A stretch of 64,000 nucleotides of DNA, from the NCBI GenBank assembly GCA_951406725.2, contig OX597820.1:126418001-126482000 (forward strand), read 5' to 3'. The DNA is from Octopus vulgaris. Lineage: Eukaryota. The first letter of the stretch is position 1, and each line of letters begins with the position of its first letter. Position numbers and translations under genes: made by a program. Positions 1 through 64,000 of the stretch are shown here, one piece after another. The notes beneath the pieces are model-generated. The model searched no databases and was not told the DNA's origin. It saw only the letters and a program-made list of their open reading frames with translations.

Positions 1-77
1 GGCAGCGAAACGGCGAAGAAACAAAGCACATACACTGAGTATGTGCGGTCAATAATGTACGTATAATATATACAGGA

Positions 78-524
<447 letters not shown>

Positions 525-912
525 GGAGGCAGATTGGAATGTATAGTTGGGAAAAGAAAGCAGAACAATAACGAAAGAAAACAAATTTATTATTGCATTG
601 CCTTATCTATAAGAATCGCAGAATCTATAGGCTGTATATATATATATACATGCAAAACATACGAGCAATAAGTGAAACTAAACTTAACATTCTCACAAGT
701 AATAACCGTTATCAACATATGTAAGTAATAAAACAGACTGAAGCAATGAAGCAACAAGAAACGGTGAGAAGAAAAACGATCCAAAGTAGCTACAAAACAA
801 CAATATCGAGAAATGAAACAATGGAACATTAAACAAATATTTTGTATACGTGCACATATTTACAACACACACATAGATAAATACATACATGAGTATCTGT
901 GTGATGTATGTA

Positions 913-955
<43 letters not shown>

Positions 956-1102
956 ATTATTAAAATTATAATTTAGGGTATCTAAGAGATGCCACCACGC
1001 TGGAAATAGCGGCCAAAACTTGACTGTAAAACCACATTAAATGCTCATACGGCACCAGGAGAGGAGACAAAGAGACAAAATATACCAGCAAAAAATTACT
1101 GA

Positions 1103-1161
1103 ATTCCAGATCCCGGATTTCTGACTTTGCATAAGAAATGGTCTGCCTTCATCAATGGAAT
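1103..1161 (-). ncRNA. Degenerate minimal type I hammerhead-like motif
   Basis: Minus strand reads ATTCCA-TTGATGA-(weak stem II)-GAAA-TCCGGGA-TC-TGGAAT. Helix I is 6 bp and the core is a U3 variant. Confidence 0.4.
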
Positions 1162-1280
1162 ATAATCAGATAGCGCATAAATACGAATATATATATAACA
1201 TACGAATACTTACATATACGAACGTATACATACATACATATATATGCACGTATGCACACGACCAATTTAAATTGCCCGCC

Positions 1281-1330
<50 letters not shown>

Positions 1331-1332
<2 letters not shown>

Positions 1333-1503
1333 TGCAGCATGGAAGGTGTTTATAAGCCATTTAAGAAACACACAAAACCGTTAGATTCACTTCAACATTT
1401 AAATTTAATTTGTCAAAATATTTTCGTCGCTTTGAGACCGCGACCTGTGCACGAAGTTTTGTGTGTTTCTTAAATGGCTTATAAACACCTTCCACGCTGC
1501 AAT
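1331..1503. repeat. Inverted repeat (~48-bp arms) between (TA)n runs, probably Penelope-like derived
   Basis: ATTGCAGCATGGAAGGTG...CACACAAAAC (1331-1378) has a near-perfect reverse complement at 1456-1503. Confidence 0.8.
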
Positions 1504-1559
1504 CGTTTTCGTTCCAGCACACGATCTCAGATCAAGTCACTCGCTATGCAAGTACATCT

Positions 1560-1645
<86 letters not shown>

Positions 1646-1747
1646 CTGTTTGCGGAAAAAACAAAATGATCCACATTTAATTACATGTTCTCATTCACTG
1701 TGCGACGCAGAGTTAGATATTTATTGAATGTGTTAACTGACTTGTCC

Positions 1748-1795
1748 TCTCCTGATGAAGCCCTCTAGATCGAAACGACTTGTAAATCGTAGAGA
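1748..1795 (+). ncRNA. Minimal type I hammerhead-like motif with degenerate stem II
   Basis: TCTC-CTGATGA-AGCCCTCTAGATC-GAAA-CGA(cttgtaaa)TCG-TA-GAGA. Core, helix I, helix III and a GUA site are present; stem II pairs poorly. Confidence 0.5.
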
Positions 1796-1863
1796 TTAAC
1801 TGTATCAACAGACAGACAGACAGGAAGGCGGGCAGGCAGGCAGATAGACAGACAGGCAGACAT

Positions 1864-1897
<34 letters not shown>

Positions 1898-1945
1898 GGA
1901 CAGGTAGACAGGCAGGCAGGCAGACAGACAGACAGACAGACAGAC

Positions 1946-2014
<69 letters not shown>

Positions 2015-3811
2015 TGTTTCTTTATTAGCCACACAGGGCTGCACACAGATAGAACAAATTACAAGGTAGAGCTTTTCTTTTGAAGGTTTAAAAAAAAAAA
2101 AAAGGAAGGGGGAGTTTCGATCAAAAGGGATCGTAAAAGGAGAGAAAGAGGACAAAAAAAAAGGGGGGTTAAAAAAAAAGGGGGAGAGGAAAAAAAAATT
2201 GATCAATAGGGATCGTTATCACAGAAATGTCAATATGAAGTGTAAAGGGGAGGACAGGTGAGGTTTACCCGTGGAAAGAAAAGCCTACGGAAAAGACCAC
2301 GGTAACCTCGGTCAATGAAGTCACATTTTATATTTCTTTTTTTTTTTTTTTTTTTTGCAAATAAGCAACTCTCTGTTTTCGATTTCTGGGTTCATAGGAC
2401 TATGCTCAAGGTGGCTTCGTCATTCATACGTGCCATTCTTGCTACATTCACCCATCTTTTTTTAAAACATTCGCTAGACAAAACTTGCCTCTCTACTCTC
2501 ACTTTCCTTTTCAAGTGGTATTTGAAGAAGTTGATGAGAGATTGACCAGAGAGGAAAGTGTTTGTCTCCAATCCTTTCAGACGCGTCCACCAGATACATT
2601 CTTTCGCCATAGCCACAAGGATGATGAAAATAGCTCTTCCTTCCCGTTTGAAGGAAGGAGGCGTGACAATATTGACGATAGACTCAGCTGATAAACCGAC
2701 TCGTCCCACACGTGACAGCAGTTGTTCGACATAAGCCCACAGGTCGGAAATTGTTGGACACTGAACGAGTGCGTGCAGAACGGTTTCGTCGCTCTGACCG
2801 CATCTCGGGCAGGTCGGCCCCGTGTTTCTCGAGCCGTGTCTGTAGAGCTTATCCCGAACGGGTAGCGCTTCTCGGTAGCACTGCCAGGCCAGGGATCTCT
2901 GGAAGTTGTCCATGGGCCCTGGCCCGAAAGTCGTCCTGAACAGGCGGGTCAGGTACTCCTCGTCGACGTCCAGGTTCGCCCCGAGCTCGTCGTCGTACCT
3001 CCCCTCCACTAAACCCCTATAGAATGCTTTGGTTGTGTTGAAGTCACTTAAGGTCGACCCAGGACGGCAGAGTTGCTTGAGAGCAACGCGACACTCGCGG
3101 TGCCATTCGCCCTTCCTCGGCCTCTTTTTGATCCACGACTGCAGTTCGGTCATGGAGACGAGCTGCGGGAAAGCGTGCCTCACAAACGGCGACCACACCT
3201 GTTCACCGTCGTCTACATAGAGCCAGAGATGCCGCAGTCTCAGCGCGTGTCTGCGCATCATCAACCACGGCATGCCCAGCCCTCCTTTTAACGGGTGTTG
3301 ACAGCAAATGGATCGCCTGACCATCGGGACGCATCCTTTCCACAAGAAGCGAAAGAGGATGCGTTCTAGTTTGGTGATAGTAGGGTCGGGACAAGGTACG
3401 ACGGTCAGGCGGTAGTAGATGACGGACGCGATGTACGTGTTCGCCACCTCCGCTCGACCTTTTAGGGACAGTTTCCTCTCGGCCCATTGCCGGGCGAGAG
3501 TGACCACCCTACTCGTTATCTCGTTCCAGTTCTTCTCCACTTGGAGGTCCGGACCAAACCAGACCCCGAGCAACTCAACCGGGCCGTCGGTCCAGCGTCC
3601 CACGACGGAGGCGCTGGTGGACGGCATGGGCTTGCTTCTCCAGGTGCCTAGTCGCAAGCCCACTGACTTTTCCCGGTTGATTTTCGCTCCTATCACCGCT
3701 TCGTAGTTTTTCAGTGTCTCGCCGACCAGCTCGATGTGCTCGTGGCTAGACACTATGACGGTGACGTCGTCCGCGTATGCAGACACGCTCGTCCCGCATC
3801 CCAATTCTCGC
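2015..3811 (-). mobile_element. 5'-truncated L1-Tx1 non-LTR retrotransposon (RT C-terminal half, zinc finger, 3' UTR)
   Basis: ORF 2392-3804 has SAYADD, LSLKGRA and CPRC..ETVLHALVQC motifs. The pyrimidine-rich 3' UTR ends in AATAAAGAAAC. Both sides are flanked by (GATA)n. Confidence 0.92.
2392..3804 (-). CDS. Tx1 ORF2 C-terminal part (reverse transcriptase YADD to zinc-binding domain), uninterrupted
   Basis: 470-aa open frame with YADD and a CX2C...H...C motif; the true start is missing because of 5' truncation. Confidence 0.85.
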   Translation of the reverse strand: MGCGTSVSAYADDVTVIVSSHEHIELVGETLKNYEAVIGAKINREKSVGLRLGTWRSKPMPSTSASVVGRWTDGPVELLGVWFGPDLQVEKNWNEITSRVVTLARQWAERKLSLKGRAEVANTYIASVIYYRLTVVPCPDPTITKLERILFRFLWKGCVPMVRRSICCQHPLKGGLGMPWLMMRRHALRLRHLWLYVDDGEQVWSPFVRHAFPQLVSMTELQSWIKKRPRKGEWHRECRVALKQLCRPGSTLSDFNTTKAFYRGLVEGRYDDELGANLDVDEEYLTRLFRTTFGPGPMDNFQRSLAWQCYREALPVRDKLYRHGSRNTGPTCPRCGQSDETVLHALVQCPTISDLWAYVEQLLSRVGRVGLSAESIVNIVTPPSFKREGRAIFIILVAMAKECIWWTRLKGLETNTFLSGQSLINFFKYHLKRKVRVERQVLSSECFKKRWVNVARMARMNDEATLSIVL

Positions 3812-3900
<89 letters not shown>

Positions 3901-4174
3901 GTTTCTTTATTGGCCACACAGGGCTGCACACAGATGGGACAAGTTACAAGGTAGAGCTTTGGGGGGGGGATGAAAAAACAAAAAACAAAAGAAAAAAAGG
4001 GGGGTGGCGTAGGTTTTCGATCAAGAGGGATCGTAAAAGGGAAGAAAAAAAAACAAAAAAAATACATAAATAAATAAAATATAAAATAAAAAGAATAAAA
4101 AGAAAAAAAGAAAAGGAAAAGGAACAAAAGAAAAGAGAAATGAAAAAAGAAGAAAAAAGGGGAAAAAAGGGGAA

Positions 4175-5868
4175 GAGGACCGCCTCCAAGTATCGATGGT
4201 CTACCCTATCGAAGGCTTTCGATTGATCCAAATTGATCAGCGCCCCACCCATGCCAGGTTCGTTAACTACCCTGTCTATGATGTAGCGCATCAGGTGGAG
4301 GTTGTCGTGGATGGTCCGGCCCGGCACGGCGCATGTTTGCGCCTTGTCGACCAGTTTCTCGATGACAAGCGCCAACCTCTTGGCTAGCACCTTGGCCAAA
4401 ATTTTGAAGTCTGCATTAAGCAGAGTGATGGGCCTAAAGTTATCTATTACATTTCCCTTGTTTAGATCTTTCTTCAGCAGTTTTACGGCTCCTCGGCTCA
4501 CAAAACCAGGAATGCTCCCGTTTTGCTGTCAGTTGCAGTACACCGCCGCCAAGAGATCTCCAAACAAGTCTGGCATACAATTGTAAAGCTCGTAGGGTAG
4601 ACTATCCAAACCCGGTGATTTGTCCCTCGAGCATTCTGCCATCGCGTCCTGCACTTCCGCCGCCGTGATGGCACCTTCGCAGCACCCTGCCTTTCTTGTC
4701 GAGAGTCGTGGTAGGCTATGTAGGTAGGCACTGAAGTCCACCCTACGTTCTTGCCCTCCACTCGTCCCGAACAGTCGGGCAAAATGCTGCTGAAAGGCCT
4801 CACATATTTTACTTGGCTCGAGCAATTCGCGCCCTTGTTCATCTACCAGGGACCGAATGGTGGCTTTGTTGCCCTGTTGCCCCTCTGCCACCCGGGCCTC
4901 TCTCGCGGCTCCAACACATTCGTTCCTTAGAGCACGCATCCTAGCTCTGACAGCACATCCTTCGTGTTTGGCGTTGAAGTGTTGGTCGAGGGCCAACCTC
5001 GCCGCCAAAACGTCGGATGCGATGCCGCTTCTAATTGCCTCTTCTAGCTTCTTAACTAGCTCACCCTCTACTCTATTTCTATCTATGGCTAGTGCTTTGC
5101 TGTACCTAATCGCTTCTGCTTTTACTGCTCTCTTGAGGGCAAACCACCATTTGTTGTTGATGATGGCTCCCGTCAAAGCCCTCTTTACTAGTGTGCTAAT
5201 CCGGTCTCTGAAACCCTGTCTCGATGGGAAAGACGCGTTTAGTTTCCAGTATCCGGGACCCTGCCTAAGTGTCTTACCTAAGTCTAGCGTACATGTCACA
5301 AGTTTGTGATCCGTGTAGCTGACTATGTGGAATTGTGGACATCCTATGCTATCTCTGTCTACTGTCCTACACAGTATCCTATCTAGATACGATCTCGACG
5401 ACCCGATGCGGTTGCTCCATGTCCACGTTGGCGCATTCGGGTGGTCTAGTCGGAACCTGTCAGACAGTTGAAAGCGTCTGAGCAGGTCTCTGAGGCATTT
5501 GCATCCCGGTCTATTCCTATCTCTACCCACGTAGTCTACATGCGTGTCCAAGGTAGCATTCCAATCCCCCACTAAGAGTAAAGGACGAGACGTTCCCAAG
5601 AATACTTCTAGACGTTGAAAGAAATCCACCCGACCTGTTAAGGGCGGTGTGTAGACTGATACGAGTCGAAAAGCGCACCCATTGCTGCCGTCGAAAAATA
5701 AATCTTGATCTGTCCGCCAAACATGGTCTTTAGGGCCCGCGGATTGTGGAGTCTGGTCTCACTTATGGCTATGATTTCTAACTTATGTGACTTTATGTCA
5801 TTTAAGAGGTACCCTTGTTTCCAAGGGGACCCCAAGCCACGCGCATTTACACAACCAATCTTGATCAT
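4175..5868 (-). pseudogene. Tx1 ORF2 N-terminal part (APE endonuclease and first RT motifs), inactivated
   Basis: Frameshifting deletion near 5695, in-frame TGA at 4529-4531 where Trp is expected (YCN*QQNG), and truncation after RYLEAVL. Confidence 0.88.
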
Positions 5869-6336
5869 AATCCTAATGAATTAGAATACAAGTGAAAGGA
5901 ACAGAGGGTTACTTACTGCTCGAAAGTTTTTGCTTTCTCCTCCTTTGGTTTGTCCTCGAGGAGATCCCAGTACAGTTTCTTTGTGAGATTTTTTGGCATT
6001 TACCAACCGCACTGGGGAAAATGCATTTGAGTGTGTGGTGCAGACTTTTGGAGATGTGTAATATTTTGATGTGGTCTGGTGTTGTGTATGGGTGATTGTT
6101 TGTTTTTATGTCATCTTCTGTTATGTTTGTTTTTGATTGGATGTATTCCATCAAATTTGTGTTTTTGGTGTCTATAGCTGTGAGCATGTTTGCTGTATAG
6201 ATTTTTGTAGTGTTGGTGTGGCTGTTGTTTGTGTTGGGTTTTGAAATGTCTTCGGGAGATGTATTTCCCCCTGCTTTGTTCGTGTTTGCATTTGGTTTGG
6301 TTGTGTTTCTGCTCTTTATTTTCCTTCTTTTTGTAG

Positions 6337-7899
6337 CTATTTACCATTCCTCACTGGTTTCGTCTTCCGACGAAATTTCTGAGGAATCAGTAGGGGTAGG
6401 GGTATGTTGTAGGCTTCTATGTATGTCTGTGTAAGTGGTTGTGTTGTTGTTTTCGTTGTTGTTGGTTGTTGAGTGTTTGTGTGTGTTGAGTGCGGTATAA
6501 GGGATGGGGGATCAGTTTTTGTGTGTTTTCTTTGTTTTTCTGTTCCTTTGGTTCTTGCTGTTGTTGGTGGTGTTGGTATTTTTTCAGGTGTTGAGTGGTT
6601 TTTGGTTGAAGACGGATTAGCTTGGTGTGCTTCTCTTGTCGTCTTCTGTGTTGATGGTGGTGTGGGTAGTAGAGCTTTTTTTCCGGAGTGCTTTGGTTGT
6701 GGTAGTGGTTGTTGTTGTTGCTCTTGGTGTGCAGTGGTTGGGCACGTCTTTTTCAAGTGTGTTTCGCTTCCACACAAATAGCAGCGTGGTCGCCTGCCCT
6801 CTACCACTACATAAAGTTTGTAGCCTCCTGGCAGTTCTATAGTGGTGGGTATCTTCTCTCTTGCTACTTCATCCAATTGAAGAAGGAATTCGATTGATTT
6901 TCCCACATAGTCTTTCTCTCCTAGAACAGCGATTTCAAGGATGTTTGTCTCTGTCATTTCAAAGCAGATGGCAGAGACTAACCATTGTGTTTCGACTTCA
7001 AGTGGTACATTTTTTATTTGGACTTTCGTGACTCTCTTGTTTAAATAGACTGGTATCATTACCAAGTCGTCCGAATGCAGCTCCAATGTGGAAAAACATT
7101 TTGCTAAACTTTCGTTGAGGAAACGTACTTGGACTGTACCAAATTTATTTCCCCAACTGATATATTCCTTGGAGTCCCATGCAGGACGAAGGCATTTTTC
7201 AATTTTTTTCTGCGGTGCATTTTCTGTTCTTCTTGTTTTCTTGCTTACTACTTTATAAATTATTGTTTTTTTGTGTGTGTTTTCCACGATGTGTTGTGGA
7301 ATGTGAAGGTGCAATTTGTCTCCTTCTTTGGTGAAGAGTGCTTTTGTGCGGTTTATTTCCTGTGTGGTGAATTTTACAATTGTTCGTTTTTGTTTTGTCT
7401 CATCCGCAAAATTCGTTTTAAATTTGGCAGCAGAAGGGCTAGTTGTAGCAGTTGAAGTCGTGGTAGTGGTGTTGGTGTTGGTGTTGGCGGTGTTAGCAGC
7501 AGAAGGGTTAGTTGTAGCAGTTGAAGTCGTAGTAGTGGTGTTGGTGTTGGCGGTGTTGTCTTTGGTAGGCGGCTTTGTGCCCATTTCGTTGTTGTTGGTG
7601 GTGGTGGTGATGGTGGTGGTGCTGGCATTCATGTTTTCGTCTGTATTCGTTTTTGAAATCCTCTTCTCCGTCCTTTTATCATCGACAAGAGGTGTAGGGA
7701 GTGGGGGGAAATCTAAGTTAATGTCTTCGGTCGTGGCTATGTTGAATGGTCTTGCGACGTTAGTTTTGCTGTTGTTGTTGTTGGTGGTGACAGCGGTGTT
7801 CAAGCTGCGAGGTTTAGCAGCTAGTGGTAGCAATAGTGTTTCGCTACCGTTCTGCATGACTGGCGGGCTAGCCACGTGGTTTCTAGTTGCCATTTTCAC
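6337..7899 (-). CDS. Tx1 ORF1 (gag-like nucleic-acid binding protein with CCHC zinc knuckle)
   Basis: 520-aa ORF with EGRRPRCYLCGSETHLKKTC (CX2CX4HX4C), upstream of ORF2. It contains a Thr/Asn-rich tandem duplication at ~7425-7560. Confidence 0.88.
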   Translation of the reverse strand: MKMATRNHVASPPVMQNGSETLLLPLAAKPRSLNTAVTTNNNNSKTNVARPFNIATTEDINLDFPPLPTPLVDDKRTEKRISKTNTDENMNASTTTITTTTNNNEMGTKPPTKDNTANTNTTTTTSTATTNPSAANTANTNTNTTTTTSTATTSPSAAKFKTNFADETKQKRTIVKFTTQEINRTKALFTKEGDKLHLHIPQHIVENTHKKTIIYKVVSKKTRRTENAPQKKIEKCLRPAWDSKEYISWGNKFGTVQVRFLNESLAKCFSTLELHSDDLVMIPVYLNKRVTKVQIKNVPLEVETQWLVSAICFEMTETNILEIAVLGEKDYVGKSIEFLLQLDEVAREKIPTTIELPGGYKLYVVVEGRRPRCYLCGSETHLKKTCPTTAHQEQQQQPLPQPKHSGKKALLPTPPSTQKTTREAHQANPSSTKNHSTPEKIPTPPTTARTKGTEKQRKHTKTDPPSLIPHSTHTNTQQPTTTKTTTQPLTQTYIEAYNIPLPLLIPQKFRRKTKPVRNGK

Positions 7900-8117
7900 A
7901 ATGAAAAATGGCTAAAAAGAACCAACGAAAGTTTTGAAAGTTTCTGGTAATTTCGCCCATACAGGGGCGGAATTCTACGTGAATAATTCTCAGGTTTTTT
8001 AGTGAATGAACTTGCACAACGATTAAAACAAAATATTTGACAACAAAGAGTTTTAAACATGTAAAAGTGGCCAACTTACGTGGAGCCGATATGACTAGCG
8101 TCCGTCCATTGTGAGAT

Positions 8118-8206
<89 letters not shown>

Positions 8207-9212
8207 GGTTATATAAATATATGTATGTGTTTTGCAAGAATCTTGATGTGAAATCGTGTGACGAAACGGATATTGTTATACATGGGAATGGTCACCTTTT
8301 GCCAATTAAACATATTCGTTGTTTATTTGATCTTCACTCTGTCTTTATTATGATTGCTTTTAGTTTATTTCTCAAAGTTCTTTCGTCACACATTCTGCGA
8401 CTTCTTCAGCGAATTTCTGGCCCTAGTGTCCCATATATATACATACATGATACGTACGAATATATTCATATAAGTAGATATACATATATGTATGTAAATA
8501 TATACATATTCCTATATGTATGTGCATGTATATGCATATACACATATATATGCAAGCATATGTTTGTGTTCATATATATATATACATATATATATATTGA
8601 GAGAGAGAGAACTGGAATCCAAACATAACCTTTCGATTCCAGTAAATTATACGTTCTAGTCTGCAGAATATTTAGCCACTGACGGGATATAATTGGATGA
8701 GTAAAAAATTCAGTTCGAAAACAAGAGAAGAGACCTTCATATATATAAATATATGTATGTGTGTGTAGACGTGCCTTTGTATGTGTCTATGTTTTCAAAG
8801 CTCTGTATGTTACTACTCGAGGTTTCCTGACTTCGATCATCAGCTGAGTCTGTCTGAAACTAGAAACCCCGAATATTGTTCCACTCTACCAAACAGAACT
8901 GAGAATTCTCTTAGGCTTAATTAAATTTCACAACAGGGTAATACTACTACTACTACATACAAACATACAAACATACATACATTCAGACAGACAGACAGAT
9001 TTCGGTGTTATATTTGTCTGGCATGTGATTTGATCTGAGAGCGTGTGTTGAAGCTAAAGTTATTACATACTCTGTAATTTCTATATATAAATTCATTTAT
9101 ATATTTAAGCCTGTAAATATGACTACATACATACGTATAAATATGTGCAGGGTGTGTGTGTGTGTGTGTGTAGTAGTAGTAGTAGTATTTGTAGTAGTAG
9201 TAGTAGTATATT

Positions 9213-9425
9213 AGGTGAGCTGGCAGAATCGTTACAGCGCCGGCGAAAATGCTTAGCGATATTTCGTCCGTCTTTATGCTCTGAGTTCAAATTCCGCCGA
9301 GGATGACTTCGCCTTTCATCTTTTCGGGTGTCGACAAAATAAGTACTAGTTGAACACTGCGGTCCCTGTTATCAGCTTACTCCCTCACAGAACTTATTGG
9401 TCTTGTGCCAAAATTTGAAAGCAAT
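9213..9425 (+). mobile_element. tRNA-derived SINE (family A, short-tail variant)
   Basis: GGTGAGCTGGCAGAATCG...GAGTTCAAATTCC A/B-box-like head, shared with many copies in the window. Confidence 0.75.
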
Positions 9426-9534
9426 ATATATATATATATATATATATATATCTTTTCTTAGTGGTCAGACCATATGGGGTCTACCTCTAGCATAATGGAT
9501 GCCCACTTAGTGGTCATCACCCTTAAATGTATGT

Positions 9535-9575
<41 letters not shown>

Positions 9576-11181
9576 ATGCATGTATGTATGTGTGTGTGTG
9601 TCTGTATTATATATTTATGTATATATGTGTGTGTGTGTGTGTGTGTGTACGTGTGTGTATATGTATACACACGCATATACATAAATACTTTAAAACGTGC
9701 TTTCATACATACCTGCAAATATACATATATATATGTAAATAAAATATATGTGCGTATGAACGAACTTGTCTGTGTTTGCAGTTGTTTACCTAAAAATGGG
9801 TGGCTGACAACAATAAGAAACTCTACACCGTAACGATCATGAAACCTTTTCTCAACTGCATACAATATACTCGAGCTTAGAAAAGGCACGGATACTTGTG
9901 AGAGGTTTAGGTCTTATGAAGTTGTAGTAAGATCTGATGCGAGATTAATTATGATGTACATTGTATCTTTACATTGCTGGTGAAGTAAGTACCAGTCAAT
10001 AATAATTTTTAAAACGGAGGGTACCTTTCAGTGATACAGAGAGGAGTAATGTACAGTTTAAAGTAAAGCAACTTCTGTTATTCGATAATTGAAAGGTGGT
10101 GAGCTGCCCACCTTTCACCTATTGGATAACAGAAGTTGTTTTATTGTGCCGGTCAATCGGCTTGGCATTTTACCGACTTTATTATCTGAGTTCAAATGAC
10201 GCCGGGTTCGACTTTTGCTTTTCATGTTTTCGGAATTAGGCCATGAGCCTGGCTAGGCTTGAAAAGGGCGCATAAATAAATGATATATAATGATGGACGA
10301 CTTATGATATATGCACAGTTTTTGCCGAACGACCTGCACAAATGATTCGTTTATAGAGATCAAATATATGCGCTGTATATCAGCTCGATCTCTCTATAAA
10401 ATCGATGCCGAAATGATCGTAGAGTAACGTTAACTAAGATGTTTTACTTAAGAGAACACAACGCGCTGCCGAGTCCAGCAATCGAACCCACGATCGTTAG
10501 TGCAACGTGCTAACCACGAGGCCACGCGCCTTCACTATTCTTATATTATATTATATCGATACATATAAATTTGACATGGGCGATTCTTGTCTTGGAATCT
10601 ACGATCAAGCGGCTAGGTGGAATTGTGCGAGAAATTACATAGATGTGTAGAATGATCTGGGATTTATATTTTTTCATAGCTCCCATGGTTACCAAGATAA
10701 TCTACTATAATAATACTCTTGTGTCTATGAATGAGAAAGGAAGGGGTGATAAATGAATAAGGAAGGAAGGGAGAGATGTCATACTTGGTAGTAGGATGAT
10801 GAAAATTGTACACTGAAAAAATAAATCAAACAGCATTTCAACTCTGTGTGAATATATATGTGTGTGTATGTAAAAGGGGGTATGTGAATGTGTGTGTATG
10901 CGAGTGTGTGTGTGCGTGTGTGCGCAAATAAAATGGGATGGTTCATCTTGGTTCGCTTAGTATTTGGGTTTATGTTTTGATTTGGTTGAATCTTGGTTGG
11001 TTTATTTCTCCTTTTTGGTCAGTTATTTTTAGCGTTTTGGCAGAAAAAAAGTCATTTCTAAAATTGTTTTCTAACGTAAGCGTGCCCAAACAAGTCGAAT
11101 GCTTACACAGAGCAGGCTTTACAGCCACATCATCAAACCGACATATATGTATGTATGTGTGTATGTGTGTATGTATGTATG

Positions 11182-11213
<32 letters not shown>

Positions 11214-11450
11214 TGTTTCATATAAAATATAATATTACGTCATCCATTAACTATTGTACAAATAATTTTTATTCGCATCGACATTTATATAGAAAAATAT
11301 TACATTCGAACGATGACAACTTTCTGTATTTAGCCTTTTGGCTATTGTGGTTTATTCATTCTGAAATGAAAGTTTCAGTTTATATTCAGTTTATGCAAAC
11401 CCCGGGTTCACTGGGTAAATCTATTCTACTCGATAAAGCATAAACATCGA

Positions 11451-11521
<71 letters not shown>

Positions 11522-12065
11522 GAAGAACAAAATTTCCATACTGAACATATTACAGGATAGATCTTATGTAATATGTATCACTGCATGATATATGGTGTTT
11601 GGTATGTAAATGTATGCATACGACAAGATGCATACGATAGTGCGGCACTGAAGAGAAATATGAACGAAGTGTTCGGCTAAACTTTCGACTCACATTTAGA
11701 CAAACAAAATGTAGGAAGAATATAGGAAACACAAGAAGCTATGAATATTCATGAAAAGAATCTGCTGAAAATGATTCATGCAAGGAAGTTCCCAACCCTA
11801 GATTGGTTCTAGGAAGAAATGTTTGTGATTTGATGTTGAGGTTTTTCATGTAATATATCGGTAGAATATTGAAATTGGTACAAATATATATATATATATA
11901 TATACCTACATGCTGTCATATGTGTATATGAGAAGAGGAGTGGGGTGCGTGAGCATCTTATTTTGGTCGAGTGAGTCTCTCCTGTTGCTCAGATTTTCGT
12001 CTGTATGTGCACAAGATTTACAGGCAAGGTTTGCTTCCGAGAGTTAATACGTTGATGATAAATAG

Positions 12066-12067
12066 AT

Positions 12068-12142
<75 letters not shown>

Positions 12143-12712
12143 CGTGCATACATACATATATACATACATGTATACATGTACACAGATACGCATACATATT
12201 CACTGCGTGCATTTATGTGTATGTGCGCGCGTGTGTTTGTGTAAACAGTCAGTGACACCAATATATATGTTTATACATATGTGTATGTACACACACACAC
12301 ACATACTACACACATGCACACGCACGCACATACATACATACATACATACATACATACATACACACATACATACATACATACATACACACATACATACATA
12401 CATACATACACACACACATACACACACATACATACATACATACATACATACACACACACATACATACATACACATACATACATACATAGATACATACATA
12501 CATACATACATATACACATACATACATACATACATACACACACACATACATACATACATACATACATACATACATACATACATACATACATACATACACA
12601 CACACATACATACATAAGTACAAACATACATACATACACACATACATACATACATACATACATACATACATACACACACACATACATACATAAGTACAAA
12701 CATACATACATC
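12066..12712. repeat. Compound (TG)n/(TACA)n microsatellite block
   Basis: Directly visible; it generates the spurious HTYI/MYVC ORFs. Confidence 0.95.
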
Positions 12713-13019
12713 CTGATACAATTGATTTAATTCACTACATTTCGGATTGATTACTTTGGAAATATCTTTCCACTCTTCAATTCATATGAGAATGTTGATT
12801 CAGGCATAATTGCAGCATTCAAATTTTTCTGAAGATTATATAAATTGAACTTTGTAATTATGATTTCCGGCTAAAACAAATGAACATAGAATCGAAGTGA
12901 CACACTGCCTATTGACTTCTCCTTAGACAGACTAACATCTAAGCTAAATACCAGCAAATCTAGAACCTACAACTGTAAATCTAAGCGCTCAAATGAATTT
13001 ATGTACGTACGTACGTATG

Positions 13020-13860
13020 TATATCATTATTCAGTTTTACTTCAAGATTTTTTTGCCAATAGAGAAAGAACCGGTTTCTAACTTAGATCCAAGGCTCCCT
13101 CATTGGAATTTCAACAGCATCAACAGAGTATTTTTGCTTATATGTATGTATGTGTGCTGTATTTGGAGTCAGTGCACGTACAGATTTGTATGTTTTGTTT
13201 TATTTATGTATTGTCATCCACATAGTTGTATATCTACATATGCAAAATGATAAACTTAAATGATAAACTTCTGGAAATTTTCACAGATTTTTACAGTTCT
13301 AGTGATAGCTTGGATCTGTAGTCTTCGAATCAGCTTTCTCCTCTCTGGTTTTGAGAAGCCTAATTTCTCAAGATTCGTACTTAGGCAATGCGTTATATAA
13401 CCTAGTGACCCAATAATTACGAGTATAAACCTGAACTTGTAATCCGGGTAGAGTAACTGTAGATCTCTCAATAGTTCAGCATAGGTATCTTCTTTTCCAT
13501 TGATCTTCAGCAATATCTTAACATCCGCTGGGCAGCTGATTTCCACAACTGTACACAGTGTCTCTTCACTATCCCAAATCACAATGTCAGGTCTTTTATG
13601 TTTTCATTTTATTAAGGTTTCCACAGGGACATTCCACCAGTACTCCTTCTTATTAGGGGTGGCTAGGGCTTCGAAGAGGCTGAGGGTTCTTATTTCTCTG
13701 GCTTCAGAGTTATCCTTCTGATGAATCTCATTATACAAGGTCTTTGCTACAACATCATATCTCATAGGTAGATAATACCGTGATGACATTTTCAGACAAG
13801 TGTTTATGATGTGGATAATATCTTTGGCGCTAACTCGACAAATTTTTATCTGATGAACAA
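13020..13860 (-). mobile_element. 3' fragment of an RLE-type non-LTR retrotransposon (R4/Dong-like)
   Basis: Translates to HIINTC..YLPMRYD (RHD-like), YWWNVP, KRPDIVIWD, VVEISCP and VIIGSLG, which is the restriction-like endonuclease domain, followed by a 3' UTR. Confidence 0.75.
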
Positions 13861-14080
13861 CACATCACAGCAAGAAATGCAAAAAAATGCTGCGTTGCCC
13901 TCATTCATTAATATCAAACAAAGAGAGAGGGTTGTTGAAATGAAATAAATCGAAAGTCAGACCAATGGTGGCGCCCCAGTATAGCGACAGACTCTGCTTG
14001 GAAAAAATAAAATTAAAAGCAAAGTACACTAACGTGCATGTGCGTGTATGCGCGCACTGTGTGTGTATGTGTGTGTGTGT

Positions 14081-14116
<36 letters not shown>

Positions 14117-14459
14117 TTTATTTTTACTTTTGAAATATTTTGACTGAGGAATATATAAGAAATTTTATCATACATAATCACGGGAAGTACGTGTATTAAA
14201 AGCATTCGAAATATCAACATTTGGTTCGTTATTATTATTATATATATTACACGACTGAAAGGCGTTACAATGTAGTCCACCTTTCGTTCGCTCACACGGT
14301 TAACGTAACAAGAGTTTCGGAGGGTCGTGTTTTACTGGATCCGAGTCAAAATATTCTGGTAAAGTGTACAGCAGAGCATCAAAGCACAACCTGCAGGTTG
14401 CATATATATAAACACACACACAAACACAAACACGCGCGCGCATATACATATATATATAT

Positions 14460-14850
14460 TCTTTTATTCTTTATTTGTTTCAGTCATTTAACTGCGGCCA
14501 TGCTGGAGTACCGCATTTAGTTGAGAAAATCGACCCCAGGACTTATTCTTTGTAAGCCTAGTACTTATTCTATCGGTCTCTTTTGCCGAACAGCTAAGTT
14601 ATGGGGACGTAAACATACCAGCATCGGCTGTCAAGCGATGTTGGGGGACAAACACGGATGCACAAACATGTACATACACATACAAACATATATATATACG
14701 ACGGGCTTCTTTCAGTCTCCGTCCACCAAATCCATTCACAAGGCTTTGGCCGGCCCGAGCTATAGTAGAAGACACTTTCCCAAGGTGCCACACAGTGGGA
14801 CTGAACCCGGCGCGATGAGGTTGGTAAGCAAGCTACTTCCACACAGCCAT
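14460..14850 (-). mobile_element. CORE-like tRNA-derived SINE (family B). Other copies at ~21690-22215, 31197-31650, 39290-39695, 45780-46192, 47600-47760, 54600-55022, 58243-58395, 59593-59948 and 60580-60998
   Basis: Shared GGCTGTGTGGTAAG...GGTTCAGTCCCAC...CCTTGGGCAAGTGTC...GACGGAAACTG body with an internal (TA/TG)n tract. Confidence 0.8.
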
Positions 14851-14867
14851 GCATATATGTATATATA

Positions 14868-15580
14868 TGGATTGTCTCTGCACAGGGGCCATCCGGACTC
14901 TCGCCTTCGCCGTGAACCGGAATTAATCTTCTCTTTTCCCTCCTTTGTACCACATGGGCTCAACTCTCCTCCGTTCTTCATCTGACTCCTCTCCTCTCCT
15001 CTCTTCTTCTCACACCTACTTCCTCTCTTCACTCCTTCCCACTTTCTCCCTTCATTGACACCCCCTCTATCCACCGCCACACCCCACACATCCCACTCCC
15101 ATATACCCCACAACATGACCCTAACCCACACCCTACCCGAAACCCACACGCTACCCTCATATCCTCACATTCCAACACCGCCACACCACACTACACACCA
15201 CCACACCACATCACACCACCCCCACATCCACACATCAAAGTCACCTGCCCTTATCCACACACACACACTCACATACACATGCATGCGCACCTTCGTTTTG
15301 GGATCACCAGTACTTTATTATATTCCCTTCTTCCTAGCTCTCCTATCTAACTACCTTTGTCCAACCAGTCATCATAATTGACTGCTAACACCAAAAGTAT
15401 TTTTTTATTCTCTCTCTCTCTGGTTTTTTTTTTTTTTGTTATTCTCCCTCTGTTTATTTCCTGATATTCCTTTCTGTTGAAGAGCGTAGGCTCGAAACAA
15501 AAGACTTTCTCTCCTTCTTGAGCATCAAACTAATACATATGCTTATTGTTCATACACCTGTCTTCTGTAAATTTCAACTA
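14868..15580 (+). mobile_element. Penelope-like element 3' fragment; related tails at ~20690-20888 (+) and ~25775-25955 (-)
   Basis: RLRREPELIFSFPSFVPHGLNS resembles the end of a PLE GIY-YIG domain. The 3' region carries TTGAAGAGCGTAGGCTCGAAAC, a hammerhead-like motif. Confidence 0.55.
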
Positions 15581-15912
15581 TATATATATGTGTGTGTGTG
15601 TGTGTGGGTATATATATATATATATATACGTGTGGGGGTGCGTGTGTGTGTATAGTCATTTTTCCCTTCAACTAGTTTCAATCATTAGACTGTGGCCATA
15701 CAGGGCCACCGCCATGAATACTTTTAGCCGAATGAATGTTTTAAGCATGGTCCTTTGTTTCAAGCATGGTGCTTATTCTATCAGTCTCTTTGTCTCTTCT
15801 GCCGAACCACTAAGTTACGGGGACGTAAGCACACTAACACCGGTTGTCATACAGTGTAGGGGTACAAACACAGACACAAACACGCACATACACACGCACA
15901 AACATATATATA

Positions 15913-16222
15913 TAAACTGGCACTCCGTCGCTTACGACGATGGGGATTCCAGTTGATCCGATCAATGGAACAGCTCGCTGGTGAGATTAACGTACAAATT
16001 GCTGAGCACTCCACAGACACGCGTACCCCTACACATAATTTTCAGGGAGATTCAGCATGACACAGAGTGTGACAAGGCTGGCGCCTTGAAGGACAGATAC
16101 TACATATTTTTACCAGCTGCGTGGACTGGAGCACTGTGAAATAAAGTGTCTTGCTCAAAGACACAACGCGCCGCCGAGAATCGAATTCGCGACCCTACGA
16201 TTGCGAGCCAAATACCCTAACC
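15913..16222 (-). mobile_element. tRNA-derived SINE (family C). Other copies at ~31845-32135, 49990-50343, 53300-53545 and 61098-61320
   Basis: GAAGGCGCGTGGCTTAGTGGTTAGGGT head and GTCTTGAGCAAGACACTTTATTTCAC...CCAGTCCACTCAGCTGG body recur in the window. Confidence 0.75.
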
Positions 16223-16242
16223 ACTAAGCCACGCGCCTTCAT

Positions 16243-16342
<100 letters not shown>

Positions 16343-17285
16343 GGTGAGCTGGCAAAAACGTTAGCACGCCGGGCGAAATGCTTAGCAGTATTTCGTCTGT
16401 CTTTATGTTCTGAGATCAAATTCCGCCGAATCCTTTTGAGGTCAATAAATTAAGTACCAGTTGCGTACTGGGGGCGATCTAATCGACTGGCCCCCTCCCC
16501 AAAAATTTCGGACCTTGTGCCTAGAGTAGAAAAGAATAGATATATATATATATATGACGGGCTTCTTTCAGTTCCACTCAACAAAATCCTTTCAAGGGGC
16601 TTTGCTTGGCCCGAGGTTACTGCAGAAGACAGTTACCCAAGGTACCAACGCGGTGGGACTGAACCCTGAACCATATGGTTGAGAAGGAAACTTCTTACCA
16701 CATAGCCATATACCGATTTAATTGTTCAAATGCAGTAATTTCAGTCTATATAAAGGGTATCATTAAGTAGAAATACTTCCATTAAAAAATTGCTCTCCAT
16801 ATTACATACAGCAACATGAAGGAAGAGGGAATGGTAAGATCATGTAATAAAGGGCCCAGAAAGTAACTACTCAAATTCCTGACAACGTTGTAGACCATCG
16901 AAGCGGAAAACCTCCAGACACGTCTTGGAGGTTATCTATCTTAACATACAGCAAGCAGAGTGTGTAGTAACCAGGTTATCGTGCAAGTTGGGGAGAGAGG
17001 GAACAAGAGTTTGAACATTTAATGTGCGCACGTGGGTATGTGTGTGTTCGTGCGTGCGTGCGTGCGTGTGTGAGTGTATGTGGTATATGAGTATGTATAC
17101 ATACAAATAGATAGTTAGATACACATACAAAGAGACAGACAGACAGGCAGGCAGACAAGCGGTCAGACGGACGGTCGGTCAGATGAATAGACAGAAAGAC
17201 AAACAGACATCTATCTATCTATCTATCTATCTATATATCTATCTATCTATCTTATCTAGACAGACAGACAGATAGACAGATAGGC

Positions 17286-17358
<73 letters not shown>

Positions 17359-17705
17359 CCACAAACACTCTCACACACGCACACACACACACATGTACTG
17401 TCCAAGGAGCAATGTACTCTACCAACTTAGATATCAAAGGAGTTGATCTTCGTCTAAACCCACAGAAACATAAACCAACTATATTACGTCGACTAGAACT
17501 ATTTAAAGTTAGACAAACTGCTCACGAAGCTAACTTACCTAACAACACCTAACAAAACAACAGAGAGGGGCAGCAGCCTTAAAATTTCACCCCTATGAAT
17601 CATAAGCCTTAAAAGAAAAGATTATACTACTAGTAAAGGCAGTTTTCCAGCAATGCTGTTATACAGACCTGAATTTAGTTGGTGGGTAGCACAAGATACA
17701 CATTA

Positions 17706-19822
17706 CACTGGCCTACAAGGTTTTCGGTGTTTAGGAAATAGACAGCAATCCTATAGAAAATCGGTCTCCTGAATCCAAATATAATCTTGTTTTTGACCTA
17801 TCAGATCTAGTTTTTAAGTTATTGACCATCCTTACAGTTACTATTTATGTGTGTACGTCCAGTACGCAGTGTTCGTTAACTTATTCTAATTCTAAGTTTA
17901 TTTTTCCTTTTTCCATACTTTTTAGATGTTGTGGTGAACTAAGCAATAGAAAATGAGCAAGATGTCCTCTTCAAGAAAGTGTTGCGTTAATTCTCCAAAT
18001 GTGTTTTATTATATTTGTGGAGAATACACATTACCTGAAAATCGAAAAAATATCACTGATTTTGTTGAAAGAGCGTATATGACATATTTTGGGGTCAAAC
18101 TGGAAGACCCAGATAAATATTGGGCACCACATAGAGTCTGCGAACAATGTACAGAACATTTGCGACAATGGACTAAAGGGACAAGGAAAAGTATGGGGTT
18201 TTATACAGCAATGATATGGCGGGAGCCCTATAATCACGTGGACGTCTGCTATTTTTGTAACCTAAATTTGAAGGGTATTAACCGGAAAAATCGACAAACA
18301 TTTGTCTACCCTAATCTGCTATTAAACCGGTTCCACACAGTGAAGAGCTTCTTGTTCCTGTCTTCAATGTTTTGCCTCAGATAACTTTTCCCTCAACCAA
18401 AGAAGATTCATCTCCCGAAGAAGACACTAGAGATCAAGACTTTTCAGTTGAGATTTTACTTCAGCTATTCTCCCAGGTAGATTTGAATGATCTAGTTCGT
18501 GACTTGAAGCTCCCAAAAGATTCTGCAGAATTGTTGGCTTCCCAACTGATAGAGAAGAAACTTCTAGAGAATGGTGTCCGTATAAGCTGCTATCGGGACG
18601 GCATGAAGAGTTCCTTTCTTTCTTCGCAAAAGAGGAAGCGCTGGTTTACTGCAGAGATGTCAGTGGGCTTCTTAATAAACTTGACATTGAGGAATACAAA
18701 CCAGAGGAATGGCGTATTTTCATAGACAGCTCTAAGCGTAGTTTAAAATGTGTATTGTTGCACAACGGAAATGTATGTGGCTCTGTCCCATTCGACCACT
18801 CAACAACTCTGAAGGAAAAATATGAAAAAATTAAGTTGATTTTAGAGAACATACTCTATCATGGTCATAAATGGGTCATCTGCGTTGATTTAAGGATCGT
18901 GAATTTTCTCATGGAACAGCAATCTGGTGATACCAAATACCCCTGTTTTCTTTGCAGGTGAGAAAGTAGAGACCAAGAAGACCTCTATGTTAAGAAGGAC
19001 TGGCCGCCTTAATAGATATGGCTCCATGTAGAGCTGCCAATATATTGGAAGAACCTTTAGTTGAGCGAGAAAAGGTCATTTTCCCCGCTTTGCACATCAA
19101 ACTCGGATTGATCAAGCAATTCGTTAAGGTTCTTGACAAAAATGGGGAGTGCTTCAAGTATATCTGCAGTGTATTTCCAGAGTTGACGATTGAAAAACTT
19201 AAAGCAGGGATTTTTGATGGACCACATATCCGTAAGCTCTTGAAGGGCACAAATTTCGTGAAAACGATGAGCAAAAATGAAGCATCAGCTTGGCTAACCC
19301 TTTGCACAAATAGTGCAAAATTTTCTTGAGGAACAATTGGCGCGAATATGAGCATCAAAATGTATTATCTTATTAGTCATCTTTGTCTTTTCCCTGAAAT
19401 TTTCGGAGATGTTAGCGATGAACAAGGTGAACGATTCCATCAGGACATCAAGGATATAGAAACTCGGTAGCAAGGACGTTGAGACGCTGTGATGTTGGAA
19501 GACTATTGCTGGTGCTTAATATGAGATATTAGTTGCTCAACATTCACGGTGCTCAAAGAAGCGTAAATTTATTCCTTTTAGTTTCTGCCAAAAATCTTTG
19601 CCAATAAGCGTTTTCAATTTTCAATTTTTAATTGTACTTTATTTTCTGTTACGCTCTCTTTATTGATTCATATTATGTGCCTCTTGTATGAATAAAATAC
19701 TTACTCTATCAGATCTAGTCAGAAAACTAGACCTGTTAGAGAAAAACTGGAGTTATTTTTGAATTTAGCAGGCAAAATCACTCAGGAATTCGTTGAAATA
19801 TTCTAGGAATATCAAAACCGTT
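17706..19822 (+). mobile_element. Decayed Chapaev3-like (CMC superfamily) DNA transposon
   Basis: Fragmented transposase with FYYICGEY, WAPHRVC, WREPYNH..CYFC, WRIFIDSSKRSLKCVLLHNGN, KYPCFLC, LHIKLG, GIFDGP and SDEQGERFHQD. The left end is TTA|CACTG. Subterminal inverted match: CTATCAGATCTAGTTTT versus AAAACTAGACCTGTTAG. Confidence 0.8.
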
Positions 19823-20538
19823 CAAGGGACATAACTAAGATCTTTTATCTAAGGGAGACCACTCTTGATTTATACGTTTAATATTTTCAATGCCTCGTTA
19901 TTTCTACCGTAACGATATGTCACTCATGAGTCCCAAGCAAGTCTTTCTGCAACCAAACAATATTGCTAGAAATAGTAGCCATATATCCCTCGGATCATAT
20001 TTAGATAATGTTATCCTCGATTCAATATGTCTGAATCATTAAATAAAAGATGGGATGAGTCAATTACAATCTCGCTTTGAACAACAGCTACTTTGTGTAT
20101 GAAAAGAAAGATTGCATTCACATTCACACACACATACACCCATGCATACATATATACAACACAGGCATATAATGATGATCACACAGACACACATACATAT
20201 ATATGTATATATGTATGTATGTGTATGTGTGTGTATGACTATATATATATATATATAAATCTTTTGCCGTAATGAGATAAAAAAAAACAAGGCTGTGTAG
20301 ATATTAGAACATTTATAGATATATGTTCTAATATCGACACAGCCTTGGTTTTTTATCTCATTACGCAAAAGATTCTTATATACTCACGCTGACATGTGAC
20401 CAATTTTGAACCCCCTAATCGCAATATTACCGAATCTGGAACTTAACTATGGTCTGTCTATAGCACTTATTCAGCGTTACCTGACACCTTTGGGTCTCAA
20501 TGACACCATTATCTCTTATAACCTCAATTTCTCGCTAT

Positions 20539-20590
<52 letters not shown>

Positions 20591-20889
20591 TGTGTGTGTG
20601 TGCGTGCGTGCGTGCATGCATGTATGTATGTATGTATGTATGTATGTATGTATGTATGTATGTATGTATATGTATATACATACATATGATTGACTGTTAA
20701 CTCCAAAGGTATTTTTATTCTCTCTCTCTCTCTCTCTCTCTTTATTTCCTCGTGTTCCTTTCTGTTGAAGGATGAAGACTCCAAACGTAAAAGACTTTCT
20801 CACCTTCCCGAGCGTCGAACTAATACACCTGTTTGATATTTATACAACTTTCATCATATTTTGTTTTTTTTTTTTTGCAAATTTCAACT

Positions 20890-20950
<61 letters not shown>

Positions 20951-21095
20951 AGAGTGACCACTATGTGGTCTACTCTAGCACTAAAAAATAGATCCGCAAG
21001 GTTTCAGCCACAAAAGAAATTGTTTCCGTTTCTTTTGTGGCTGAAACCTTGCGGATCTATTTTTAGTGCTAGAGTAGACCACATAGTGGTTACTC
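20951..21095. repeat. Near-perfect ~145-bp palindrome following (TA)n
   Basis: GAGTGACCACTATGTGG...CCACAAAAGAAA, a short loop, then TTTCTTTTGTGG...CCACATAGTGGTTACTC. Confidence 0.9.
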
Positions 21096-21210
21096 ACTTA
21101 TATTTATGTATAAAATGTGTCGTAGTCCGGGTTTTTTATGCACTAAGCCACTTGGTGGTAAATGGATGTGCTATTAAATTAGTACCCAATTTTCTCACCC
21201 TTATCGGTTG

Positions 21211-21254
<44 letters not shown>

Positions 21255-21658
21255 AGACAGACAGTCAGACAGACAGGGACAGAGAGGAGATACAATAGAA
21301 AATGGGCAAGCGAAGATTGGCGTTATTCGAGGATATTTACTTCATACTAAAGTACAAATAAAGTATAAAAGCAGAGTCTCTTCCATGCACAGACACATAT
21401 ATACGTGTATGTGCGTATATATATATATATATATATATATTATATTTATATGTATGTATGTATGTATATATATATATATGTATGTATATACATACATACA
21501 TACATACATACATTCATACATACATACATACATACATACATACATTCATACATACATACATTCATACATACATACATACATACATACATACATACATACA
21601 TACATACATACATTCATACATACATACACACACACACATACATACATACATACATACA

Positions 21659-21690
<32 letters not shown>

Positions 21691-21847
21691 GGCGCTGGAG
21701 TGGATGTGTGGTAAGTAGTTTTGCTGACCAACAACATTGTTCCGGGTTCAGTCCGGGTTCAGTGACCTCTACTATAGCCTCGGACCGACCAATGCCTTGT
21801 GTGTGGATTTGGCAGACAGAAACAGAAGGAAGCCTGTCGTGTATATA

Positions 21848-21897
<50 letters not shown>

Positions 21898-21928
21898 TGT
21901 GTGCGCGCGTGTGTGTCTGTGTGTGTGC

Positions 21929-21996
<68 letters not shown>

Positions 21997-22499
21997 ACAT
22001 ATGTGTGTATATGTTTGTGTGTCTGTGTTTGTCCCCAACATCTCTTGATAACCGACGGTGGTGTGTTAACGTCCCTGTAACTTAGCGGTTCGGCAAAAGA
22101 TAGCGGTAGAATAAGTACTAGACTTACAAAGAATAAGTCCTGGGGTCGATTTGCTCGACTAAAAGTGGTGCTCCAGCCTGGCCGAAAGCAAATGACTGAA
22201 ACAACTAAAAGAATAAAAAAGAAATAAATGAATATATACATATACATATATATGTATATATATTAATATATATATATATATGCACACACGCATACGTATG
22301 TATGTATATATATACATATATATAATGACCATATTGTTACAGTGCTCTGGTGCACTACAACTCGTTGGGAAAGTTTTAAAGAGGGGACAGAGATCAAGGG
22401 TGTCCGTCAAGATTAAAGAAGGACAACAAAGCAAGTTAGAACATGCACAGTAAGAAACAGAATTGCAAAAGTCTTATGCACGCATACATACCTGCATAC

Positions 22500-22846
22500 A
22501 TAATGATGGCTGCCCCCTCGTTATCGAGTATGGCCACTGCACGAAGCTTAACTGTTACTGGTGCTGTGATCGAACGTGACTTTTTAGCCCTGCTAAAGAT
22601 CTACAATGTCTTGTACAGAATTGGCAACTAAAACCTTTACTGGTAATAGCCGGCTGTAGTTGTAACTGGGCTTCATGTACCTTTGCATGTCGTTTAAGTC
22701 TTCCTGCCGAATTACACTCTCTTCCACATGCCCGACAGATATGATTAGTATGGTGTCTAACACCACCACCAGTGGCCAGGTTGTCACTCATCTGTCTCGC
22801 TTTATGACTACGAAGATGACTCTTGAGTCCAGCTTTACTGACGCAT
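22500..22846 (-). mobile_element. 3' end of an RTE-like LINE with C2H2 zinc fingers
   Basis: SKAGLKSHLRSH, CRACGRECNSAGRLKRHAKVH and CQFCTRHCRSLAGLKSHVRSQH, followed by a short 3' UTR and a (TATG)n tract. Confidence 0.6.
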
Positions 22847-23239
22847 ACATACACACACACATACATACATACACACACACATACATACATACATACATAC
22901 ATACATACATACATACATACATACATACATAAATACATGCATACATGCATACATACATACATGCATACACACATACATACATACATACATACATACGTTA
23001 AATCTTTCTACTGTAGGTACAAGGACTTCAATTTGTAGGGAGGATGCAAAGCTTTTACATCGACCCCAGTACTCAACTGGTACATATTTCATCGATCCTC
23101 GAGGAGACGAAAGCTAATGTCGACCTCAGCGGAATTTGAACTCAGAACGTAATGACGGACGAAGTACTGCGAAGCATATGTTCCGGCATACAAACGATTC
23201 AGCCGGCTCGCCGCTTTATACATACATATAATTTAAGCA

Positions 23240-24365
23240 TTCAGTTAAGTACCTGAGCCAATATATTTGGCTTGCGTGTATTGGACGGGCATTCAGTTTT
23301 CAAAAACGCAAGCCCTGGAAATGCAAGTTTGACGAGGCTGCTACATTTCTATCAATTCTTTGACATTGACCTCATTCGTTCATCGTCAAGGAATTGCTTA
23401 AGATGTCGCAACCTCAGCGCATGACCGCGCACCATCAGCCATGGGTAATGCTCAGTCCTATACTCAACGGTTGTAGATAACAAGTGGAGCGTCTGACCAG
23501 TAGAACGCGTCTTCCCCATAGAAAGCGGAAGAGCAGGTGTTCCAGTCCGGTCAGATGCGAACTGGGACAAAGTACGACGGTCAGGCGAAACTACATGACG
23601 GAGGCGATCTAAGCATTCGCCACCTCCGTCCAACCCTTCAAGAGTAGCTTTCTCTCGGCCTATTTCTAGGTGAGATTAACCACCCTACTCGCTATTTAGT
23701 CTCAGTTCTCCTCCTGGAGTTCTGCATCAAAACAGGCCTCGAACAATTTAACTGGTCCATCCGTCCAGTGTCCTTCGACACTGTTGGACAGCATGGACCT
23801 GCCTCTCCAGGTGCGACCACCTAAACTTGGTTTCTACTCCTGTCACCGCCTCGTGGTTCCTTAAAGTAGAGCCAATCACCTCGATGTGTTTGGTGTCCGA
23901 CACATTGATGGTGATGCCATCTGCGCATGCCGACACAGCTCTTTCACATCCCTTATCACACGAGATCCCACTAAACATCTCTGGTTTCTGCAGTAGTAGT
24001 TCAAGTGAGAAGTGGGTACAGAAGGGACGAGAGAGAATAAACTTGAAAGAATGAGTGAATGATACCGAATGGTTCCGATAGGTCACCTTTCGCCCAAACC
24101 GCTGAGCAAGTGTCGTTGTGCATAAACGGCGATCCAACCGCGGCAGACAGGATCTAAACCAACCGCCGTGCGGACAATCACTAAGTATTATTAGTTTACT
24201 CTATCGAAGTATATCTAAATATATCAGGACCCCACTCGTGCCAGATTTCTTGCCCACCTTTTATATGTTGTATGGTATGAGGCGGAAGTTGTCGTGGATA
24301 GATCCGGCGCATGTTTGGGAATCACTAATTACACCTCGAACCACTTTAGCCAAAATTTTGCTCCA
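23240..24365 (-). mobile_element. Old, heavily mutated Tx1 ORF2 fragment
   Basis: AVSACADGITINVS..HIEVIG.TL.N.EAV.G and PWLMVR.HALRLRHL align by eye with ORF 2392-3804. Confidence 0.8.
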
Positions 24366-24701
24366 AACCAAACCCATGCAGATGTAACGCCACACGCCTA
24401 CTAAACGGTCAGTATAATAAGTTCAATACAAAGGTCATCGAGTATAAGGTAGAGATTGTATCGAAGGAACCTGGTGGGGCGGCGCATGTACGGAGATGCA
24501 TGGCTGCAACGGAAGGCTCTTTCACGTCCAGACTCAGCAATCACAAGTCCTTTGAAATCCAGCAGCGATGAAACGTCATCACATTGACAAAATAAATCTA
24601 GCTACAGAAAGAAAATGTAATACAATATAAGGAATGGGGGATCTTACTTCAATAACAATAGGTAGTGCAGACTCTGTTTGGCCATTCGGCCAGTAGCTTA
24701 C

Positions 24702-24779
24702 TTTAACTCTAAAGATGAGATGTTTTTTTCATTGTCCTGAAGATCGAGAATGTATTTTAGTGGAGTGGCTGATTCCACC
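24702..24779 (-). CDS. Weak candidate distal exon of the minus-strand gene
   Basis: ctgttag|G...TTAAA|gtaagc with open frame VESATPLKYILDLQDNEKNISSLEL; linkage to the upstream exons is not established. Confidence 0.25.
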
Positions 24780-25466
24780 CTAACAGTAAATGTTTACTCT
24801 TCCTGCTTAAGTAGTCCCCATCATAAACAAGAAATTTATTTCCCCCACACTCATACAAATACGCAACCACGCATGCCCTTCAAAAAAACTCTCCCATGCC
24901 TCTCTCTTTCTCCATCTCTTTATCTCCCCCCTCTCTCTCTCTCTCTCTCCACCATCATTATTTCTTTCTCTTTCCCCCAATCACATGTACAAAATTTGGA
25001 ATAAACATTTGCCACTTGATTGCTAACAAGCAGGACAATGATTAAATGGAACCAATCTAAGAGACATAACTTTGATTCGCTTAAAGACCAGCTATGTTTT
25101 TTCTTTTCTTTTTTTTTTTTTTTTTTTTACTGAATTATTTTTTCCTCTATGAGTTTCGTGCTCTAGACTTGATTTCAAGTTCTCAGCAGTAAAGAACAAG
25201 CTACACTCTTCCGGGCAGCCATGTTCGATGATTATTAACTTACCTTTCCATACTCGACAGGTCCATTTGGTAACATGAATTGGCTGTTATGTGAGTGAAG
25301 CTATAATATTGTATAAACAGCATACAATATCTTCCATAGCTGGGTGAACATTACGCAATATAGAGATAATTGTTTGGTGCAGACATTCAAAGATACAACC
25401 GAGATGGGTTCGAACACTTTCACCTTCTCGATTCACCAAGTTGCGTTTCGTACAAAATCTACTTAC

Positions 25467-25599
25467 CTCCGATGTTAAAGCCATCTAGGAAGTTTTCCTC
25501 CGGATGCTGAGAAACGTAGGGTACAGTGCAGCCAGCATTAATGTCAAGATAATCAGATATTGTAGCACGATTCATGCCCCGGATAAAGTTTTCTCTCAT
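25467..25599 (-). CDS. Candidate exon of the minus-strand gene
   Basis: aaatag|ATG...GGAG|gtaagt with open frame MRENFIRGMNRATISDYLDINAGCTVPYVSQHPEENFLDGFNIG. A second strong donor (AAG|gtaagt) lies at 25244. Confidence 0.4.
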
Positions 25600-26164
25600 C
25601 TATTTTGAAATAGTATAACAGAGGAAAGTTTATGTGAGATTAGATGAGAGAACCGAGCACATGCACACACAAGCAAACATACACACACAAACACACACAC
25701 ACACACACACGCACACACACATGTACTTAAATGTGTGTGTGAGATATATATACTTATACCCATGTATATAAATATATAACGGGAAGCTTTACGAAAATAA
25801 ACAAAAGACGAAGGCTGGTGGAGTACAAACAAACAATTGTATTAGTATGGCGCTCAGGAATAGAAATAAAATAAGTCTTTTACGTTTCGAGCCTACGCTC
25901 TTCAACAGAAAGATACACAGAAAAGAAACACGGAGAGAAACAAGGAGAGAAACAATTTCACTTCAGCGTGGATGTTCCATACGGAACTGTGTTACAACAT
26001 TTTAATCCCAGGAAAACATCCTTTCCAGCTGGTTAACGACACACAACTTGTGTCTGGCATATTGCGAGAAAGAGAGTGAACCACTCCCGAAAATGTAGAA
26101 CCACAGTTTCGTATGGAACAGCCACGTTGGAGTGGCAACAAATATTACGTTATGTGTGTGTATT

Positions 26165-26206
<42 letters not shown>

Positions 26207-26474
26207 CGTGTGTGTGTGCGTGCGCTGTGTGTGTGCACGTATACATACATATACATATAGGTTATGCATATTTGTTGCATGTAAACATGTAGATATGATA
26301 TACATGCATATATACATAAATGCGCACACGCACGCACATGCACGCACATATATGTATACATGCATGTGTATATATGAATGATGTATGCACGTGTATATAA
26401 ATGTTTTTGCGTGTTTTTGCATGCGTGTGTATTTGTTTTTATTCGGTACACTGAAATATACTTATACCCTTGAA

Positions 26475-26691
<217 letters not shown>

Positions 26692-27779
26692 GATTCTATG
26701 TTGAATTAATCGCGGCCCTAACGCTGACAGACGAACCGGAAAGTGTTGCCGTTGCGCCATTGATACCTGCGCTGTACTGATTAAAACCTAAGCTACATCC
26801 CGCAATTTTAATTTTACGGCAGCACACTATAAATATACTTTGGTATTTTGAATATTTTTAGTTTTCATGTGTCTGGTTTAAAAATAATACTAGACGGCCT
26901 GTCTTTACAGAAAAGCTGGAGGAGAAATAAATACTCTACATGCTAACAAATATTATACGTGGGTATTTTTATTTAAACTACAGTTTGATGCTAATTTCGT
27001 GAGAATTGATAACCTCTTTTGTACACAGCATCACCTCATATTTCAAATATCACAACATATTTCAAAGGTTGTGCTTCGTAACGCTACTGCAATTGATAGC
27101 AACCCGATATATAATATTACAATATACAAAAGTATATTGAAGCTTTTGTATCTTCAAAATATGGTCGAAAATTTCGATAGTGGCGTAGTTTTGTGAAAGA
27201 TAATACGTTTACTTCAAGCTTCTTCAAGCTTCTTCAAGCTTCTTCAAGGCGTGGTTGCCTCAAATTTCAACAAATTATGCGTTCATACGCGGTAAAGTAT
27301 AGTTAAAACAGTATACAATGGCAACAATATCCGATACATTAATATACATTAAGATCAGTATACGATGCCATCAATATGTTATATCCAGACTGGACCGGCA
27401 TAAATATAGAAATATCAAAAATCTAGCTGACCTTCAATTCATTTACACATTTCAACACACGACATTGGTGAAACATTCTCATCTGAACAACAAATCATTC
27501 TCCAGAGACAAACTCGGAGAGCCTGAAGTTAAGGGTTCGATACCACACCGTAGCACCTTAAGCAAATGCCATTTACTCTAACCATTTATATAAGTTATAT
27601 GGTGTAAAACTAGTTTCTTCTTTAATTAGGACAAATATAGGTAAAAACTTATTCCTAGACCTGATAGATTAACCTTTTCCTGATAGCCATAGATATAAAA
27701 AATCTGTAATAGATGTTCCATGCAAATTTCCTACAGCAGCGGCCGTAATATGAAAAACATCATTTCACGTATATCAATT

Positions 27780-28520
27780 AAGATGTTCACTCCAGATTGA
27801 AACTAGGATTTCATATACACGCTCAGTAGACCAAACATGCAAGGTTAGCTCAGTGGAGATCACCTCCGATCTGCCATTTAAAATAACCGAAAGAAAAAGT
27901 ATTGGACTATACGAAAGTGACTTGAAAAACACAAAGCTAGCATACCATATCTGGAAGCTGAAGGACAGCTGTATATTAGACACCATTAAGTGAAGCATCG
28001 AAGGAAGGTCTGGGCCACACATCAACGGGTCAAAAGTGTGTATTCTGTATAGACTAAAAGCACATACCCTTATTAGATTGAAAAACAGGGCCTATTTTCA
28101 AATCTCGAGGTCAAAATTCTCTATAAGACCAAAACATCTCGACCACACAGTTAGACACACAGTTTAGCACACTTTCGCCCTTCCACCGTCCCACTAGCTC
28201 CACTTAGCAATTTTGTTTTAGTTGACAACACTTTGTTAAGACATATTAATCACATTAATAATATTCTTCATTTAATGGGTTAAAAGGACATAACCTAGAT
28301 TCCACGAATGGAATTTATCACAGTTCCTTTGGAACATTTCTTAACGTTTCTGTTTTTTTTTTTTTTTGCTTTTTTTCTCGTTATTTTTATTTTTCTTGCG
28401 TTTCCTTACTGAGTAGCCATATTATTTGAGCCTGGACGATTGCCATGTCTTGCAACTCATGCTATAAACGCCCTTCCGATTACTGTACTATCAAAGCCTG
28501 AAACTTAAAGTATCTTATGT
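27780..28520 (+). mobile_element. Decayed Penelope-like element 3' part (GIY-YIG C-terminus and tail)
   Basis: NTKLAYHIWKLKD...IK*SI....P..NGSKVCIL resembles the PLE T.LS.HIW.LK...IKW.I...C.LC motif. The tail has GACGATTGCC...TGAAACTTAAAGTA. Confidence 0.6.
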
Positions 28521-28583
28521 ATAACCCCTGTATATGTGTGTATCTGTGTTTGTGTTTATGCATGTATATATATATATATACAT

Positions 28584-28621
<38 letters not shown>

Positions 28622-28626
28622 GCATA

Positions 28627-28857
28627 AGGCGGCGAGGCTGGCAGAAACGTTAGCGCGCCGAGCGAAATGCTTAGCCGTATTTCGTCTGTCGTTACGTTCT
28701 GAGTTGTTCAAATTCCGCCTAGGTCGACTTTGCCTTTCATCCTTTCGGGATCGATAAATAAAGTACCAGTTTCGCACTGGGGTCGATGTAATCGACTTAA
28801 TCCGGATGTCCTTGTTTGTCCCCTGTGTTTAGCCCATTGTAGGTAGTAAAGAAATAT
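28627..28857 (+). mobile_element. tRNA-derived SINE family A with Tx1-like tail. Other tailed copies at 41119-41533, 42396-42627, 48940-49172, 56211-56442, 62594-62825 and 63794-64000
   Basis: GGCGGCGAGCTGGCAGAAACGTTAGC head and GTTTAGCCCCTTGTGGG(T/C)A(G/A)TAAAGAAATA tail; several copies have 12-18 bp TSDs. Confidence 0.85.
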
Positions 28858-28943
28858 ATATATATATATGTGTGTGTATGTGCGTGTGTTTATGCATTTA
28901 GCGATATATGTGTGTATGTGTGTATATGTGTGTGCGTTTATGC

Positions 28944-28978
<35 letters not shown>

Positions 28979-29013
28979 CGTGTGTGTGGAGGTGAAACAC
29001 AATGAGGTCATAC

Positions 29014-29176
29014 CAGGTAAGGTAGCGACCATCGGTGGGGATGTTTTTCTTTAAGGCTCTCAAATCTTTAAAGATGTCAAGGGAAGAGAGTAAGTTAACT
29101 AAAAACGGAACCTGGTCCCAACTCTTAACAGTGTAATTAGTAAAAATTAGCCACGCCCAATGCGACGATATTAAAT
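29014..29176 (-). CDS. Candidate exon of the minus-strand gene
   Basis: tattcag|AT...CTG|gtatga with open frame DLISSHWAWLIFTNYTVKSWDQVPFLVNLLSSLDIFKDLRALKKNIPTDGRYLT in non-repetitive sequence. Confidence 0.4.
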
Positions 29177-29935
29177 CTGAATAATATTGCACTCGTAAAC
29201 AGCCCCCTCTATCTGCTTCTCCTTCTCTTTCTTTCCTCTCCCTTTCCTATTTCTTCCCTCCCTCCCTCCCTCCCTCCCTTTCTCCCTCTTTCCTTCTTCT
29301 TGTGAGTATGGTTGTCTTTGTATGTGTATGCATCTGTGTGTGTGTGTGTGTGCGCACGCGTGTTCGTGTGTGCGTATGTGTGTGTGTGTGCTTGTGTGTG
29401 TCTATGTGTGTTCAAATTCAGTTTCTAAATTGGGATTCGGTTTTGAAACGAAGGAAGAAGATCCGTCATTAAAATTTCCTTATCAATATAACACTATGGC
29501 TGAGACAAAGACAAACCATAATTCACTTAACAGATTATATATATTAATTATATATAATATTTAACCAAAACTATTCGCAAACATCGAAATATATTAACGG
29601 TCAGCGATACATCGGAATTTGATTGGGAAAATTTGTCGGGAAAACCGTTAGAAAATGTCTCACACTCATGTAGTCAATTGTCAAGCACAGATCATGGAAT
29701 ATTTTCAGACGAAAACAAATGATGTTTTCCTATTTTCAGTGTAATGTGTACGAACCACACACAAACCAGGTGAGTGGTTCACAGTTAATGAAGTGTTTAT
29801 AAATAACTGAATGTTTATTTTTTTTTACTTTTTAGGTATATGAGTATCTAATGGGTTATACAAACCCCATTATACAAAAAAGTTACTATTTTCTTCTCCC
29901 TGATTGTAGGTTATGCTATATGTATGAGTCTATGC

Positions 29936-29981
<46 letters not shown>

Positions 29982-30104
29982 AAATATGTATGTGTGTACG
30001 GATTCAATTACACATACATTACTGCAGTGAGTACATGGGTCATTTGATTACTTCATTCGTCAATGGCTCACAAACTTAAAATAATTAATTGATAATTGTC
30101 TTAC

Positions 30105-30221
30105 AGTGCTCTGTGATACGGTATCATAGGCGTGAGGATTGTAATACGACTGTAACAGTTTTTCTTGCAGTTCTCGGTTCGTCATCTGCTGTTGGTAAAG
30201 AAGCAGTTTCAGTTCGTTGAT
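30105..30221 (-). CDS. Exon of uncharacterised minus-strand gene (phase 0-0)
   Basis: ctttctttacag|ATC...ACT|gtaaga, encoding INELKLLLYQQQMTNRELQEKLLQ (coiled-coil-like); phase matches the previous exon. Confidence 0.72.
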
Positions 30222-30259
30222 CTGTAAAGAAAGCAGAATATAGTAGTAGGAGTAGTAGC

Positions 30260-30302
<43 letters not shown>

Positions 30303-30620
30303 ATTAAAAAAATCAAATAGCACTCAATGCATAATGTAGAATTTATATCTCTTATTAACAATTTGTAATCACTCAACTCTCATTACACGATGCATAAAAT
30401 ACATGTATGATTGATGAGGCAAGAATTAGAGAATGGTAGTCCTTTAAATCCAAATCCTTTACATGATGACGAAATTCATCAGTAGTATCTTAACAACTAC
30501 ATTTGTTTCAAGTTAGACATCCATGAATACCGAGTTACGTACATAGGTTAAAAAAATTGTGCATATTCGAGTATTATATTTTATGATTATGCGTTGCCAC
30601 AAAATCGGTTGATTACTTAC

Positions 30621-30730
30621 TTTCTGTTCCTTTTCCATAACAACCGAAAACATCTTTTCTTCGTTATAGAATTTATCTATAAGAAAATGCAACCTTTTTG
30701 ATGGTACTGTCACCATTCCTTCTCTGCCCG
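30621..30730 (-). CDS. Exon of uncharacterised minus-strand gene (phase 1-0)
   Basis: gttttttag|CG...AAA|gtaagt, encoding GREGMVTVPSKRLHFLIDKFYNEEKMFSVVMEKEQK; phases match both neighbours. Confidence 0.72.
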
Positions 30731-30883
30731 CTAAAAAACAGGTGGGGAGAAGAAACAAAAACAATAGAAAGAAAAGCATATGTAAATTATGTCAGAAGAA
30801 ATTTAACAAGATGTCTACAATTTTGACAAATGTGTGACAATAATTTCAGAAGAAAAAAATACTGTGAAAAGGCTTGTTAAAAT

Positions 30884-30957
<74 letters not shown>

Positions 30958-31011
30958 CGTGTGCGTGCGTGTTTATTACTCTTAGCCTTGCCAAATGATC
31001 AGAATACATTT

Positions 31012-31048
31012 CACTGATGAGGCCTAGTAAAGGCTGAAACACGTTTGC
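31012..31048 (+). ncRNA. Truncated hammerhead-like motif
   Basis: CTGATGA-GGCCT-agtaa-AGGCT-GAAA-CACGT. Stem II is good but the 3' strand of helix I is largely missing. Confidence 0.4.
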
Positions 31049-31360
31049 TCTTCAACAGTTGGCTTTATTACAATCTGTATTATCAATATCAAATGTTCGA
31101 TCAACTCATCATATCGGAGTCATTTCCCTCGCTTGTTTTTTGGGGGTTTTTTTGGGGGGGTGAATCAAAAAGAGGTAGATTTTGTATACTATACATAGGT
31201 GTAGGAGTGGCTGTGTGGTAAGTAGCTTGCTTACGAACCACATTGTTCCGGGTTCAGTCCCACCGCGTGGCACCTTGGGCAAGTGTCTTCTACTATAGCC
31301 TCGGGCTGACCAATGCCTTGTGAGTGGGTTTGGTAGACGGAAACTGGAAGAAGCCCATCG

Positions 31361-31391
<31 letters not shown>

Positions 31392-32187
31392 GTACGTGTG
31401 TGTATATGTTTGTGTGTCTGTGTTTGTCCCCCCAACATGGCTTGACAACCGATGCTGGTGTGTTTACGTCCCTGTAACTTAGCGGTTCGGCAAAATAGAC
31501 CGATGGAATAAGTACTAGGCTTCCAAAGAATAAGTCCCGGGGTCCTGGGGTCGATTTGCTCGACTAAAGGCGGTGCTCCAGCATGGCTGCAGTCAAATGA
31601 CTGGAACAAGTAAAAGAGTAAAAAGAGTAAAAAGAGTAAAAAGAGTAAAGAGTAATTTCTCTGATATTCTCAGCTGATCGAAGCTTTTCAACTTACTACA
31701 TACAAAAAGAGACAACACAATGGAAAACTAAAAATGCAACACCTCCAGAATATGGCACTGTGCCTCTGTTGGATCGCACAGTGAGGTCCTCTATTGATTA
31801 AGCGGTGCATGGTAATTTGCTACCCTGTATATATGGATCATAGTGAAGGAGCGTGACTTAGTGGTTAGGGTGTTCAGCTCATGATCTTAAGACACTTTAT
31901 GAGAAAGACCCTTTATTTCACGTTGCTCCAGTCCACTCAGCTGGCAAAAATGAGTTGTACCAGTAATCCAAAGGGCCAACCTTGTCACATTCTGTGTCAT
32001 GCTGAATCTCCCTGAGAACAACGTTAAGGGTACGCATGTCCGTGGAGTGCTCAGTCGCTTGCACGTTCATTCCAGGAGCTGGGTTTTTTCCATTGATCGA
32101 ATCAACTGGAACACTGGTCGTCGTAACCGACTGAGTTCCAGGCCATGTATGGATCACGGGACTTTGTTCAACTAACACAACATAACA

Positions 32188-34228
32188 ACAACAAGAGCTT
32201 TCAGAGAGCGCAAACCTCCGCCAAGGCAACACCAACGTCCTCTCAGCGATTAGCAAGAGATGATTTTTAAAATGAGAATATCTGGAATAAACTCAACTGC
32301 TCTCACAAACGAATATACTAAAAATGAACCCGACCTCTCTCAAAAATTAAGTAAAAAAAAACAGAAAAATAACCCAGAATCCTTGTCCGGTACCGATCGA
32401 TCCCAAAGCCGAATCAGTGCGTGCGAGTAGGTAGTAATTTTGTTCTTGGTACTTTTTGTCTGTTGAATTGCTTTTGTGAAGTTTTAATTGTTGTGTGCTG
32501 CTTTATAGCAGCTGTTCGTGCTTTCTCTCATTGAGAGTTGGAAATGGCTAACAAAAGAAATTTGTTTTACTCAGACCTTAGCGGGTCGGAGTTGTCAGCA
32601 TCTGAGGATGAACTATTAAAGGTTATTGATGATATGGAAAAGGAATTGGAAGGAAGAAAGAGGAAGTTTGCGGACGTCGCCCGAGAGTCGGATGACAATG
32701 TTGAGATAGAAATAGGTAAATACAAGAAACTATTAAGTCGGGACGGTTAAAACGCGCAAGTAACCCCCACCGCATGAAACAACAAAAATAATGAAAAGTA
32801 GAACGGTGATGTACAAGACCTACTCGGTTAAGAAAGGTAAAATTGACCGTATGGCAACAGAGCAAATAGAGAAGGTGCTGAGGCCAGTCTGGCAAGAAAT
32901 AACATACCTTGCCAGAGGGGCTAAATTTGGAGAAGTCGAAGTCAGATATAAAAACGAAAATACGGCGAGAAGACATGCGGCAACACCACTAAGAGACGAA
33001 GAGCTAGTACTTCTACCCACGTACCTGGGACTGAGAGCGTCTCGGGTAAGGGTAGAAGGAACTCCACCGGAGATAGATGTGGCCTGGATAGCGGCCGCTA
33101 TCTTGGCTGAAACTGAGGACAAAATAGTGGTGCTCCAGGCCACAAAGACGAAAAGCGTTAATTGGAAAGGACAAGTTTTAAATATAATTCAAGGTTTGAA
33201 TGAGTCAATAGAAGAAATGGTGGAAACGGTAACTGTAAACGATACCATATTGAATGTAAGGGTGGAGGACAGAATACCTCGCCGTTTCAAATGTGGCCAG
33301 AAGGGCCACATAAGAGCGAAATGCCCTCCACCGGATAAAAGAGTGGAGGTATTACAAGAAGACCATAAAGAAAAGACACAAGAGAAGCCCCAGGAAGGAC
33401 GAGGGGAGGAAGAAACGGTTCCAGAAAAAGAGGAAGAATGGGAAAAATGGGAAAAAGAAAGAGAAGGAAGAGGAAGAAAACAAGTCCAGTACACACAGAA
33501 CTTCCCCCAACAAATACCCAAGGCCCACCCATACCCTCTTTGTCCCACCCTCGCCCTGCAGACACTAAGCCTTCCCATTCCCCTTCTTCACAAAACAAAA
33601 GAAAAGATCACACACACACAATGATCCACAAATATTCCCCTCCCTGTTTTGCATGTTTAATATATGATGATGACCTGTTTGAAAAGGTAATCAAATGGGA
33701 GAACACGGGTTTCTTTTATGTAGAGGATGAGGACGAAAATAACGAGGTGGTGATATTATTAACAGCAAAAGACGGAAGTAGAGAAGCACAACGGGGATTA
33801 TGAGCTGTGAAAGGTTGACTTGGACAAGGAAAGGCTTCCACGGAATATAGATTTCATAGAACTGAAAAAGAAGTATAAAATAGACAGAATGGAGAGCAGG
33901 AGAAAGGAAGCAACTAATGTTAGTTGATGGGGCAGTAACACTATTTTCATTTTTACAATTTTCATCTTACACTGTATCATACGTTTCATTTTATTTTATT
34001 TTTTTAAATTGTTGTATGTCCCTAATGTAATCTATGTCCCTTTATGTTGGCCCTTTATGGGTAATAAAAAACAGATCCCAAAATCTAATCAGTTCGTGCC
34101 CGTCACGAGGCGAAACATTCTTGGAAATTTCATCCGAATTTATCCAGAGTTTCTTGAGATATCTTTCCACGGACAAACAAACAAACACGATGAAAACAAT
34201 TCCACCGCCTTCGCTAAGGCGGAGGTAA
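32188..34228. mobile_element. Non-autonomous Helentron/HINE-like element split by a Tx1-derived insertion
   Basis: Subterminal ACCTCCGCC (~32214) is inverted relative to GGCGGAGGT (~34218-34226). There is a terminal hairpin CCGCCTT-cgct-AAGGCGG, and the sequence continues across the TSD. Confidence 0.5.
32425..34073 (+). mobile_element. ORF1-only non-autonomous Tx1-derived retroelement with 26-bp TSD
   Basis: ORFs 32538-32750 and 32791-33624 resemble ORF1 at 6337-7899 (QIEKVLRPVW, KFGEVEVRY, PTYLG, degenerate knuckle RFKCGQKGHIRAKC). No ORF2 is present. The tail is GGCCCTTTATGGGTAATAAA. TSD 32399-32424 versus 34074-34099 has 4 mismatches. Confidence 0.8.
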
Positions 34229-34281
34229 TAACGATAAAATGTTATAGTCATTAGAATAGATGGATACTAAGAAGTAATACT

Positions 34282-34560
34282 CATCGGAATGGTTAGGGTA
34301 CTAAACAAGACGAGGACGTTGTCTCCACGGTGGGATTTAAGGACAGAAGCAAGAGAGGAGGGTGAGATAAGTGCGCTTCTAAATAGAATATTGAATTATA
34401 ACTTATTCGTACTCTGCAGGAGTATTGAGTATCTGCAGAAGTATTGAGAGGGGGATACTCAGGTGGTCGGTTTTGATATCCTTTCTTTTTTTTTTCCATG
34501 ACCGTAAATTGAGTTGGACATTGGCTCAGCATCGACGAAGGCAACGGAGAGGTCGATGAG
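34282..34560. repeat. Local direct duplication; partner at ~35395-35640
   Basis: CATCGGAATGGTTAG...GAGTATCTGCAG...GATACTCAGGTGGTCGGTTTTGATATC...GCTCAGCATCGACGAAGGCAACGGAGAGGT occurs twice. Confidence 0.85.
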
Positions 34561-34647
34561 GAAAATGATGACGATGATGATGATGACGATGACGGCAGTG
34601 GTTGCTGCTGCTCTTATTGCTACTGCTGCTTGTTTGTTTGTTTGTTG

Positions 34648-35004
34648 AGCGAAGCGGTCTTCGTCCTGTTGTGGGAGAAGTCCAAAATGTGGTCCTTTGC
34701 TATTCGTAAGACTCGCAGAAGAGAAAGCAGGTCAACCCCCGACACCGAGAGCATCGACGGATGGATGAATGCGCATCCAGGCTCGGCGGTTGCGTAGGAA
34801 GTCGGGGACAAGAAACAGGAAGAAAGAGTGAGAGAAAGTTGGAGCGAAAGAGTACAACAGGGGTCGCTACCACCCCCTGCCGGAGCCTCGTGGAGCTTTT
34901 AGGTGTTTTCGCTCAATAAACACTCACAAAGCCCTGTCTGGGAATCGAAACCGCGATCCTCCGACCGCGAGTCCGCTGCCCTAACCACTGGGCCATTGCG
35001 CCTC
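34648..35004 (-). mobile_element. tRNA-derived SINE family D. Other copies at ~38427-38570 (+, partial) and ~40416-40777 (+)
   Basis: GCAATGGCCCAGTGGTTAGGGCAGCGGACTCGCGGTCGGAG..GGTTTCGATTCCCAGAC head. The bodies are highly similar and every copy abuts (CAG/CAA)n. Confidence 0.8.
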
Positions 35005-35144
35005 CTGCTGCTGCTGCTGTTGCTGCAGGTGACGAGGACGTTGACGTGATGCATGATGGTAACGATGGTGATACTTTTACTACTTAATAATGAGAATGGT
35101 GCCAACATAATTTGACCAAACCAACTGGATGAACAAATGTGATG

Positions 35145-35175
<31 letters not shown>

Positions 35176-35267
35176 CGTCATCCAATTTCATATAATTACA
35201 TGTAACTTAATTGCTAACGCACAACTCACATCCTACAATAACATATAAATGCCACTTAAGGACTTAC

Positions 35268-35379
35268 CATGCATTTGCTTGTTGATAGACGAAACCATGT
35301 CTTTCCTTAATTTAGAAATCTCAGAATACAGCCTGTTCTTTAGCTTCGACCATTCACGTTCTTTTTCAATTAGACATTC
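35268..35379 (-). CDS. Exon of uncharacterised minus-strand gene (phase 0-1)
   Basis: actttgcag|GAA...CATG|gtaagt, encoding ECLIEKEREWSKLKNRLYSEISKLRKDMVSSINKQMH. Confidence 0.75.
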
Positions 35380-35939
35380 CTGCAAAGTATATACCATCGG
35401 AATGGTTAGAGAGCTAAACACGATGAGGATATTGTCTCTTCGGGGGATTCAAGGACAGAAGCAAGAGAAAAGGAGAGATAAGTGCGCTTCTAAGTACACG
35501 AACTCTGAGTATCTGCAGGATTATTGAGAGGGGGGTACTCAGGTGGTCGGTTTTGATATCTTTTCTTTTTTTTCTAGGACCGTAAATTCAGTTGGACATT
35601 AGCTCAGCATCGACGAAGGCAACGGAGAGGTGATGATGAGGATGATGGTGATGATGATGATGATGGTGGTGGCAGTAGCGGCAGTGGTGGTAGTGATGGT
35701 GGTGGTGTGATTTCAACGGAAATCTTATAAACTGACAAGGCGAGCTGAGTTTAGCCCTAGGCGCGATGGGAGTCACCGATGAGCATTAAGATGCGTGAGC
35801 ATCAAAATACGGAATCATCTGGCTTTATCTGCTGCCGTAGGGAGCTTGCCTCCCTTGTCAGTCACTAAGATAGTGCTTCGGACTGGAATCCCCATCGCCG
35901 TAAGCGACGGAGAGCCAGTTTATCTATATATATATAAAG

Positions 35940-35977
35940 CTGTCCGACGAACGGGAACATGAAACTCCGAGTAACAG
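35940..35977 (+). ncRNA. Degenerate minimal hammerhead-like motif between (TA)n runs
   Basis: CTGT-CCGACGA-ACGGGAACAT-GAAA-CTCCGAG-TA-ACAG. Helices I and III and a GUA site are present; the core has U4C. Confidence 0.5.
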
Positions 35978-36080
35978 GTTTTGTTGAATTTCTGCTACTT
36001 TTAAATAAAGTATATTACTCTACCCCTGGTATTTGAGTACTCTTTTTGCCCAACTTGTTTCCCATTTATGCGTTTACTCC

Positions 36081-36154
<74 letters not shown>

Positions 36155-36270
36155 CGAGTAGCTGCACAGTGTAACCGAACGCAGAACGATGAAGCCATGC
36201 TTCTACCCCAGTATTTTTACCATTTCCTCATTTTCTTTTCTTCTTGGAATTGAAGCTGAGTCATACTCAC

Positions 36271-36389
36271 CGTCATTCTGTGATTCTCTCTTCGGAAATA
36301 ATCAAGCATGAATTCTTTTGTCCGGAGTTCATCAATCAAAGCTTTCGAGTGAATTGTGGCCGTGTCGTAACCGATTTGATAACCGGTGG
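36271..36389 (-). CDS. Exon of uncharacterised minus-strand gene (phase 1-0)
   Basis: cttgctacag|CC...ACG|gtgagt, encoding TGYQIGYDTATIHSKALIDELRTKEFMLDYFRRENHRMT; this is the only open frame. Confidence 0.75.
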
Positions 36390-37164
36390 CTGTAGCAAGT
36401 ATTGAAATCAAATTATTTTATTTTATTGCCAAAAAAAAAAACTCGAAAAAATAATAATAATAATAATAAAACAAAATGTTGACATTTATTTATTTTGTTT
36501 TATCATATATTCTTATTCTTCTTTTAATAAGTATATTACCAGTTTTGTGAATGGTGATGATGATGACGACGATGATGACGAAGACGTCATCATGATGTTG
36601 ACGGTAGAGGTCGTTGTGGTGGTGGTGGTGGTGGTGGTGGTGGTGGTGTGTGTTGTGGTAGTGGTGTGAGGTAGGGTGGAAGTGGGGGTGGAAGTGGTGG
36701 TGGTGGTGGTGTGTTGTGGTAGTGGTGGTTGTGGTGGTGGTGTGTGTGTTGCGGTAGTGGTGTGAGGTAGGGTGGAAGTGGGTGTGGAAGTGGTGGTGGT
36801 GGTGGAAGTGGTGATAATGGTGGTGGTGGTGGTGGTAAGGCGGTGTGCTGGCAGAGTCGTTAACACGTCGAGCAAAATGCTTAGCGACATTTCGTTCATC
36901 TTTTACGTTCTGAGTTCAAAGGACGACGACGACGACGATGACACAAAGACGGCGATGATGATGATGATGATGATTATGGTAATATTGATATTGAGGTTGA
37001 CAATGACGATGATTACAACGAAGATGATAGCGACAGAGACGATGACAGCGACGACGGTGATGATACGACGACGATGACGACGATGATGATGAGGAGGAGG
37101 AGGAAGATGATGATGATGACATTGATGGTGATGATGATGCCATCGAAAAATTCCGATAACGAAC

Positions 37165-38065
37165 CAGCAGTACATTTCATCATTCTATAATGTTCCTTCA
37201 ATTCCTTGCAGAGAAAAGTAGAAATTCCTTCGATTTTGTTCTGTCGTTCTTTGGTGTTGTCTACTGAGTTCTGCTCGTTGGAATCTGGAACGTCCGATGA
37301 TAAAGATGCTTCCACGATTTCCGTCATGATCCGATGATGTACGTCTGTCTCTTTCTTCCGGCACAGATTTTCGACCTCCAACAGGAATTTATTGCGATCT
37401 TTCTCGTATGTACAACTGTCTATATAATCGGATTTGAGTAATGAATTAGGTCTCCGATAGAAAACTTCGTGAAGGTATGAGGATTCTGAGTGAGACCGCA
37501 AGAAAGACGGAGCCACACTAATCTGTTTCCGCTTTAGATGGCCACCCAGCAATATGAACGGGTTTTGATGTAGTTGATGACTAACTTGTGTAGAAGATTT
37601 ATCAGAATTCTCTGAATTACATTCTTTTTTGCTTCTTTCAAAAGAAAATTTATGGTTCTGTATTGGATTGTATGTTGAAATGTCTTCGTCTAATATTGGT
37701 GCACTTTGAAAAGAAGGCGACCTAAACATGGACTCATGTCGGTGATTGCCAGAGTTTAGGACGTAAGGGAAATCATACTTTAAACATCTATCCATTTCTT
37801 CGTAGCTGTTTTCAGTCTCAGCGTCTGAAGAGTTCTCATCACTTACCTGACAAATTTTATCATCAAGAGAATCTTCACTCGATTGATCGATCGTATTTAA
37901 TTGTAATTCAGAAGAAGACTGGATGTTCGTAGATTTTAACACAATTTTATCTAAAATATGTTCTACAAAAGAGGCAGCAAAACTAGACAAGTCTGTATTT
38001 GATGAACTTGTCTGTAGTGGAGATTCTTTGCACATTGAGAAATGAGTCTTTTCCGAAGACGACAT
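37165..38065 (-). CDS. Large first coding exon of uncharacterised minus-strand gene (Ser/Glu-rich, ~300 aa)
   Basis: Long non-repetitive ORF. First ATG is at 38065, after an in-frame stop at 38153-38155. Candidate phase-1 donor G|gttcgt at 37165 (alternative at 37174). An upstream acceptor ctgctag| at ~38261 suggests a spliced 5' UTR. Confidence 0.68.
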
Positions 38066-38640
38066 TCTTTGTGCACTTATAGTTCTGGTTTCTTCGCTTT
38101 GAACACAACGGTCGCCAGAACCAACCAAAATATGCCGAGTTATATCAATAATTTAAACATCAAAAGCAAGAAAAATGTTCGGGCGTTTTATTTGCGCTGC
38201 TTCAACGCCGAAGTTTCGCACGCTGCCTGCGGAAGAGTTCCGACGTTAGTCACGAGGGATCTAGCAGAGTATTATAAAGAAATTTGACATGCTTTTTGAA
38301 ACAAAGCATGGCTGTATGATTGATAAAAGAAAAGTTGCTTCTGAACCAATGGGTTTTAGGTTCAGTCCTGCTATAAGGTAACTTGAGTAACACAAACAAC
38401 AGCAGCAGCAGCAGCAGCAGTGGATACGCAATGGCCCAGTGGTTAGGGCAGCGGACTCGTGGTTTCGATTCCCAGACCGGGCGTTGTGAGTGTTTATTGA
38501 GCGAAAACACCTAAAGCTCCACGAGGCTCCAGCAGGGGGGGGGCGATCCCTGCTGTACACTTTCGCTCTTTCTATGATAGCCTTGAATTTGTCAATATCT
38601 GATGAGTAAAATACAGTAAGCAGAAACTCTGTGTGTGTGT

Positions 38641-38679
<39 letters not shown>

Positions 38680-38701
38680 TGAGTGTGTGCGTGCGTTGTT
38701 A

Positions 38702-39145
<444 letters not shown>

Positions 39146-39959
39146 AATATTTTTTTTTATGAATTAAGGTTAAGGGGAAATTGAAATTCAGTTTTAAAAT
39201 AATTGTAAAAATATAATCAAAATAATTTTATTGAATTCTGATTCGAGTCATAATTTTAATTTCGGTTCTTCTCAATTTCAATAACACATACTCTCTTTAC
39301 TCTCTCTTTTACTTGTTTCAGTCATTTGACTGCGGCCATGCTGGAGCACCACCTTTAGTCGACCCCTGGACTTATTCTTTGTAAGCCCAGTACTTATTCT
39401 ATCGGTCTCTTTTTGCCGAACCGCTAAGTGACGGGGACGTAAACACACCAACATCGGTTGTCAAGCAATGCTAGGGGGACAAACACAGACACAAACATAC
39501 ATACACATATATATATATATATACAAATATACGACGGGCTTCTTTCAGTTTCCGACTACCAAATCCACTCACAAGGCTTTGGTCGGCTCGAAGCTATAGT
39601 AGAAGACACTTGCCCAAGATGCCACGCAGTGGGACTGAACCCAGAACCATGTGGTTGGTAAGCAAGCTACTTACCACACAGCCACTCCTGCGCCTATCAA
39701 ACAACAAAAACAGCAACAAGATATCGAGTAAAACCACCAGTGAAATTCATATGAAACAAAAAAAAATGTATGTCTTCATTACATGTAATAGCTGTGATGG
39801 AACGACCGATTTCACGTTCCTTTTTGAAAATGAGGCGTAAAAGCATTCCACAACTCTTCCTTTTCTATGAGAAATTTAATCTACATATTCTAAAGCTGAC
39901 TGCCAGTTGCCTGCAGATTCTTATTCCTGGCGAGAGGTACATCCACCAACGTTTACTTT

Positions 39960-40350
39960 GCCACACGTCGGCTTCGTCTTGGTCGACATCGAAGAGAAGT
40001 CCAGACTACTAGATGTGTAGTGGTCACTTATTAGGAACAAATACGAAGCTCTTGGTCCAAACGGACCAGGAGAGGCTCGAAATCATTTCTGATTAGACTG
40101 ACTTTTCTTCTTTTCTGTTTTGCTGCGTCTGAAGTAAAAGACAGTGCTCAAGACCTTTGCAGGTCCTCCAAGATCGGCGAAGGAGACACCGTTAATGTTC
40201 TGTCTAAACTGCTGCAAGTCAACAGATGCAGGGGAAAAAACATGAACAGCGAGATTTCAAAGAGTTGAAATTCTGTGGTGAAAGAGGGAAGAAGACCAAG
40301 ATGCCACATCTGTAATGCTGCAAACCACCTGAGAGCCTTCGTTGAACTAT
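39960..40350 (+). mobile_element. Ancient Tx1 ORF1 remnant
   Basis: VKEGRRPRCHICNAANHLRA at ~40278-40340 matches the ORF1 knuckle VEGRRPRCYLCGSETHLKK. Confidence 0.55.
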
Positions 40351-42052
40351 GGATGGTATAAAGAAAGAAAACTCCTGCTGCTGCTGACACCACAAACACA
40401 AACAACAGCAGCAGCAGCAATGGCCCAGTGGTTAGGGCAGCGGACTCGCGGTCGGAGTATCGCGGTTTCGACTCCCAGACAAGGCGTTGTGAGTGTTTAT
40501 TGAGCGAAAACACCTAAAGCTCCACGAGGCTCCGGCAGGGGTTGGTGGCGACCCCTGTTGTACTCTTTCACTCCAACTTTCTCTCACTCTTTCTTCCTGT
40601 TTCTTGTCCCCGACTTCCTACGCAACCGCTGAGCCTGGATGCGCATTCATCCATCCGTCGATGCTCTCGGTGTCGGGAGTTGACCTGCTTTCTCTTCTGC
40701 GGGTCTTACGAATAGCAAAGGACCACGTTTCGGACTTCTCCCATCTTGCGAGCTCTGGGACGAAGACCGTTCGCTCAACAGCAACAGCAGCAGCAGCAAT
40801 GTGCAATGACAGCAGCAGTACCAGCAACGGCAGCTGTAATAACAAAAGCAGCAGCAATAGCTGTAACAAAATTAACAGTATAAAAAACAGCAGCAGCAAC
40901 GAAAATTGCAACCACAGCAGCCGTAAAACTACCAACAACAACTCAACGACACAGTCACACAATGTGCTACTTTGCCCCACTTTCCGCAATGCGCATACGG
41001 GCGAATGCCTATTTTCTTTCATTTGCCTCAAAAATCTCAGATACACGTGAAAAAACATGCAACAGAAGTCAATCGTAAAAGAGAAACATAAAATTTAAAG
41101 AGGGTCAGAAACCTGAAAGGCAGCGAGCTGGCAGAAACGTTAGCACGCCGGGCGAAATGCGTAGCCGTATTTCGGCAGCCGTTACGTTCTGAGTTCAAAT
41201 TCCGCCGAGGTCGACTTTGCCTTTCATCCTTTCGGGGTGGATAAATTAACTACCAGTTACGCGCTGGGGTTGATGTACTCGACTTAATCCCTTTGTCTGT
41301 CCTTGTTTGTCCTCTCTGTGTTTAGCCCCTTGTGGGTAGTAAAGGAATCGGTATTTCGTCTGCCGTTACGTTCTGAGTTCAAATTCCACGGAGGTCGACT
41401 TTGCCTTTCATCCTTTCGGGATTGATAAATTAAGTACCAGTTACGCACTGGGGTTGATATAATCGACTTAATCCCTTTGTCTGTCTTTGTCTGTCTCGTC
41501 TATGTTTAGCCCCTTGTGGGCAATAAAGAAATAAGAAACCTGAAAAGCTCAAAGGATTAATAAAGGAGCATTTTTCAACCATCCACGTAGTCACACCACC
41601 AGATCCAGCAAAAGAACACTTCATCCATCTTTACATTCTGAATTCAAATTCCACCGCGATCGACTTTGCCTTTCATTCGTTCGGGATCTATAAAATAAGT
41701 ACCAGTGAAACACTGGAGTCGATTACATCGACTAACCCCATCCCCCAAAATTGCTGGCCCTGTGCGGCAAAATGGCAGAGTCGTCTGAGCGGCAGATTTA
41801 TTCTGAGTTTTTGTGCTCTAAGTTCAAATCCTGGCGAGATTGGTTTTTCTTTTCATCAACAACAACAGGAAAACATTCGAAAGCATCGACAGCCGAAGAA
41901 AATGAAACAACAACGGTGGTGCCCCAGCATGGCCTCATCTCACGAGCTGAAACTAGTAAGAGACTAAGAAAAACGAGTAAATTCCAACAACACGCCCAAA
42001 AGTTAATCACGCCATAACTATCCTTCATCAGTTCCCCCGATATAAATATTTA

Positions 42053-42269
42053 CGAAGGTGTACTGAAAAGTTCCTGGCTTTTGGTAAAAGAAAATGCAGG
42101 AATATCAGTTAAATAGGATTTTATTCAACATATTCCCCTCTCAGATTCACACATTTATTGTTACGGTCCTTCAGTACTTCTAAGCCCAGGAAAAGATTTC
42201 GGGAGATTGGGCCTCCAACCAGGCATTTCGCGAAACCCTTAAAGCCAGAAACTTTTCGGCACCCCCTCG
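42053..42269. mobile_element. Mariner-type MITE
   Basis: TA|CGAAGGTGTACTGAAAAGTTCCTGGCTTT...AAAGCCAGAAACTTTTCGGCACCCCCTCG|TA gives ~29-bp TIRs with a TA TSD. Confidence 0.85.
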
Positions 42270-42886
42270 TACAACGGAGATATAATAACTAAAAAGAGAC
42301 AAAAGTTCGAGATACTTGTCCGCAGCCTATCACCTCGTGAAAGAAATGAAAATCATCCGCAAACAATTATGAGAAATATTTTCTAAAGAAATATCTGTTT
42401 CTTTACTACCCATAAGGGGCTAAACATAGAGGGGACAAACAAGGACAGACAAACGAATCAAGTCGATTACATTGACCTCAGTGCGTAACTGGTACTTATT
42501 GAATCGACCCCGAAAGGAGAAAGGTAAAGTCGACCTATGCAGAATTTGAACTCAGAACGTAACGTCAGACAAAATACGGCTACGCATTTCGCCCGGCGTG
42601 CTAACTGTTCTGCCAGCTCGCCGCCTCCTAAAGAAATATCTTTAATGGAAAGTAAAGTTTGAATCCCTTCAAGAACAGAGCTGACAAAAGATTTTTGGAC
42701 AAGTTTTTCAAGGAACGCGAGTCAACTGCTGGGAAAACCGGATCGCCTGTCTTTCCCCACGTTTAAGTTATGTAATCTTTTTCACCCCGCCCACCCCGCA
42801 GTTTTTTTTTTATCGGTATTACGATACAAAGAGTAGGAAAATATAAATGTACCTAACCTGGGACCACCTTGAAATCACTGGATATA

Positions 42887-43118
42887 CAGTCGTGACCAAA
42901 AGTTTTGAACATAGGTCTGAAAACTGGGGTTTTTATATTAAATGCCCGAAATTATATTTACTTTGCAATATATTATTCCTTGGCCAATTTGGGACATAGG
43001 TCTGAAAATTATCGAGTAAGTATATCTCTACGTTGTATATATTTGAATCGAATTGTACTTGGGCATAACAATTTTAATTTCTATTTTTTTTAATGTTCCA
43101 ATCTTTTGGCCATGAATG
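42887..43118. mobile_element. Tc1-type MITE
   Basis: TA|CAGTCGTGACCAAAAGTTTTGAACAT...ATGTTCCAATCTTTTGGCCATGAATG|TA. Confidence 0.75.
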
Positions 43119-43124
43119 TAATAC

Positions 43125-44450
43125 CACAAGGATTTCCGTGTTGCATCAGTCGCACCAATCCTCGATGGCGACGAGGTATACTGGTCTTGGATCAGGATGC
43201 CGAATGGTAGATGTTTCGGAAGTGTTTCAGACCTGAAGGTACGACCGATCTTTCTGAACCTGAATGGTAAGTCGGTGGTCCGGGAAGTGGGCCACTGCGA
43301 AAGTTGTACTTTGAAGCAGTGGCTATGTTCCGAAACGCACAGGGTAGATGGATTTCTCTAGACGTCTCGAAGCTTTTGGGGGAACATTTTGCTCTTTAGT
43401 ACTGTGCAAGACCTAAATGTCACTTTAGACGCACGTTCAGAATTGTGAGGGCCTATCAAGTAGAAAAGTGGGACGTAAAAACTCGAAAATTAACCCAAAC
43501 AATTCCAACAGCCTAACATATACCGACTGTTCGCTCCAAATATACTAGTGTGAACAAGGACCAATTGCACCGGGACATCCAAATCGTGCCTATCTAGGGT
43601 ATTATTTGGGTTAACAGATGGGAACTATGAATAACATCAAGAAACGGTTGCCCTGACAGCGCTGAGGGAGGAGATGGAGTTTTTGCCTGAACGAGACAAA
43701 ACTCTACAATCGCGGGTCTATCCCAAAGTGCCGTCAGTCGGACTTGTCGGAACATCGGAACAATGAAATGCCCTCGTCCAGTACCAGTATCCAGGCATCA
43801 CTGAACTGGGGAGGTAGGTCGAATAGTTGCCATCGCATGTTGGTCAGATTCGACTATCGTCCAAGTCCGTGCAGAGGATCGCCCGCCGCCTTCTTTTGAC
43901 TCTGAAAGGCAGGTACTTTCTCTTCCTGGAAGCTATGGGGAAACAGGTTATGTGGAGGACGAGACTGAAAGGAATGAGGACGGACACTTTTCCTCTGAGA
44001 GCTTTCATCAGCTTTTTCAAGTTTCGCTTAACAAGAAGGGTGAGTGAGCGGAGGGAGAAGCCCCACCACCACCACCACCACCACCACCCCGTAGACTTAT
44101 TGAGAGGTGAGTGAGCGTGGTTAAGGGAGCACGAATAGGCGGAACTGCTTAAATATGTGCTTGCAGGTCGGCAGAAGTTAAACGAGTAAGGGCATTTTCC
44201 CTCTCTGTTTGAGGGGATCATTTTTTTTTATTATTGTTTTGTTGGAAGATAGCTCCATTGATTGACCTTCGTAGCTGTTTTTTGTTGTTGTTCTTTTTTT
44301 AGGATTTTTATTTATTGAAACATTCTTATTGTCTCTTGTTTATGTTATCCTTTTTTTATTCCCTTTATGCAAATCTTCCCGTATATAGAATCTTCTCTTT
44401 TTATCTACCCCACCCCCACCTAATTTTTTAGCCCTTGTGGCAGAGAAAAA
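43125..44450 (+). mobile_element. Highly decayed, internally deleted Tx1 ORF2 and 3' UTR
   Basis: DLKVRPIFLNLNGK and FSRRLEAFGGT..LVL resemble the APE region at 5560-5700. The T-rich 3' UTR ends TTTAGCCCTTGTGGCAGAGAAAAA. Confidence 0.6.
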
Positions 44451-44793
44451 GCTATCAAGACTGTAAATTGACAGAACTGTTAGAATGTCGAATAAAATGC
44501 ATTGTCGTATTTCTTCCGATACTTAACGTTCTGAGTTCAAATTCAATCATTTATCTCTTCGAGATCGATAAAATAAAGAGCCAATCAATTACTAAAATCA
44601 ATGTTATCGACAAACCCGCTTCCCCCAGAAATGCTGGCCTAGTGCCTCATTTAAAAATTATCATCATCGTTGTTTTCAGTGGTGTTTTCTTAGCTATTTC
44701 CTCTTGCACGTCTCATTCAACAAAATCCAAATGAGAAATGGAACAAAAGTTACTCAGGGTATTGTTTTCCAATGACACCGGCTTGCTTTTAAA

Positions 44794-44869
44794 ATGGCCA
44801 TGAACAACAACACATTTCGCGTGTTGGAGTTGTATAGCGGAATCGGGGGAATGCACTTCGCTCTGCAAG
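44794..44869 (+). CDS. TRDMT1: tRNA (cytosine-C5) methyltransferase DNMT2, coding exon 1
   Basis: MAMNNNTFRVLELYSGIGGMHFALQ contains motif I (SAM-binding) in the DNMT2-type RVLELYSG.GGMH form. Donor is AAG|gtaaga, phase 1. Too short for the ORF track. Confidence 0.93.
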
Positions 44870-45971
44870 GTAAGAGGCCTAATCAGTAAGATCATGTTGA
44901 TTCGATTGATGTTCAGTGACGATGTGGATTCGTGAAGCGGTGATTTTCCATTCAACTTCTTTAAATTCTTATCTCCTGTCTTCTTCACTTTCTTGCGTAA
45001 ACACCATCGCGGATCTCTACCTCCCGACTTAGTTTCGATTTACTCTTAAGATTATTTGTGTGTCAGGCTTGTAAATCTTACGAAATGAACTTTACAAAAT
45101 GACGATACCTGTCCTGTATAACTTCGTTATAGTCTCTCCAAAGAAGTTTATATTTAGGCATCGAGAAGACAGGGCAAAAACCGTCTCGGTTCCATTCTTA
45201 TATTTTACTTTACTTACGTTGTTAGTTACCTGTACAAAGGTACGAACCTCGCATATTCTTATTTAATTTATCGTCTCTTATAAAACTAATACTTTTTAAA
45301 GTACCTGCACGTGTTGTTAGACGATCAGATTAGTATAAATCTCAACTAAATGTCTGGATGTCTCCCAAACCACGTGGAGATGCTTTGGGAATTGATGCTT
45401 GACTCCGGTATTCCTTGTGATTCTGGTAAAAGGTAAATCTCATGGGAATCAGTTGGTACCTCAAAAGGAGGAACCTACTTATGTGAACCAAGGCATTATT
45501 GGATATCGTGATTTGCTCCGACCCGACCAAATGCAAAGAGGGGGTTTGAACTGAGTCTGATGTAATAGTTGACGATCGAAACCATTCGATCCTTTCGCTT
45601 CTACTCATAACAAATACTTTGGAAGATCGAGTTTATTCCCCGTCGTTTCCGAGTTCGAATCCCTTCCAGGTCGACTTTATATCTTTATTGTTCTCAGGTT
45701 TATGAAATAAGCACCAACAACATGGATCGCTGTCTACAGCTGATCGTGTGCCTGTATATTTTTGTGTGTGTGTGTGTGTATTCTTTTATTTGTTTCAGTT
45801 ATTTGACTCCGACCATGCTGGAGCATCGCATTTAGTTAAACAAATCGACCTCAGGACGTATTCTTTGTATGCCTAGTACTTATTCTATCATTCTTTTTTG
45901 CTGAACCGCTAAGTTACGGGGACATAAACACACAAGCATCGGTTGTCAAGCGATATTGGGGAGACGTAAAC

Positions 45972-46030
<59 letters not shown>

Positions 46031-47188
46031 ACAGGCTTCTTTCAGTTTCTGTCTACCAAATCCACTCACAACGCTTTGGTCGGCCCGAAGCTGTAGTAGA
46101 AGACACTTGCCAAGGGTGCCACGCAGTGGGACTGAACCCGGAACCAAGTGGCTGTGTGGTAAGTAAAGCAAGCTACTTACCACACAGCCACTGTATATAT
46201 ATATATATAGTTGCCCGAAATGGTTACTGCTGGGCTTAACACTAAGTCCTCTTAGCGGTTCGATTTGCTGGGAACTCTCGCCTCTGACTCTGCGGAATTT
46301 TCCGGGAATAATAAAAGAGACACAACTGAAAGGAATCGCACGTGCCAATTAGTGCGAAAACAAAACGAATTGTAGCGAATGCCACGTTTGTTTTGTTTCA
46401 CATTTAGTATGTGCGACACCTACAGAACAATGACATTGTTAGTTATGTTCAGTGTTTTTGAGAAAGGCATGAATATCGCACAATCCCGCCTCAAAACATT
46501 AAATAGTGTTTGTCGAAGATTTGCATTCCATTAACGCTTCTTCGAGTTTAGTACAGGAGTTGCTTCCCCTACCTTGTCGGCTTCACACCCATATGGGCAA
46601 GGGAGATAACTTGCTTAGTATATGTTCCTTGTAACCCCGAGACACCTGCTGAGGCTGTTTAAAACATTGCGGCAACTTTATTTCGATCTGAGGAAGAGTT
46701 TGCTGTATCTGCGGTGGGGCAAAGCATATCTGATGCTTTGTATAGCGGATCACAGTAGCTAATATGAATCCAACCGGGAGATGTCTTATGGTTGTAGAAT
46801 AGTATTTTGACTGCTATTTCTAAATTTCGGTGTGTGGTGAAGCATATTCTGCTGAACCCTAATTATAATTATGCTCATAATTATAGAATTTATATATTAT
46901 CATCATCATTTAACGTCCGTTTTCCATGCTAGCATGGGTTGGACGATTTTGACTGAGGGCTGGCATATATATATATATATATTGAAGTAGATAAATGAAT
47001 TGTCTTATTACGGATTATTCAAATGATAACCGATACCTGGGTAGCAAAAATCACAACAGAAAAAGCACGGTTGAGATTACGACCATGGGGCCTAAAATCC
47101 GTGCCTTAGTGCAGAAATTTGAAGTTTTATATATTTAGTGTAGGAAGAAATGGAGCTGAACGAAGATTTAACAAAATTCCTTTTTATT

Positions 47189-47274
47189 ATTTTCTACATA
47201 TGTTTCAAAGGCTGCAAAGTCCCTAATTTGGATTGAATAAGGAGTCCATTTTGCAGCCTTCTCTTCAGGAAAAT
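47189..47274 (-). ncRNA. Type I hammerhead ribozyme, apparently intact
   Basis: ATTTTC-CTGAAGA-GAAGGCTGCAAA...TTTGCAGCCTTT-GAAA-CATATG-TA-GAAAAT. Helix I is 6 bp, helix II is 12 bp, helix III is short and palindromic, and the GUA cleavage site falls at 47195/47194. Confidence 0.8.
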
Positions 47275-47405
47275 CCAGGAACTTAATTCTCCAACAAAAT
47301 GCACAGCAAGCTTGATAGACAGTTTGTACCATTTATTCCATGGGCTCCTCGTGAGCGTTTGTCGAGAAGCTTGCTGTGCATTTTGTTGGAGAATTAAGTT
47401 CCTGG

Positions 47406-47491
47406 ATTTTACTAAAGAGAAGGCTGCAAAATGGACTCTTTATTCAATCCGAATTAGGGACTTTGCAGCCTTTGAAACATATGTAGAAAAT
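47406..47491 (+). ncRNA. Inverted hammerhead copy with core mutation (CUAAAGA, G5A)
   Basis: ATTTTA-CTAAAGA-GAAGGCTGCAAA...TTTGCAGCCTTT-GAAA-CATATG-TA-GAAAAT; G5A plus loss of the helix I closing pair. Confidence 0.72.
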
Positions 47492-48417
47492 AATAAAAAG
47501 GAATTTTGTTAAATCTTCGTTCAGCTCCATTTCTTCCTACACTTATATATATATATATATATACACAACAGGTTTCTTTTCAGTTGTACACACACACATA
47601 CACAATTGACTTCTTTCAATTTCCGTCTACCAAATCCACTCACAAGGATTTGGTTGGCCTGAGGCTATAGTAGAAGACACTCGCCCAAGGTGCCACTCAG
47701 TGGGACTAACCCGGAACCATGTGGCTGGGAAGTAAGCTTCTTACCACACAGCCACGCCTGTGTTTATATATATGTATAGACGTAGCACAATAGTTGTAAG
47801 AGATGAGTAAATTTCTCTGCTGTCTTCTCCAGGCTTATTTTATGATTTAAGCTGACAGGCATGGCTGTGTGTGAGGACGAAATTCTCTTTCCAGTCACCT
47901 GCTTTCAGATTTGGCACCACATTTGCTCAAGATGCCATGCAGTGGCACTTTAAGCAAATGTCTTCTTCTAAAGTAGCATATTTAGGAGATGACTTTGGTA
48001 ATTTAATTTTCTTTCACAGGTGCACATCAGCCAATAGATTTCACTCTATTTGCATTCAAAAGTCACTTCATTTCGAGCTAATCTGAGTACATGGGGAAAT
48101 ATCGATATCTCCCATTCTTAGTCATTTGAGATGAGTGTCTTGCCTCGTCTGGGACTCTTGGTGTTCTTTAACACCCAGCATCATGTAGGGAGGTTGCCAT
48201 AGACACTATCCTGCAGCAAATGGGCATATAAACAAAACACATACATTATGTATGCGCAATTGATAATAGAGAGCAGTTTCCACATTGCATTCCAAAGCTG
48301 CCATCTCTGAAGAGCACAGGATTACATATTCGGGGTGTTACCTAACACTGTTGAACCCCTAATGCAAAACTGATTTGTAAGATCAGCCTTAATAGACATA
48401 TAATGCTGTAGACTTTG

Positions 48418-48457
<40 letters not shown>

Positions 48458-48541
48458 CAATTAAGCAGAAATAAAAAACAACAATGCGAGGATGTGGTAC
48501 ATGTAAAGTATTTCTAAGAAGCTCAGGAAGGGAAGAAAGGG

Positions 48542-48578
48542 TGTTTTGCATTTCGAGCAAAGCCCTTCTTCAGAAACA
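48542..48578 (-). ncRNA. Degenerate minimal hammerhead-like motif between (TA)n runs
   Basis: TGTTT-CTGAAGA-AGGGCTTTGCTC-GAAA-TGCA-AAACA; the cleavage triplet is mutated. Confidence 0.45.
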
Positions 48579-50572
48579 GTATATATATATATATATATAT
48601 ATATAGAACAGTCCTCTGAGATATTCAATATAAACTAGCAGGACCTATGGAAATTCCACAGTATAAGTCAGCATATTTGAAATATTATGCTAATATACTA
48701 AAATGAAGCAAAGAATTTCCAAAACATTTTTGAAATCCTGCCTTTTAATTAAAACTGTACTTTTAAATATAATCTTTTCTACTCTAGGCACATGGCCCTT
48801 AATTTTGGGAGAGGGGACCAGTCAGTTAGATCAACCCCCAGTACACAGCTGGTACTTAATTTATCAACCCCAAAAGGATGAAAGGCAAAGTCAACCTTGG
48901 TGGAATTTGAACTGAGAAAATAAAGACAAACAAAATACCTATTTCTTTATTGCCCACAAGGGGCTAAACATAGAGTGGACAAACAAGGACAGACAAAGGA
49001 TTAAGTCGATTACATCGACCCCCAGTGCGTAACTGTTACTTAATTTATCAACCCTGAAAGGATGAAAAATAAAGTCGACTTCGGTAGAATTTGAACTCAC
49101 AACGTAACGGCAGACGAAATACCGCTAAGCATTTCGCCCGGCGTGCTAACAATTCTGCCAGCTCACCGCCTTACTTTTAAATATAGTCAAAATGAACTTA
49201 CAAAGTTTAATATGTTTGACAGATATGGTGTCCTCTACAATTCAAGGAAATAAAAGATGAATCAAAATGATAAAACTTATTCATAGATTGAAAAAATAAA
49301 AAAGCTTCATGTTTTGCTGTTGAACCATGACCAAGGCTGAGGCCAAGTTATTTATCAATTGAGATTATTTTCATTTCTCTTCATTTCAGCTACCTATATA
49401 TTTGTATATCTATCGATATATCTCTTTATCTGTTGATATGGCTGTAGACCCAACCTACATATCTATCTATCCAGCAATCCTTCCTTCCTTCCTTTTGTCC
49501 CTCCCTCCTTCCTTCCTTTCCTGTCTGCTGATATATGAATTCTCCTCTCGTAATACTGATAAGCATTTAAACTTAATAACAAAAGGAAATAAATAAAGAA
49601 TTAATAATGGTGGCATCCCTGCATAGCCACAGCCTCTGGTCTTGAACAAGTCAAAGATGAAAGTGTAACATCCACAGCTATTTGCTAACGATCATACTTG
49701 AGAAGAACCATCAAACCAAGTGAAATCATTGTTGGTGTCACATATCTGGTGGCACGTAAAAAGCACCTTTCGAGCATTGGGCCTCACGGAGGCAATGTGG
49801 CCAATGCCAGTGTCGTGTAACTAGCACCCATGCTATGGCATGCAAAAGTACCCGTTACATTCTCAGAGTGTAGAACCCATACCAAATCAGACTGGAGTCT
49901 GGTGCAGCCCCTCAGCTTACCAGCCCTGGTCAAACCATCCAACCCATGCCAGCATGGACAACGGACATTAAATAATGATGATGATGATATATATATTTTT
50001 TTGTGGAGGAGGAGGAAACTCCCTTTGGTCATGAATGACCGTGGGGTTGCACCTAGAAAGTTACCCTCCGAGGCACAAGTCCGGGCAAGGTTGTTTATGG
50101 AAGGCCAGCAGTCGCCCATTCATACCAGCCTCCACTCTCCACACCACTGAAGTTACCCAAGGGAAAGGCAAAGGAGCCGATACAGTTTGGCACCTGTGAT
50201 GTCGCAACTCATTTCTACGGCTGAGTGAACTGGAGCAACGTGAAATAAAGTGTCTTGCTCAAGAACACAACATGCAGACCAGTCCAGGAATCGAACTCAC
50301 AATCTCACGATTGTAAGCTCTACACTCTAACCACTGAGCCATATCATATATATATATATATATATATATATGAATATATAAAACTTTCTCCATTTGAGTT
50401 ATTACCTCCTTTAATGTAGAAAACAGCCAGACATGTAGAAACAAGCAGAATAACAATTATAATTCTTCATTTTGTGGCTAATAACAACACCAGCACCTGT
50501 CCTAGCACTGTTAGTCTATATATTGCTGGCAGGAAGATGAGTTGCTGCTACCTCTAGCACTTTAACATCCCT

Positions 50573-50810
50573 CATTGACAAGATCAAGGTTGAAATCACA
50601 TGATCTGGTGGTCTTAGTGCTGGAGGTGGCAAGGATTTATTTCCCCGCTAGCGATCTAAACAAGAATGCATTTTGCACCAAAAGCCAATATGAGAGTTTC
50701 TCTCAGGGTATCTACCACAGTATAGTTTGTTCCGACAGAACATCCACATTTAAGTGGGGATAAATATTACCTCTTGGTATTAATGCTGCCTCTGTCACTA
50801 ATAAATATTA
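50573..50810. repeat. Dispersed repeat; second copy at ~59966-60205
   Basis: CATTGACAAGA...AAATCACATGATCTGGTGGTCTT...TTTAAGTGGGGATAAATATTACC occurs twice in the same orientation. Confidence 0.8.
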
Positions 50811-50871
50811 TTTATCTTAAGCATGAATCTATTTCATACATATATTGCATGTCTTGCATTCATCTGACCTG

Positions 50872-50929
<58 letters not shown>

Positions 50930-50932
<3 letters not shown>

Positions 50933-51546
50933 TACCTTTTCCTTCTCTGGACACTAAAACTCTGCTTGCGAAGACCTGTTGAGGCAAGTAAAATCAAAAT
51001 CAAATTTGATGACTGGCACCCGTGCTAGCAGGGTGCAAAGAGCACCATACGAGTGTGATCATTGACAGAGCGGCGAACCAGCTTCAGTGCCAGTGGCACT
51101 TAAAAGGCACCATTCAAGCGTGATCGTTACTAGCATCACCTTACTGGCACTCAAGCCCTGTGCTAGTAGGGTATTAAGAGCACCATCTGAGCATGATTTG
51201 CCAGAGCGGCTATCTGGCCTTCATGCCGGTGGCACATAAATGACACCATTCAAGCGTGATCGTTACCAGCATCGCCTTACTGGCACCTGTGCCGGTGGCA
51301 TGTGTAAAAGATTCGAGCGAGGTCATTGCCAGTTCCACCTGACTGGCCCCATGCTGGTGGCACGTAAAAAGCACCCACTACACTCTCGGAGTGGTTGGCA
51401 TTAGGAAGGGCATCCAGCTGTAGAAACTCTACCAGATCAAGACTGAAGCCTGGTGCAGCCATCTGGTTCGCCAGTCCTCAGTCAAATCGTCCAACCCATG
51501 CTAGCATGGAAAGCAGATGTTAAACGATGATGATGATGATGATGAT
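50930..51546 (+). mobile_element. RTE LINE 3' UTR fragment with ~60-bp internal tandem units and (GAT)n tail. Related copies at ~49710-49986, 56998-57325 (-) and 61702-62065 (-)
   Basis: Repeated G(C/G)TGGCACGTAAAAAGCACC units and an AACCCATGCTAGCATGGAAA...GTTAAACGATGATGAT end; the same UTR follows RTE coding sequence at 58620-59212. Confidence 0.65.
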
Positions 51547-51550
51547 ACAC

Positions 51551-52706
51551 ACACACGATAGAAGTAGAGAGACACCCTTATAATCATTAAAATTTATTTA
51601 AATTTGAAATTGTTCATTCTAATTATTTAATAATTGTTATAATGTGGATATTTAATATTTAGTAGACATGCCCTTTGCATTTTTAAATGCAAGGACCCTA
51701 TTAGGCATATTACTAATCAGATGGCCAATATTCTCTTGAGGACTTTCTTACCAAGTTTCATGTAGTGATCTCAGAAGATCTGGCTTTGAAGATGCTTTCT
51801 TGTTCTTTTTATGAAGTATCTTATCCATTATGTTACTGGTGTTCAATAGGGTTCATACCTGGTGACTGGCTCGGCTAGGGAAGCTTTTTAATGCCATTCT
51901 CATCCAACAAATCTTTGGTCATTTTAGCCCTGTGACAAGGAGCCCCATCTTCCATAAATAAAGTCTTCTTTAATCATTTCACCCCTGGAGAAGATTGGAA
52001 GGAGTCCTTTCTGCAATATGGACATGTATTTATATAAGTTTGTTTCCCTCAAACTCCACCAGCTCTGTTGACTGCAGTCTTTTCACATCAAATTCTTGAT
52101 CACAGTCTCCAGACCCACACTCAACCACTGTCAGGAAATACAGCAAATCTGGACTCATCAGAGAATATGACAGTGTCCCAAAATACTAGTGACCTTTTCC
52201 ACCAACTCACTTGATGTTGGCTGGTCAAAGAAGGGGCTTCCTTCTTGCTGCTCTGCTGTAGTAATCAAGTTTGTGAAGATACCTGACAGCTGTTCTGGGA
52301 CTGACATCAACTTGTTCTGCTATGTCAGAGGCCTTGCAACGAGGATTATCCTCCACACTTCTTTTAATAAAGAGAAGGGTCCTGTCAGATGGCCTTGGTC
52401 GACCTGGGCAAGGTGATGTGGACTCCTTCCCCTCTCTGGTGAACTGCATAATCACTCTATTAACTGTAGAAAGCAGGATCCCAAGGTTTTCTGCAATTTT
52501 ACACTGACTATATCCACGTTCAGATTGACCCACAATACAACCTCTTTGAAATTCAGACAATTCCAAAGCTTCTGTACATGGCATGATTAAACAGTCACAT
52601 AGAGAACCTGATACATAAAAATGTCAATTAATAAAAAATACAAACTATTACAAGTTAGAATAGACATAAAACGATGTTTTATGGGTGTCTATTTCTGTCG
52701 TGTGTG
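51551..52706 (-). mobile_element. Decayed Tc1-like transposon
   Basis: [16 protein letters not shown] and ARRKPLL in ORF 52225-52584, then IFSDESRF, DGAPCH and PDL..IE motifs. The ends CACACGATAGAAGTAG..GACACCC and GGGTGTCTATTTCTGTCGTGTG are inverted. Confidence 0.88.
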
Positions 52707-52713
52707 TGTGTGC

Positions 52714-52754
<41 letters not shown>

Positions 52755-54005
52755 CACACACACAGATATCATGATTTTATATACGTATGACCTCATATAA
52801 CCTGATTTTTCCAGTGGAACTTTATGTGCCTTTCATATCTGTATTGTATCAGAATGTCAAATATGTTTTGATTGGTCGATTGCTGTTTTGTCTGATTATT
52901 TAAACTAACATTAATCATTTAACCATTTTATTGCTTTCCACCTCACTGAACACAGATTAGCAGATTTCGTGACATTATTTACTCATGTAAACCTTTCCGG
53001 CACAGATTTCTATTTATTTTTGTATACTTTTTTCGCACCACTATTATATATTTTGATAACACATCAGATACAACTGTTATTATGCAATTATTATTACAAG
53101 CTCTGTGGTTGTGGATTTCTGTGAATGTTGTCAAAATAGCTGTTGTATATTGTTTGTTTTTTGTATTTTCTTATATGATTAGCTTTCAGCATTCAATATA
53201 GCCAACTGTAAACTCTGTGCAACATCGTACATGTTTTGCAGGCCTTTCTCTCATGTACAAGCACTAAGCTGCAAATACACACATGCACATGCACACATGT
53301 GAAGGCCCGTGGCTTAGTGGTTAGGGTGTTGAACTCATGATCATGAGGTTGTGGTTTCGATTCCTGGACCGGGTGATGCGTTGTGTTCTTGAGCAAAACA
53401 CTTCATTTCACGTTGCGCCAGTCCACTCAGCTGGCAAAAATGAGTAATCCTGCGACGGACTGGCGTCCCGTCCAGGTGGGAAATTTCTACGCCACTGAAA
53501 CCGGGAAACTGGCTCTTATGAGCCTGGCATGGCTCAAGAAGGAACATGCACACGTGTGCCTGCATGCATGCATATATGCACATATGTAAAAAGCATTCCA
53601 GGGATTCTCCATTTGAGGTTCATAGGGGAAGACATGCATATGGCACACATATACATGATGCATGCACACACACACACGAACAGTAATGAAACATACATAC
53701 TCGTGTTCTGTTGTGACACACCCACAACGCTAACTTTATCCACATGTACACAACATGCATACAAATCCCGAGAGCTGTCTTGACTTCAAACTGAAGTGGT
53801 TTCCTACTTTGTCAGTGACCAGCTTAAATTCTGCAAATGAAAAAAACTTAGAATAAATCCCAAAGAACACGTACATACATGTGTGTGTGTGTGTACACAT
53901 ACGTATATTTGTGTATGTATGTATGTATATATGTATTACCCTCATTATCATGTAATGTCCATTTACCTTGGTGGCATGGGTTGGATGGTTTGGCAGGTGC
54001 ATATA

Positions 54006-56993
54006 CAGGCAAACCTTACCCTACATCGTTAATTAGTTCCAGGAGACATGACTTAAGTCGAATTAACTTTCTCTAGGCTCAGCCAAATTTATTTGTCTCC
54101 AAGCTGAACCAATAATAACCTTTCCCATTTCTGTACTTTATTTATGAATGCATTTTCAATAATACATGGTTAATAAAAACCTATTTTAAGCTTACAAACA
54201 AATGATTTTTATTTTTTAATACAGTACAGTAAAAAAGAAGTAATCTAAATTTATGAATGCAATTGGCGGTGTTTACCATATGTTGTGGATGATTTATTTA
54301 TGAATGCGTTTGCAATAAGACATGGTAAAATAAAAGCCTTTTTAAAGCTTAACAAATTCAGGAATTATTATTATTTGGCAAGTAAAAAAAAAACTAAATT
54401 ATTTTAAATTTACTAATACATACCTACAATTTGGTGGTTTACATCATGAATGTAGATGGCTGTGGATCGTCAACATCAACAGCTGACTCTGGCTGTTCTT
54501 GTTGTTCAATGCACTTGTGATGTGGCTCAGGTTTAACTTCCTCTTCTTCTTTATTTTGCTGCTCGTGAAGCTCTGTCAAATCCTCATTCATCAGGGCCTC
54601 CTCTTTACTCTTTTATTTGTTTCAGTCATTTGACTGTGGCCATGCTGGAGCACCACCGTTAGTCAAGCAAATCGACCCCAGGACTTATTCTTTGTAAGCC
54701 TAGTACTTATTCTATTGGTCTCTTTTGCCGAATTGCTAAGTTACGGGGACGTAAACACACCAGCATCAGTTGTCAAGCGATGTTGGGGCGACAAACACAG
54801 ACACACAAACATATACGCACACATACATACACACACATATATATATATACATATATACGACAGGCTTCTTTCAGTTTCCGTCTACCAAATCCACTCACAA
54901 GGCTTTGGTCGGCCTGAGGCTATAGTAGAAGACACTTGCCCAAGGTGCCATGCAGTGGGACTGAACCCAGAACCATGTGGTTCATAAGCAAGCTACTTAC
55001 CACACAGCCACTCCAATGCCTATCTGCTTATCTTTTTCAAATAAATCTGTAAAATCCTCCTCCAAATCCATTTCCAGTTCTTTGCTTGTAGTCACCAACA
55101 TTTTGTTGATGGCAACATTATCAAACCCCTTAAAACCATTTGTGAATTGTGGGCATAGCTTCTTCCATACACGGTTCGTAGCCATTCCATGCTGCTTCTA
55201 TGTTCTGTACAGCCTTGTAGGTATCATATCTCTTCCAAAAGTCTCAAAGTGTGATAGACAGTGATGCTTGAAGATAGCAGTTATTCCCCGATCTATTGGC
55301 TGCAGAAGAGACGTGGTGTTCGGAGGGAAGTATATGACGGTAATGTTGGGGTCAAAATCTACAATGTTTTGCAGGTAGTCAGGAGTATTATCTAAGGAAA
55401 GTAAAACCTTAAAAGGAATCCTTTTCTCCTTACAGTAATTCTCTGCTGCTGGGATAAAATGATTGAGGAACCAATCTTCAAAAGCAACAACAATAACCCA
55501 TGCTTTTGAATTAGCCATCCATATAAGAAGGAGAGATGCCTTGGGTGTGTTCCACAGGGCACGGGTGTTGTGTGCATGATACTCAAGCAATGGTTTTAAC
55601 TTGAAATCTCCTGCACAATTACCTCCCAACACAATAGTCACACATTTTCTCCTTGGAAATGAATGAATGGCCTGGCAGTTTTCCCCACTACAATCCCGTT
55701 TCGTCTACATTAAAAATCTACTCGAGATGAAACCTGTTTTCTTCTCTGATTATCTTAAATACATTGGGAAATTCCGCTGCTGCTTGTTCGTCAGCTGATG
55801 CACTTTCACCTGGCTTCTTAATGGAGTGATAATTTCTTCGCTCCTTAAATCTCATGAACCATTCTTGACTTGCCTTGAACTCTACATCTTTCTCATCTGG
55901 ATATTTTTTCTTCAGGTCCTCAAACAAAATACAAGGCTTTCTCTTGAATGATTTCTTGACTAATAGTAGCATGTTAATGATTCAATCTAACTATCTAAAG
56001 AGAAAGAAGACTTTCCATTTCTTCAAAGATTCTACCTCTTTTCTTATTGATGACAGTGCTCTTCATCCCTGGGGCTTCAGATTTGGTATGTGCTAAAATC
56101 TTGTCCTTATTATGTACAATCGTTGATACAGTTGTCTGGCTCATCCCAAAAGATCATACAACTGCTACCACTTTTTCACCTTTTTCATGGCATTTTATCA
56201 CAGCCATTATAAGGTGGTGAGCTGGCAGAAACGTTAGCACGCCGAGCAAAATGCTTAGCGGTATTTCGTCTGCTGCTACGTTCTGAGTTCAAGTTCTGCC
56301 AAGGTTGACTTTGCCTTTCATTCTTTTGGGGTCAATAAATTAAGTACCAGTTACGCACCGGGGTGATATAATCGACTTAATCCGTTTGTCTGTCCTTTTT
56401 TGTCCTCTCTGTATTTTGCCCCTTGTGGGTAGTAAAGAAATAGGCATTTCATCACAGCCAGTTTATCTTCCAGTGTTATAGCATGACGCTTAGCACTTTC
56501 ACTATGAATCGTCTTAGGAGCCATGGGGGCGGAAAATAAAGTCACAAATGAATGAGAATGAGAAAGTAGCTGATAAACAGATGCAAACAAATCTGAATTC
56601 AAAACAATCGCTGGAATCACGAGTGACAACGACTCCTAGTGGTAGATATTGGAACTACAGTGCAATATGAGCTCTAAAAGACCGATAAATAAGACAACAG
56701 AGCTGATTTCATGATTTCGTTCACTAAGCTACGCTACTCTATGGTGTGTTTCTTAACATCTGCTCTATGTATTTTGATATGATTTTATATGCTTTTATTC
56801 TTATTTATTGTTCAATAACATGATTTTATGTGCTTTTAATGGTTTTCTAGTGATTTTACGATTCCAATATTTGTGTCGGATAGATGTGAAGTCGAGTAAA
56901 ATGACTTGACTTGATTTTGCCATATATTATTGTTGAAAACCAACGCATAATCAAGAATGACTTAAATCAAAACACTAAACCAAGGTATACCTA
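54006..56993 (-). mobile_element. Decayed pogo/Tigger-like transposon interrupted by two SINEs
   Basis: KRHAITLEDKL, FKASQEWFMRFK, GESASAD, NVDETGL, GNCAGDFKLKP, LSLDN and PPNTTSLLQPIDRG (CENP-B HTH plus DDE_1). Ends are TA|CAGGCAAACCTT and AAGGTATACCTA. Confidence 0.88.
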
Positions 56994-57779
56994 TATATCA
57001 TCATCATCATCGTTTAACGTCCGTTTTCCATGCTAGCATGGGTTGGACGGTTCAACTGGGGTCTGGGAAGCCAGGAAGCTGCACTAGGCTCCAGTCTGAT
57101 CAGGCAGTGTTTTCTACAGCTGGATCCCCTTCCTAATGCCAACCACTCCGTGAGTGTAGTGGGTGCTTTTTACGTGCCACCAGCACAGGTGCCAGGGGAG
57201 GCTGGCAACGGCCACGATCGGTTGGTGGTTTTTATGTGCCACCGACATGGAAGCCAGTCAAGGCGGCGCTGGCATCGGCCACATACGGATGGTGTTTTTC
57301 ACGTGCCACTAGCACAGGTGCCAGGGTATATATTTATATATATATATTGGTGTTAGAATGGCATCCAGCTGTAGAAGCCAAGTGAAAACAGACTATGGAA
57401 CCTGATGTGGCCCCTGGCCTTACAAATTCCTGATAAGCTGTCCAAGCCATACCACCATAGAAAATGGACATTAAATGATGGCGGCAGCGGCTGCTGTTGC
57501 TGCTGCTTCTTCTATTGAGACATTATGCCTCAGGATAAGTTATAAATAGATTTAAGGTACCTGTGCACGTCTCATCAACACATCTTTAACCTCACTTTGC
57601 AAATAGATTTTCTTGTCAAACCACAGGCCTCACTCTACAGAATGAATAAAACAACAAAAAAATACTCTCCTACAATATTTGTAAATCTAAGTGAGGACAT
57701 GTCACTTCAAAGTGAGCACATGTCACTTAAAACTTAACTTACTTGATTTATTTGTCCAAATTTATACAGAATGTAGAAT

Positions 57780-58090
57780 CCAAGAATACATAATTAGAAC
57801 TGTTCGTAGAGAAAAGGGAAAAAATATCAGTGTCATTGCTGCTGTGTCAAGCACTGAGGGACAGGTCCTTGTCAGAATCTCATAATTATACACAGTTTGT
57901 AAAGTTTCTTTGTCATTTAACTGAAGCTTTTCTAGGCCATGAATATATCTGCATATTTCATAATTTGTCTGTTTACCATGGGATCAAAATTTCCTTACAG
58001 GACACTTACTGATGTTATTTGAACCATCTGCTATTTGCCTGCACTTTTAATCCCGCAGAGTAATGCTTCTCATGAATAAGATATACAATG
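57780..58090 (+). mobile_element. Remnant of an IS630/Tc1-type DDE transposase
   Basis: KGKNISVIAAVS, FVKFL, CIFHNLSVYH (DN..H-like) and LNPAE fragments. Confidence 0.5.
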
Positions 58091-58621
58091 TAATTAGAGC
58101 TTTCTCTAGCAGAAGTAGTGAACAGTCCTGCAAGTGGTACAAAAGTTTCAGATGGAGAGAATATCCATAGAAAATTAGTGTTGAATGTCATTGGTGTAGT
58201 TAACCCTGCAAAAGCTGGGAGTATTGCAACCCTGTATATGATGGCTGTGTGGTAAGAAGCTTGCTTCCTAAGTACATGGTTCTGGGTTCAGTCCCACTGC
58301 ATGACACTTTGTGCAAGTGCTTTCTACTATAGTCTCAAGCTGACTAAAGCCTTGTGAGGGAATTTGGTAGACAGAAACTGAAAGAAGCCCATCGTATGTA
58401 TGTGTGTATGTATATATATATATATATCATCATCATCATTTAACATTCATTTTCCATGGTGACATGAGTTGGGCAATCTCATTGGAGCCAACCAGCTGAA
58501 TGGCTGTTCGGGCTCTTTGTCTGTTTTGACATGGTTTCCACTGCTGGATGCCCTTCCAGATACCAACCATTTTACAGAGTGCACTAGGTGCTTTTTATGT
58601 GGCACCAGCACCTATATATAT

Positions 58622-59212
58622 ATCATGGTTGCCATTCCCAAACTGTTGAAGGAATCCAAGGTAGAGGTAGACCCGGGAAGACATGGGATGAGGTGGTCAA
58701 GCATGACCTTCGAACGTTGGGCCTCACAGAGGCAATGATGAAAGACTGAGACCTCTGGAGATATGCTGTGACTGCAAAGACCCGACAAATGAAGTGAGTT
58801 CATGGCTCGCAGGATGGCCTGCTGTGCTAAACTTGGATTGTAGGGTGACCTGCTGTGCTTGAGGAGACCTTTTGAGTCAAGTACATCAACATCAAAATAA
58901 AAATCAAATGGAAATTGTAGTTGTGCCGGTGACACATAAAAAGCACTATCTGAACATGGCCGATGCTAGCGCCACCTTGACTGACTTCTGTGCTGGTGAC
59001 ACGTAAAAAGCACCAACTGATCGTGGCTGTTGCCAGCCTCATCTGGCCCCTGTGCCAGTGGCACGTAAAAAACACCCACTACACTCACAGAGTGTAGAAA
59101 CACTGCCAGATCAGACTGGAACCTGGTGCAGCCTCCTGGCTTCCCAGACCCCAGTCGAACTGTCCAAAACATACTAGCATGGAAAACAGACGTTAAATGA
59201 TGATGATGATGA
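58622..59212 (+). mobile_element. RTE LINE 3' fragment (ORF end, 3' UTR, (GAT)n)
   Basis: RPGKTWDEVVKHDLRTLGLTEAM..D.DLWRYAV is a typical RTE C-terminus. Confidence 0.75.
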
Positions 59213-60433
59213 TATGCATGGATATGTGTGTGGGTGTATATTCTTGTCTGTGTCAGCCCACCCTGCCCACCACCCCACCACCCTCACTGCTTGACAACTG
59301 GTGTTAGTGTGTTTACATTCCCATAACTTACCAGTTCAGCAAAAGAAACTGATAGAATAAGTACTAGGCTGAAAAAAAATAAGCCCTGGGTCAATTTGTT
59401 TCACTAAAAAGCCTTTGAAGGTGGTGCCCCAGCATAGCCACAGTCAAATGACTGAAACAAATAAAAGATAGATGAGTATTTTATTTTATTGCTCAGTTGA
59501 TGGAAACTTAGAACTGAAGCTGACATCACGAATGATTGGTGGTTTTGGTGATATATTTTCTATTAACCCTTTAGTATTTAAACCAACCAACCTCATGGCT
59601 CCGGGTTCAGTCCCACTGTGTCGCACCTTGGCCAAGTGTCTTCTACTATAGCCTCGGGTTGACCAAGGCCTTGTGAGTGGATTTGGTTGACGGAAACTGA
59701 AGAGAAGCCTGTCGTATATATGTATATATATGTATGTGTGTATGTTTGTGTGTCTGTGTTTGTCCCCCCAACATCGCTTGACAACCGAAGGTGGTGTGTT
59801 TACGCCCCCGTAATGTAGCGGTTCAGCAAAGGAGACCGATAGAATAAGTACTAGGCTTATAAAGAATAAGTCCTGGGGTCGATTTGCTCGACTAAAGGCG
59901 ATGCTCCAGTATGGCCACAGTCAAATGACTGAAACAAGTAAAAGAGTATCCAGTCTGAGGGTCCATCATTGACAAGACCAAAGACGGTTAAAATCACATG
60001 ATCTGGTGGTCTTGGGGCTGGAGATGACAGGGGTTTATCTCCCCATTAGCGATATTAACAAGAGTGCTTTCTGCACCAGAAGCCTAGGTGAGAGTGTCTC
60101 TCGTGGAATCTACCACAGTATACTTTGTTCTAACAGAACATCCATATTTAAGTGGGGATAAATATTACCTTTTAGGTATTAATACTGTCTCTGTTGCTAA
60201 TATATATTAAGTATTTATTGTTTGTATGTAATGTATGTGTTTTTGGTATGTGTATGTGTGTGCAAGTGTATGTATATGTGTATGAACAAATGAGTTATGT
60301 AAGTAGCGTATGCATTTATACATGTGTGTTTGTGTGTGTATGATATGAATTCTCTCAGCCAATCACTGTATGTGATGCATTACTGATATATTACTATGGT
60401 TACAGTTCATATCTCTGCTATAATTTCTTACAG

Positions 60434-60543
60434 AAAGTAATATCCCTCATGAAGTTGTTACCGCTATTGACATCAACCCTGTGGCCAATAAGATTTACTC
60501 CTACAATTTCCCACACACGAATCTTCTGGAGACTGGCATCGAA
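60434..60543 (+). CDS. TRDMT1: DNMT2 coding exon 2
   Basis: ttcttacag|AA...GAA|gtaagt joins exon 1 in phase to give ESNIPHEVVTAIDINPVANKIYSYNFPHTNLLETGIE, matching the DNMT2 VVAAIDVN.VAN.VY.YNFP motif. Confidence 0.93.
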
Positions 60544-62104
60544 GTAAGTAATATCCTTTTTTTTTTTCCATAATTCAACTGTTATCTTTTATTTGTTTCA
60601 GTCATTAGATTGCAGCCATGATGGGGCCTCTACCTTGAAGAACCTTGAGTGAAATAAATTGACATAATTACTTATTTTTTTAAAGCCGGGTACTTATTCT
60701 GTTGGTCTCTTTTGCCAAACTGCTAAGTTACAAGGATGTAAACACACCAGCACTGGTTATCAACCAGTGATGCGGAGGGTAAACACAGATTGAAAGACAT
60801 ACACACATGGGTATATTTATACATGTATACAACAGGCTTCTTTCAATTTCCATGTACCAGATCCACTCACAAGGCTTTGGCCAGCCCAAGACCATAGTAG
60901 AAGACACTTGCCTATCCAAGGTGTCACACAGTGGAACTGAACCCCAGACCATGCGGTTGGAAAGCAAACTTCTTACCACGCAACCACTCCTGCACCTATG
61001 TAAATTTTCAAACTACTGTCTCACAGACATACGGTTCCTATTTTCTGCTCTTTCTGTAACAACCTTCTTTGAGGTCCTTAACCATTTTGATACCAGTGGA
61101 GGTGCGTGGCTTAGTGGTTAGGGTGTTGGACTGGGTGACACATTGAGTTCTTGAGCAAGACACTTCATTTCACATTGCTCCAGTCCACTCAGCTGGCAAA
61201 AATGAGTAAATCCTATGACTATCTGCTGTCCCATCCAGGTGGGGAATATATATGCCATGAAGCTGGGAAACCAGCCCCTGTGAGTCGGTACGACTCGAGA
61301 AGGTAACTTCACCTTTACCTTTCATTTTGATACCAGCCTAAGACTGACCTTGGTTTCGTGAAACAAACTTCCTGTTTAAAGGCATCTAAATAAAGACCCC
61401 AGAATTCTGTTAATTTACATGCCAAACACCAGCTTAGCCCTTTCAATACCAACCAGCCTGAGACAACCCCTGATTCTGTGATACTAATCAAAATCCAGTT
61501 TTAACCCTTTAGCATTTAAACCAGCCTTATCCAGCCCAAATATTTTACCAGTTTTATCTTCAAACCAGCCAGATCCTGCTTCTCATACAGAGCCTACAAT
61601 GTAATTCTAAAAATAAACAATTACATCATCAAAATCTTGGAGCTATGAAATCATGATTAATTCAAAACATTGTGAATAAATAAGCTTCACATTTGACAGA
61701 ATCATCATCATCATCATCGTTTAATGACTGCTTTCCATGCTAGCATGGGTTGGACGATTTTGACTGAGGGCTGGCGAACCAGATGGCTGCACCAGGCTCC
61801 AATCTTGATTCAGGCAGAGTTTCTACAGCTGGATGCCCTTCCTAACGCCAACCACTCCGAGAGTGTAGTGGGTGCTTTTTACGTGCCACCGGGACGAGGG
61901 CCAGTCAGGCGGTACTGGCAACAACTTCGCTTGAATCCTTTTACACATGCCACTAGCACAGGTACCAGTAAGGCGACGTTGGTAATGATTACGCTCGAAT
62001 GGTGCCCTTTTTACGTGCCACTGGCACAAAAGCCAGTTGGCTGCTCTGGCAACGATCACGCTCCATCAAAATTTCATCTTAATTTTTCTTCCAAACACCA
62101 ACCG

Positions 62105-62490
62105 GCTCGTTAACTATAATATTACTTCACTGAATTCTTCAATGTTCTCAAAATTGAGATGAAAGCAGTGGCAGCGAAAGGGTTAATACCGACAAAATTA
62201 TTTTACCAACTTCTTTGGTATCTACAAAATTAATTGAAAAGGAAACTGTCATGTATTTCATTGGAAATATTGAGACGAAAGGGTTAATTAATAAAGGCAA
62301 GGTTTTTTTGTTTTTTTACTAAGTTCTTTGTTATTTTCATAATTGAAATAAAGGTAGTCTATTTCAACATATATGTTTTGATGAAAGGGTTATTAGTGAC
62401 AGTTATTTTATTAAATTCTTCATTCGTTTCAAAATTAATTGCAACGAAGGTAATGTATTTCAGTAGAAATATACTAACGTAAGAGTTAAT
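62105..62490. repeat. Degenerate ~100-bp tandem units ending AAAGGGTTAA; inverted counterparts (TTAACCCTTT-like) at ~61435-61510
   Basis: AAAGGGTTA(A) recurs at ~62177, 62278, 62384 and 62480, resembling piggyBac/TTAA-type termini. Confidence 0.4.
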
Positions 62491-62950
62491 TACAAATCTT
62501 ATGGATATGGTACATTTCTGCTGATAGTCTAATTAATAAGAACCAACAACTTTTCAGTTATTAGATCAATTCTCTGTTGGTTTAGTCCAAGACAGGTGGC
62601 GAGCTGGCAGAAACGTTAGCACGCCGGGCGAAATGCTTAGCGGTATTTCGTCTGTCATTATGTTGTGAGTTCAAATTCTGCTGAGGTTGACTTTGCCTTT
62701 CATCATTTTGGGGTCGATAAATTAAGTACCAGTTACGCACTGGGGTCCATGTAATCAACTTAATACCTATGCCTGTCCTTGTTTGTCCCCTCTATGTTTA
62801 GCCCCTTATGGGTAGTAAGGAAATAGGTTTAGTTCAAGATGACTTTGTCACATACAAATCAGTACCGGAAATGGGACATCATCTGGAGAATCTTTGATTG
62901 CAGGTTCAATACTCTAGTGTTACAACTAACTACAGATCCTCAAAATAATA

Positions 62951-62972
62951 ATCATCATCACCAAACCACAAC

Positions 62973-63016
<44 letters not shown>

Positions 63017-63332
63017 CCACCACCATCATCATCAACACTACCACCATTATCATCATCATCATCACCAACATCAACACCACCACTACCACCACCATCACCA
63101 TTATCATTAGCATCATCGTCATCATCATCATCATCAAAACCACCACCATCATCATCAAAACCACCCATCATCATCATCATCATCATCATCACCATCATCT
63201 ACCCCACCATCATCATCAACACCACCACTACCATCATCATCATCACCACCATTATCATTAGCATCATCGTTATTATCATTATCATCACTATGTCCACCAT
63301 CACTATCATCATTATCATCATCATCATCATTG
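62951..63332. repeat. (CAT)n/(CAC)n trinucleotide tract
   Basis: Directly visible. Confidence 0.95.
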
Positions 63333-64000
63333 TAACATTCCTTTCTCCATATTGGCTCAGATTATTAAATTAGCCTGCAGATATGGCTGAATGCTTAAGA
63401 ACTTTGCTTTGCAACCATGGAGTACTGGGTTCAATCACAGTGCATGGTACCCTCATTGAAATGTCTTCTGTCACAGTTTCAAATCAATTGGTGCCTCATA
63501 AATAAAACTGAGTTGTTCTCAGTGTCATTTACACCTACATCAACTTGGTTGATCAGACCTATGACCAGAGGCATTCCAACCTTGACCATCCCAACTTTTT
63601 GCCAGGATATGAATAAAAGACACATTGCTAAATGTTTCCTTTCTTTGTTTAAGGTGGTTTGGGTGTGATTTGAGGGAGATGTGGCTACTGTTTCTAGCAA
63701 CTCAGGTGACCACATGCAGTTGACAGTAACTGTCTAGAACAGAGGTTCTCGACCATTTTTTACCTGTGGACCCTTTGATTACTATTCTATTCTTATTTCT
63801 TTAATGCCCACAAGGGGCTACACAGAGAGAGGACAAATAAGGACATACAAACAGATTAAGTCGATTATATCGACCCCAATGTGTAACTGGTACTTATTTA
63901 ATCGACCCCGAAAGGATGAAAGGCAAAGTCGACCTCGGAGGAATTTGAACTCAGAATGTCGCGACAGACGAAATACCGCTAAGCATTTCGCCCGGCGTGC

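Follow-up and report, generated by a model that had tools for sequence, protein, structure and literature searches.

Hammerhead motifs on opposite strands in a TRDMT1 intron of Octopus vulgaris probably derive from a head-to-head insertion of Penelope-like retrotransposon ends

Results

The TRDMT1 locus

The window, by which we mean the whole 64-kb stretch of Octopus vulgaris DNA that was analysed, holds the first two coding exons of TRDMT1/DNMT2, and the third follows beyond its end (Table 1). The three exon matches are consecutive parts of human DNMT2, in order, which bears out the placement in TRDMT1 intron 1 given in a preliminary description of this DNA. The exons flank the insertion described below, which therefore sits in the 15.6-kb first coding intron and is transcribed on the plus strand. 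Elsewhere in the window, the minus strand carries a fragmented LINE-like element at 2392–7911, with an upstream ORF and endonuclease-like and reverse-transcriptase-like frames (labels assigned by eye), and a 379-codon Ser/Glu-rich open frame at 37013–38152, possibly an exon of a gene diverging from TRDMT1. Broken frames at 17950–19329 (plus), 52225–52623 (minus) and 55198–55704 (minus), again labelled by eye, are presumably transposase-like.

The insertion spans 46982–47543 and is flanked on both sides by (TA)n runs. Its main feature is an inverted repeat whose two 177-nt arms are 98% complementary, lie 53 nt apart and differ at exactly four sites (47229/47451, 47241/47439, 47266/47414, and 47269/47411). 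This agrees with the preliminary description, which had reported near-identical inverted arms with few mismatches, two of them at the catalytic junction of a ribozyme; these two involve 47411 and 47414. It had also drawn a palindromic cassette at 47133–47548. The palindrome is real, but the element reaches about 155 nt further left, to 46982, and the 53-nt spacer of the supposed unit is element sequence belonging to the plus copy. The minus and plus copies, each about 1–2% from close relatives, meet at 47312–47314, and the junction differs among pairs. In tandem source copies, the sequence equivalent to the 155-nt tail of the minus copy separates the terminal repeat from the start of the ORF. 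Among public contigs of four sequencing runs compared with 46600–48100, none spans the locus, an empty site or the 47411/47414 alleles.

Table 1. Coordinates of the features at the locus (positions in the window, except for exon 3)
Feature	Position	Strand	Basis and remarks
TRDMT1/DNMT2 first coding exon	44794–44869	+	Human DNMT2 residues 3–19, E 0.0017; donor GT at 44870
Left (TA)n run, remaining from the target microsatellite	46965–46981		Sequence
155-nt tail of the minus copy	46982–47136	-	Common to family copies; runs on into the ORF start in L037 and L116
Left arm: element 3' end (pseudo-LTR part), 5'-truncated	47137–47313	-	One private change in the arm
Putative type I hammerhead, intact core, antisense to TRDMT1	47189–47274	-	Descriptor match; helices covary across subfamilies
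Spacer, formed by plus-copy element sequence upstream of the arm	47314–47366	+	Matches family positions -52..0 when read in plus orientation
Right arm: the other 5'-truncated 3' end, tailless (short-end type)	47367–47543	+	Private changes at 47411, 47414, 47439
Hammerhead copy in TRDMT1 sense, predicted inactive	47406–47491	+	47411 C-to-A, helix I closing pair lost; G5A at 47414
Right (TA)n run, remaining from the target microsatellite	47544–47563		Sequence
TRDMT1/DNMT2 second coding exon	60434–60543	+	Human DNMT2 residues 23–56, E 6e-9
TRDMT1 exon 3, catalytic SPPCQ motif	L107:1070–1222, about 1.07 kb past the window end	+	Residues 58–106, E 1e-16

Hammerhead motifs on the two strands

The candidate ribozyme on the minus strand consists of a 6-bp helix I, CUGAAGA, a 12-bp helix II, GAAA, CAUAUG, and GUA, and so agrees with the type I definition (core CUGANGA, GAAA, NUH, and helices I–III). 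Its core lies at 47268–47262 and its GAAA at 47206–47203, with predicted cleavage after A47195; helix III amounts to 2 bp plus a palindromic loop. Across the 64-kb window, a hammerhead descriptor gave a single match, with its core at 47268 on the minus strand. With helix I of at least 6 bp and helix II of at least 10 bp, the descriptor matched none of 30 Markov-resampled windows, a weaker match occurring in three of the 30. The plus copy does not have an intact core, owing to G5A at 47414. Descriptor and arm comparison thus concur with the earlier account of a canonical minus copy (CUGAAGA) and a plus copy with G5A and a broken helix I pair. That G5A is an inactivating change finds support in the published report that it abolishes hammerhead cleavage (PMC4027429). 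Since the intron is transcribed on the plus strand, the damaged copy is the transcribed one.

A search with hammerhead models succeeded in part: the descriptor matched on the minus strand, but there was no Rfam hammerhead match, as an Rfam scan of the window returned nothing at gathering score and a scan of 46000–49500 with E up to 10 gave weak hairpin-like matches and no hammerhead family. It is thus the descriptor and the covariation of the helices that support the ribozyme call. In a folding model of the isolated motif, the predicted minimum-energy structure is not the active fold. Short CTGANGA...GAAAC matches also occur at four other places in the window (1752–1776, 8822–8843, 31014–31040, and 38599–38627; 0.89 expected). 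They are possibly minimal hammerheads of other Penelope-like families; none of the four passed a helix test.

The parent family

Genome-wide, a 22-mer taken from the arm gives 1,325 exact matches, against none for its reversed control. In longer copies an ORF precedes a 3' region several hundred bases in length, and these copies lead to an autonomous parent element of about 3.7 kb with a tandem period of about 3.68 kb. Locus L116 contains an unbroken 907-codon ORF (1714–4434, minus strand) with reverse transcriptase (RT) and C-terminal GIY-YIG-like motifs, in the layout short end, ORF, repeat plus tail, inverted copy. The Penelope-like origin proposed earlier is thereby confirmed, but the label of a non-autonomous ribozyme element has to be dropped: the family is autonomous and includes a complete ORF, and the arms are its truncated ends. 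The family is young, with over a thousand copies and an intact parent.

Like an EN+ Penelope-like element (PLE), L116 combines RT and GIY-YIG in a single ORF, and the family has a pseudo-LTR with a hammerhead, partial tandems, inverted 5'-truncated copies, and a one-sided tail. Searches with the protein were less telling. The whole L116 ORF had no match in Pfam or PDB, the Pfam GIY-YIG match on locus L009 (E 0.004) was below the cut-off, and a homologue search with the endonuclease (EN) region among longer proteins gave 136 candidates and none at E 0.001, which is weak evidence. Neighbours in the Atlas are RT and GIY-YIG clusters.

We compared the family with the Hydra clade of PLEs as described by Craig et al. 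(2021, PMC8557442; Hydra-1_Obim, Penelope-13_HM). The clade is reported to have a single ORF with RT followed by a C-terminal GIY-YIG domain, a DKT motif, no CCHH, CxxC before the conserved E, CxH after the conserved N, a sense hammerhead near the 3' end, and a (TA)n target. The translations of our family likewise have a C-terminal EN, DKT, no CCHH, and CxxC and CxH flanking E and N, and its copies show (TA)n insertion and a canonical hammerhead. Unlike the clade as reported there, the family has no CxCX5C zinc-finger linker ahead of EN: in all five frames examined, from four loci, the 200 residues preceding EN contain at most one Cys. An Asn-rich stretch stands at that position, with expanded AAT repeats in L011, L021, and L123. 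Its unit is about 3.7 kb long rather than under about 3 kb, it has RWL in place of RWK and a tail of 155 nt rather than 30–40, and helix II of its ribozyme is longer than in the Hydra-1_oBim ribozyme (PMC8557442). Because the linker is missing and the clade was judged from motifs and from RT likeness by eye, we file the family as Hydra-like rather than as a full member, although by these sequence motifs it likely belongs to the Hydra clade. Identity with Naiad/Chlamys, which have an N-terminal EN and no canonical hammerhead, was ruled out by the C-terminal EN and the hammerhead.

Titles in the octopus Penelope and hammerhead literature do not describe the family, though it may already be catalogued in Repbase or Dfam. 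It is distinct from the published Hydra-1_Obim, and five family-specific strings are absent from the PMC8557442 supplement. It is probably an undescribed but unremarkable member of a known retroelement group.

Insertions are often head-to-head

The first 100 matches listed gave 76 consecutive loci, which, with three anchor mismatches allowed, contain 113 family ends. Two fixed 3' ends account for nearly all of these: 59 are short, stopping just after the arm, and 53 are tailed, with one unclassified. The 3' end runs into TA repeats in 111 of the 113, the other two being one that continues into the ORF and one unclassified.

Head-to-head pairs were found at 31 of the 76 loci. Thirty of these pairs join a short end to a tailed end, the remaining one joins a tail to an unclassified end, and none joins two of a kind; were the ends independent, the chance of this short/tailed pairing would be about 1e-9. 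The same make-up recurs in seven of seven further hand-picked pairs and at the TRDMT1 locus. Divergence is 1.8% between partners (27 pairs) but 7.3% from locus to locus (281 draws), a difference that indicates one template per pair. Pairs range in size from tens of bases to over 5 kb, some including the ORF, and since junctions differ from pair to pair, the palindrome is made anew at each insertion. Head-to-head is the family's usual form of insertion (31 of 76 loci), and the palindrome is not a distinct cassette. Inverted 5'-truncated copies with a one-sided tail are described as typical of PLEs (PMC8557442); a literature search on inverted Penelope-like copies and twin priming returned no title on this subject.

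The sampled loci also hold two tail-to-tail neighbours and four tandems. At four single short ends (L036, L044, L059, and L090) an inverted tail-only fragment adjoins, the arrangement expected from twin priming. At L074:2740–6497, family pieces are separated by a LINE-like element with a 903-codon frame, apparently inserted into one of them.

The ribozyme across the family

Among 81 full copies, aligned without the oldest subfamily, the 12 core columns show no variant shared by at least three loci, compared with 28 such variants in helices, loop, and flanks. When the oldest subfamily is included, the core is unchanged in 95 of 101 copies, a count that misses copies with more than one change per core block. 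Across 15 haplotypes, 92% of helix cells pair, against 36–52% in slid controls, and 6 of 22 pairs show two-sided change; these rows are hand-picked and related, so that the events are few and the counts not independent. Helix III occurs as CAUAUG, CAUGUG, and CACGUG, self-complementary in every case, which is what a dimer-type ribozyme would need. On this comparative evidence we take the hammerhead to be genuine at the family level, with a conserved core and covarying helices, and the invariant core together with compensatory helix change suggests that the ribozyme of the parent copies is under selection.

The motif resembles the minimal hammerheads of PLEs described by Cervera and de la Pena (2014, PMC4209133) in being type I, with a long helix II and a dimer-suited palindromic helix III. 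It differs from that description in a loop II region of about 31 nt and in the closing pair of helix II: where G10.1-C11.1 is usual, our family has G-U or G-C, or else A-U preceded by an unpaired G.

Changes in the sense copy

The preliminary description had proposed that the sense copy was disabled to avoid cutting the host transcript. We examined this by counting exact variants of one 27-base context genome-wide, with all genomic contexts of the subfamilies matching the 27-mer pooled. There are 773 intact cores, eight copies with G5 changed (five being G5A, the TRDMT1 locus included) and five with G8 changed, so that CUAAAGA is not the family form. Two non-catalytic Gs just upstream in the same context are changed in 14 and 13 copies, numbers that may be raised by variants inherited from parents. 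Catalytic Gs are therefore changed less often than control Gs, not more (13 versus 27; one-sided P for a core excess 0.99), and core damage is not enriched. As sense-intronic copies are pooled with the rest, weak or local selection would be diluted in these counts.

Private changes tell much the same. They number 2/552 in the core and 21/3984 in the flanks of 46 unbiased full copies, and 5/972 in the core, slightly above the 26/7148 in the flanks, when all 81 copies are taken with the TRDMT1 locus included. Within pairs there are 2/254 core changes against 25/2199 in the flanks, the latter inflated by a false pairing in L043 that contributes seven. Both cores are intact in 10 of the 12 pairs with two full ribozymes, the TRDMT1 locus excluded, and an inverted partner accompanies five of the eight G5-changed copies compared with 62 of all 113 (P 0.73). 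At the TRDMT1 locus itself, the plus arm has three private changes, two of which affect the core or helix I (P 0.049, post hoc); the probability of at least one falling within the core is 0.19.

The two arms are predicted to form a hairpin of -314 kcal/mol in which the sense copy has 11 of its 12 core bases paired to the opposite arm with a probability of at least 0.89, the folding being modelled at equilibrium rather than co-transcriptionally. With the antisense arm transcribed first and the sense core predicted to be paired, there would be little for selection to act on. The 177-bp double-stranded RNA thus predicted in the TRDMT1 pre-mRNA (47137–47543, plus strand) would be a likely substrate for A-to-I editing. 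Taken together, the core changes that are not in excess (8 + 5 versus 14 + 13), the private core changes close to the flank rate, and the predicted pairing of the sense copy argue against its having been disabled for the sake of the host. The G5A change and the loss of the helix I pair are most likely random decay after insertion rather than host defence.

Discussion

Our reading, to which we assign a probability of about 0.85, is that the locus consists of head-to-head, 5'-truncated 3' ends of a Penelope-like element in a (TA)n run of TRDMT1 intron 1, likely from one insertion, and that the changes in the sense copy are likely neutral decay. In the mechanism we propose, the element endonuclease would nick both strands of the (TA)n target, and each freed 3' end would prime reverse transcription of element RNA, from a site immediately past the terminal repeat in one case and from a site 155 nt beyond that in the other. 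Both cDNAs would stop early and would then be joined at their 5' ends. Because each cDNA would pass the terminal-repeat hammerhead, the ribozyme would be present twice, on opposite strands. Its role likely belongs to the source element, where it would process tandem transcripts, probably as a dimer via the palindromic helix III. At the TRDMT1 locus the ribozyme is likely a passenger: its intact copy is off the transcribed strand, and its sense copy is predicted to base-pair with the antisense arm, which is transcribed immediately ahead of it.

Aspects of this mechanism have a biochemical parallel in PAc Poseidon of Anolis (Frangieh et al. 2024, PMC11167929), for which the purified protein is reported to cut and extend both strands of an AT-rich target from two internal RNA start sites that bound the tail. 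In our family the corresponding features are read from genomic pairs. For PAc in vitro the two strands are described as not differing in start site, whereas our genomic pairs use one site each (30/31), and from these pairs we infer one priming site per strand. The two elements belong to different clades, and the hammerhead of PAc lies over the start codon, that of our family in the 3' region (PMC11167929). A more specific version, which we put forward tentatively and at somewhat less than even odds, is that a single RT-endonuclease complex primes the two nicked (TA)n strands at two fixed sites of one RNA, one per strand, and finds (TA)n without a zinc-finger linker. The choice of (TA)n could possibly be made by annealing of the target DNA to AUAUA-like stretches at the priming sites.

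It is also conceivable that the sense ribozyme cut the TRDMT1 pre-mRNA and that selection favoured the G5A and helix I changes. In the transcribed copy both changes do affect the catalytic junction (P about 0.05, post hoc), Xenopus retrozymes are reported to be depleted from introns (10.64898/2026.07.22.740005), and a fast ribozyme in an intron can abort splicing, although slow intronic hammerhead cleavage left splicing intact (both as summarised in PMC2995048). A minimal PLE hammerhead tested as a monomer showed no cleavage (PMC4209133), and another Penelope-like ribozyme cut only with the element protein (PMC11167929). Given further that family-wide core changes are not in excess, that most other two-ribozyme pairs keep both cores, and that the sense copy is predicted to be sequestered, we consider selection by the host improbable, and prefer neutral decay of a single head-to-head insertion.

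That insertion could instead have arisen in two steps, the second arm being added later by fold-back, DNA repair or an assembly error. The partners are nearly identical, palindromes are hard to assemble, and none of the public contigs spans the locus. The plus copy, however, has 53 nt missing from the minus copy, and the minus copy has a tail missing from the plus copy, so neither was copied from the other; with arms that differ at four sites and a short-plus-tail rule kept in 30 of 31 pairs, a later second arm is highly unlikely. In favour of a self-propagating non-autonomous unit, MITE-like or retrozyme-like and moving whole, are the near-perfect terminal inverted arms with TA at both ends and the many short palindromic copies. 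Yet spacers and truncation points vary at every pair examined, pairs extend to over 5 kb and can include the ORF, the two ends are asymmetric, and tandem arrays of a short unit were not seen in the 76 loci, which leaves such a unit scarcely credible. A MITE or DNA transposon was rejected on the variable junctions and the coding parent, and a fixed short unit of the retrozyme or MITE kind on the variable junctions and lengths. Animal non-LTR retrozymes are, like our family, hammerhead-bearing and related to PLE terminal repeats, but they are described as short tandem non-coding units, whereas the pairs seen here are inverted truncation products of a coding element (10.64898/2026.07.22.740005).

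The TRDMT1 locus is accordingly an ordinary retrotransposon scar. Opposite-strand twin hammerheads in Penelope-like elements are already published: pairs 100–700 bp apart were reported in Schistosoma mansoni in 2014 (PMC4209133), and Penelope-13_HM is recorded as having a hammerhead on each strand and an inverted copy truncated at its 5' end (PMC8557442). A ribozyme knockout selected by the host would have been of note; it finds no support in the family counts. The value of the family lies in the strict rule of one short and one tailed end, in the compensatory change of a self-complementary helix III, and in a missing linker tied to (TA)n targeting. The family could be used to examine how inverted insertions form and, once annotated, whether there is selection against sense-strand intronic ribozymes. 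If priming from one site per strand is true, the insertion mechanism is recorded in the genome, and the intact L116 element would allow it to be rebuilt in vitro.
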